Source: Promethearchaeati archaeon (GTDB lineage Archaea > Asgardarchaeota > Heimdallarchaeia > JABLTI01). From it: 38,398 nucleotides of DNA. The notes under the pieces are model-generated. The model worked only from the letters and a program-made list of their open reading frames with translations, was not told the origin of the DNA and did no database searches. Position 1 is the first letter of the stretch; every line of letters starts with the position of its first letter. The stretch spans positions 1 to 38,398 of the forward strand of contig JABLTI010000047.1 in assembly GCA_013166835.1 (NCBI GenBank), read 5' to 3'. The translations under genes and the position numbers were made by a program. Of this stretch, positions 1-38,398 are shown piece by piece.

Positions 1-87
1 GAAGTTGAGGAAGAATTGATTAAAATCATTAAAAGTATGAGAGGAGTTAAAGGTAAGAAACCCAAAATTACGATAATAACAGAATGA
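1..87 (+). CDS. 3' end of a CDS entering from the left (…EVEEELIKIIKSMRGVKGKKPKITIITE*), possibly an Lrp/AsnC-type ligand-binding domain
   Basis: Frame 1 is open from base 1 to TGA at 85-87; the product guess rests on a weak resemblance only. Confidence 0.4.
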   Translation, partial: EVEEELIKIIKSMRGVKGKKPKITIITE

Positions 88-111
88 AATCGTATGTGAG
101 GTAAAATAATT

Positions 112-822
112 ATGTACACAGCTTTTATTGTAGGAACAGCAGGATCAGGAAAAAGCTTTCTGACATCAACCTTAGTTGATTATTTGAGATTAAACGAGAT
201 AAACGTTAATACATTGAATATGGATCCAGGAGTTCTGAGACTGCCTTATGCACCCGATATTGATGTGAGAGCTTACATTGATATTAATGAACTTATGAAT
301 GAATTTGAACTCGGACCGAATGGAGGATTAGTTGCTGCTGTTGATTTAATTACTTCACAATCTGAAGGCATTCTTGAGGAAATTAGTGATGGATCGCCGG
401 ACGTTCTTTTGGTTGACACTCCTGGTCAAATGGAATTATTTGCTTTTCGATCGACAGGTATAATTTTTGCCAATCAAATAGGTGGGAATAGACGTGTTCT
501 TGTAAATTTGATGGATGCAAATCTTTCTCAATTAAATATAATATCTAAAAGTGATTTAATAGAAAATGAACAGCTAGAAGAAGTACAAGATTGGATTGAA
601 GATTCTTTTAAATTTGAGGATGCAATAAACAGTTATGTAACTGGTGAGAGAAGAGAAATGTCAACAAAAATGTTGCAATTAGTTAATGAAATGCAAATGC
701 TCCCAGAAACTTTTCCAGTAAGTGCAAAAACAAACATGAATATCGACACTCTTTATGGTAAAATGCAATTTATTTGGCAGGGTGGAGAAGACTTCCAGGT
801 AGATGATCGTGTTATTCGTTAA
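112..822 (+). CDS. GPN-loop GTPase (appears to lack about 23 internal residues)
   Basis: GTAGSGKS P-loop, NMDPG, LGPNGG (GPN loop), DTPGQ, SKSD (G4), VSAK (G5); GAGGT SD-like sequence upstream. Confidence 0.92.
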   Translation: MYTAFIVGTAGSGKSFLTSTLVDYLRLNEINVNTLNMDPGVLRLPYAPDIDVRAYIDINELMNEFELGPNGGLVAAVDLITSQSEGILEEISDGSPDVLLVDTPGQMELFAFRSTGIIFANQIGGNRRVLVNLMDANLSQLNIISKSDLIENEQLEEVQDWIEDSFKFEDAINSYVTGERREMSTKMLQLVNEMQMLPETFPVSAKTNMNIDTLYGKMQFIWQGGEDFQVDDRVIR

Positions 823-837
823 ATGCTTGTTAAGAAC

Positions 838-1704
838 TTAGTTCATAACCTCAACAGAAAGATTATCATTAGTTTCTTTCAAGATTTTACTAATTTCTTG
901 TACATGACCATAACCTAAAACTACGACAACATTGTTGTATTTCGTAATTACTTTGAGTATTTGTTTTGACATGAAGATATTTCGATCTTCTAATAGGATA
1001 GAATATAATTGAGGAAAGTTTTGATTAAAAACAGATAATATTGACTCGAGTGATTCTTGATCTTTAAAAATCTCTATCACTTCATTTAGATTAATTTCTT
1101 CCTCATCTTCAAGCTCATTAAAATTCTTTAGTGGTTCGCTTAGTGGCAAATCATCTTGATTTAATGGTTTAGCGACTATTTTTTTGTCGTACATGAGTTC
1201 GTCAATAAGTTGTTGGAATTTTGCAGCTTCCTCTCCAGACACTTCTTCCTCGAGAACTTTACTTATGTCTTGAATGGATCGATCAATGAGAAATATTGCA
1301 GCACCTATTTTTTTTGCTAATTTATAGGCAATTAGCATTTCCCTACCAGGTTGATCAGTATGTGTCAGACGTGCTAGTTCACTCTCAAAAAAACCAATAT
1401 CCTCTAAAACTGTTGCGAAATCTTGTTCATAATTGAATGTTGTTTTTTCTTCTTCATCTTCTTCTTTTGCTACAGACACATCATTAGTATCCTTAGTAGT
1501 TTCGTGTTTAGCAGATAATTCAGTAGTTTCATTTTCCAGTAGCGCTTTTAATCGATATTCATCTAATTCCAAACAAACTGCATCAGGTTTAACTTTTTCA
1601 AGAATTCTGGATACTTTTTCTTGACTTTCAGAATCAATATGTGTTATGCCAATTATAGTTACTTTTGCCAAGATATGAACACTTTCCAGAATAATTCTAA
1701 TCAT
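838..1704 (-). CDS. TraB/PrgY/GumN-family protein
   Basis: IIGITH…KPDAVCLELDEYR, PGREM, LIDRSI, DRN…VVVVLGYGHV; the real start may be TTG at 1671. Confidence 0.8.
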   Translation of the reverse strand: MIRIILESVHILAKVTIIGITHIDSESQEKVSRILEKVKPDAVCLELDEYRLKALLENETTELSAKHETTKDTNDVSVAKEEDEEEKTTFNYEQDFATVLEDIGFFESELARLTHTDQPGREMLIAYKLAKKIGAAIFLIDRSIQDISKVLEEEVSGEEAAKFQQLIDELMYDKKIVAKPLNQDDLPLSEPLKNFNELEDEEEINLNEVIEIFKDQESLESILSVFNQNFPQLYSILLEDRNIFMSKQILKVITKYNNVVVVLGYGHVQEISKILKETNDNLSVEVMN

Positions 1705-2908
1705 AACTAATTGATGCGGGGAGGTTTTTTAATTGATGTGTCCATTTCAAGACTGATTTCAATATATGTTTTATGTTAATTTTACTTTCATTTGATTTTA
1801 TTCTTTCAACAAAGGATATGAATAGTAACAGAGAGATTTGTCTTGGAACTGTAGAGGAATAATTAAGAACAAATTCATCTTTGCCCAACCTATTCACAAT
1901 AATTGTGGTAACCCATTGAGAGATATTACCAAGTAATCTTAATCCATCTTCTGTAAAAATAATGCTAACACCGTTTTCTTCGATAATCATTGGACTTAAG
2001 CTACCAAAAATCATTTTCTCGAAATCTTCAAGAATGTAATTTAAATCATCGGAATTAATTTTTGAGATATCATTTTTAGCTCCATAAATCTCACTAAAAC
2101 CTAAGATCGCAGATATGAATGGTCTAGAGCTACAATTGAGATGTTTCTTTAAAGCTTCAAATGAATCAGGAAGTTCATTTTCCCATTGTGCATATGCAGT
2201 TTCACTAAGATGATCATGGGTAGACTGGTCAAATATCATTTTAGGGATTTTACGCCAAATTTTCTCATCATCTACTGAGTAGAGTTCCTTTAGGATTTTA
2301 ATCTTGATAGTTTCGAGCTTGAATATAAGAAATCGTATAATGTCATAACTCCGATCAATATCATCAGGATTTACCCTTATGTATTGATGAGCACGACCAA
2401 TTGCGATTAGACGAGAAATCAATAATATTGCAGCTCTCATCTCAATCTCAATTCTATTTATGTGTTTATTTGATAGTTTTTGATCAGAAAGAAATGTTGT
2501 TAGTCTAGTAATTTTATTATCTAAATTATTCTTTGTTTTCATATCGCTTGAAATTCTTAGAAGTTCAGATAGTTTCCCAGAAATTTTTTCACTTTGTGGT
2601 AAACCCAAGTTTATTGACTCAAATTTAATGAAATCTTGAACCAAATCTCTTGATATAAGATATTTCAATAGTGAATATGCTTCTTGAACGTCTAGCTCCT
2701 CAATTATTTCATGCTTATTGCCTTTAGCTACAGATGCTGAGAACAGCATTAATACTTGAGGAAGACCAAGTTTCTTCACAACGTCATTAGTACTCACTTT
2801 TGAAAATTCATTGAGTAGTTTTTCCAATTCCTTTCTTGCGTCTTTTGAGTATTGTTTTGTTGCCACTTCAGCAATATCATCAAAAGTGCTATCAATCATT
2901 TTAATCAC
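1697..2908 (-). CDS. Hypothetical helical protein with four roughly 100-aa repeats resembling AAA+ (MCM-type) lid or histone-fold units
   Basis: 403-aa ORF; repeated C-terminal pattern A-x4-6-I/V-xx-D/H-I/V; SSRPFISAILGFSE and VPRQISLLL resemble sensor-2 helices; no P-loop. Confidence 0.55.
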   Translation of the reverse strand: MIKMIDSTFDDIAEVATKQYSKDARKELEKLLNEFSKVSTNDVVKKLGLPQVLMLFSASVAKGNKHEIIEELDVQEAYSLLKYLISRDLVQDFIKFESINLGLPQSEKISGKLSELLRISSDMKTKNNLDNKITRLTTFLSDQKLSNKHINRIEIEMRAAILLISRLIAIGRAHQYIRVNPDDIDRSYDIIRFLIFKLETIKIKILKELYSVDDEKIWRKIPKMIFDQSTHDHLSETAYAQWENELPDSFEALKKHLNCSSRPFISAILGFSEIYGAKNDISKINSDDLNYILEDFEKMIFGSLSPMIIEENGVSIIFTEDGLRLLGNISQWVTTIIVNRLGKDEFVLNYSSTVPRQISLLLFISFVERIKSNESKINIKHILKSVLKWTHQLKNLPASISYD

Positions 2909-3006
2909 AACTCAACTTGCATAACTTAATTTGCTTCTAGTTCTTTCAAATTCTCTAGTCTTTGTAATACCTACTCTTTTTAATAAACTATTTTATTATC
3001 TAGACT

Positions 3007-3027
3007 ATAGGATTTTGAAAATCCTAT
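3007..3027. promoter_or_regulatory. Perfect 21-bp palindrome in a divergent intergenic region; candidate operator
   Basis: ATAGGATTTT-G-AAAATCCTAT, just upstream of the TATA-like GGTTAAAAAG at about 3039-3048. Confidence 0.4.
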
Positions 3028-3109
3028 GTTACCTAAAAGGTTAAAAAGTAGAACCCATCGCTTGCTCTTAGAAATCAAAAACAACAATAACTATACAGGA
3101 AGCAAAAAA

Positions 3110-3763
3110 ATGGTTTATCATACAAATGGTAACAACGTAGAGAAAAAAGTTTTAGACATAATTCTAGATCACACAAGAGTTGTGCTTAATGGAACAGAAA
3201 CATTAACAAAAATAGTTGATTGTTGGAAAACAACTGGTCGAGATAAATTTAACAAATATATTAAGGATCTAGATTCTTTGGAATCAAAAGCAAATTCCCT
3301 AAAAAACAGTGCGATGAAGGAAATTACTGATGCAGGACCAGCATTATTATTCAGACAAGAATTAATACAAATAATTAGATCTACAGATCAGATTATTGAT
3401 CTTGGTCAAGGGGCTGCTTTTTTCTTACAACAACTAGATAATGAATGGGTTCCTCCAACAAATTTCGTTAAGAATTTATTAGCACTAATCGAGAAAACCC
3501 GTATTGTATCAAAATCATTGACTGATTTACTAAGAGCACTTTTCCAAAGCTTGGATAAAGTGATTGAAATCTCTGAATCTATTGAAATTATGGAAAACAA
3601 AGCAGATGCAAATTACCGTGCGTTAATCATTGAACTTGCTAATATGGATGCACAAAAAGGAGTTAATTTGTTCATAAGAGAAGCTGTTGATAGAATTGAA
3701 GATATGGTAGATTCAGCTAGAGATGTTGCATCATATATTCGTATTTATGCTATGTCTCGATGA
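3110..3763 (+). CDS. DUF47 / PhoU-like phosphate transport regulator
   Basis: Duplicated helical halves LESKANSLK…RQELIQIIRSTDQIID and MENKADANYR…DRIEDMVD; start moved to ATG 3110. Confidence 0.8.
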   Translation: MVYHTNGNNVEKKVLDIILDHTRVVLNGTETLTKIVDCWKTTGRDKFNKYIKDLDSLESKANSLKNSAMKEITDAGPALLFRQELIQIIRSTDQIIDLGQGAAFFLQQLDNEWVPPTNFVKNLLALIEKTRIVSKSLTDLLRALFQSLDKVIEISESIEIMENKADANYRALIIELANMDAQKGVNLFIREAVDRIEDMVDSARDVASYIRIYAMSR

Positions 3764-3889
3764 AGCGAAAATTTCAATTCTTTTTTCCTTTATTTTATCA
3801 TTCTGTAAAAGAAATTATATTAATCTAGGAGGTATAATTTCTTCAAGAATAAATGTAAATGAATATCATAGAAGTCTCAGGTTTGAAAT

Positions 3890-4483
3890 TTGATGATCCC
3901 AAAAAAGAAAAAGCAAAACAAATCTAAAAAGAAAGCTGCTGTTTCTGCTGAATTAATTAAAAGTAGAGTTATGATTTGGGATCATGAACAAGGCTCTAAA
4001 ATCTATAATTCTGGTTTTTTTGGCAAACCACTTGGTATCAGAAAACCAAAGGGTGATAATTTCGATCGTCCTTTAGAATTGACATTAATAGAAGCTTGCT
4101 TTTTACTTGAGCATGAAAGAATTATAGTCTATTATCAAGGTAGCAAGGAAGAAGTCCCACTCAGTAAATTACAGAAAAAAGGCAAAGATAACATAAAGCT
4201 GTTCGATGAAAAAATGTTAATCTACAAGGATATTAGAAAAAGAGGTATGATTCCTCGACCAGGACTAAAATTTGGAGCAGACTTTGCAGTTTACCAGAAG
4301 GGACCGGGTTTGGATCATTCACCTTATGTTATTACTTCAATACCTCGAGGTGTTGAACTTAGTGCTATGGAATTAGTTCGTGCTGGAAGATTAGCTACTT
4401 CGGTTCGCAAAAAATTCGTTATTGCTTCTATTCAGAAATCAAATCAGATTCGATATTATGGTTTTGTATGGTTTAAACCTTAG
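3890..4483 (+). CDS. endA: tRNA-splicing endonuclease, catalytic subunit
   Basis: FFGKPLG…LELTLIEA, GLKFGADFAVY…GPGLDHSPY, RAGRLATSVRKK; catalytic Y/H/K present. Confidence 0.95.
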   Translation: MMIPKKKKQNKSKKKAAVSAELIKSRVMIWDHEQGSKIYNSGFFGKPLGIRKPKGDNFDRPLELTLIEACFLLEHERIIVYYQGSKEEVPLSKLQKKGKDNIKLFDEKMLIYKDIRKRGMIPRPGLKFGADFAVYQKGPGLDHSPYVITSIPRGVELSAMELVRAGRLATSVRKKFVIASIQKSNQIRYYGFVWFKP

Positions 4484-4515
4484 AAAATTTAACAGATGTT
4501 TGAGAAGTTTTTGTA

Positions 4516-5502
4516 ATGTCTAAAACTGATAATAATGCGTCCTCGGTTATTTCACCACAAATAAAAGAACGCTTATTGAAACAAGGGTATCAGTTATATG
4601 GAAAACAAATCGCTGTAAAAAAATGCTTGTGGACTCATAATTATCTTAAGGAAGACAGATTCTGTTACAAATCAGCCTATGGTATACAAAGTCATAGATG
4701 TATTCAAGCAACTCCAACTCTGTTGTGCAATCACCAATGTTTGTTTTGTTGGCGATTACAAGAAAAAGACATAGGATTGAAACCGATTTGGGATGTCGAT
4801 GAATCTGAATTCGATTCACCGGAAGAAGTCTATAAGGGATTGAAATGGGGTTGGAAAAGATGCATCTCAGGTTACAAACCAGTTGTTTCAAAAGAGAAAT
4901 TCGACAAAGCATCAAATCCTAAACATGTAGCATTAAGTCTTGCAGGAGAGCCTACATTATATCCATTTCTTACAGATTTACTAAAATTACTTGAGAGTAA
5001 AGGATTATCTACTTTTCTTGTTTCTAATGGAACAAATCCTGAAGCTTTTCAAAAGATGATTGATACAAAAATATCTCCTACCCAATTATACATCACAATT
5101 CCTGCACCAAATAAGGTAGAATACATTAAGACTTGTAAACCGTTAATAAGTGATGGATGGCAACGCATCAATAAAAGTCTAGAAGTTATGGCTAAAATGA
5201 ATAGTAGAACAGTTGCAAGATTAACTATGGCAAAGAAAATCAACATGATTAATCCTAAAGAATATGTTCCTTTGATTAAGAAAGCAAACCCATCTTTTGT
5301 TGAAGTCAAAGGTTTTGTTCCGGTAGGATTTTCTCAATATCGGGTAACTCGAGCAAATATGCCTTTTATTGAAGATATTCAAGCGTTCACAAATCAGATT
5401 ATTGAGGAGCTCCCTGACTATCAGCAAGTCTTTGCAATGGAAGAGAGCAAAGTAGTTATCTTGTCTAATAACAAGCATCCTCTAAAAATACCAAATCTGT
5501 AA
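4516..5502 (+). CDS. taw1: 4-demethylwyosine synthase (radical SAM, Tyw1/Taw1)
   Basis: VKKCLWT…CYK…YGIQSHRCIQ, CNHQCLFC (CxxxCxxC), HVALSLAGEPTLYP, FVEVKG. Confidence 0.95.
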   Translation: MSKTDNNASSVISPQIKERLLKQGYQLYGKQIAVKKCLWTHNYLKEDRFCYKSAYGIQSHRCIQATPTLLCNHQCLFCWRLQEKDIGLKPIWDVDESEFDSPEEVYKGLKWGWKRCISGYKPVVSKEKFDKASNPKHVALSLAGEPTLYPFLTDLLKLLESKGLSTFLVSNGTNPEAFQKMIDTKISPTQLYITIPAPNKVEYIKTCKPLISDGWQRINKSLEVMAKMNSRTVARLTMAKKINMINPKEYVPLIKKANPSFVEVKGFVPVGFSQYRVTRANMPFIEDIQAFTNQIIEELPDYQQVFAMEESKVVILSNNKHPLKIPNL

Positions 5503-5503
5503 T

Positions 5504-7129
5504 TCATTTTAGATTTTTCTTTATAGTTTTGATTGCTTGTTCTGTTCCGATAGTCTGAATATATGGGCCTAATTTGGGACCTCGATCTGTGTTCAAAAGA
5601 ATTTGATACAACAACTTGAAGAATTCTCCAGGTTTGATTTTAAATTCCCTTGCTATCTCGAAAATTTTACTTTGGATATCATCTGCTTCTACTAAATCTT
5701 TTATTTCTTTTATCAAGCTCTTGAGAGATGCTTTTTGTTTTTCATCTAATTCTATAGTGATATCTTCTAGCTGGGCAAAATCCTTCACCCAATTAGCTGC
5801 ATATCGAACTCTATCTTCAACATCCTTGAATGTGGCACCATCTCTGAGATAACCATATTCTATTAATCTGGTTTCAATGAATTCTTCAAATGCACTTTCT
5901 GGAGCAACAGATATCAGGTTTACAAGCAATGAATAAGGAATCTGTATTGATCTTTTTTCGGGTTGCTTAAGATGCCAACAATACTCATAGAGTCCATTCA
6001 TCTTTCGCTTTCGAGCAGCATTACCCTCTTTTATTCGACCAAAGTAGATATTTTCTAAATAATCCAGTTCTTTCATATAAACTGGGATATCATCAACTGC
6101 TAAGGTTCTACTCCCAGCCATTCGTTTGTAAGTAAGAAGAGCTAAAGATTGAGGTGAACCATAATTAAACCAAGTTTGTGGAGTAAACACATTTCCAGTA
6201 GATTTTGATATCTTAGATCCTCCTTTATCCAAGAACATTTCATAGCGAGCATGAGTAGGAGGTTCATAATCAAAGATTTCTTTGCAAACCTGATCATTGC
6301 AAGTAACAGATTCAAAGATATCCTTTCCAAATGCTTCAAAGTCTATTTGGAGTAAATCCCATCTCGCAGCAAATTCTACTTTCCAGGTAAGTTTGCCTTC
6401 TCCTTTGACAATATTAGCCCATCCATGATAACCACATCCATCGTGCATCTTACCACGGATTTCATCTCCTTCACAAACATATTCTACTTTACCTTTCTTG
6501 TCATCATAGCTAATTGCTTTAGTTGTGTATATTTTCCCGCATTGTTTGCAAATCGCATTATAAGGAAGTACTTTAGTGTACTTCTCTTGTCCAGTTGTTT
6601 CTTCTATGATTTCCCCTGCACGTTTTGCCTGAGCTAATAGCTTCTTGACTTGTGGAGCCATTTTACCTGATGTATATAATTCGTTTGCAGATGTAGGCGT
6701 ACATATTATTCCTGCTTGTTTAATTGATTCAATAAGTAAAGAAGACATATGTTGACCATAGCTGTCATGACAACCCCAAGGATCAGGAATCATAGATACA
6801 GGTTTGCCAAGATGCTCTTTTAATTCTGGAGGAATTCCAGCTGGAACTTTACGAAGACCATCCATATCATCTGCAAAAGCTATATACTCTGATTTTCTAT
6901 CTAAGTCTTCAATTGCTAATTTGAATCCAAAAGCTCGTGAAGCGTCAGCAAAAGAACCAATATGAGGGAATCCTGATGCACCGAGTCCACTTTCAGTTCT
7001 AATTACTTCTGGATGCTTTCCTTTTAGATTATCTTTACGTTCTAGCACACTGAGAGCTAATTTATCAATCCAGGTTCCACGACCGATAATTTCCTCTGAG
7101 TCATCACCAAGGTCAAATTCTTGTGTCAA
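5504..7129 (-). CDS. lysS: Class I lysyl-tRNA synthetase
   Basis: SGFPHIGS (HIGH), KISKS (KMSKS), DDMDGLRKVP, GKLTWKVE, RGPKLG; TTG start. Confidence 0.96.
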   Translation of the reverse strand: MTQEFDLGDDSEEIIGRGTWIDKLALSVLERKDNLKGKHPEVIRTESGLGASGFPHIGSFADASRAFGFKLAIEDLDRKSEYIAFADDMDGLRKVPAGIPPELKEHLGKPVSMIPDPWGCHDSYGQHMSSLLIESIKQAGIICTPTSANELYTSGKMAPQVKKLLAQAKRAGEIIEETTGQEKYTKVLPYNAICKQCGKIYTTKAISYDDKKGKVEYVCEGDEIRGKMHDGCGYHGWANIVKGEGKLTWKVEFAARWDLLQIDFEAFGKDIFESVTCNDQVCKEIFDYEPPTHARYEMFLDKGGSKISKSTGNVFTPQTWFNYGSPQSLALLTYKRMAGSRTLAVDDIPVYMKELDYLENIYFGRIKEGNAARKRKMNGLYEYCWHLKQPEKRSIQIPYSLLVNLISVAPESAFEEFIETRLIEYGYLRDGATFKDVEDRVRYAANWVKDFAQLEDITIELDEKQKASLKSLIKEIKDLVEADDIQSKIFEIAREFKIKPGEFFKLLYQILLNTDRGPKLGPYIQTIGTEQAIKTIKKNLK

Positions 7130-7223
7130 ATTCTTCGCCTACAAACATCATTATGCATTATATTAATCCAAAAACCAGTTATTTATATTAATTGCCCTAC
7201 AAATCGATTAATAGAAAAATTTA

Positions 7224-7247
7224 CTGAATAGCTATTAAGCTATTCAG
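7224..7247. terminator. Inverted repeat downstream of dppC
   Basis: CTGAATAGCT-ATTA-AGCTATTCAG, 10-bp perfect stem, T-rich beyond it on the minus strand. Confidence 0.5.
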
Positions 7248-7257
7248 CTTTTTTAGA

Positions 7258-8301
7258 TTATCCAGCTGCTTGCTTCGGATCTATAGCGTCTAATAATGCA
7301 TCTCCCATGAGATTGAATCCCAGTATTGTTATGAAAATCATAAGTGCGGGCCATGTAGGCATCCACCAATAAGTCAGAAGATTGTCTCGGTGGTATGCTA
7401 AATCATCACCCCAAGTAACTGCAGTAGCATCTCCTAAACCGAAGAATGCTAAAGCAGCTATTTGGATTATTGTGTTAGCTATTCCAAGAGTTGTAATAAC
7501 TATCACCGGTGAAAGTGAATTTGGGATTATGTGTCTAAATATAATTCGTGCATCTTTCGCCCCGAGAGCTCGTTCTGCTTCGATAAATTCAGTTTGCTTG
7601 AGAGATAAGATTTTAGCTCTTACTATAAGACTCGTGCCTCCCCAGCCTATCAAAGCAAAGATAACAATGACAACCATATACAATCCACCAGGAATACTAC
7701 TTGCGATGTCTCGAAAGATAGCAACAACGAAAATGAATAATATGAAACCAGGCATTGCACTGATAACTTCATTTAATCTTTGAACTATGTCGTCGAAGAA
7801 TCCACCAAAATACCCAGATACAGCACCAATAATCATTCCTAAAACACTTGTAGTTATTTGTCCTACAATTCCTAAAATTAAAGACAATGATGAACCGAAA
7901 AAGGTTCGAGAAAGTATATCAAACCCTCGAGTATCAGTACCAAATGGATAATTAGCACTTGGCGCTAATGTTTGATCACCTGGAATGATATATCTTGGGT
8001 GGGCTATTAAGCGAATGTATTTTTCTGTTCCTGGAATCCAAATCTCGACATAATAATTGAGAATGTCGTAGGGATCATTTGTGGGATTATTCAAACCAAA
8101 TAATGCATCATATTGAAGAATTATGAAAGCAATCAGAGCCGTGACAATTAATGCCACTACTATATAGAAACCTATCATGCCCATTTGTGATTTCTTCATT
8201 CTTCTCATTACAATTGCCCAAAGATTAGATCCTTCGACAAGTTTGATTTCATCTAGTATTCTTGCTTCTCTTTCTGTTATTGCTTCACTAAGTATTGTCA
8301 A
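7258..8301 (-). CDS. dppC: Peptide/nickel ABC transporter permease, DppC/OppC type
   Basis: FGTDTRGFDILSR, EAA loop EFIEAERALGA…IIFRHIIPN, GDALLDAIDP. Confidence 0.92.
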   Translation of the reverse strand: MTILSEAITEREARILDEIKLVEGSNLWAIVMRRMKKSQMGMIGFYIVVALIVTALIAFIILQYDALFGLNNPTNDPYDILNYYVEIWIPGTEKYIRLIAHPRYIIPGDQTLAPSANYPFGTDTRGFDILSRTFFGSSLSLILGIVGQITTSVLGMIIGAVSGYFGGFFDDIVQRLNEVISAMPGFILFIFVVAIFRDIASSIPGGLYMVVIVIFALIGWGGTSLIVRAKILSLKQTEFIEAERALGAKDARIIFRHIIPNSLSPVIVITTLGIANTIIQIAALAFFGLGDATAVTWGDDLAYHRDNLLTYWWMPTWPALMIFITILGFNLMGDALLDAIDPKQAAG

Positions 8302-8314
8302 ATTTTTCCACCTC

Positions 8315-9361
8315 TTAGTATCTTATCCTTGGATCAACTAGAGCATAGCTCAAATCAATTAGTAACCTGAATGCAAGAAACATTCCACCAAAAACAAAGT
8401 TCGTAGCCATCATCATAGGCTGATCTCTTTGTAATGCACTCGTTAGAAATACTGTTCCAAGTCCAGGCCAGCCAAAAACACCCTCAACCATTACGGATCC
8501 ACCTAACAATCCGGGTAAAGCTAAACCTACGACTGTAATAATTGGCAGCATGGCATTCCTAAATGCATGTTTATAGATTACTCTTCGCTCTGACAATCCT
8601 TTAGCTCTTGCTGTTGTGATGTAGTCTTGTCGCAGTATATCTAGTAATTGAGACCTTGTTAATCGTGAGAGAAATACAAGAGCTGTTAATACTAAGGTTA
8701 CCGTTGGCAATATTAGAAACAAATAAAATCTTGGATTCATAATAAATGGTTCTGTAAAAGCATCACCTGTGGTTGCTCCAGTAAAATCGAATAAATAGAA
8801 AGCAGTCAACATGACCAGTTTTGCTAACCAAAAGACTGGCATTGAAAAACCAATTAACGATGCAAGGGTTACTCCTTTATCCCAAAGGGAATATTGTCTC
8901 GTTGCTTGAACAACACCAATTATAGTTGCTAGAATTGTACTAATGACAAAAGCAGGGGTTGTAAGAAATAGAGTATACCACAATCTTCCAACAATTATAT
9001 CCGATATTGGTTTTCCAACATTACCTGACATGGTGTAAAACCAAGAACTCCCAAGATTGCCTTGTAATATACCACTTCGAACTCCATATTGATCTTTTAG
9101 CAATCCTAACCATCGAAAGTATCTAACAAACATACTAACTGGTTCACCATTCTCATCAAGAACTCCAATTTCAAAACCAACTTGATTATAGACTTCTTCG
9201 TATTCCGGTTGTTCTCCAATCCATAGACCTAGTCGTATCTGTACTGGATCGCCTGGAGAAGCAGCAATAAGTGCGAAACTAATTATCGAAATCCCAAGAA
9301 GTGTTGGGAAAATGTATAATAACCGTCTTAATGCATAGCTCCTTAATGATATTTTGATCAC
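8315..9361 (-). CDS. dppB: Peptide/nickel ABC transporter permease, DppB/OppB type
   Basis: PGDPV, QGNLGSS, DYITTARAKGL…KHAFRNA, VEGVFGWPGLG, LVDPRI. Confidence 0.93.
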   Translation of the reverse strand: MIKISLRSYALRRLLYIFPTLLGISIISFALIAASPGDPVQIRLGLWIGEQPEYEEVYNQVGFEIGVLDENGEPVSMFVRYFRWLGLLKDQYGVRSGILQGNLGSSWFYTMSGNVGKPISDIIVGRLWYTLFLTTPAFVISTILATIIGVVQATRQYSLWDKGVTLASLIGFSMPVFWLAKLVMLTAFYLFDFTGATTGDAFTEPFIMNPRFYLFLILPTVTLVLTALVFLSRLTRSQLLDILRQDYITTARAKGLSERRVIYKHAFRNAMLPIITVVGLALPGLLGGSVMVEGVFGWPGLGTVFLTSALQRDQPMMMATNFVFGGMFLAFRLLIDLSYALVDPRIRY

Positions 9362-9611
9362 CTTACTGATTTTTTATTTTTTCTTTTCGTTAACCAACAA
9401 TGATATATCGTTCAGATAGTATATTGTATGTACTATATATAGTTTAAACGATATATAATCTTTTGTAAATGTACAATAATACAAAAAAATCAAAGAAAAA
9501 CATGAAAAAGAGATTGGAAGTGAAATCAAAAATAAGGTTTAGAGGGAAAATTTACACACTACGTTTATATTCAAAAAAACATTAAAGATTTTACAAATAG
9601 GTGACACTAAA

Positions 9612-9959
9612 TTGACGAATATAATTCTAAGATTTTTGTGGGCAATATTTATTGGTTCATGGTTAACACCCATATGGTATTTCTTTGGCTTCATTTTCAC
9701 TGCTTTGATTATTACTGCACCAATAGGTATTTGGTTCTTTGATCGTATTGGCTATGTTTTCTCACTTTATGAAGATCCACATAAGGGAAAACTGACCTTG
9801 TCACGAACTGTTGGAGGATTACTTTGGTTCTACTTTTTTGGTTGGTGGTTAGGTTTCTTAGTTGTAGCATTAGCTGAAGTTTGTTTAGGCACAATAATCG
9901 GATTTCCATTAGGTTGGTGGTTAATCAATCGTTTAGATAAAATCGTAGTTCTTGCCTAA
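9612..9959 (+). CDS. Small membrane protein with two YccF-like halves
   Basis: LWAIFIGSWL…LIITAPIG and LLWFYFFGWWLG…TIIGFPLG; GGTGA SD + TTG. Confidence 0.7.
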   Translation: MTNIILRFLWAIFIGSWLTPIWYFFGFIFTALIITAPIGIWFFDRIGYVFSLYEDPHKGKLTLSRTVGGLLWFYFFGWWLGFLVVALAEVCLGTIIGFPLGWWLINRLDKIVVLA

Positions 9960-10095
9960 ATTTCATCTAATATATTCCTTCTTTTTTTCTTCAAATAATA
10001 TTATCAGATTATGTAGATACTACATGTCTTAATATCTCAAAAATTCCTTTTGTAGCCAGTAGTTGAGGTAATTCGAGTAATAAGGTGAAGAGCAA

Positions 10096-10746
10096 TTGAA
10101 TTTGCAACAAATATGGATTCTACAAGAATCAGGAACTTGTCTGTTTCATCAAAAATTTGATAATAGTAGCAACGATGAGAATTTAATTAGTGGTTTTTTA
10201 AGTGCAGTAAATTCCTTTGTTGGTTCATTTGGTGCAGAAATAAAATGGATTGAGACAGACAGATATAGATTCGTTTTCAAAATGACTAATCAATTAATCT
10301 TTGTCGCATGTACAGATCCGAATGAGCATGCTCCGGTGACCTATAAGCGATTAAACCGTGTAGCAGATCATTTTGATCTAATGTTTGGTAAGGAGTTCTT
10401 AGTATCAGGAGAGCCCATTCCTATTGATAGGTTCAAAAAAATTGCTCCTACAGTAAGCAGGTTATTTGGCATCAAAGAAGAAACTAGAAGAGAATTAGGA
10501 ACTCAATCTAAAGAACTAATCAAACAAGAATTACGATTTGATTCGAAAGAAGCTCGTCTAATGTCCTTTATTCGTTACAAAAGACGAGTATCAGTAACTG
10601 AGATTGTACGTTTTCTTAGAATATCTGACAAAGATGCTGAATCAACACTAACAAAATTAGAATCTAATAGATTTGTTCAAAAAATGGAACGACCTGATGG
10701 AACAGAACATTATGGTTTGCATCCAGTCGTACGTGGAGCATTTTAA
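10096..10746 (+). CDS. Longin-like domain fused to a C-terminal winged helix
   Basis: N-terminal IWILQESGTCLF…DENLISGFLSAVNSF is typical of Asgard longin-like domains; C-terminal VSVTEIVRFLRISDKDAESTLTKLESNRFV…HYGL is wHTH-like. Confidence 0.7.
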   Translation: MNLQQIWILQESGTCLFHQKFDNSSNDENLISGFLSAVNSFVGSFGAEIKWIETDRYRFVFKMTNQLIFVACTDPNEHAPVTYKRLNRVADHFDLMFGKEFLVSGEPIPIDRFKKIAPTVSRLFGIKEETRRELGTQSKELIKQELRFDSKEARLMSFIRYKRRVSVTEIVRFLRISDKDAESTLTKLESNRFVQKMERPDGTEHYGLHPVVRGAF

Positions 10747-10814
10747 AGTACCAGTTGAAGATAGCTCTCATTTTAGAGGATTCTAAAAAAGTTATGTCCT
10801 CCTTTTTCTTACCA

Positions 10815-10959
10815 TCACCAGAAAAGGAAAATTGACAGACCAATTATCGCTGCTATCCTTATACAGACAGAAATCCAGCTCAGAGTAAACGCAATTGAAC
10901 CTTTGGAACTTCCATTTGCATTATTTCCTGCAACAATAGATATCATTTCTCTTGCTCAA
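10815..10959 (-). pseudogene. Internally deleted third paralog of the adjacent zinc-ribbon/DUF4190-like genes
   Basis: GGTGAG SD (10966-10971) + TTG 10959 reads MSKRNDIYC, like the paralog N-termini; another frame reads SIVAGNNANGSSKGSIAFTLSWISVCIRIAAIIGLSIFLFW*, like their C-terminal TM region. Confidence 0.55.
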
Positions 10960-11056
10960 ATTTATCTCACCTTTATATTGTCACTTATTAGCAAATTATT
11001 AGCTATTCTTGAAAATATATAATGCCTAAATCTCTGATGAAAGAAATTACTTAATT

Positions 11057-11515
11057 CTAAGCATAAAGAGGTATGAAAATCACCATTAATATTATTCCAA
11101 CTATTATAAAGAATGAATAGCCTAGAATTAACCCAATCAATCCTGTGATACTTTTAGATCTACTTCTAGCTATGTGACCCATTATTATAGCAATGATATG
11201 CCCAATAACTGGTAAAATACCGATCCATCCAATTATTCCCATAATAAGTGAAAATATACCCATTGCGTCGTCTTCTTTCTTTTGTGGAACATAAACAGTT
11301 GTTGTCTGTTGATAGTATTGTTCTTGTTGAGTAGCTGGTTGCTGATAGTAACCAGTACTTGCTGATTGTGGTGTTTGAATTATTTGTACTGTGCTTGTTT
11401 TTTCAACATCCGATAGAGCAACTCCACAGTTCTGACAGAATTGTGAACCACTTTCTATTGCGGAACCACAAAAGAGACAGTAATCCTCGTTTCTATTCAT
11501 TTCTTTGTTCTCCAC
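11057..11515 (-). CDS. Zinc-ribbon + Q/Y/T-rich linker + DUF4190-like membrane domain
   Basis: CLFCG…FCQNCG, low-complexity linker, GIFSLIMGII…IAIIMGHIAR…GLILGY. Confidence 0.8.
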   Translation of the reverse strand: MENKEMNRNEDYCLFCGSAIESGSQFCQNCGVALSDVEKTSTVQIIQTPQSASTGYYQQPATQQEQYYQQTTTVYVPQKKEDDAMGIFSLIMGIIGWIGILPVIGHIIAIIMGHIARSRSKSITGLIGLILGYSFFIIVGIILMVIFIPLYA

Positions 11516-11643
11516 ATTGTATAAGTTTTCATACTAAAAAAAGATTATGAGATGAGTACAAAACTTATTTGTACTATCTCTTTTTCGATATGTCCTTTTA
11601 CGGATATTCTCATAAATCATTGATGGAATTGTTCCAAGTTAGG

Positions 11644-12090
11644 TTAAAAAAGCGAATACCAATCCAAAGCAAATAGAAGTATAAGGTAGACAGCAACACC
11701 AACGACATACAATCCAATACCAATATAACCTAAGACCAGACCTATTGAACCATATTGGCTTTCACCTTTACTTTTTGCACTGTGACCCAAAACAATAGCT
11801 ACAATGGATCCTATACAGGGCAAAAATCCAACACAACTTAAGATTCCAAAGATCAAAGATATTAAACCTGTATTATCATCTTTTTTCTGTGGTGCATAAA
11901 CTGTTGTCGACGGTTGCTCATAGGCAGGGGTTGTGCCATAAGACTCTTGAGGTGGGGGCGTATAAGCTGGTTGAGCAGATTTACTTGGTCCTGCATCTCC
12001 TGTGATAGAAGCTCCGCAATTTGGACAAAACTGAGAACCACCTTCTATAGCAGACCCACAATATGGACAATGATTAACATTTTGACTCAT
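11644..12090 (-). CDS. Zinc-ribbon + P/Y-rich linker + DUF4190-like membrane domain (tandem paralog)
   Basis: CPYCG…FCPNCG; shares TTVY.PQKK.DD..G..SLI.GI with its neighbour. Confidence 0.8.
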   Translation of the reverse strand: MSQNVNHCPYCGSAIEGGSQFCPNCGASITGDAGPSKSAQPAYTPPPQESYGTTPAYEQPSTTVYAPQKKDDNTGLISLIFGILSCVGFLPCIGSIVAIVLGHSAKSKGESQYGSIGLVLGYIGIGLYVVGVAVYLILLFALDWYSLF

Positions 12091-12295
12091 TTAGTAATAT
12101 CTCCTACTTTTCAGAGGTAATTTATATCTATGATTAATTAATATTTTAGCTATTAAAATCTTTACAGTTGAATATTGGTCTGATAGAGCATTCCAAGAAC
12201 TACATTACTTCTTTCTTGAACATCCCAAATGATAATACAAAAGTAAAGACATTAACAACTTGACATTAAGATTGAACAAGAATACTCACAGCGGA

Positions 12296-13237
12296 TTATG
12301 TTAGTAAGATAATATTTAGTTCCGTGTATAATTCACCCATTTGATACAAGCCATCAAATTCTTTTCTGGTTATTTTCTTGTAAGCTAATCCTAGAATTCT
12401 TTCCAATTCATCCTCATCGAATGATGTGTCAGGTCGGATATAAGGGATCCAGACATTGTACATCTTTTCATAGATAATGGATCGAAAATTAGGTCTTTTG
12501 CCTGTAATGGCGTTTATGAGTTTCAAAGTTTGTAACTCAGTGAATAACTCATAAGCTAAAGCTCTAACTCCTCGTCTATCTTGCCTAACCCAAGAACCAA
12601 TTGGTTTGGAATAATTCAATAATTTTACAACTTCATGAAGAAACATATCATCTCTTTCGATCATAACTTTTGAAGTTTCAATGTAAGCAATATCAGAATA
12701 AGTGAGTTTATGGGATAATCGACCATCAATAGGATATAGAAGACAGATAATCGGGTATTTTCTCTTCCATGATATTCCTGGAAGCTTGAGTGATTCTTCT
12801 TGCAATTTAGACCAATATTTAGAATATTTCTTCTTAATTTCTTCTCTGGTATTTTCTAACTCTTTTTCACTTTCTTTCGTTAAGACATTTTTCTTGTAAT
12901 AATTTAGGATTTCAGACACGATATCTATTAATTTCTGAATTTCCTCAAGCCACTTTTCTCCAAACTTTCCTCTCGGAGGATTTTGCTCTATATATCTTGC
13001 TAATTTTCTTGGTGACTCAATATCGTGGAGAACCACTATATTTCTAGCCCAAGGTAAGAAATGTTTGAATCGAGTAAACTTTATTTCTCTGATAACTTTG
13101 TATAACGCTCTTGCTTCTTTGTCCCGTTCTATCCAACTTATTTTTTTCTTTAAAGGTCCATGGTACTCAAAATAATATAGGGCATCAGCTAAATCCGAAT
13201 GATAGAATTTTATTAGTTCACTCAATTGTCTCACCAT
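12296..13237 (-). CDS. Hypothetical protein, possibly a degenerate zincin-like fold
   Basis: 313-aa ORF; FLHEVVKLL (HExxK) followed by a downstream Glu helix YELFTE. Confidence 0.55.
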   Translation of the reverse strand: MVRQLSELIKFYHSDLADALYYFEYHGPLKKKISWIERDKEARALYKVIREIKFTRFKHFLPWARNIVVLHDIESPRKLARYIEQNPPRGKFGEKWLEEIQKLIDIVSEILNYYKKNVLTKESEKELENTREEIKKKYSKYWSKLQEESLKLPGISWKRKYPIICLLYPIDGRLSHKLTYSDIAYIETSKVMIERDDMFLHEVVKLLNYSKPIGSWVRQDRRGVRALAYELFTELQTLKLINAITGKRPNFRSIIYEKMYNVWIPYIRPDTSFDEDELERILGLAYKKITRKEFDGLYQMGELYTELNIILLT

Positions 13238-13362
13238 TGAATGAAAGAGTTATTCCTAACATTATTTTTAACTTTTGTCTAATCGAAGGAAATGTTATAT
13301 TAGTATCAGCGTAGGAATCGGAAGAAAGAAATAACCTTGTTTTTCAAGAATAGCTGAGAACA

Positions 13363-13857
13363 ATGGTTGTGTTAACAAAAGCGAATACATTCTTAATTCA
13401 AGTTGATAGTACTCGCAAAAACTACGTCCCAAGCAGCTATGCCAATATTCCTGGTGAACCTATTTTCGCTGAGGATGTTCTTTTGCACAATCGCTTCAAA
13501 TTAGATGAAGAATCCATAGCTCTTAATCCAGATTTTCATAAAGTAGGTTCAAATGATTATTTACTTGTCTTTTGTAATCCCCTTGTTCCTCATTCACCTA
13601 ATCAGATCAAATTTATCTTCAAAGTTGTAAATAAACTTGGAAATCAAATTGTCCTAAAATCTTTTACAAAACTAAAACGTGGTTATACTCTCAAACACAT
13701 CAAATCTCTAGTAGAGGAGGGGAAACTAGCAAAAGAAATGCTGAAGTGTGGGACAAAAGGTTTCAAAATTTGTCAAGTTAACTTCTCTGACTTAGAATTA
13801 TTAGTGAATTTCGATCCTTTAGTTCGAACTTATCATTCTACAAGCTGGAAAACATAA
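13363..13857 (+). CDS. Hypothetical protein
   Basis: 164-aa ATG ORF filling the gap between neighbours; no recognised motif. Confidence 0.55.
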   Translation: MVVLTKANTFLIQVDSTRKNYVPSSYANIPGEPIFAEDVLLHNRFKLDEESIALNPDFHKVGSNDYLLVFCNPLVPHSPNQIKFIFKVVNKLGNQIVLKSFTKLKRGYTLKHIKSLVEEGKLAKEMLKCGTKGFKICQVNFSDLELLVNFDPLVRTYHSTSWKT

Positions 13858-13863
13858 GATGAA

Positions 13864-15030
13864 TTAAGCTACTCCAAAAAACTCGTCAGCTCCTATTCCC
13901 AGGAAAAGCATCTTGATTTCAGCATTTGTTTTATCTTTATGCTCTTTTCTATAAGCAATAATTTTATGTAAACATTCAGAACATAGCTTCTTTCCATCCA
14001 TGATCTCCATTGCTCTCGCTAACTCCATTTCATCTCGAGAAACTTCTTCATTCAAAACTTTAATTGGATTATGTGTAGTTAAACAGCAAACAATATTATC
14101 AGAATTTGAGAAAATAGAATTAGCACAATTATCAGCCCCTGTTTTCAAAATATCTGTATCAATTTGTATTCGTTCAATAATTTCTCCTAAATCTAAAACC
14201 TTTACAGTTTTCGCATCCCCTTCTTCTGAATTCATGCAAAACGTGTCTCCACCATTTTCAATTAGTAACTTGGGACAACCATGATACAGCTTCGTTTTAC
14301 CATGACTTAAAGCAGCGGTAAACGCTAGAGAGAAGATGATAGCAGCAATTATAATGAACAAAGACGATGGTTGTAAGGCATCTTGAAAACCGGGAATGAA
14401 TTGAAACAAATAAATGGATATTAATGCTCCACCAAACCCAAAAGCAAAGACATATGTGAATAGATTCATTCTTCTTCGTAAATCTGGAAATGATGTTGCT
14501 CGTTTAGCCATCATACGCATTTCGATTACAAGTAAAAGGAAAATCAGAAACATGATCAAAACACTGATGATTGCAAAGGCTAGTTTAAATTGAGTATTCA
14601 CACCATAATTTGATTTTGTTGGAACCAATTCAAGGATGTCTTTATCCAAAAATAACCATAATGATAAACTAAATGCTGGTATGAAAACAAAAACGTGTAA
14701 ATATCTTGGAATGGATTTATATTTTGCTCTCCAGAAAAATATCGAGAAACTTAAAGCTGGTATGGTCATAAGAAATAATGAAAACATCATTAATTTATCG
14801 AACCAAATTGCAACGTTATTATTCCCTAATAGGTAATAAGACTCTTTCAATAAACTAAAAATCACAGCCAAAACTCCCCCAAAAAAGGTAATTAAACCAA
14901 ATAAAATATTCGCTAGATTGCGTTTGTTCTTGGAAATTATTACAATCGTAGCAATTGTACCTAAGGGAATTGCAATCGCGTCGATTATTAGTTTACTACT
15001 AACCAAATTTTGTACTATCCACTTTGCCAA
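13864..15030 (-). CDS. Seven-TM membrane protein with a Cys-rich soluble C-terminal domain
   Basis: About 7 hydrophobic segments in aa 12-242, KNKRNLANILF after TM1 (HisKA_7TM-like); C-terminus has HGCP…FC, NC…CC and CSEC. Confidence 0.65.
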   Translation of the reverse strand: MAKWIVQNLVSSKLIIDAIAIPLGTIATIVIISKNKRNLANILFGLITFFGGVLAVIFSLLKESYYLLGNNNVAIWFDKLMMFSLFLMTIPALSFSIFFWRAKYKSIPRYLHVFVFIPAFSLSLWLFLDKDILELVPTKSNYGVNTQFKLAFAIISVLIMFLIFLLLVIEMRMMAKRATSFPDLRRRMNLFTYVFAFGFGGALISIYLFQFIPGFQDALQPSSLFIIIAAIIFSLAFTAALSHGKTKLYHGCPKLLIENGGDTFCMNSEEGDAKTVKVLDLGEIIERIQIDTDILKTGADNCANSIFSNSDNIVCCLTTHNPIKVLNEEVSRDEMELARAMEIMDGKKLCSECLHKIIAYRKEHKDKTNAEIKMLFLGIGADEFFGVA

Positions 15031-15208
15031 TAATTGTCCCTTAATCCCGCTTTGTATTCACTGTTTGAAGTTTTTAAATCATATATACCATAAGGATATT
15101 ACTTAAAAAATCATTCTAGATAGAACAGACTGCAAAACTAGATAAACATAAATTAAAAAAGATAAAAATCCTAATAGTAACAACTGTAGATAAAACTGTG
15201 ATTGAACT

Positions 15209-15934
15209 ATGAATATCAAATGCTTTAATTGTTCCAGCGAAATAAATGAAGCCCAACCTATTTGCCCAAATTGTTTTGTTGTACAAAAAAAGCGATTTAC
15301 TCGAGAAAAAGTCATTGATTTTCTAGAAGCAACTTATCCAACGAAACTAATACATAAACCAAAATTCGAATCCATTCAAAAACCACTGAAACAAAGATCT
15401 CATGGTGATTGGCTCGTTTTTGGTATTGCAACATTCGGAATAGGTTACTATTACTATTTGTTAATGACATTGAAGGATCTTTCAGATCATTGGTTTTATC
15501 CGCATGGACCGTATGAAAATACAACAAAAGTTGATATGTTTATTTCTACATTACTTGTTATTGTAACTTATTTCATAGGAGCTCCATTTATTCAATATAT
15601 GAGATATGAGAAACTACGCAGGCATTTACAAAAATCACCAGATCGAGAAGAGAGAAAGTTTCCACTGAAAGGAAAAAATATTGCTTTGTGGTATTTATTC
15701 CTAAATGTTCTATTCGTAGGTGCATTTTCATTGCTAATTATAGGATTATTATCTGCATTGCTGGGTTTTGTATTTGAAAATCCTTCAACACTCATAATGT
15801 CTATTTTCTTTGCAGGGGCAGGAATTGTGTTTATTCTTATGATATTTGTTGGAGTTTTGGTTTTAATGTTTGAGAGAAGATGGCAATCAACATACAACTC
15901 TCACATTCAGTGGCATCAAAAAAATCTTGGATGA
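15209..15934 (+). CDS. Zinc-ribbon membrane protein (DUF4234-like)
   Basis: CFNC…CPNC; LVFGIATFGIGYYYY; four TM segments; WQSTYNSHI. Confidence 0.65.
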   Translation: MNIKCFNCSSEINEAQPICPNCFVVQKKRFTREKVIDFLEATYPTKLIHKPKFESIQKPLKQRSHGDWLVFGIATFGIGYYYYLLMTLKDLSDHWFYPHGPYENTTKVDMFISTLLVIVTYFIGAPFIQYMRYEKLRRHLQKSPDREERKFPLKGKNIALWYLFLNVLFVGAFSLLIIGLLSALLGFVFENPSTLIMSIFFAGAGIVFILMIFVGVLVLMFERRWQSTYNSHIQWHQKNLG

Positions 15935-16033
15935 TTATTGAAAGAGAATTATCTTACTGAATTTTATTACTCAGAAAGTTAATAATTCTAGTTTTAAATT
16001 ATTTCTACATAAAATTGAATAGGTGTTTGTATC

Positions 16034-17119
16034 GTGAGAAAAAGGTCATCTTTGAATGCAATGGTTTTTCTCTTAATTATCTGTATCAGTTCAATATTTG
16101 TGATTAAGAGTCAAAATTCAAATCAAGTCGCAAATATGAATGAATTATATAGTGAAAAAATTCTAGGGGAGGATCTTTTTGGACAATACTTTAGCGATCA
16201 AATCAAACCTAGACCAATGATTGAAGCAGATGATGAACCTATCTTCTGGGATGTATTCAATGGCAGCGAGATCATCTATAATCCTGTTGTTTTATATGTG
16301 AATTATTTTTACTGGGATGCTTTACCTTTCTATGATGATAATGAAGAGTATGTTTTTGAGATGTTTGCGAATGAAAGTACTATTTTTAATTCGAGTTATC
16401 TTTACTCTCAATACAATGCTTATTATTGGTGGTTGGGTTACGACTGGAATGTGAGTATTTATGAACCAGGTACTTTAATCAACATCACAGCGTTTTTCTA
16501 TCAAGAAAATAATCATAACTTAAATCATACAGCATCTATTCTTGTTACCATTAGTGAATTAAGTGAAACTCCAACAATAGACATGGAAGATTTTACTATC
16601 GATCTTCAGCATTTTGCAGGATCCTATGTTACAGGAGGAGCTTATTGGTACTATGAACCAACAGGACTGAATCCTTACTATCACTTTGCTATCTTCCCTG
16701 ATGGCTATGTTGAATTCAAATTTGGAGATCGAGAGTTATACCAAAGTAGTGATTTAACTTCAATTGATGTTAAAGGTTTAATGCAAGATCTAATCGACCT
16801 TGGTTTCTTTCAACTAAAAACACTGTATCAATCTCCCAACTATATAGTTGATTTAGGTTGGTTGTCTTGGTATTATATTAAAGTAGAATCAAAAAGTGTA
16901 CAAGAAGATAGAAGTGCAGAAGAAGCTGATGATTATGTGATTCGTCCTGTTGCTTACTCGAATTGCTTACAAGCAATAAAAGATCGCGTAGACAATATTT
17001 ATTTTGAACCCTTGAAATGGAAATGGCGTCTTTTCTTCATTATTTCTGGTTCATCTCTTGGTGGTCTTGGTGTACTTTTGTATGGAGTCTATGTATTCAC
17101 TTATCGAAGAAGACGATAG
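16034..17119 (+). CDS. Surface-exposed protein with signal peptide and C-terminal membrane anchor
   Basis: N-terminal basic + hydrophobic segment; aromatic/acidic beta-rich body; C-terminal TM followed by RRRR. Confidence 0.65.
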   Translation: MRKRSSLNAMVFLLIICISSIFVIKSQNSNQVANMNELYSEKILGEDLFGQYFSDQIKPRPMIEADDEPIFWDVFNGSEIIYNPVVLYVNYFYWDALPFYDDNEEYVFEMFANESTIFNSSYLYSQYNAYYWWLGYDWNVSIYEPGTLINITAFFYQENNHNLNHTASILVTISELSETPTIDMEDFTIDLQHFAGSYVTGGAYWYYEPTGLNPYYHFAIFPDGYVEFKFGDRELYQSSDLTSIDVKGLMQDLIDLGFFQLKTLYQSPNYIVDLGWLSWYYIKVESKSVQEDRSAEEADDYVIRPVAYSNCLQAIKDRVDNIYFEPLKWKWRLFFIISGSSLGGLGVLLYGVYVFTYRRRR

Positions 17120-17129
17120 AATTCCAAGA

Positions 17130-18137
17130 TCATTTCTGATTTTTTTCTTTCCAAAAAGTTGATGAGATAAATTGAACAAGAAAATTCGCAGCATTAATTG
17201 CAGTTGTATCTGCAGTATCATATAAAGGATTTAGCTCAACAATATCCATACCAATAAGGTTTGTTTTTTCAGCGATTGATTGGATTATTTTCATTATTTG
17301 ATTTGGAGTCAAGCCATCTGGTGTCGGAGCACTAACGCCTGGAGCATAAATTTGATCAAGACTATCCATATCAACTGAAATATAGGTTAAATCAGTTCCT
17401 TTAGTAATTCTTTGTATTGTTTTTTCTATTACGGAAGCTAATCCCTTTTCACGAATATCTTCTATTGTGAAAATTAATCCGTTTTTATCTTCAACATACC
17501 TACGATAAGTTCTAGCATTTGTGAAATTACGAATACCAATTTCCACAAAATTTTCTCCGGAAACGAGACTATTATCTAAAATGCGTCGAAAAGGTGTTCC
17601 GCTTGTTATCCTCCCCTTAATAACTTCTCTAACGTCAAGATGAGCATCAATATTAATTAATCCTATTTTTTTTGGATTATTAGCTTCTTTTAATCCCTTA
17701 ATAATGGGATAGCTTATTGAATGATCGCCCCCTAAAATAATAGTTTTAAAACCTCGTGAAGCTATTTTGTTTATTACCTCACTTATTAAATCATGAGCTT
17801 CTACAACCGAATCAGCTTCAAGTATTATATCTCCAAAATCAATGACTTTTTCATCACCAAACCAAAAATCCTTAGACCAGTCATAAGCTTTGAAATATCG
17901 AATTGAATCCCTGATTTTCTTAGGACCACCTTTTGCTCCTTTTCGGCCCAGCACTGCGGAATCAAAAGGAATTCCTACAAGCCCTATACCAGGACCCTTT
18001 TCTCCTGTCCAGCACTCGAAGATATCCAGCATTCTTGTCTCATTTGGATCAAATCCCTTTTTTTGATGTGGTTCCCATTCTCTTAAACACTCTGAAATTG
18101 TGATTTTATCTTCTAAGTGATCTATCTTTCTTTCCAT
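17130..18137 (-). CDS. hutG: Formimidoylglutamase (arginase/ureohydrolase family)
   Basis: GRKGAKGGP, GGDHS, NIDAHLDVR, SGTPF, DMDSLD…APGVSAP, ELNP. Confidence 0.8.
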   Translation of the reverse strand: MERKIDHLEDKITISECLREWEPHQKKGFDPNETRMLDIFECWTGEKGPGIGLVGIPFDSAVLGRKGAKGGPKKIRDSIRYFKAYDWSKDFWFGDEKVIDFGDIILEADSVVEAHDLISEVINKIASRGFKTIILGGDHSISYPIIKGLKEANNPKKIGLINIDAHLDVREVIKGRITSGTPFRRILDNSLVSGENFVEIGIRNFTNARTYRRYVEDKNGLIFTIEDIREKGLASVIEKTIQRITKGTDLTYISVDMDSLDQIYAPGVSAPTPDGLTPNQIMKIIQSIAEKTNLIGMDIVELNPLYDTADTTAINAANFLVQFISSTFWKEKNQK

Positions 18138-18262
18138 GAAATCATCTCTTATTAATACTCTAATCTCACATATTGCTAAGAGATAATTGCTTTTTTCATT
18201 TATTTTCTGTTAAAATTAATTTAGAAAACAGTATAAAATAATAAAAAAAATAGAAACAGAAA

Positions 18263-18281
18263 TCAGATCTGTTTGATCTGA
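18263..18281 (-). terminator. Hairpin + T-tract after rps3ae
   Basis: TCAGATC-N5-GATCTGA, followed on the minus strand by TTTCTGTTTCTATTTTTTTT. Confidence 0.5.
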
Positions 18282-18296
18282 CTTTCAAAATATTAA

Positions 18297-19007
18297 TTAT
18301 GTTTTGACTTCTGCTGGTTTTTCCACTGGAGCTTCTTCTTTTGGAGCTTCCTTAGCAGGTGCTGGTTTTGGAGCTTCTGGTTCTAAGACCATAGTTGGAA
18401 GGTTAAGAACTCTTGATTTCCAAACATCAACATTCTGAATCGGGTGAACTTTCTTAGCTCTTTTGTAGATTTCAGTAGCCATTTTTCCTGTTACCAAATC
18501 CATAATATGCTTATCAAAAGGCATTCTTTCTGCACGTTTAGTAATTACGTCATACATTACTTCTCTTATACCTCTTTCATGACTTGATTTGCATCTGAAA
18601 GGAGTTAATGCTATAATACTACAGCGCAAACGAGCACCATCTTTTGTGGTAACATTGAAAATACCATCAATTCGAGTTCGTCGTCGACGAATCATTGAAC
18701 GTAAATAATCGCGAGTATATTCATGACCATTAAAATCTGTAACTGCATTATCACCTTTTACTTTCTGCACTTTGAAGGTGATTTTTACATGCATTTTCTT
18801 ATAATCACCAGTTAAATCCATTAAAGTGGATTTTAGAGTTCTGCCTACTACATACTCTGGATCAGAAGATGGAGTTTCTGCGATTTGTTCCCCACCAAAC
18901 ATTTCAGGGGCCATCACTTTATACCAAGTCTTTAATGTGAATTTATCAATAACTCTTCTGCTTTCTTTATCTTTTCTTTTTCTACCTCGGGCTGCTCTAC
19001 TACTCAA
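18297..19007 (-). CDS. rps3ae: 30S ribosomal protein S3Ae (eS1)
   Basis: DKFTLKTWYKVMAPEMFG, GRTLKSTLMDLTGD, TRDYLRSMIRRR.TRID; TTG start. Confidence 0.96.
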   Translation of the reverse strand: MSSRAARGRKRKDKESRRVIDKFTLKTWYKVMAPEMFGGEQIAETPSSDPEYVVGRTLKSTLMDLTGDYKKMHVKITFKVQKVKGDNAVTDFNGHEYTRDYLRSMIRRRRTRIDGIFNVTTKDGARLRCSIIALTPFRCKSSHERGIREVMYDVITKRAERMPFDKHIMDLVTGKMATEIYKRAKKVHPIQNVDVWKSRVLNLPTMVLEPEAPKPAPAKEAPKEEAPVEKPAEVKT

Positions 19008-19171
19008 TTTTTTTTTCTCCTACTTGTTATCAAACAAACATTCTATTCATAAGTTCTTGTGTATTTTGTTATCTAATATAGATACCAAGATATATTCGAG
19101 ACAAAATCGTCTCTATTAAAACATTTTCCTTTTATTGAGAATATAAAATGTCCCACACTTTTGGTTAAGAA

Positions 19172-19429
19172 CTACATTTGTACATTTTTTATAGTCTTAT
19201 ATGACAAATCTATCTTTTCAAAATAATCTTCAAGTGTTCTCAATAAATCCAAAATAGATTTCTCAGATTTTATGTAAAGTACTATTTTGTTTCCTTCAAT
19301 TTTAGATGAAGAAATAACTCCTTCTGGGGTCTCTTGATTTTCCGGATAAGTTGAGTTATTAATAGTTTCAGCAATGTGATTATTCTCGAAGACCAGTGTA
19401 ACTTGGATTTCCGAATAGAACCTATTTAG
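19172..19429 (-). CDS. pcc1: KEOPS subunit Pcc1 (not in ORF track; no ATG/GTG/TTG start)
   Basis: Open frame LNRFYSEIQVTLVFENNHIAETINNSTYPEN…KIEGNKIVLYIKSEKSILDLLRTLEDYFEKIDLSYKTIKNVQM*; occupies the pcc1 position of the conserved archaeal rps15-recJ-pcc1-rps3ae order. Confidence 0.75.
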   Translation of the reverse strand, partial: LNRFYSEIQVTLVFENNHIAETINNSTYPENQETPEGVISSSKIEGNKIVLYIKSEKSILDLLRTLEDYFEKIDLSYKTIKNVQM

Positions 19430-21008
19430 ATGATTTCTTGGTTGTAGATTTTGTTGATTTTTGTTTTTTCTCAGCTGTAGTTTTACTCTTTTGTGTTGGT
19501 GTTTTGGGTTTAGGCTTCGGTGCTTTCTTTTTAGGTTCCGATGGTTTTTCTTCTTTGGGGTGCAATTGCTTTTCTAAAGCAGCATTTAGATTTTCAATCA
19601 ATAACATTTCTGTACCTTGTGGAACTCTTGCTCCGGCAGCAATATTATGACCCCCGCCTTCTGCTTCAGAACCTATAGACTCAACTGCTTCTCTTAATGC
19701 CAAACCTAGATCTAGTCCTTGTTTGATAAGCTGAGTAGTTCCTCTACTGCTAATCTTTACTGTTCCATCTTCTGAAATGGCGATGCCTACAAGTGGTTTA
19801 TTCTTATCAATAAACCTCTTACTTGAAATAGCAATGGAAGTTACTGTCCCAATCATTGTATCATCTATGATATTCCTGCCATCAAAAAGTATCAAGTTAG
19901 AGTACTCTTTCAAATGCTCACTATCTTGGTTTATAATTTCAAGGGATTTAGAGATTTTAATACGATAAGCATGCATTATTTCTTCTGCTTCTTGTAAGAG
20001 GAATTTTCTTTCACCCATACAGATTCCAATAGCAATTCCTGTTGCTTTTAATCTTCCACAAGAATTTAGGAGTGAACCAAACTCTCTTGCATCTCTCAGA
20101 AGAGTTCCAGTTTGCTCATTTGGCAAGTTGTAAACCCAACCTAAGATGCTTTGTGATTCTTGAGCTGTCATGCCCATTTTTAATCCATAAGTTATTAATC
20201 CTTCAACTAACATTCTTCGTTCATCATTATTAAGATCCTGGATGGTTCTCCAAGTATCTCCTCTCTGTTGAGGTATGCCAGTATCACGCATAAACCGAAT
20301 ACACATATCTCCATCACCTGTAAGACCCGGGAGAAATGGATCAGTAGTATACTCAAGTGCTTGATAAATCGGTCGTGTTTCTCTTCCAAATAATCTGATA
20401 TCTAATTTTACTTCAAGAACACCTGCTTTAAGGCCATCTTCAACAATCTTCTGATTTAATGAAATAAGAGAATTCTTCTCGCCTTTATCCTGACGATCGG
20501 CTAATGCACCAACAACTGCAATGCTTGCTGAATCAATATTCTTGGAACCCAGCTTTTTCGCAAAGAAATAGGATAGACCAGCACCACTAATTTGATTCGC
20601 ACCATCATAATTAAACTCGAACGGATTCACATGAACTAATGATTCAAATTCAGGTTTTGCTAAAACCGGATGGTGGTCTAGAATTATAATTTCCTTTTCA
20701 GACAAGTACTTGTTAATGCCTTCTAATTGTCCTCCCCCTAAATCAGTAAATAAGAGCGTTTTTACATCCTTCAGCATTGATAATTCACTTATGATCTGTA
20801 ATTCGAGTTGTCTAACGCATCTAATATGATAGGGAATATTCGCTCGATGAAGGGCTTTACCAATTATACCAGCAGAAGTAAGTCCATCTGCATCTATATG
20901 ACTCACACATAAGATAGTATCTTTTGAGTCTTTTATAGTATCAACTGCTGCATTGATTCTATTGGTGAATTCTTTGAAGTTTCCTTTAGTACTTTTTGCA
21001 GAGGACAT
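19422..21008 (-). CDS. RecJ-like DHH/DHHA1 phosphoesterase with a Lys/Pro/Thr-rich tail
   Basis: HIDADG, TDLG, LDHH, GGGHNIAAG; ATG at 21008 with a GGTGGAG SD. Confidence 0.92.
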   Translation of the reverse strand: MSSAKSTKGNFKEFTNRINAAVDTIKDSKDTILCVSHIDADGLTSAGIIGKALHRANIPYHIRCVRQLELQIISELSMLKDVKTLLFTDLGGGQLEGINKYLSEKEIIILDHHPVLAKPEFESLVHVNPFEFNYDGANQISGAGLSYFFAKKLGSKNIDSASIAVVGALADRQDKGEKNSLISLNQKIVEDGLKAGVLEVKLDIRLFGRETRPIYQALEYTTDPFLPGLTGDGDMCIRFMRDTGIPQQRGDTWRTIQDLNNDERRMLVEGLITYGLKMGMTAQESQSILGWVYNLPNEQTGTLLRDAREFGSLLNSCGRLKATGIAIGICMGERKFLLQEAEEIMHAYRIKISKSLEIINQDSEHLKEYSNLILFDGRNIIDDTMIGTVTSIAISSKRFIDKNKPLVGIAISEDGTVKISSRGTTQLIKQGLDLGLALREAVESIGSEAEGGGHNIAAGARVPQGTEMLLIENLNAALEKQLHPKEEKPSEPKKKAPKPKPKTPTQKSKTTAEKKQKSTKSTTKKSSK

Positions 21009-21153
21009 ATCTCCACCACACAAGTCATTACATTGTGCTACTTAATATCATTTTGTGTATTTTTACTTAAAAAGCTACTAAAATCTAAAAATTAAATAAA
21101 AAGAAAGAAAAAAAGATATCGTGCTCAATAATGTAGATAATTCTGTATTTAGC

Positions 21154-21609
21154 TTACCTAATTATTGTAGCAGCAGTATCTGGTCTGTATCTGAAAGTTT
21201 TTGGAATAATACCTTTCTTTTGATAATATCTCATTAGTCGTCTGATTTTTGATTCTATTTTCTCTAAACCATATCTTGAATGGAGATCTTTTGGATGACC
21301 ATCTAGATGTCTTCTTAGAGCCATAGCTCTTCTAACCAAATTCCTAAAGTCTTCTGGATAATCAGGATAAATGCCTTCTCTTTTCATAATTTCTGAAATC
21401 CTTTGCTTGATAACAAGCTTAGATGAAGGTATTCCATGAGTATCTCTTAGAACAGTACCAATCATTGCTGAAGTTAAGCCTTGTTTTGCAAGGTCAACAA
21501 TTTTTGTTTCGATTTCTTCAGGTGTCTGTGTTATCCACTCAGGAATAGATGCATGAGGGGGTCTTTTAGAACCTGATTTACCTTTACGTCTTGTATGCAT
21601 TCTTGCCAT
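21154..21609 (-). CDS. rps15: 30S ribosomal protein S15 (uS15)
   Basis: MARMHTRRKGKSGSKRP…IGTVLRDTHGIP…IESKIRRLMRYY; ATG at 21609 with a GGTGA SD. Confidence 0.97.
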   Translation of the reverse strand: MARMHTRRKGKSGSKRPPHASIPEWITQTPEEIETKIVDLAKQGLTSAMIGTVLRDTHGIPSSKLVIKQRISEIMKREGIYPDYPEDFRNLVRRAMALRRHLDGHPKDLHSRYGLEKIESKIRRLMRYYQKKGIIPKTFRYRPDTAATIIR

Positions 21610-21622
21610 ATGTTTCACCAGT

Positions 21623-21712
21623 TGTCCTGATGTTTCGTATCAGAGCTCCATACCTTACCCCCTAAACGGATGGCGAATCCTTGGGAAAAAGTGACCCGAT
21701 TACGAACAGACA
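21623..21712 (-). ncRNA. Candidate structured 5' leader of rps15 (ribosomal-protein autoregulatory leader)
   Basis: GC-enriched non-coding segment; UGUC/GACA, UUCGUA/UACGAA, UCGGG/UCUGA, UUCCC/GGGGG and GGAU/AUCC form a nested stem ending just before the SD. Confidence 0.55.
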
Positions 21713-21831
21713 GCATTTCAGCTATCTTACCATTATTCATCAGAATATGGAAGTAATTGAAGTTTTCAGACTTCCATTATTAAATATTGCTATGGAGTGT
21801 CTAAATTCCTCGTGAATCTGAGGGAAAAGAA

Positions 21832-22737
21832 TTACTTCTTGAAAAGATCCTTTCTTGGTTCGAATTTAAAAATAACTTTTGCTTTACCACCGATTTTAAC
21901 TGATTTGATCTCATCTTCTGTTCCTTTAATTATCACTTCAATTATGCTTGGTCGTTCCAAGGATTCTCCTTGTTCAATTATTATAGTACCTGGTTTAGCA
22001 AAACCTCTTTTGACAAGGTAAGCTCCTAATGCACCATTCGCTAGACCTGATACAACAGTTTCCGGGGAACCTCTTATCGGTTCAAATTGTCGAGTATAAC
22101 AAGTGGACCCATCTAAATATGTGTCGAAAGTATAAAGATGAATACCAGAAACTTTCATTCTTCTACAAAGACGTTCAACTTCATCATATTTGGGTACTAA
22201 TGCATCAGTCATTTCTTTACTAGAAATCAAAATCAGTAATTTTGGACTCCCAGTGTCAGCTATAACAAGAGGGAGTTTCTCATCGGATTCTATTTTATCA
22301 ATTCGTATTCCTAAAATATCTGCCAGTGCTTGTATGTTAAATTCAACATCTCTAAATTGAGGTTTTCTCTGAGTCATGTAAACTTTATCTAGAATATCAT
22401 TTTTCCATTGGATTTCCGTTTTAAATATACCTTCCTTTGTTTCCACTTTAATAGATGCTTTTGAATTCTCAGGTACAATATCTCCAACATCTGCAAGAAG
22501 CCATAATGCTGCAATTGTAGCATGACCACTAAGAGGTATTTCTTTTTTAGGAGTAAAGTAATCAATCTTAAAATCCGCTTTTTCACTATTTGATACAAAT
22601 GCAGTAACTGAAAGATTCATCTCTCTGGCAATAGATTCTCTTATCTTTTTTGAGAATTCATCTTTCATATCTAGGACAATTGCAGTGGGATTCCCTAAGA
22701 ATGGTTCGCTACTAAAGGCATCTACTTGATAAAACAA
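21832..22737 (-). CDS. PhzF/PhzC-family (DAP-epimerase fold) protein with substituted catalytic residues
   Basis: FYQVDAFS..PFLGNP, IAREMNLSVTAFV, FTPKKEIPLSGHAT, IEQGESLERPS, IGGKA. Confidence 0.88.
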   Translation of the reverse strand: MFYQVDAFSSEPFLGNPTAIVLDMKDEFSKKIRESIAREMNLSVTAFVSNSEKADFKIDYFTPKKEIPLSGHATIAALWLLADVGDIVPENSKASIKVETKEGIFKTEIQWKNDILDKVYMTQRKPQFRDVEFNIQALADILGIRIDKIESDEKLPLVIADTGSPKLLILISSKEMTDALVPKYDEVERLCRRMKVSGIHLYTFDTYLDGSTCYTRQFEPIRGSPETVVSGLANGALGAYLVKRGFAKPGTIIIEQGESLERPSIIEVIIKGTEDEIKSVKIGGKAKVIFKFEPRKDLFKK

Positions 22738-22973
22738 TCCAATAGTATCTCCTGTTTATTTGTTTGCTATTAGATTAAGTTGAACTAAAATTGCTTCTTT
22801 TTTGAACATATAAAACTTTTCTTGCTGATAAATCAATGCTTATTTTTGAGAAAACTCCGGATAATTTAAGAAAAGGAATTGAAGAAGAGTTAATAATCCT
22901 TATTTAAAGAAAACCATTAACAATAAATATTCGAAAAATATATTCAAATCTATGATATCTCGAGGTTAAATCC

Positions 22974-23861
22974 TTGCCAAAGAGAGAAAAAGAAAAGAAA
23001 GCAAAGAAAGATGATACTTCTGAAGTAGTTGAGAAGGAGAAAGGTAAAGACATTAAGAAAGAAGAGAAGATTGAACCGAAAAAAGAAAAGAAGAGAAAAA
23101 GTCGGAGAAAAGTAAGGAGAGAAAAAGTAGATTCGGAAAAAATTGCTGAAATCGAAAACAATGCTTACAATTTATTATTTGATGATGTTAATCTGTTCCT
23201 TCATGAGCTTCCGCATATGAGTCTGAATGCTTTACGACAAAGATTAGTTCTTATTGATGGAAAGATGCTCTGGTTAGAGAAAATTAGCGAAATTGATCTT
23301 CTAGATGAGGAAGGTTCTGATGATATCATTGATATGGAAATGGAAATGTTGGAGATGGGGTTAGATTTGGAGACAGCTGATGAAATGAAATCAGCTTATG
23401 AACCAGATGTAAAGGACTTCAATCTTTCAACCTTCAAAGCTCAAATTGAAGAAGAGAAAACTTTGGGTGAAAGCATAAAGGACATTGTCAAAGAAATCGA
23501 AATGGGTGATTTAGAGAAACCCATTGATGAACTTATGACTAAATTCATTCTTTATGATCTAAGGGCTCAAATGGAACGAGCAATAAATGAAGTCTTCAAA
23601 ATTGAAGGAAAAATAAAGAAACTCAAGAAACAGGAAGGAAAAGATAAGGAAATTAAAGCTCTAGAAGCAGATCAGAAACATGCTGCGAATTCGCACCTAA
23701 AAGAGGTACTAAACAAGATCAAGAAAGAAAAACCGAAAATGATTCTATCAAAAGAGTTCATCACAGAATTCAAACAATTAACAAACAAGAAGATTGCAGC
23801 TTTAAAAGCTAGAGAAGAGAAGGAATTTGAACAAATGGTAGATGACCTATTAAAAGAATGA
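22974..23861 (+). CDS. Highly charged helical/coiled-coil hypothetical protein
   Basis: 295 aa, K/E-rich; GAGGT SD + TTG. Confidence 0.65.
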   Translation: MPKREKEKKAKKDDTSEVVEKEKGKDIKKEEKIEPKKEKKRKSRRKVRREKVDSEKIAEIENNAYNLLFDDVNLFLHELPHMSLNALRQRLVLIDGKMLWLEKISEIDLLDEEGSDDIIDMEMEMLEMGLDLETADEMKSAYEPDVKDFNLSTFKAQIEEEKTLGESIKDIVKEIEMGDLEKPIDELMTKFILYDLRAQMERAINEVFKIEGKIKKLKKQEGKDKEIKALEADQKHAANSHLKEVLNKIKKEKPKMILSKEFITEFKQLTNKKIAALKAREEKEFEQMVDDLLKE

Positions 23862-23873
23862 AGAATTAAAAAG

Positions 23874-24170
23874 GTGAATTTAATGGAAGAAATAGAATTA
23901 ACTGGTGTTGTTTCAAAAAAATTTAATGAATATATTTTGACCACAGATGAAGGCAAAGAATACAAACTCTTTGCTATTAATCCATGGGAGTCTGTACCAA
24001 TTGATTTTGATACTGCTAAATTCGAGGAATTCATTGGTGAATCAGTCAAAGTATATGGAAGACTCTCAGGAAGCGAAATATGGAATGCCTTAGTTCATTG
24101 CCCAGATGAAGCGGATACAAAAGCACCAAAATTAGATGATCTGTTAATCGATAATATTGAAAAAGAATGA
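23874..24170 (+). CDS. Small hypothetical protein, possibly OB-fold-like
   Basis: IELTGVV…YILTTDEGKEYKL…IGESVKVYG beta pattern; start may be ATG 23883. Confidence 0.6.
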   Translation: MNLMEEIELTGVVSKKFNEYILTTDEGKEYKLFAINPWESVPIDFDTAKFEEFIGESVKVYGRLSGSEIWNALVHCPDEADTKAPKLDDLLIDNIEKE

Positions 24171-24173
24171 ATA

Positions 24174-24192
24174 AGCGATGAATTTCATCGCT
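24174..24192. terminator. Perfect palindrome between convergent genes
   Basis: AGCGATGAA-T-TTCATCGCT. Confidence 0.45.
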
Positions 24193-24197
24193 AAAAT

Positions 24198-25382
24198 TTA
24201 TTGTTCTCTTCTACGACCGTATTTGGTTGTATCAAAGAAAGGATATTCTACTACTTTTGCTGGATATGGTTTATCTCTAATAATTATAGTGAATTCAGTA
24301 TCAAGTGCGGTATATGCTAAAGGAAGAATTGCCATAGCAATACCCTTTCCTGTTAGGGGGGAAATACTTCCACTTGCAACTTCACCAATTTCTTTTCCTT
24401 CGGAATGAATTTTGTAGCCATGTCTTGGTATTCCTTTCTTCAAAAGCTCTATACCAACTCTTTTTCTAGTTATTTCCTTTAAGGTTAACTTGTTTTCTTC
24501 ATTCAATGTAGGATACTTAGCTTTGAGTGCCTCTTGTCCAATGAAGAATTCCTTATTCATATCAATGAATATTCCTTGAATACCTAAATCCATTTCAAAA
24601 GGATCATACTCAGGAGTGAAATCTTGACCAGACAAAGGTAAGCCACCTCCAAGTCGCAAAGTATCTCGAGCACCTAATCCACAAGGCAATAAACCAAATG
24701 ATTCTCCTGCTTTCAAAATAGCTTTCCAGAGTTTGGTTGCTTTCTCAGCAATGGTATCTTTGGTTCCAACGGTTGTAATTTCAAACCCGTCCTCACCAGT
24801 ATATCCTGTTCGAGAAGCCATAATATCAATACCTGCTAGTTGAGTTTCAAAGTATCCCCAACTTCTTGGGATTTCAATATCAGTCATAGTTTCCAAAATT
24901 TTCACACCTTTTGGACCTTGAAGGGCGAACATAGCGGAATCTAAAGTGAAATCATAATAGCTAATATCTAAATTTGGATTCTTTTGTTTCTCACCATCAA
25001 TGAAATTAATCATCCAGTTCCAGTCATTGACTCGTGGACCAGCATTGCAAACAAAAATCGCATAATCTTCACTTTTTCTCATTGTGACACAATCATCTAG
25101 CATTCCTCCGTTCTCATCGAGGAGATAACTGTACCCGCAGCGACCATCTGCTAGCTTCATAAGATTTCGTGGCAAAATTTTGTTTAAAATTAGAAAAGCA
25201 TCTTTCCCTGTAAAACGGAAACGCCCCATGTGACTTACATCGAAAATTCCTGCGTTCTCTCTTACAGCCATATGCTCCTCTCTTATAGATGAAAATTGCA
25301 TTGGTAGTTCCCAACCACCAAAAGAAGCCATATCACCATTTTCTTTATGCCATTCATAAATTGGGGTTCTCATATCTGTCAT
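24198..25382 (-). CDS. gcvT: Glycine cleavage system T protein (aminomethyltransferase)
   Basis: FGGWELP.QF, EEHMAVRE.AGIFDVSHMG, ALQGP, RTGYTGEDGFE, GLGARDTLR; ATG at 25382 with GAGGA upstream. Confidence 0.95.
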   Translation of the reverse strand: MTDMRTPIYEWHKENGDMASFGGWELPMQFSSIREEHMAVRENAGIFDVSHMGRFRFTGKDAFLILNKILPRNLMKLADGRCGYSYLLDENGGMLDDCVTMRKSEDYAIFVCNAGPRVNDWNWMINFIDGEKQKNPNLDISYYDFTLDSAMFALQGPKGVKILETMTDIEIPRSWGYFETQLAGIDIMASRTGYTGEDGFEITTVGTKDTIAEKATKLWKAILKAGESFGLLPCGLGARDTLRLGGGLPLSGQDFTPEYDPFEMDLGIQGIFIDMNKEFFIGQEALKAKYPTLNEENKLTLKEITRKRVGIELLKKGIPRHGYKIHSEGKEIGEVASGSISPLTGKGIAMAILPLAYTALDTEFTIIIRDKPYPAKVVEYPFFDTTKYGRRREQ

Positions 25383-25542
25383 CAAACTATCCTCTAAGAT
25401 TTTTAGCAAGTTATATTATCTTTATTTCTGGAAACACAATTAGCTAGTCCTTTAAAAATTTTAAGGGAAAACCTAGATTAGTAGCTACATACAAAAACCT
25501 ACTCTCAGCTAACACAATAGTAAGATTATTGAGGTCAAAACT

Positions 25543-27006
25543 TTGGCTAAAAGAAAATCTTTCACAATTATATTTTATTTTATTTTTTCATTGCAATTAA
25601 TTTTCACTTTATCACTTAGCAATACTAATTCAGCAACAACAACTGGTCTGTATCAAACTCTCAACAAACCATTTATTGGTTCATTTTCGGAGAATGTTTT
25701 GTTATCAACAGAAGATTTTCTATATCCTCATCATGTTGAACCAACAATCGCTATAGGACCAAACGATCAGATTTTTGCTGGTTGGAAAAATGCAGATGGA
25801 CACAATACTGGTGGTCTCAGGGTCTCATTTTCAAAATCTGTTGATTATGGGGAAACATGGACAGCTCCAGAAGATATGCCATATTACGGTGGGCTTCTTA
25901 CCGGGCAATCAGATCCCTGGTTGGTTTATGCTGATGGTTATTTGTATTATGCCTATCTAGAATATAGTAGAACGGCAACTCCACTTTCCCATATTACAGT
26001 AGCAACAAGTATTGATAATGGTGAATCGTGGAACAGAGTAAATGCAACCGGTGGGGTGGACTTCGCTGATAAAGAAACTATGACAGTAGATTCTGCCGGA
26101 AACATCTACGTTGCTTACGATGACATAGTTATGGATAACGGCACAACATATATGCGATTAACTAAATCCACAGATCATGGACAATCATTTGATGAGATAT
26201 GCCTTATTGCTGACAGTGTTTCCGATCCAATTGATCACTTAGGTCCTTATGTTACAACGGATAGTCAGAACGATGTGTATGTGGCTTGGTTATGGTGGAC
26301 ATTAGATGCTACCTGGGGTGATGTTTATGTAACACGATCGATAAATCAAGGACTAACATTTTCTACTCCTGTAGATATTAATGCTGATTCAGAGAATGGA
26401 ACTTTCACAGCATCCTTAGATGGACAACCTATGAAAGGAACTCTACCTGTTATCAGATTTGATGATAATGATCGATTATATTGCCTTTGGGCTGAATTAA
26501 TTGATGCTGATCAGTCGTGGGGTACTTTTCTAAGATATTCCGATGACTATGGACTTACCTGGAGTGATCGTTATACAATAAATCAAGTTGTTAATGGAAA
26601 TCAATGGCAACCAGATATGGATATAGATTCACAGAATAGATTGCATTTTGTCTATTATGATCAACAAGGAGACTTTTTCAAACCATATTATCGTATGGGT
26701 TATTTTAATGATTCACTAACTACAACTCTTACAATAACAGATGCTTTACCCATAAGCGATGAATCAACAAACGCTATCTTTACTAGGCCCGGAGATTACT
26801 TCATGGTTCGAGTAGATTCAAAAGACATTCCACATGTTGTTTGGTCTGATGGAAGAAATAATGAAATGGACATCTATTATAGTCATGGTATTGTTCAAGC
26901 TACATCCAGTGGATCAATAGCTAATACAAATACTGGAATACCTATAGGAACTATTGTAATGGTTGCAGTTATTGTCTTTATAATTCGTAAACGCAGAGCA
27001 AATTAG
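25543..27006 (+). CDS. Membrane-anchored BNR/Asp-box beta-propeller (sialidase-like) protein
   Basis: Five Asp-boxes (SVDYGETW, SIDNGESW, STDHGQSF, SINQGLTF, SDDYGLTW), signal peptide, C-terminal TM + RKRR. Confidence 0.85.
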   Translation: MAKRKSFTIIFYFIFSLQLIFTLSLSNTNSATTTGLYQTLNKPFIGSFSENVLLSTEDFLYPHHVEPTIAIGPNDQIFAGWKNADGHNTGGLRVSFSKSVDYGETWTAPEDMPYYGGLLTGQSDPWLVYADGYLYYAYLEYSRTATPLSHITVATSIDNGESWNRVNATGGVDFADKETMTVDSAGNIYVAYDDIVMDNGTTYMRLTKSTDHGQSFDEICLIADSVSDPIDHLGPYVTTDSQNDVYVAWLWWTLDATWGDVYVTRSINQGLTFSTPVDINADSENGTFTASLDGQPMKGTLPVIRFDDNDRLYCLWAELIDADQSWGTFLRYSDDYGLTWSDRYTINQVVNGNQWQPDMDIDSQNRLHFVYYDQQGDFFKPYYRMGYFNDSLTTTLTITDALPISDESTNAIFTRPGDYFMVRVDSKDIPHVVWSDGRNNEMDIYYSHGIVQATSSGSIANTNTGIPIGTIVMVAVIVFIIRKRRAN

Positions 27007-27055
27007 CTCTCAATTATCTTTTTTTATATATTAGAAAAAGAAAGTGGATAAAGGA

Positions 27056-27946
27056 TCATTTGAGAATCCAATCTTTATCCCAGTCACCAATATAGCTAAA
27101 AGCAAAGGAGTTCGCACCTGTATGATAACCAACAAGTGGATTAGCTTCAAAATAATGAATTTTCATTCCATTCTTGTTGGATGCTTCTAAATGCTCATAG
27201 ATTTCTTCTGCAACTTTAGGATTTCTTGTATGCCAAAAAAAGATCTCATTAAATTCTGCTTTCTCAAGAATCATTTCTCCATATTTCTTTAGCTGATTTT
27301 TAACTTTGTTTTTGCTTAAAACACCTGCACCTTGGATAATCCCATCACCCATATATAATACAGGATTGAGACCAAAAGTTGATGCCATGAATTTCTTTGC
27401 GCGACCAATGTGTCCTGATAAATAGAGATACTCTAGATTCTGGAAGACAAAAGTAGTTCTTATTTTCTTATAAACTAACTCTAGGGCGTTCAAGATTTCA
27501 TCTTTAGTTTTGTTTTCAGCAGCTAATTTCGCAGCATAAAGAGCAAGGATACCAACACCAGTAGTAGCTTGTTTTGAATCAAAAACTGAGATATCTTTAT
27601 CTGGTAATAAATTTATAGCAAATTGTCTGGCATTGTCATTTATACTAGACATATCACCTGAGAGAAAAATAGCGATGACGAACTTACCTTTTGTAAGTGC
27701 TTCTTCATAAGCAGTTACTATTTCATGTGGTGTGGGAATCGAAGTTCTTGGAAGATTATCTTTATTACAACAAGACAATCGTTCGAAAAACTCATCTCGA
27801 GAAATTTCGTTTTTATCCACTCCCCAACATCGAAAAACCTCATCTTCGAATGTTATACGATAGGGTAAAATCGTGATGTTGTACTTTTCAATTACATCAT
27901 CAGTTAGGTTACTAACCCCATCTGTCACTATAGCGACTTCTTGCAT
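27056..27946 (-). CDS. DegV-family fatty-acid-binding protein
   Basis: AIVTDG, PRTSIP, LS..MSS, VFDSK, LEYLYLSGHIG, VGYHTG. Confidence 0.9.
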   Translation of the reverse strand: MQEVAIVTDGVSNLTDDVIEKYNITILPYRITFEDEVFRCWGVDKNEISRDEFFERLSCCNKDNLPRTSIPTPHEIVTAYEEALTKGKFVIAIFLSGDMSSINDNARQFAINLLPDKDISVFDSKQATTGVGILALYAAKLAAENKTKDEILNALELVYKKIRTTFVFQNLEYLYLSGHIGRAKKFMASTFGLNPVLYMGDGIIQGAGVLSKNKVKNQLKKYGEMILEKAEFNEIFFWHTRNPKVAEEIYEHLEASNKNGMKIHYFEANPLVGYHTGANSFAFSYIGDWDKDWILK

Positions 27947-28076
27947 AGTTGTAACAACTTCTATAGATTCAATAGTTAGGAATTAAGTACTAATTCTAGG
28001 AAGAAGTATAAAAAGTTTAATCGAATACTCTATAATTTAGAGCAATATCAAGAGTTGGCGTGAGAGAAAAAGTGGA

Positions 28077-28308
28077 ATGAAGAAGCACTGGATAGTTAAA
28101 AGAAGAACACCTAGCCGGGTTTTCAACAAGCAATATTCTTAGACTATTATTTGAAAATAAATTCAGAGTGCATCCGAAATACTTTCCCAGATTATTTTTT
28201 ACCATTTTTATGAGTACAATGCTTATGCCTTTAAGAATGATTGAACGAATCTTTTTCTTTTTAAAAGCATTTGATTTTGCTTGTTTTTGGAGAAGTAGAA
28301 AATGGTAG
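28077..28308 (+). pseudogene. Frameshifted, truncated N-terminus of a probable sulfotransferase-family gene
   Basis: MKKHWIVK, then a +1 shift at the A-run near 28098-28101, then EEHLAGFSTSNILRLLFENKFRVHPKYFPRLFFTIFMSTMLMPLRMIERIFF; ends before any PAPS-binding loop; the stop overlaps the tRNA 3' end. Confidence 0.45.
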
Positions 28309-28381
28309 CGCGGGGTGGATTCGAACCACCGATCCCAGGGTTATGAGCCCTGTGGGCACAACCTAGCTACCCCACCGCGCT
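28303..28381 (-). tRNA. Initiator tRNA-Met (CAT), intron-less, CCA encoded
   Basis: AGCGCGG…CAGGG-CTCATAA-CCCTG…GGTGG-TTCGAAT-CCACC-CCGCGCT-A-CCA; A1:U72 and three consecutive G:C pairs in the anticodon stem; TTATAAATA upstream at 28418-28426. Confidence 0.97.
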
Positions 28382-28529
28382 CTTGTTAGGGGTTTCTTAT
28401 CAATTTCTTTGAGACGTTATTTATAAGGTTTAGCTTTAATTTATTTCAACATGATTTTTCTTTTTTTTGTGAAAAAACTTCTAACTCATTATTGTGATTT
28501 GAAGTCTTATTCATACAAAAACAAAAGCT

Positions 28530-29405
28530 CTATTTGTCGTTTCCCTCTGGGAATAATTCTACTTCTTCATCAGAAACGAATATTGTTACTAATTCTCTTG
28601 GTATTAACTCGAAATAGATGTTTTTCACTGTGAGTTTCTCTATGGTCGATTCATAGATCTCTTCTTTGGGTTTATCTGTAATTAATTCCTTGAGGTTTTC
28701 CGAAGCTGTTGTTGCGAATTTATTTGTGGATGCTGCTACAACGAATGGTTTCTGATAGTATTTGGCTATTAAGGCTAATTGGAATGATCCAATTTTATTG
28801 AGAATTGATCCATCTGGTAAAATTGTATCAGCACCAATAACAATCATATCTGCATCTTTTGCATAGTATCCTGCTGCTGCGTCAGCGATTAGTCTTACTT
28901 TAAATCCAAGTTCAGCTAATCTTTTTGCTAAGACTATTCCCTCTCTCTTTGGCCTTGATTCTAAGACATATACTCGTTTATCTATTGTATTCGCTGCTAA
29001 TTGCTTAAATGCATCTAGAATAGTTGTACTATAAGAAATCGTCATTATTGATTGGGCATTCGTCAAGATTTTCATGAGATTCGTACTTGTGATTTTTTCT
29101 TTAAACATAATTCTCTCATATATTACATCTATTAAATCCAAGTAATCGATTTTCTTTTTTATCCTGTGAGATTTCCCATCCTTGAGTAATTTAATTGCTA
29201 TTCTTATTGAAGCCATTTCTGGATGTATGGTTTCTAATTCTTCAATTAAGGCATTGAAATTTTTTACACCAGTCTCTTCTGTTCTCTCGACTTCTTTTCT
29301 GATTGCCTTTAGTATTTCAATTGTAAGATAGACAGCTCCATGGATAGTGTCTATTTTTATTTTCTCAATATCCCTTTGGAATTCCTTTGAAAGCATAATA
29401 CTCAC
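28530..29405 (-). CDS. eIF-2B alpha/beta/delta-family protein
   Basis: IHGA, HPEMASI, MTISYSTT, VLESRPKREG, IGADTI…NKIGS, NIYFE. Confidence 0.88.
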   Translation of the reverse strand: MSIMLSKEFQRDIEKIKIDTIHGAVYLTIEILKAIRKEVERTEETGVKNFNALIEELETIHPEMASIRIAIKLLKDGKSHRIKKKIDYLDLIDVIYERIMFKEKITSTNLMKILTNAQSIMTISYSTTILDAFKQLAANTIDKRVYVLESRPKREGIVLAKRLAELGFKVRLIADAAAGYYAKDADMIVIGADTILPDGSILNKIGSFQLALIAKYYQKPFVVAASTNKFATTASENLKELITDKPKEEIYESTIEKLTVKNIYFELIPRELVTIFVSDEEVELFPEGNDK

Positions 29406-29416
29406 AAATCACTTCT

Positions 29417-29995
29417 TTAGTTTATACTTTTCCCTATGACGTATATTTCTTCTAACCATTTTATTCTTTGCTCTTGACTCACATAATTGACTCTGAACAT
29501 TGTTTTATGCTGCCAATCCTCTATCCCACAATACTTCCAGGTATAAAAAATGCTTTTAGAAGTTACTTCATTAAATAGTTCTTTCTCCATTTCTTCAGTT
29601 GCATCAAAAGTTTGTATCAATATACCCTTCTTATTAAGTAGTTTCGGATCTGGCTTGTCATCTTCATAAGTAAATGCAAATCCTTCGGCTAAAACGCGAT
29701 CAAAGTATCCCTTCATGATTGCTGGAGCGCCGTACCACCAGGCAGGATTAATTAGTACTATAGTGTTTGCCCAGTCAATATCATGTTGAAAATTTAGTAT
29801 CGTTTCGTAATCAGTAAGTGTTTTTGGATCACCAATTAATTCGATTTTTGATAATATAGGATTGAAATTGCTAGAATATAGATCATGAATTCTAACGGTA
29901 TTTTTGTTTTCTTTTAATCCTTCTACTAACTTCTTTTTAATTGCTGAACAAAAACTCTCTTCGTTGGGATGAGCATAGATAATGAGAATATTCAT
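29417..29995 (-). CDS. Flavodoxin-fold NAD(P)H:quinone oxidoreductase family
   Basis: ILIIYAHPNEESF, DLYSSNFNP, PAWWYGAPAIMKGYFDRV. Confidence 0.9.
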   Translation of the reverse strand: MNILIIYAHPNEESFCSAIKKKLVEGLKENKNTVRIHDLYSSNFNPILSKIELIGDPKTLTDYETILNFQHDIDWANTIVLINPAWWYGAPAIMKGYFDRVLAEGFAFTYEDDKPDPKLLNKKGILIQTFDATEEMEKELFNEVTSKSIFYTWKYCGIEDWQHKTMFRVNYVSQEQRIKWLEEIYVIGKSIN

Positions 29996-30122
29996 ACATG
30001 TATTTATGAATCACTTACATTAAAATCATACTATCTCAATAATGGCATTCTTTATTATTATAGATAGAAATAGGAAACATTATATAAGAGACCTAGAAAA
30101 ACGATTAGTGAGGAAAAAAATC

Positions 30123-30269
30123 ATGACAAAGTATGTTTGTCACCGTTGTGGTAAAGTCGTAACTCCTGAAGAGCTAAACTTAATGCCTGGATCCAAATGT
30201 CCGGACTGTGGTCACAGAATTCTATTGAAAACTAGACCACCCATCATTAAGAAATTAAAAGCTAAATAA
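30123..30269 (+). CDS. rpoP: RNA polymerase subunit P (Rpo12)
   Basis: YVCHRCGK…KCPDCGHRILLKTRPP…KAK, 48 aa; start trimmed to ATG 30123 (GTGAGG upstream). Confidence 0.93.
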   Translation: MTKYVCHRCGKVVTPEELNLMPGSKCPDCGHRILLKTRPPIIKKLKAK

Positions 30270-30303
30270 TTTTTCATTTTTATAAAGAATTGAAAGAACA
30301 GAT

Positions 30304-31860
30304 TTACTCTGTACTTTCTTTTAATAGGTCTTCTAATTCTTTGAGTTCATATTCTCCTGTAAGCAGTAATACAATTGCATCTGAGAGTTCTTCTTGAGGT
30401 ACTCTTATTTGTTCCATTGTGTCTCTGTCTCTAATTGTTACTGTATCGTCTTGTAAGGTATCATAATCAATTGTTACGCAAAAAGGTGTTCCGATTTCAT
30501 CTGATCGAGCGTATCTCTTTCCGATTTTCCCGGTGCTATCAAATATGGTTTCAAATCCTTCAGATTTTAGTTCTTCAAATATCTCAAGAGCTTTCTCTTC
30601 TAACCCATCTTTTTTCATTAATGGACATACTTGAACATCATAAGGGGCAATTGTTGATGGAAATTGGAACCAAGTCCAGTCCCTATCATCAGTTTCTCGA
30701 TAGCAACTTTCAAGAACACAGTACAATGTCCTCCCAACACCGATGGATGGCTCTACAACAAAAGGAATAACATTTCCAGCTGTATGTTGAATGCCCATCT
30801 TGGTTTTACTAGCTTTCTCATGACTTGTCAAGTCGTGTTGTTGTCTGAACGCATTTCCTACAACTTCTGTCCACCCAATAGAGAGTTTTACCTCGAGATC
30901 GAAGTTCCCTCCGCTATAATGGGGAGTTTCTTTAGGCAACATATGTCTGAAACGGATTAATTCAGGGTTCACACCGACTTCTTCAAAGAGAATTTTTTCT
31001 TTTACTAAATAATAGGCCATAGCAGCATTAGGTAATATTTTCTTTTTCACTGCATCCACTGCTGAAATCAAAATTGGTTCTTCAATTCCTTTTGCTTGTT
31101 GGTCTCGAGTGAGTATTGGTAAAAGCTCATCGGCTAATTCTTCAAATCTTGGAGGATCATCTAGTTGGTCTTCCGCAAAAAAGACCTCTAGTTCCATCTG
31201 CTTGAATTCTCTAACTCGTATTATGAACTGTCTTGGAGAAATCTCATTACGATACACTTTGCCAACTTGAGCAATTCCAAAAGGTAGTTTTGCTCTCATG
31301 GCATGAGATATTCTTTTGAAACTCGTGAAGATATTCTGAGCAGTTTCTGGTCGAAGATATGCCACATTTCCAGACACAGAACCCACCTCTGTTTTCAACA
31401 TTAAATTAAACTCTCGAGCATTCATGAAATCTCCCTTACAATTTGGACACTTGAGCTTGTTCTTACTAATGATTTTATCAAGTTCTTCTGGAGGTAAACC
31501 ATCCGCATTCTGTTCGAGTTTATCCTCGATTATCTTATCAGCTCTAAACATAGACTTACAAGACTTGCATTGAACAAGTGGGTCATTGAATTTTGCCAAG
31601 TGACCTGAGGCTTCAAAGACTTTTTCCGGAATGATCAGAGATCCTTCCACCTCGAAATGGTTCTCATCTTTTACGAAATACTCGCGCCAGAAATTGATTA
31701 GTTTGAGTCTCATCAAAGTTCCTAGAGGACCATAATCAAATGCACCTGATAATCCGCCATAGATTTCCCCAGTGGGATAGGCTATTCCTCTGCGATATGA
31801 GACATCTTGAATCTTATCTAGTAAGGGTTGTTTTTTTTCAGAAATACTCGTTTCCTCCAA
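30304..31860 (-). CDS. glyS: Glycyl-tRNA synthetase (alpha2, archaeal/eukaryotic type)
   Basis: EIYGG…DYGPLG, YLRPETAQ, RNEISPRQ…RVREF.QME, VEPSIG, IGKRYARSDEIGTPF. Confidence 0.96.
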   Translation of the reverse strand: MEETSISEKKQPLLDKIQDVSYRRGIAYPTGEIYGGLSGAFDYGPLGTLMRLKLINFWREYFVKDENHFEVEGSLIIPEKVFEASGHLAKFNDPLVQCKSCKSMFRADKIIEDKLEQNADGLPPEELDKIISKNKLKCPNCKGDFMNAREFNLMLKTEVGSVSGNVAYLRPETAQNIFTSFKRISHAMRAKLPFGIAQVGKVYRNEISPRQFIIRVREFKQMELEVFFAEDQLDDPPRFEELADELLPILTRDQQAKGIEEPILISAVDAVKKKILPNAAMAYYLVKEKILFEEVGVNPELIRFRHMLPKETPHYSGGNFDLEVKLSIGWTEVVGNAFRQQHDLTSHEKASKTKMGIQHTAGNVIPFVVEPSIGVGRTLYCVLESCYRETDDRDWTWFQFPSTIAPYDVQVCPLMKKDGLEEKALEIFEELKSEGFETIFDSTGKIGKRYARSDEIGTPFCVTIDYDTLQDDTVTIRDRDTMEQIRVPQEELSDAIVLLLTGEYELKELEDLLKESTE

Positions 31861-32032
31861 TTATCGATGGGCTTCTTTGTTTTCTTTCTTGTTTTTTGCC
31901 AAAATATTAAGTTAAAAGCATTTTCTTTTTAACGGTTTTTTTATTACTAGTAACATTGTTTTTCAACAGTATAGTAAATCTTTTGATATGATTTTTCTGG
32001 ATTGAATACAGAATACTAAGGAATCAATTGAA

Positions 32033-32719
32033 ATGACAGAAAAGAAAGCAAAAACAAAAGCAGAAAAGAAAACTAAGAAAGAGAAGGTCGAAAAAGCTGA
32101 AGAAAAAGAAAAACCAGCGAAATTCAAGTTTGAGTGTCAAAAGTGTGGTGCGTGTTGTCAAAATCGCGATCCAATTCCAGTAACGTTTTCTGATCTAACA
32201 AGATGGACAAAACAAGGAAGCTTTATGTCAATTATTCTTCCTCATTTGGAACTCCGAGGTGTGAGTGAAGAAGATTCACTTGGTCAGCTTGCATTAATTC
32301 CTTATGTTAAAATGAAAGATGAAGATGAAAACAGCAAAGGTATTTGTCCATTTTATGATGAGGAAAATAAAATTTGTAACATCTATTTCACACTTCCGCT
32401 CTTCTGTAAAACCTTTCCACTTTACTTTAGTGGAGAAAAATACTATGTCTCTGATCCAACCTGTCCAGGTATAGGACAAGGGGATATGACAAAAGAAAAA
32501 TTACAAGATATGAGAAATACATCAGTTCAAGATTTCAATGAAAGAGCAGATACAACCATAGCATTGATACCATTGCAGGGATTATTTATTCGTCACTTCA
32601 TGAAACAATCACAAGATCAAATTGATAAAATGTCTGCTGAGGACAAAGACAAACTAGACGAGTTGCTCAAGAAATCTCAGAACGAAACCCCTCAAGATCC
32701 AGATGCAAAAGACAATTGA
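32033..32719 (+). CDS. YkgJ-family cysteine-cluster (CxxCxxCC) protein
   Basis: FECQKCGACC…CPFYD…CNIY…P..CKTFP…CPGIG. Confidence 0.88.
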   Translation: MTEKKAKTKAEKKTKKEKVEKAEEKEKPAKFKFECQKCGACCQNRDPIPVTFSDLTRWTKQGSFMSIILPHLELRGVSEEDSLGQLALIPYVKMKDEDENSKGICPFYDEENKICNIYFTLPLFCKTFPLYFSGEKYYVSDPTCPGIGQGDMTKEKLQDMRNTSVQDFNERADTTIALIPLQGLFIRHFMKQSQDQIDKMSAEDKDKLDELLKKSQNETPQDPDAKDN

Positions 32720-32729
32720 TTCTTTTAAT

Positions 32730-32753
32730 TGGAACATTTTTGTTCCATTTTTT
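32730..32753 (+). terminator. Hairpin + T-tract between convergent genes
   Basis: TGGAACA-TTTT-TGTTCCA-TTTTTT. Confidence 0.5.
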
Positions 32754-33791
32754 TCATTCTAAAACTTCTATTGAATCAATAGTTCCAACGCCATCCAAAT
32801 CATATCCTTCAACAACAGTCCTAAATTGCCCTTTTTTGTAACCTTTCAAGATTGTTTGCCAGTTTTTAGTTAATGCAATTATTGCTGCTTTTGTTCCTCG
32901 TCTTCCTTGTCCTGCAAAAGCTATGACTGTTTTAGAGGGATTGTATGGATTTGGAGTCTTGAAAATAATTCCCACATTATTTTGGGAATAGAAGGTTTTG
33001 GGGTCCTTAGATGTTATTCCTCTACCGAATCTTGCGTCGGGAGCAATACCTTGCATATGATTGTCGAAAGCAGGAATATCCAATTTTGTATTAATATCAT
33101 GAGTAACAAGATTTACAGCTGGACCTCCTACTAATATTAGGTTTTGATCTAAAGCCTTCTCAGCTCTGACCTCAACGTCTAGTTTTACGAATAGATCATC
33201 TGGGGTTACGAAAAGTTGCCCCATAAACATTGCCAAATAAATTGCATAATGACCATCTCGTGCCCAAGTTTTATGTGGACCATGAGTGTCAGGAGCACCA
33301 ACTACGATTAGACCATCAAATTTAGAATCTTTATAAAATTCTTTGAAGAATTTTTGCAGAGTATCATCAATTCTTGACTGACTGTTAAAGTGTAATCCCA
33401 TATCTTGAGAACTTAATTCGATCCCATACGCTTTCTCTGTAGTTTTATAGTAACGAGCTTTTGCTCCTCTGATTTCTTTTTCAAAAGCAATGGTTACTAA
33501 ACCTGCTTCTATTAATTGACGAATATGATAGTAGACTTTTTGCTCGTGTAAGCCCATCTCTCGAGCTATATCTGCTGGGAATTTAGGTTCCTTTGCTAAT
33601 TTTTGGAGAATGGTCCATCGAATATCATGTAGTATTGCTTTCATTTCATTTGGGTTTTTGAACATTAGTATGTCTTTAGCAGCATAACCATCTTTGGTTT
33701 TTGATACTATTTTTTTCTTCATTTTATTCGCAACCAATTTCATTGTTTCTTGAGAGTTGTTTCTTTTTGGTTTTCGGTAGATTATTTCCAA
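32754..33791 (-). CDS. ArsR-type HTH regulator with a C-terminal NLILVGGP (S-layer C-terminal-like) domain
   Basis: RWTILQKL…PADIAREMGLHEQKVYYHIRQLIEAGLV; IVVGAPDTHGPH…RDGHYA; NLILVGGPAVN; divergent from glmS. Confidence 0.8.
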   Translation of the reverse strand: MEIIYRKPKRNNSQETMKLVANKMKKKIVSKTKDGYAAKDILMFKNPNEMKAILHDIRWTILQKLAKEPKFPADIAREMGLHEQKVYYHIRQLIEAGLVTIAFEKEIRGAKARYYKTTEKAYGIELSSQDMGLHFNSQSRIDDTLQKFFKEFYKDSKFDGLIVVGAPDTHGPHKTWARDGHYAIYLAMFMGQLFVTPDDLFVKLDVEVRAEKALDQNLILVGGPAVNLVTHDINTKLDIPAFDNHMQGIAPDARFGRGITSKDPKTFYSQNNVGIIFKTPNPYNPSKTVIAFAGQGRRGTKAAIIALTKNWQTILKGYKKGQFRTVVEGYDLDGVGTIDSIEVLE

Positions 33792-34008
33792 TTATCTTCA
33801 TTTGATAAAATTAACTAACCATTATTAATTTTTTTATAATGGTTTATAATTGTAAAATATCATATTCATATGTATGAAAGAACAACCACTAATAATCTTT
33901 TCTCAGTGGTTCGAGCACAATTTTAGAATTGTTTTTAATGAAAAACAGCAGTGTAATTACTTACGCTTTGAAAAAACGGAATAAAGAAGATAATTAGAGG
34001 ATAATGCT

Positions 34009-35781
34009 ATGTGTGGTATAATAGGTTACATTGGTAAAAAAAGAGCTGCACCCATTTTATTTGATTCATTAAAGAAATTGGAATATCGGGGTTATGACAG
34101 TGTTGGTATAGCATCAATAAATGGTGATGCTGAGATTGAAATAAAAAAAGGAGCCGGGAGAATAGAGGCTGTTAATGAACGAATGAACTTCCTATCTGTA
34201 AATGGTTCTATTGGTATTGGTCATACTCGCTGGGCCACTCATGGAGGAGTGGAGGACAAAAATGCGCATCCATTTTTATCTTGTAATGGTCGATTTGCGC
34301 TTGTTCATAATGGAATACTAGAAAACTACCTCGAGTTAAAAGAGGATCTAGTAAAGAAAGGGCATACATTTACATCTGATACAGACACTGAAATTTTGGT
34401 TCATCTAGTTGAGGAAGAGGTGAAGAATAATGGGGAAAAAGATTTAGTAAAAATAATTTCAGATTTAACAAAAATTGCTAAAGGGGCATACACTTTCTTA
34501 TTATTAGATGCTAAAGATCACATTATCTATGCTTTTAGAAAAGACTCACCAATTATTATTGGAATTGGAGAAGATGAACTGTTTGCGTCCTCTGATATTA
34601 CTTCTTTCCTGGAACATACAAACAAAGTAATTATTTTAGAAAATAATCAACTTGCTGTTCTCAAAGAAAAGTATACAATTTATGATACTCAAACAGGAAA
34701 AGAAGTAAAACAGAAAATTACAACCATTGACTGGACTACTGAACAAGCAAGTAAAACTGGTTTTCCACATTTTATGTTGAAAGAGATTTTCGAAGAAGTT
34801 GAAATATCTAAACATTCTTTGGAACAAGATTCCCTAAAGCTAAATGGTATGATAGAGGTTTTATCTAAAGCGAAGAAGGTCTTCTTCCTCGGATCAGGAA
34901 CCTCCTTTCGGGCATGTTTACTTGCTTCAATATACTTTGCTAAGATTGCAAAGAAGCATTTTATGCCAATTCTTGGGTCTGAATACAAGACATATCAGAA
35001 TCTTGTGGACAAGGACACAGTAATATTTGCGATAAGTCAAAGTGGAGAAACTGCAGACGTTCTTCAAGGTATAACTCTTGCTAAAGCAAAAGGAGCTAGA
35101 GTCGTTTCATTGATTAATGTTATTGGTAGCACAATTATGAGAGAATCAGACCAATATCTCACGTTAAATTCTGGACCCGAAATCGCAGTAGCTTCTACCA
35201 AGGCATTTATTTCACAAGTATTAATCTTGACTTTACTGGCTTTCGGAGTAGCTGATAGATTGAAAGAAGGACGAGAACACTTGTATGAAGTTGTCAGAAA
35301 ACTCGAGAGTATAATGAACCAATCGGATTCTATTGCCATGCTATCTAAAGATGTTCTCAATAAGAATGATCTCTACCTTATTGGAAGAGGAGTTTCTTTT
35401 CCGATTGCAATGGAAGGTGAACTAAAAATAAAAGAAATCGCATACATTCATGCAGATGCTCTTGCTGGTGGGGAATTAAAGCATCACACTTTAGCATTAA
35501 TAGAACCGGGTGTTACTTGCATTGCGTTAGTTCCAAATGATGATACTAAAGATGACATGATTAACAACATTATGCAGATAAAAGCTCGAGGTGGGGAGAT
35601 AATCGGAATTTCATCAGAACACTTGGAGTTATTTGACCACTATATTCCCATTCCAAAAGTTCACCTCGAACCCCTTCTAATGATTCCAGTACTACAACTT
35701 ATCTCCTACTATCTCTCTGTCATCCGCGGAAATGATCCTGACTTCCCTAGAAACCTTGCTAAATCAGTTACTGTACTCTAA
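34009..35781 (+). CDS. glmS: Glutamine--fructose-6-phosphate aminotransferase
   Basis: MCGIIG, LEYRGYDS, GHTRWATHG, HNGI, SQSGETAD, VASTKAF, PRNLAKSVTV. Confidence 0.97.
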   Translation: MCGIIGYIGKKRAAPILFDSLKKLEYRGYDSVGIASINGDAEIEIKKGAGRIEAVNERMNFLSVNGSIGIGHTRWATHGGVEDKNAHPFLSCNGRFALVHNGILENYLELKEDLVKKGHTFTSDTDTEILVHLVEEEVKNNGEKDLVKIISDLTKIAKGAYTFLLLDAKDHIIYAFRKDSPIIIGIGEDELFASSDITSFLEHTNKVIILENNQLAVLKEKYTIYDTQTGKEVKQKITTIDWTTEQASKTGFPHFMLKEIFEEVEISKHSLEQDSLKLNGMIEVLSKAKKVFFLGSGTSFRACLLASIYFAKIAKKHFMPILGSEYKTYQNLVDKDTVIFAISQSGETADVLQGITLAKAKGARVVSLINVIGSTIMRESDQYLTLNSGPEIAVASTKAFISQVLILTLLAFGVADRLKEGREHLYEVVRKLESIMNQSDSIAMLSKDVLNKNDLYLIGRGVSFPIAMEGELKIKEIAYIHADALAGGELKHHTLALIEPGVTCIALVPNDDTKDDMINNIMQIKARGGEIIGISSEHLELFDHYIPIPKVHLEPLLMIPVLQLISYYLSVIRGNDPDFPRNLAKSVTVL

Positions 35782-35907
35782 ATCATTTCTTTTTTTATCT
35801 TCTATTTTACCTATAGTCAACATATAAAATAATAAAACAAAAAAATAATATTAAACAATCAAATATTTAATTAAATGATTGTTTATTGTTTTAAATCACT
35901 GCATTCA

Positions 35908-35922
35908 CGATAAGTTTATATA
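35908..35922 (+). promoter_or_regulatory. Archaeal BRE-TATA promoter of nrdR-nrdD
   Basis: CGATAAG-TTTATATA; would put the transcription start near 35945-35950. Confidence 0.6.
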
Positions 35923-35948
35923 TAAAATGTTCTGAACTTTATATCGAT

Positions 35949-35964
35949 ATACAAGATGTTGTGT
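35949..35964. promoter_or_regulatory. NrdR box 1
   Basis: ATACAAGATGTTGTGT matches consensus acaCwAtATaTwGtgt at 13/16, with all strongly conserved positions intact. Confidence 0.75.
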
Positions 35965-35979
35965 TTAGGGGAAAAAATA

Positions 35980-35995
35980 CCACTAGGAATGGTAT
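35980..35995. promoter_or_regulatory. NrdR box 2 (degenerate)
   Basis: CCACTAGGAATGGTAT keeps caCTA…aT.Gt.t; starts 31 bp after box 1 (15-bp spacer), the usual tandem NrdR-box spacing. Confidence 0.55.
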
Positions 35996-36100
35996 GCTCT
36001 GGTTAGTACCAGAACCACTTTAAATAGCCTAGAATGGGTGCCAATCCCCGAAAAAATGACCAAAAGAGGTCAAAACAGAAATTTAGCCGGAAGAAAAACG

Positions 36101-38398
36101 ATGAAGTGCCCGTATTGTCAGTCACCAAACACTCGAGTTGTTGACAAACGATTATCTGACGACATGAAAGTAAATCGCAGAAGAAGAGAATGTCTCCAAT
36201 GTAATAAGCGATTTACCACCTACGAACGAGTAGATGATGTCAAACTTTCTGTTATCAAAAAGGATAAGAGAAGAGAACCTTTCAGTCGAGACAAAATGAA
36301 ATCCGGCATTGTTAGAGCTTGCGAGAAACGACCCATTAGCATGGAAGAAATCGATGAAATAGTAGATGAAATCGAGAGCGAACTAAGAAAATTAGAGGAA
36401 ACAGAGATTGATGCTCAAATCATCGGCGAGAAAGTAATGGAGAAACTTCGCGAACTTGATGAGGTCGCTTATATTAGATTTGCTTCTGTTTATAGACGGT
36501 TCACTGACTTAGCTTCTTTTGAAAGAGAATTAGAGAAATTGAAGGTAGTTAAAGAGATCCAAGTGAAAGGACAAGATTCCACTGAACTTCTATTATTAGT
36601 TTCAGGTGACACCAAAGAAGAAATCTCAGGGTGGAATCGAGCTAAAATCACAGCAGCATTAATCAAAGAAGCTGGATTAGAAAAAATGGATGCAGAATCA
36701 ATTGCAGCAGAAGTAGAACGCAAAATATTCGCATCTGGGATCGATGTTATTTCTGTTGATTTAATTAGAAGCTTAGTAGACAATGAACTCTTTGTAAGAG
36801 GATTTGCTACAAAACTCTTACAACAAAGAAGCATTGGTATACCAACTTATGATTTGAATCAATTAATTCATTCAAAGAGTAAAGAAAATAGCAATGTTGT
36901 AGCAAATAATCCCGAAGCAGTTAATCTAGCTATTGCTGAAACAATCTTGAAGAAATACGCTTTACAAGAAATGTTTTCTCCAGAAGTGGCAAATGCTCAT
37001 CGAAAAGGTAAGATATATTTACACGATCTTGGCTTTCCAGTCAGGGTGTATTGTTCTGCACACAGTTTGGAGTACATCAAGAAATATGGGTTAAATTTGT
37101 TGAATCTTTCAACTGTTTCAAGCCCAGCCAAACATGCAGACACACTAACAGGTCATCTCAATACGTTCCTTGCGTCAATGCAAGCCTATTATGCAGGTGC
37201 ACTAGGTCTCGCTTACCTTAACATCTTCTATGCCCCATTCTTTGTAGGGGTTCCATATGAGCAAATAAAACAAGAAGCTGTTCCAAATTATCTAAAGGAT
37301 ATTCCAGCAATCGGCCCAGGTGGAAAATACACTGGCAAAACCTATGGTGAATATGAAAAAGAAACACAACTTTTTGCTAAAGCACTCATGGATGTTTGGT
37401 TGGAAGGAGACGCTCAAGGAAAAGTCTTTCCATTTCCTAAATTTGATCTTCATATTGATCAGAGTTCCTTTGATGACAAAGAGCAATTAAAATTACTCAA
37501 GCATGCTTGTAAAATTGCCTCTGAGAATGGATCGACCTACTTCATATTTGATAGAGATGAAGTGAATCTCTCCATGTGTTGTCGATTAAAGACTACAATC
37601 AAAGACATGTATATGATCGAGCATCCTGAAAGTATGAGATATTGTGGGTTCCAAAATGTAAGCATAAATCTACCACAAGCAGCCTATCGAGCTGGCAAAG
37701 GAAAAATCAAAGACTGTATTGAAGAAATTAAAGCAGCCATGGATATAGCTATGCAAGGCCATTTAGAAAAGAAAGAATTTATCCATCAGCTCATGACTCA
37801 AGAACGAGGTACTCTCTGGCAAATAGGAAAAATTGCAGAAGATGGTAGACCTTATGTTGACTTAGAAAAGGCAACCTATATTATCGGGGTAATTGGACTC
37901 AATGAATGCGTCCAATATTTAATTGGAGAACAAATGCATGAAAGTGAGAAAGCATACAAGCTTGGATTAAGAATCATTGCAGGTATGAATCTCAAAGCAA
38001 AAGACTTACAGGAAAAGAACGGTATAACTGTAACCTTAGAAGAAACTCCAGGAGAAAGTGCCCCATACAAATTCGCAAGAACAGATATTCAAGAATACCC
38101 TGATAGCATCCATTATGTGAAAGGAGATATTGAAGAAGGAGCGATATACTATACCAATAGTGCCCACTTTGCAGCAGATGCTCAAATAGACATTATTGAT
38201 CGAATCTCCAAACAGGGTAAATTTAACACCTTAATTGAAAGTGGATCTATCACTCACATTTTCATAGGTGAACAGAAGATATCTTCTGAATCAATATTAA
38301 ATCTAGTGAAGAAAACTTGGGAAAATACCCAGAGCGCACAAATTGTTTTCTCACCAGAATTCACAGTCTGTCAAGATTGTGGAAAATTAAGTAGGGGT
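36101..38398 (+). CDS. nrdR-nrdD: NrdR repressor fused in frame to class III anaerobic ribonucleoside-triphosphate reductase; truncated by the window end (766 codons visible)
   Basis: MKCPYC…TRVVDKR…NRRRRECLQCNKRFTTYER…REPFSRDK…RACEKRPIS…LDEVAYIRFASVYRRF (NrdR); no stop; second ATP cone WNRAKI…LIRSLVDNEL; KENSN..NNPE, AHRKGKIYLHDL, VYC, PFPK, SMCCRL, QNVSINLPQ, EETPGES, YYTNS, VCQDCG (NrdD). Confidence 0.93.
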   Translation, partial: MKCPYCQSPNTRVVDKRLSDDMKVNRRRRECLQCNKRFTTYERVDDVKLSVIKKDKRREPFSRDKMKSGIVRACEKRPISMEEIDEIVDEIESELRKLEETEIDAQIIGEKVMEKLRELDEVAYIRFASVYRRFTDLASFERELEKLKVVKEIQVKGQDSTELLLLVSGDTKEEISGWNRAKITAALIKEAGLEKMDAESIAAEVERKIFASGIDVISVDLIRSLVDNELFVRGFATKLLQQRSIGIPTYDLNQLIHSKSKENSNVVANNPEAVNLAIAETILKKYALQEMFSPEVANAHRKGKIYLHDLGFPVRVYCSAHSLEYIKKYGLNLLNLSTVSSPAKHADTLTGHLNTFLASMQAYYAGALGLAYLNIFYAPFFVGVPYEQIKQEAVPNYLKDIPAIGPGGKYTGKTYGEYEKETQLFAKALMDVWLEGDAQGKVFPFPKFDLHIDQSSFDDKEQLKLLKHACKIASENGSTYFIFDRDEVNLSMCCRLKTTIKDMYMIEHPESMRYCGFQNVSINLPQAAYRAGKGKIKDCIEEIKAAMDIAMQGHLEKKEFIHQLMTQERGTLWQIGKIAEDGRPYVDLEKATYIIGVIGLNECVQYLIGEQMHESEKAYKLGLRIIAGMNLKAKDLQEKNGITVTLEETPGESAPYKFARTDIQEYPDSIHYVKGDIEEGAIYYTNSAHFAADAQIDIIDRISKQGKFNTLIESGSITHIFIGEQKISSESILNLVKKTWENTQSAQIVFSPEFTVCQDCGKLSRG

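Follow-up and report, generated by a model that had tools for sequence, protein, structure and literature searches.

NrdR is treated, in the literature available to us, as a bacterial repressor and a possible drug target, and its sites are defined relative to sigma-factor promoters. Its operator consists of two partially palindromic 16-bp boxes separated by a linker of 15-16 bp, with C4, A6, A8, T9, T11 and G13 as key positions; according to the same study, C4 and G13 are essential, the middle AT is dispensable and non-AT middles are tolerated in bacterial boxes (PMC13584703). The bacterial repressor contacts DNA as a tetramer carrying both dATP and ATP and kinks each box by ~90 degrees. In the structure of S. 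coelicolor NrdR on DNA, the residues R12, R26-29 and R37 grip the backbone, and base recognition falls to D15 and R17 (PMC9110341). The operators overlap the core promoter or the start of the RNR operon, and one box often deviates in its middle dinucleotide. The repressor gene often lies inside the operon that it regulates (PMC9110341, PMC13584703, PMC12051234). For Archaea, a 2026 paper that analysed bacterial box pairs puts NrdR in 22% of the genomes, and a 2025 preprint calls NrdR absent. In the openly searchable literature, which excludes subscription journals and supplementary files, we found no paper on NrdR-NrdD fusions or on NrdR boxes at TATA promoters.

Here, we describe an Asgard locus in which two such boxes are positioned between a TATA box and a gene encoding NrdR and the reductase NrdD in a single polypeptide. 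From the sequence and its conservation, we consider it quite probable that this is an NrdR operator built into an archaeal TATA/BRE promoter and controlling the nrdR-nrdD fusion gene, i.e., an autoregulatory arrangement.

Locus and gene neighbourhood

The window, by which we mean the whole 38,398-nt stretch of DNA analysed, is contig C115 of the source genome (G000), a metagenome-assembled genome of 3.56 Mb in 260 contigs, 84.75% complete and with 33.7% GC. A glmS-like gene ends with its stop at 35781, and a 319-bp spacer leads to the ATG of the nrdR-nrdD fusion gene at 36101. The features of this region are:

35786..35810, + strand: T-rich stretch, directly 3' of the glmS-like stop (sequence and alignment)
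35908-35922, + strand: BRE/TATA segment, reading cgataagTTTATATA
35908..35914, + strand: BRE-like A/purine-rich stretch cgataag, directly 5' of the TATA box
35915..35922, + strand: TATA box TTTATATA, invariant columns in the 7-sequence alignment
35949..35964, no strand: NrdR box 1 ATACAAGATGTTGTGT, the strong box (letters, alignment, weight matrix)
35965..35979, no strand: linker ttaggggaaaaaata, 15 bp, G-run and A-tract kept in part
35980..35995, no strand: NrdR box 2 CCACTAGGAATGGTAT, the weak box, whose middle dinucleotide is GA and not AT
35996..36100, + strand: rest of the predicted ~150-nt 5' leader (sequence, ortholog alignment)
36101..38398, + strand: nrdR-nrdD fusion gene (Pfam domains), cut by the contig end at residue 766
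36101-36226, + strand: Zn ribbon, residues 1-42 (Pfam match, PF22811)
36248-36508, + strand: ATP-cone, residues 50-136 (Pfam match)
36632-36793, + strand: second, weak ATP-cone-like domain, residues ~166-244 (25.3 bits, just under the Pfam cut-off)
From 36884, + strand: NrdD core, residue 262 onward (Pfam match)

A sequence-only reading of this DNA had already named the BRE/TATA element and both boxes, 31 bp apart from start to start, and its positions and letters for all of them were exact. No RNR gene besides the fusion was found in the genome, and the boxes are situated in the promoter region of this gene, box 1 beginning 152 bp before the ATG. The gene glmS precedes the fusion in all 10 loci of the family, the window included, and the T-rich block is kept across the 7-sequence upstream alignment (columns ~13-35); it looks like an archaeal oligo-T terminator that would separate glmS from the nrd promoter. 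In the relatives, the fusion gene is followed by a glycyl-radical ORF, a thioredoxin-like gene and nrdG. The nrdG gene of the source genome is located on a separate contig, C126, which breaks off within the thioredoxin-like gene; C115 and C126 are not joined in the assembly, so the nrdG promoter of this genome is unreadable.

Promoter and predicted leader

The motif TTTAWATA is found at a fixed position, 33-34 bp before box 1, in 10/10 orthologous promoters, window included. The TATA half of the proposed BRE/TATA element held throughout. The BRE-like stretch reads acgataag, acgatatg, acaatagg, acataaca, ccaatagt or tcataacc in the orthologs, an aCrATAnn-like pattern that is conserved in part only. 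Genome-wide, TTTAWATA upstream of long ORFs shows a weak peak 31-50 nt before the first ATG, and the exact motif occurs upstream of 130 of the 2375 ORFs of the source genome. Because of this peak close to the ATG, a promoter with a long leader housing an operator is unusual in this genome.

Archaeal TATA boxes usually have their first T at about -30, from which we infer a transcription start at about 35943-35949. Box 1 would then occupy ~+1/+4 to +16/+19 and box 2 ~+32 to +50. An SD-like GGAAG is present at 36089-36093, 7 nt before the ATG of the fusion gene, and a further TATA-like TTTAAATA is located 3' of box 2, at 36019-36026. Contigs from four RNA libraries cover parts of the fusion coding region; DNA carry-over is possible for these, and contigs cannot show starts, strand or expression level. 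None of them spans the boxes or the TATA region, an absence that carries no weight in assembled contigs. One RNA-library contig of a relative extends ~72 nt upstream of the ATG, which fits a leadered transcript and cannot place its start. Additionally, the region 35500-36400 was scanned against Rfam at E<=10 for a riboswitch in the leader; this candidate was dismissed, as the matches were at noise level only.

Boxes and chance expectation in the source genome

Box 1 has all six key positions (C4, A6, A8, T9, T11, G13; 6/6) and box 2 has four of them (C4, A6, T11, G13; 4/6), its positions 8-9 reading GA. Together with the 15-bp linker, this agrees with the earlier claim that the pair follows the rules of bacterial NrdR operators. 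The consensus NrdR box ACACWATATATWGTGT differs from box 1 at 3 positions and from box 2 at 6. Sites with <=3 mismatches are present 102 times in 3.56 Mb vs ~86 times in first-order Markov simulations, and tandem pairs (<=3 and <=6 mismatches, spacing 30-33) were observed 7 times vs 6.3 times in the simulations, i.e., there is no genome-wide excess. Within the source genome alone, the motif match is at chance level. The published search expression for box pairs, C.[AT].[AT][AT].[AT].G twice with a 20-23 nt gap (PMC13584703), does not match the window pair, as box 2 has a G at position 8; it matches the orthologous pair in 5/10 orthologs. The same expression gives 1105 matches on both strands of the source genome and, because of this number in an AT-rich genome, discriminates poorly here.

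These counts, in which the pairs equal expectation, and the weakness of box 2 are in line with another explanation, namely that the boxes are a chance resemblance, or the decaying relic of a horizontally acquired nrdR-nrdD cassette, without present function. The position of the pair speaks to the first of these: by simple arithmetic, the odds that one of 7 pairs falls in the 319-bp spacer before the only NrdR gene are ~6e-4, and when the 300 nt upstream were shuffled 200 times by dinucleotides, the observed box pair was never equalled. A weight matrix was built from the relatives only and then scanned on the source genome. Box 1 was the top single site of the genome (20.8 bits) and box 2 ranked 18th (14.5 bits). 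With thresholds of >=18 bits for the sum and >=5 for each box, only two tandem pairs were retained genome-wide, the window pair scoring 35.3 and the other one 19.4. This genome scan with an NrdR weight matrix, which the earlier reading had proposed as a check, hence placed the window pair first. What goes beyond chance is the placement and conservation of the boxes, not the motif match.

Conservation in the family

The N-terminal 200 residues of the fusion have one match each in 9/11 other genomes of the same family and none in 30 genomes of other families of the class. Among Asgard genomes as a whole, the NrdR ribbon exceeds the cut-off in 12 of 301, 10 of which belong to the window's family. 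The ten orthologs obtained in this way are kin, nine of them from one genus (g1), and do not represent ten independent observations. Both boxes are kept in all ten of their promoters, window included, with a spacing of 31 bp in nine and 32 bp in one and, correspondingly, a linker of 15 bp in nine and 16 bp in one. The sequence-only reading had suggested aligning the upstream regions of orthologous fusions and named the loss of the boxes or of their spacing as an argument against itself; the alignment came out in its favour.

Mean column identity in the 7-sequence upstream alignment is 61%, with the invariant columns concentrated in the TATA box and the two NrdR boxes. Among these seven sequences, positions 3-6, 8, 9, 11 and 13-15 of box 1 are invariant, including all six key positions, as are positions 2-4, 6, 7, 11, 13 and 14 of box 2, including C4, A6, T11 and G13, with positions 8 and 9 varying. 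The majority identity is highest in box 1 (0.93), followed by box 2 (0.81) and the linker (0.79), vs 0.60-0.64 in the flanks. Searching all 12 genomes of the family with the exact IUPAC operator pattern gave 11 sites in 10 genomes, one per fusion-bearing genome except for two in G006, and the reversed control pattern gave no match in the same 12 genomes. In the two genomes that lack the pattern, of 64% and 69% completeness, the search for an NrdR module likewise gave no match.

The linker between the boxes (35965-35979) is conserved, in its G-run and A-tract, to a degree (0.79) beyond that expected for a plain NrdR site. Just 3' of box 2, at 36001-36009, a genus-conserved GGTTAGTAC is found in 6 of the 9 g1 promoters (L003-L008), L009, L010 and L012 being without it. 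Considering the linker conservation and the single-sequence fold described below, another factor besides NrdR may act at the leader.

If transcription starts near 35946, both boxes are transcribed, and the palindromes could act as RNA hairpins in the leader, affecting stability or translation, or could be the site of a different archaeal transcription factor. The leader folded as a single sequence gives z=-2.63, with 2/200 shuffles as good, and the linker G-run and GGTTAGTAC are conserved beyond the needs of NrdR, both of which would suit such a function. However, the consensus fold of the 10 orthologs reaches only -2.95 kcal/mol with a covariation term of +0.22, which gives no support. Box positions 5 and 12 vary independently, and an A-A combination in L008 and L009 breaks the hairpin. 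The invariant positions are exactly those contacted by NrdR. Moreover, the pair co-occurs with NrdR across phyla and is not found in five nrdD promoters of genomes lacking NrdR. We consider a role at the RNA level, or of a different factor, very unlikely and retain the NrdR operator as the preferred reading.

The conservation likewise bears on the possibility of a relic. The patchy distribution of NrdR in the Asgard genomes (12/301, mostly in this family) fits acquisition by transfer and, to this extent, would be compatible with an imported cassette in decay. However, the key positions are invariant in 10 orthologs despite diverged flanks, and the boxes stay at a constant distance from the archaeal TATA box. 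A relic would drift out of register with a promoter element of the host and is disfavoured for this reason.

The eleventh operator site adds to this. It is located in G006 on contig C93 (L135:3526-3605), upstream of the thioredoxin-like gene and nrdG and after the small ORF that follows the reductase. Its layout is a T-rich stretch, TTTAAATA, 33 bp, ATACAAGATGTAGTGG, a 15-bp linker and ACACTAGAACTGGTGG, with the boxes 31 bp apart; spacer and linker have diverged, and the key box positions are kept. Five other relatives that were checked have no operator boxes before the thioredoxin-like gene and instead a spacer of ~100 nt. Because this is a second promoter-operator unit of the same geometry with diverged spacer and linker, it argues strongly, at the level of sequence, for a function as operator. 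Chance resemblance or a functionless relic appears highly improbable to us in view of these data.

Fusion protein and RNR content

In the public protein collection, the full-length fusion has 806 residues, and its close homologues, labelled by source as Heimdallarchaeota or Asgard group, are 79-85% identical. The source genome contains one match to the NrdR Zn ribbon (PF22811), which lies inside the fusion, and NrdD is the only RNR found; no catalytic subunit of a class I or II RNR was found in this 84.75% complete genome. The first 148 residues can be aligned over their full length with E. coli NrdR (9fzf; E=4e-42). The window protein carries R12, D15, R17, R26-R29, R37 and both CxxC pairs at the same numbers as S. 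coelicolor NrdR. Across 26 diverse fusions, C3, C6, R17, R27-29, C31, C34 and R37 do not vary, and D15 and R26 hardly do. The proposal that the fused NrdR domain is functional is thereby strengthened: it is the only one in the genome and has kept every DNA-contact residue.

The AlphaFold2 model (mean pLDDT 77.9, pTM 0.63) consists of the NrdR module, a low-confidence (disordered) linker at 148-163, the ATP-cone-like domain, which is folded at 166-244, and then the NrdD core. This modelled domain layout is as would be expected from a head-to-tail fusion of nrdR and nrdD, and the second, degenerate ATP-cone-like domain is probably NrdD's own former regulatory cone.

NrdD itself appears to be split in this family. 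The fusion matches only positions 1-518 of the Pfam NRDD model, and a separate ORF of 77-81 aa right after it matches positions 519-560, with a CxxC and the glycyl-radical motif SRVVGYF. Such small ORFs were seen in L106:851-1096, L107, L108, L109, L110 and L135:3175-3417; in G008, the small glycyl-radical ORF follows in frame after a TAG. The source genome, G000, has two further small ORFs of the glycyl-radical type elsewhere (C59:11491-11616 and C94:3094-3252). These small ORFs could encode a detached radical subunit or spare-part proteins.

Occurrence beyond the family

The NrdR module has 244 matches among proteins of 421-1341 residues, and in 117 of the best 120 of these long matches it is combined with an NrdD domain. 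Labels among the long NrdR-NrdD proteins include Aenigmatarchaeota, Micrarchaeia, Woesearchaeota and Bathyarchaeia. The NrdR Zn-ribbon/ATP-cone is fused to non-RNR domains as well, such as a RibD-type deaminase/reductase, PF03706 and PF01261 (P0107, P0117, P0120). In contigs representing one genome per species, true fusions were present in 4 of the 71 loci examined: one each in Nanohaloarchaeota and Woesearchaeota, one in a near-identical contig binned as Methanosarcinales and one in a bacterium. The remaining 67 loci, many of them from Planctomycetota, have a separate nrdR ORF of 145-172 aa directly before nrdD. This separate pair is likely the precursor state of the fusion. Neighbouring but unfused nrdR and nrdD genes occur commonly in bacteria and in other archaea, so that in its origin the fusion does not count as an invention of archaea. 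In the contig binned as Methanosarcinales (L042), the N-terminal sequence and the ORF length (832 aa) match those of the Woesearchaeota contig L019, and the upstream regions are closely alike.

The separate genes raise the possibility that the operator is real and its binder a free NrdR fragment, released by proteolysis of the linker or by premature termination, so that the fusion would serve only as a co-expression device. Such a fragment would resemble the stand-alone NrdR of the 67 loci outside the family, and the low-confidence linker at 148-163 between the NrdR module and the rest of the protein is a conceivable place of cleavage. Furthermore, bacterial NrdR is a tetramer of ~17-kDa chains (PMC9110341), and the fusion has ~800 residues. 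However, the frame is open through the junction in 10/10 members of the family, a conserved internal stop was not seen, and Zn ribbon, ATP-cone and NRDD occur together in the 117 long homologues mentioned above. Considering both sides, we regard the free fragment as unlikely and the full-length fusion as the preferred candidate for the binder.

To see how the boxes are distributed in Archaea, we used an archaeal set of 19 loci, comprising all 18 loci recorded as archaeal in which the match starts at residue 1, plus the window. It contains nrdR or nrdR-nrdD loci of Asgard, Nanohaloarchaeota, Woesearchaeota, Bathyarchaeia and Micrarchaeia. In 17 of the 19, the tandem pair was matched by <=5% of the shuffles, in tests made per locus and uncorrected for multiple testing, several of the loci being kin. 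Sixteen of the 19 pairs are convincing, L070 having been excluded for its 12 mismatches. Two Woesearchaeota loci with a separate nrdR (L074, L089) had no boxes according to the shuffle test. The unfused nrdD loci of NrdR-less genomes of the same class yielded 0/5 with a pair better than the shuffles (fractions 0.32-1.0). In three genomes of the class that lack NrdR (L127, L129, L139), the unfused nrdD frames are 1242-2466 aa long and the Pfam match is broken into parts, a pattern that suggests inteins.

In those archaeal loci whose upstream sequence was inspected, the boxes were always found just 3' of a TATA-like element. By eye, the distance from TATA to box 1 is ~33-34 bp in the Woesearchaeota fusions and in Nanohaloarchaeota, 24-27 bp in other Woesearchaeota and ~10-13 bp in Bathyarchaeia, and in Micrarchaeia the two elements abut. 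The distances of ~10-13, 24-27 and 33-34 bp, taken from few and related loci, are roughly one helical turn apart, and helical phasing may matter. Upstream of the Woesearchaeota-type fusions L019 and L042, an extra, distal pair of good NrdR boxes is present ~290 and ~260 nt before the start, respectively. The combination of distal and TATA-adjacent pairs resembles the distal and proximal pairs of Listeria nrdAB (PMC12051234).

To place the NrdR module phylogenetically, a tree was computed by a quick method from 59 rows and 150 columns. The six fusions of the family formed one starred clade, L058 being on a long, untrustworthy branch. The tree did not yield the donor or the direction of a transfer, as its backbone was not resolved and 28 of its 56 inner branches were open.

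Proposed mechanism

Because the genome's sole DNA-binding NrdR module forms the N terminus of the reductase, we read the arrangement as self-repression: the enzyme would probably silence its own gene once deoxynucleotides are in ample supply. Judging from the relatives, this control would extend to the glycyl-radical ORF, the thioredoxin-like gene and nrdG. Modelled on bacterial NrdR, a rise of dATP relative to ATP would cause the Zn-ribbon/ATP-cone modules to pair into their DNA-binding form, and the paired modules would occupy the two boxes, at about +1 to +50, and kink them. TBP and TFB could still occupy the TATA/BRE 33-34 bp upstream, and the recruitment or escape of RNA polymerase would be blocked. 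The data show the sequence, the conservation and geometry of the boxes, their occurrence together with NrdR and the intact contact residues; binding, nucleotide dependence, start position, repression and the full-length fusion as the active species are those elements of the scheme that we infer.

In a wider sense, we lean slightly towards the view that, in this Asgard family and some DPANN, the NrdD polypeptide itself senses dATP/ATP and represses its own gene. Such a trigger enzyme would use a bacterial-type Zn ribbon to kink the DNA at +1 to +50 on a eukaryote-like TBP/TFB/RNAP machinery, with the operator re-registered to the TATA box at 33-34 bp. If this is true, one and the same ATP-cone would govern the activity of the enzyme as well as transcription.

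Comparison with known systems

The closest described systems are the bacterial NrdR operators, such as those of the autoregulated S. coelicolor nrdRJ and of E. coli nrdAB, nrdHIEF and nrdDG, which have the same two 16-bp boxes, a linker of 15-16 bp and the same key positions (PMC9110341, PMC13584703, PMC12051234). In contrast to these, the Asgard boxes lie 33-34 bp 3' of a TATA/BRE and not over -35/-10 elements, the target is the archaeal TBP/TFB/RNAP, and the predicted repressor module is covalently part of the enzyme that it would regulate. The separate nrdR-nrdD pairs of Planctomycetota, Omnitrophota, Elusimicrobiota, Bathyarchaeia and Woesearchaeota show 26-64% protein identity to the fusion over its residues 1-~794 and share its gene order, many of them with tandem boxes upstream of nrdR, but consist of two ORFs.

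Among archaeal repressors, MDR1, LrpA and Phr occupy the start site or sequences 3' of it and thereby prevent the recruitment of RNAP. The Asgard candidate is like them in that its operator is located between the TATA box and about +20 or beyond and that binding of TBP and TFB would still be possible. Those three are winged-helix or Lrp-type proteins, whereas the Asgard candidate would act through a two-box, DNA-kinking combination of Zn ribbon and ATP-cone. Trigger enzymes such as PutA and BirA unite catalysis and the repression of their own operon in one polypeptide and respond to a metabolite of their pathway; their families and folds are unrelated to NrdR-NrdD, for which the dual role is a prediction.

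The operator is ordinary in its sequence rules and unusual in its setting: the same two-box operator would work from a different position, 3' of the TATA box, and on another kind of transcription machinery, in an archaeon closely related to eukaryotes. The example offers testable rules for how a bacterial repressor adapts to archaeal promoters after gene transfer. Compared with the known systems, it also represents a natural case in which to ask if one ATP-cone can couple the allosteric and the transcriptional control of dNTP supply.

Follow-up and report, generated by a model that had tools for sequence, protein, structure and literature searches.

A complete NrdR repressor joined to the class III ribonucleotide reductase NrdD in a Heimdall family and DPANN archaea

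Introduction

The supply of dNTPs is known to be coupled to dNTP levels in two ways, through NrdR at the level of transcription and through the ATP cone at the level of enzyme activity, and NrdR is called rare or absent in archaea in those parts of the papers of the field that were available to us. The end of the 38,398-nucleotide archaeal stretch analysed here (the window, which is an entire contig and ends inside the gene of interest) was originally predicted to encode NrdR and the class III ribonucleotide reductase (RNR) NrdD as one polypeptide. This raises the question of whether a dedicated repressor has really been joined to the enzyme it would regulate, and if so, what such a protein might do.

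A single frame encodes NrdR and NrdD

The frame which opens at ATG 36101 on the forward strand runs to the end of the window at 38398 as 766 residues with zero stops, as had been predicted (the ORF listing gives it as 36038..38398, open at its 3' end, and only when open ends are allowed). Along the chain it encodes a complete NrdR (residues 1–147), a degenerate second ATP cone and the class III RNR (NrdD) core:

36101..36226, + strand: NrdR Zn ribbon, residues 1–42, with two CxxC, RRRR, D15 and R17 (PF22811, 64.6 bits)
36248..36541, + strand: NrdR-type ATP cone and C-terminal NrdR helix, residues 50–147 (PF03477, TIGR00244 and alignment to solved chains)
36542..36592, + strand: linker, residues 148–164, with its homologue between the two cones of unfused NrdD relatives
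36593..36865, + strand: degenerate second ATP cone, residues 165–255 (PF03477, 25.4 bits)
36884..38398, + strand: NrdD catalytic core, residues 262–766, cut by the contig end (PF13597 positions 1–516 of 562)

The expectation of a full NrdR at the N-terminus was borne out, with the NCBIfam NrdR model TIGR00244 matching end to end over residues 1–147 of 147 (193.8 bits against a cut-off of 124.65), Pfam Zn_ribbon_NrdR (PF22811) passing its cut-off of 27.2 bits over residues 1–42, the Pfam ATP-cone model matching two stretches of which the best is residues 50–136, and solved bacterial NrdR chains aligning without gaps to residues 1–147 (9fvr, E 1.6e-40). It should be noted that this NrdR falls outside the size of a stand-alone protein (140–220 residues) and is instead the N-terminus of a protein of 806 amino acids. 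That NrdD follows was likewise confirmed by two models above their cut-offs, Pfam NRDD (PF13597; residues 262–762, 335.1 bits, cut-off 26.2) and NCBIfam TIGR02487 (330.3 bits against 326.35, a narrow pass by a copy which lacks 28 residues). Two motifs were identified in the core, CCRL in the finger loop and, for the C-terminal Zn site, its first CxxC; C521, C522, R523 and L524 are invariant in our alignment of fused proteins and align with the CCRL of Thermotoga maritima NrdD (4coi). No solved NrdD is close to this core (best E 3.9e-17). An AF2 model of the whole 806-aa protein from a 19-row alignment (mean pLDDT 58.3, pTM 0.45) was too poor for domain geometry to be read from it.

The junction in independent sequencing runs

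Such a frame might be an artefact of assembly or a pseudogene in decay within a metagenome bin, and there are two grounds for suspecting this: the source bin is fragmented (260 contigs, 84.75% complete, 6.79% contaminated), and the window copy lacks part of the conserved core at one position:

between 37278..37279, + strand: 84 nt (28 codons of conserved core) missing from the window, as judged by contigs from public runs and all relatives

Against this, the junction is crossed by contigs from DNA runs X1, X2 and X5, which come from three studies, with 0 differences, and by a contig from an RNA run (X7 record 18, 36501–36830; X7 contigs cover 23 of 30 bins and the RNA library may contain DNA), and the stop or indel looked for at the junction was found in none of the four. 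The missing 84 nt are present in the X2 and X5 contigs and the loose ends of X1 read into them, and the 28 codons are also kept in 7/7 relatives and in database protein P0002; since all three DNA runs have the 84 nt, they were lost from this assembly rather than from the gene. In the seven relatives the fused protein ends 14 residues beyond the contig end, at 806–808 amino acids. The same fusion is found in 9/11 other genomes of the Heimdall family and in hundreds of database proteins, and we rejected the artefact for the fusion itself, giving it a negligible chance of being correct.

Distribution and origin of the fusion

Close relatives of the window were found to be fused and not to carry separate nrdR and nrdD genes, and the host assignment also holds, in that genomes of the same genus are labelled Heimdallarchaeota. 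Seven full-length Heimdall copies are 80–97% identical, linker included. The search for the same architecture elsewhere, which the original prediction had called for, found PF22811, PF03477 and PF13597 together in 116 of the 120 best database relatives listed. Among 80 loci we fetched, 21 were fused, 53 had a separate upstream nrdR on the same strand, and six could be assigned to neither group; all 21 fused loci carry archaeal labels (Heimdall, DPANN) and the separate-nrdR loci are mostly bacterial. In a phylogenetic tree, 25 rows, 20 of them fused, form an archaea-labelled clade (which includes two bacteria-labelled rows). A second clade holds 52 rows, all labelled bacterial and none of them fused; the split between the two has 99% SH-aLRT support, and the Heimdall rows lie within the DPANN-rich clade. 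NrdR scored above the cut-off in 7/251 sampled Asgard genomes, six of this Heimdall family and one with a stand-alone protein. The fusion also shows that NrdR is not marginal in archaea, being the standard N-terminus of one NrdD lineage found in DPANN archaea and one Heimdall family.

Adjacent nrdR–nrdD pairs with an NrdD of the same subfamily (L051–L109) occur in Planctomycetota, Omnitrophota, Elusimicrobiota, Clostridia and some Woesearchaeota (tblastn identity 53–60% in most loci and 51–64% over L051–L109). These pairs resemble the fused loci in having boxes upstream of nrdR and a homologous inter-cone linker and degenerate second cone, and differ in being two genes whose NrdD keeps a canonical first cone. 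When the fused proteins were aligned with bacterial and Woesearchaeota NrdD N-termini, the unfused NrdD was found to be collinear with the fused protein from the inter-cone linker on, with NrdR occupying the place of cone 1; on this alignment, NrdR has replaced the canonical first ATP cone of NrdD. The NrdR-type cone is full length (PF03477, 87.7 bits) and the second is weak (25.4 bits, below the cut-off of 25.8, profile positions 13–68 of 88), as is the corresponding cone of L056, the one bacterial relative scored (27.3 bits, against 93.9 for its canonical first cone). The suggestion that the protein has two nucleotide-sensing cones finds no support in this comparison, as the second cone is degenerate.

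The fusion originated in an nrdR–nrdD gene pair like those of the bacterial and some Woesearchaeota relatives, by a deletion which took out the nrdR stop and the first cone of NrdD, and the fused gene later spread across DPANN archaea and entered one Heimdall family. We note that two fused architectures exist which differ in how they are joined, with either a degenerate or a canonical cone after NrdR, and this argues that the covalent link itself is selected.

The one frame might nevertheless yield two proteins, with internal initiation or proteolysis of the linker freeing NrdR and NrdD for regulation of the bacterial kind. The linker is ~17 residues long, AF2 confidence is low around it (residues 131–177, pLDDT below 50), and the in-frame GTG at 36563 had been proposed as the start of an NrdD-only isoform. 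That codon is GTG in only 4/8 relatives (GTA in three, ATT in one) and so gives no support for a conserved isoform, and the sole in-frame ATG across residues 120–265, at residue 196, is not conserved in relatives either. The linker is strongly conserved among the eight Heimdall proteins and homologous to an internal NrdD linker, and this, together with the existence of two differently joined architectures, makes separate proteins improbable, and we regard NrdR and NrdD as probably remaining one chain.

A separate glycyl-radical subunit

The C-terminal CxxC…RxxGY loop which had been expected in the fused protein is absent: in the relatives only 14 residues follow the first CxxC, and neither the glycyl-radical motif (RxxGY) nor the four-Cys Zn site is found in the chain. 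The loop is encoded instead by a separate gene of ~80 codons downstream, an ORF found 3' of the core in 7/7 Heimdall relatives and 19/21 fused loci. In contrast, 43/52 rows of the bacterial clade have the radical domain in frame with the core (by HMM domain hits, in which the glycine itself was not scored). The small proteins are encoded by ORFs of 50–101 amino acids with their own start codons, and among the 29 split loci listed there are six (four of them fused) in which the start of the small ORF precedes by 3 nt the first position after the core stop. G50, R47, C34 and C37 are invariant in 25 sequences, and the protein matches NRDD positions 519–561 and not PFL. A protein collection holds 91 clusters of such proteins (43–139 aa), and three copies of the gene, including unlinked paralogues, were found in 8/12 genomes of the Heimdall family.

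A complex predicted for the core (262–806), the small protein and Zn scored 0.92 against 0.00 for the best control, passing a mark which is reached by 58/80 solved complexes and 2/110 mismatched pairs. Contacts agree between the runs to at least 77% and partner pLDDT is at least 66, and in the model core residues C785 and C788 touch C34 and C37 of the partner, and core residues 522–523 lie in the interface. It should be noted that the two proteins correspond to the halves of a split gene and that structures of contiguous NrdD have been solved, so the pass may reflect this likeness only.

A small autonomous radical-loop protein that docks into a large glycyl-radical enzyme is known in GrcA/YfiD, the 'spare part' of pyruvate formate-lyase, which the small protein here also resembles in having several copies per genome. 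Proteins of the GrcA type are homologous to the C-terminus of PFL and restore an enzyme which was cleaved by oxygen and which has a radical domain itself. The small protein here differs in belonging to NrdD and, according to the model, in supplying half of a Zn(Cys)4 site as well; moreover, as the core itself lacks a glycyl-radical domain, the small protein would be an obligate subunit and not a repair part.

Operon neighbours and RNR content

Upstream of the fused gene lies a conserved neighbour:

34009..35781, + strand: glmS, with Pfam SIS and GATase domains

A frame of 588–611 amino acids with the same MCGIIGY start, either at its beginning or further in, is found upstream at the loci of 6/7 relatives, and the seventh locus (L021, G003:C90) ends before the glmS position. 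The predicted downstream nrdG was found in 7/7 relatives and on contig C126, the end of which continues the operon (NrdG2, TIGR02495, 195.2 bits against a cut-off of 131.15), and Pfam confirmed NrdH-like redoxin and radical-SAM genes downstream. A search for class I/II RNR (PF02867) found it in 0/12 genomes of the family, which are MAGs of 64–92% completeness, so that a second RNR may have been missed; the fused enzyme is the only RNR found in these genomes.

Promoter, NrdR-box-like palindromes and DNA-contact residues

Three features lie between glmS and the fused gene:

35908..35927, + strand: candidate archaeal promoter, with a BRE-like CGATAAG ahead of the TATA box TTTATATATAAAA, a conserved block with a presumed promoter role
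35949..35964, no strand assigned: NrdR-box-like palindrome 1, with 3 mismatches to the assumed 16-nt consensus
35980..35995, no strand assigned: NrdR-box-like palindrome 2, with 6 mismatches and the palindrome CCAC..TGG at its core, 31 bp from the start of box 1 to its own

The BRE-like/TATA block is conserved in an alignment of eight Heimdall upstream regions, and palindrome 1 is kept in all eight. It begins ~22 nt past the end of the TATA box, which would be the expected position of an archaeal transcription start. The 31 bp spacing is kept in L032, L042 and the window, which are the Heimdall loci with scores for both boxes; L042, the closest relative, has a 4-mismatch box at this offset, and the spacing recurs in bacterial nrdR loci.

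The 16-nt sequence which we take to be the NrdR box consensus has as its sole validation an internal one, its enrichment upstream of bacterial nrdR genes: 29/52 separate nrdR loci have a box with three or fewer mismatches, against 0.40 expected. Such a box occurs within 250 nt upstream in 15/22 fused loci against 0.33 expected (the mean of 200 dinucleotide shuffles, with a maximum of 3), an enrichment of ~45-fold which spans several archaeal lineages, with the 22 loci not being independent (six are Heimdall and four are close Nanohalarchaeota relatives). The other seven fused loci (L033, L036, L045–L049) have no box at this threshold. A genome-wide scan found 102 sites with three or fewer mismatches, so the mismatch count in a single genome does not single out the nrd promoter. 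No box was seen by eye within 220 nt and 330 nt upstream of the unlinked radical-subunit genes on contigs C59 and C94, and an Rfam scan of 35500–36400 (E up to 1) found no RNA family and no known riboswitch in the ~150-nt leader.

The Zn-ribbon cysteines (C3, C6, C31 and C34, in two CxxC) are all present in the NrdR module, as are, at the same positions, R12, D15, R17, R26–29 and R37, which are the DNA contacts in the numbering of Streptomyces coelicolor NrdR given in the available part of PMC9110341. Among 19 diverse fused proteins R17, R27–29 and R37 are invariant and D15 is at least 90% conserved. We know of no role for these last residues besides DNA contact.

This conservation bears on whether the NrdR module might be solely an allosteric or oligomerisation device, which replaces a lost activity-site cone and uses its ribbon for protein contacts, with DNA binding vestigial or absent. 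The NrdR cone does occupy exactly the position which the canonical first cone has in unfused relatives, and with the remaining cone degenerate the enzyme would otherwise have no activity site; box 2 of the window is weak, and about a third of the fused loci are those listed above without a good box. The constancy of the contact residues, the enrichment of the boxes and their retained spacing are all unexpected on this account, and some unfused relatives (L086) have two cones and no Zn ribbon, showing that the ribbon is not needed for the enzyme. We therefore consider a purely allosteric module doubtful, though it deserves more weight than the release of two proteins.

A working model for the fused enzyme

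The idea that the enzyme serves as its own transcription factor draws indirect support from these sequence comparisons, and we cautiously favour, by a little over even chances, a fused enzyme which represses its own operon and whose core is completed in trans by the radical subunit. The sequences show the architecture, its conservation and its origin, as well as the boxes and the contact residues; for the fused protein we infer that it binds DNA, is catalytic, follows a particular oligomer logic and is complemented in trans, as follows. As these genomes yielded no further RNR, the 806-aa protein would be the working core of the enzyme. The ~80-aa subunit would complete it in trans, contributing a second CxxC to the Zn site together with the radical glycine, with the NrdH-like redoxin and NrdG activase encoded downstream serving this core. 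When dATP rises, the NrdR module would bind the two boxes overlapping the expected transcription start and so bring about self-repression. NrdR on DNA is a tetramer and NrdD is a dimer, and hence a pair of NrdD dimers would have to come together for DNA to be bound; catalysis too may be inhibited by this cone-driven association. It counts against repression that an enzyme body of about 75–90 kDa per NrdR might sterically hinder a DNA-bending tetramer.

A fuller proposal, in which the association of two dimers both silences catalysis and clamps the boxes, the radical subunit is swappable, the fusion arose at least twice and the gene crossed between DPANN and Heimdall archaea, is one we hold tentatively and think somewhat more apt to fail in some part than to stand whole. 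Were it true, enzyme inhibition and gene repression would be one molecular event, with four Zn ribbons, assembled by two NrdD dimers, clamping two boxes at the transcription start; a radical site destroyed by oxygen would be replaceable through the detachable ~80-aa subunit, which has two unlinked paralogues per genome, without remaking the 806-aa core; and the two junction types would mark at least two fusion origins.

Comparison with known systems

The NrdR module is similar to stand-alone bacterial NrdR (9fvr and 9fxk of the E. coli type, and 7p37 from S. coelicolor) in its ribbon, RRRR, D15/R17 and NrdR-type cone, and in having, at an RNR operon promoter, two palindromic boxes separated by about three turns of the helix. 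It differs in being covalently joined to the enzyme it would regulate and in having an archaeal host and a TATA-box promoter. The remainder is like known class III NrdD in its NRDD core, CCRL, first CxxC of the Zn site, operon NrdG and cone-bearing N-terminus, and is unlike it in that NrdR replaces the first cone and the radical domain is encoded separately.

Trigger enzymes with their own DNA-binding domain include PutA, BirA and NadR, and in these, as we propose for the fused protein, one polypeptide is both a pathway enzyme and the metabolite-switched repressor of its own operon. The fused protein differs in that its putative DNA-binding module is a complete, otherwise autonomous and dedicated repressor of the same pathway. 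Neighbouring genes of the class III RNR operon have also been joined in the eukaryotic NrdD–NrdG fusion, which the available part of Lundin et al. 2010 (PMC3019208) links to horizontal transfer, but there the partner is the activase and not the repressor.

Literature searches on an NrdR/NrdD fusion, archaea, Asgard and DPANN found no description of it, and it is unmentioned in the available parts of 10.1101/2025.03.28.645925, PMC3019208, PMC12051234, PMC11226230, PMC9110341, PMC9669993, PMC12662201 and 10.1101/2025.07.27.667033 (the supplement of PMC9110341, a GTDB survey of NrdR, might list archaeal sequences of this kind). A search on 'spare part' and NrdD found no split NrdD in titles and abstracts, and the split-off glycyl-radical subunit is thus a second undescribed feature, one which bears on oxygen damage in strict anaerobes.

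The fused protein carries both couplings of dNTP supply on one chain, with the NrdR cone in the seat of the activity-site cone. It provides a natural test of whether the two cone types are interchangeable, whether the NrdR tetramer-on-DNA mechanism works with an enzyme on each subunit, and whether repression and inhibition can be a single event. Finally, we note that these proteins are named in databases as 'NrdR' or else as 'anaerobic RNR', so that a search by either name misses half of their nature.

A single reading frame for NrdR and NrdD

The frame at 36101–38398 (+) translates into 766 residues without a stop, and the ORF listing reports it (as 36038..38398, 3'-open) only if open ends are allowed. 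Pfam places Zn_ribbon_NrdR at residues 1–42 (64.6 bits), ATP-cone at two stretches of which 50–136 is the best, and NRDD at residues 262–762 (335.1 bits, the match ending at profile position 516 of 562). The NCBIfam NrdR equivalog TIGR00244 is matched over its full length (1–147 of 147; 193.8 bits with a cut-off of 124.65), the NrdD model TIGR02487 scores 330.3 bits with a cut-off of 326.35, and residues 1–147 line up gap-free with bacterial NrdR chains of known structure (9fvr, E 1.6e-40; 7p37, E 1.9e-31). The open frame, the domain matches and the gapless alignment thus bear out the original description of NrdR, a second ATP cone and NrdD in one polypeptide.

The window is the entire contig C115 of a bin with 260 contigs (3.56 Mb, 84.75% complete, 6.79% contaminated, 34% G+C), and we compared 36000–38398 with contigs of three public DNA runs from three studies (X1, X2 and X5) and of one metatranscriptome run (X7). 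There were no differences across the NrdR/NrdD junction in X1 record 1 (36000–37278), X2 record 9 and X5 record 13 (36000–36811), and the junction is also bridged by the RNA-run contig X7 record 18 (36501–36830), so the fusion is no assembly error. Close relatives likewise have the fused gene and not separate ones, as the NrdR model matches nine of the eleven other genomes of the family (8/10 in the genus and 1/1 in the sister genus) in frames that are all open and 804–850 codons long, bar one that runs off its contig; in 29 genomes from other families of the same class the model has no match. Seven full-length copies from relatives (806–808 aa) share 80.5–96.7% identity with the window's protein, linker included. 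We conclude that the fusion is real and, to judge from these comparisons, is under purifying selection. It had also been suggested that two proteins might be expressed from the one ORF, with the in-frame GTG at 36563 as an NrdD-only start, but this codon is not conserved (GTG in four of eight relatives, GTA in three and ATT in one), which leaves the suggestion without support and, we believe, very improbable.

The window copy does have one flaw, as it lacks 28 conserved-core residues that are present in 7/7 relatives and in the database protein P0002 (806 aa), which is otherwise identical. Contigs of X2 and X5 have 84 extra letters at 37278/37279, those of X1 break off at this point, their loose ends extending into the absent stretch, and the deleted form was seen in none of the three DNA runs (contigs of X1, X2 and X5). 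In our view the 84-nt omission stems from misassembly or represents a rare variant of the window contig, and is not a property of the gene.

The glycyl-radical domain and the downstream operon

The C-terminal CxxC...RxxGY loop had been predicted in the same polypeptide and is not there. In relatives the fused protein ends 14 residues past the window end, shortly after the first CxxC that belongs to the NrdD Zn site, and inspection of this C-terminus found neither the second CxxC nor RxxGY. The loop is carried by a separate ORF of 77–81 aa directly downstream of the large ORF in 7/7 Heimdall relatives, which has a CxxC, about nine residues and then SRVVGY, and matches NRDD profile positions 519–560; stops separate the two ORFs and their relative frames vary among these seven. 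The small gene was found in 12/12 family genomes (three copies in eight, two in three and one in one). In the window's genome there are two assembled, unlinked copies, both outside the window: one on contig C59 at 11416–11646 (+), adjoining two ORFs which by eye resemble roadblock/LC7-type genes, and one on contig C94 at about 3070–3250 (-), flanked by candidate beta-lactamase-fold and uvrA genes (again by eye). No NrdR box was seen by eye in the inspected upstream stretches of either copy.

Modelled together with the small protein and Zn, the core (residues 262–806) gave a complex score of 0.92, where the best of the three controls gave 0.00; the 0.92 mark was attained by 58/80 solved complexes and 2/110 mismatched pairs. 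The runs had at least 77% of contacts in common with a partner pLDDT of at least 66, and the model places core C785/C788 against partner C34/C37 with finger-loop residues 522–523 in the interface. Core and small protein are two halves of one chain in solved NrdDs, so this result may only mirror that one-chain likeness.

Three more genes lie downstream of the small gene in the Heimdall relatives:

Downstream of the small gene: 86-aa thioredoxin/glutaredoxin-like protein with CPNC
Downstream of the small gene: 234-aa radical-SAM NrdG-type activase
Downstream of the small gene: eukaryotic-type topoisomerase IB

The expected downstream nrdG is therefore present in relatives, and in the window's genome the operon continues on contig C126, as the end of this contig carries the redoxin C-terminus and NrdG (TIGR02495, 195.2 bits), with approximately 450 nt unassembled between it and the window end. 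With activase and redoxin both encoded in the operon, we note that the finger-loop motif CCRL shows no variation in our alignment and matches up with the CCRL of T. maritima NrdD, that the class I/II large-subunit domain (PF02867) was found in none of the 12 family genomes (64–92% complete), and that the fused NrdD is the only RNR seen in these twelve.

Among the neighbours, a eukaryotic-type topoisomerase IB (Topoisom_I_N, Topoisom_I and Topo_C_assoc) lies directly 3' of nrdG, at L017:7531-9369 and at the equivalent position in the other relatives, a conserved synteny. Within the window, the ORF at 32754–33791 (-) is divergent from glmS and joins a DNA-binding domain (ArsR/HTH_20) to an outer domain that is S-layer-like; a homologue of about 322 aa flanks glmS in relatives.

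Distribution of the fusion

A protein search with residues 1–260 recovered 265 proteins of 421–1341 aa (E up to 1e-5), and among the best 120 of these 265 listed, 116 have PF22811, PF03477 and PF13597 together. The fused proteins come from sources named Heimdallarchaeota, Asgard group, Aenigmatarchaeota, Micrarchaeota, Woesearchaeota and others; they are already in public databases under automatic names, some bearing the JGI name 'anaerobic ribonucleoside-triphosphate reductase/transcriptional regulator NrdR'. Scanning a single genome per species, we obtained 548 relatives and classified the best 80 with HMMs from our own alignment. NrdR, second cone and NrdD core share one frame in 21 of these best 80 loci, all archaeal-labelled (Heimdall, Nanohalarchaeota, Woesearchaeota, Micrarchaeota, Nanoarchaeia, Parvarchaeota and two Methanosarcinales). 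The radical domain has its own ORF in 19 of the 21 and is in frame in two. A separate nrdR ORF lies upstream on the same strand in 53 of the best 80, mostly in bacteria (Planctomycetota with anammox lineages included, Omnitrophota, Elusimicrobiota, Clostridia, Atribacterota and Caldisericota) plus two Woesearchaeota, and six were left unclassed (five end at a contig edge and one is a cone without a ribbon). Among 251 Asgard genomes sampled, NrdR was above cut-off in seven, six of them from the window's family and one with a stand-alone 177-codon frame.

A second fused type (database protein P0097 and similar) has a different NrdD as its body (34% identity overall), with the NrdR module visibly far better conserved than the body in the BLASTP alignment, a canonical cone after NrdR and the radical domain in frame. 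This differently joined type suggests that the junction arose at least twice.

Several loci deserve separate mention. L032, labelled Candidatus Bathyarchaeia, is the same contig as C4 of G009, a genome placed in the window's genus, and as its fused protein clusters among the Heimdall copies, the public label seems mistaken. P0083 (1323 aa) and P0106 (1129 aa) are fused NrdR–NrdD proteins with intein/homing-endonuclease domains (PF14528; P0083 also PF14890 and PF05204). The fused gene of L047 (uncultured archaeon) has a lone in-frame TGA at 4558-4560 in place of the first Cys of CCRL (..TLSA*CRLK..), which may point to a sequencing error, to a pseudogene or to selenocysteine in place of a catalytic-site cysteine; the product is truncated at 519 aa and named 'Transcriptional repressor NrdR' (P0091). 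L083, L094, L102 and L096 (Brocadiales and related Planctomycetota), L090 and L092 have NrdD homologues adjoining nrdR with an altered C-terminal loop without the radical glycine at its usual place (e.g. ..IQRLDSYE.., compared with ..TRIVGYFS.. in relatives); L094 keeps the glycine (..IQRLDGYK..) in an otherwise equally altered loop. Such homologues might be paralogues of anammox-type bacteria that use no radical or are activated in another way. In the bacterial L055, L069 and L075, split radical subunits of about 100 aa, without CxxC and with an unrelated N-terminal extension, follow NrdD cores whose C-terminal tail differs.

Origin of the fused gene

The unfused NrdDs of the subfamily that were scanned with Pfam (L056 and L082) have two cones each. 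Scored separately, the L056 protein has a canonical first cone (93.9 bits) followed by a degenerate, partial one (27.3 bits); the fused protein has the NrdR cone (87.7 bits) in first position and then the same degenerate cone (25.4 bits, profile positions 13–68 of 88). The proposal of two nucleotide-sensing cones is not supported, the second cone being degenerate. Beginning at the inter-cone linker, fused and unfused NrdDs are collinear, and the alignment puts the NrdR cone over the first cone of NrdD; the simplest history would be a deletion within an nrdR–nrdD operon from the nrdR stop through this first cone.

A maximum-likelihood tree of 77 cores (L047, L059 and L077 were left out as broken or partial) has two clades parted by a branch with 99% SH-aLRT. 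Clade 1 (25 rows) contains the archaea-labelled cores plus the bacteria-labelled L051 (Berkelbacteria, CPR) and L052 ('bacterium'), with 20 fused, four separate and one unknown, and the radical domain split in 23/25; Clade 2 has 52 bacteria-labelled rows, none of them fused. All five Heimdall rows group as a single clade within a DPANN-rich group. Together with the spread of the fusion, this is consistent with one Heimdall family having received the fused gene from DPANN-like donors, in a tree whose midpoint root does not give the direction of transfer.

DNA-binding residues, promoter boxes and a possible enzyme–repressor

Upstream regions were scored against the NrdR-box consensus attributed to Rodionov and Gelfand (2005). 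Three sites are common to eight Heimdall loci:

35915–35927: TATA box
35949–35964: box 1, a 16-nt palindrome with three mismatches to the consensus
35980–35995: box 2, a weaker palindrome, 31 bp after box 1

Just after box 2, in the presumed 150-nt leader, a short inverted repeat at 35999–36012 (5-nt arms and a 4-nt loop) could form a hairpin; it is conserved only in part among the Heimdall relatives and the region has no match in Rfam.

The S. coelicolor NrdR cryo-EM study (PMC9110341) assigns backbone contacts to R12, R26–29 and R37 and specificity to D15 and R17, and describes a tetramer binding two boxes about three helical turns apart, with bacterial boxes overlapping the transcription start site. 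Box 1 would be alike in this, lying at the expected site of archaeal transcription start. All eight residues are at the same positions in the window's protein, and across 19 diverse fused proteins R17, R27–29 and R37 are invariant and D15 is at least 90% conserved. A box with up to three mismatches was found within 250 nt upstream in 15/22 fused loci, which are not independent of each other, compared with a mean of 0.33 and a maximum of 3 in 200 dinucleotide shuffles, and in 29/52 separate nrdR loci compared with 0.40 in shuffles, which validates the consensus on these data too. Pairs at 31 bp are frequent in bacterial loci, and the spacing in fused loci is 31 (L032 and L042), 32 (L046), 33 (L041), 39 and 41 bp. 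No good box was found upstream of the other seven of the 22 fused loci, and the window's genome as a whole has 102 sites with up to three mismatches. The main alternative, that the NrdR module serves allostery only, seems to us unlikely. We lean instead towards a protein that would be both RNR core and autorepressor of its own operon, with the NrdR cone as the single competent nucleotide sensor.

Such enzyme–repressor bifunctionality has precedents in PutA and BirA. As NrdR binds DNA as a tetramer and a dATP-bound NrdD tetramer is known (the P. copri cryo-EM structure described in PMC11226230), the formation of a dimer of dimers might couple inhibition with repression. NrdR and NrdD are each textbook families; the literature consulted yielded no paper on RNR fused to NrdR, on a separately encoded NrdD radical subunit, or on NrdR in DPANN or Asgard archaea. 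Recent NrdR papers describe NrdR as rare or absent in archaea, whereas here it is found in archaea in fused form, in Heimdall and DPANN loci.
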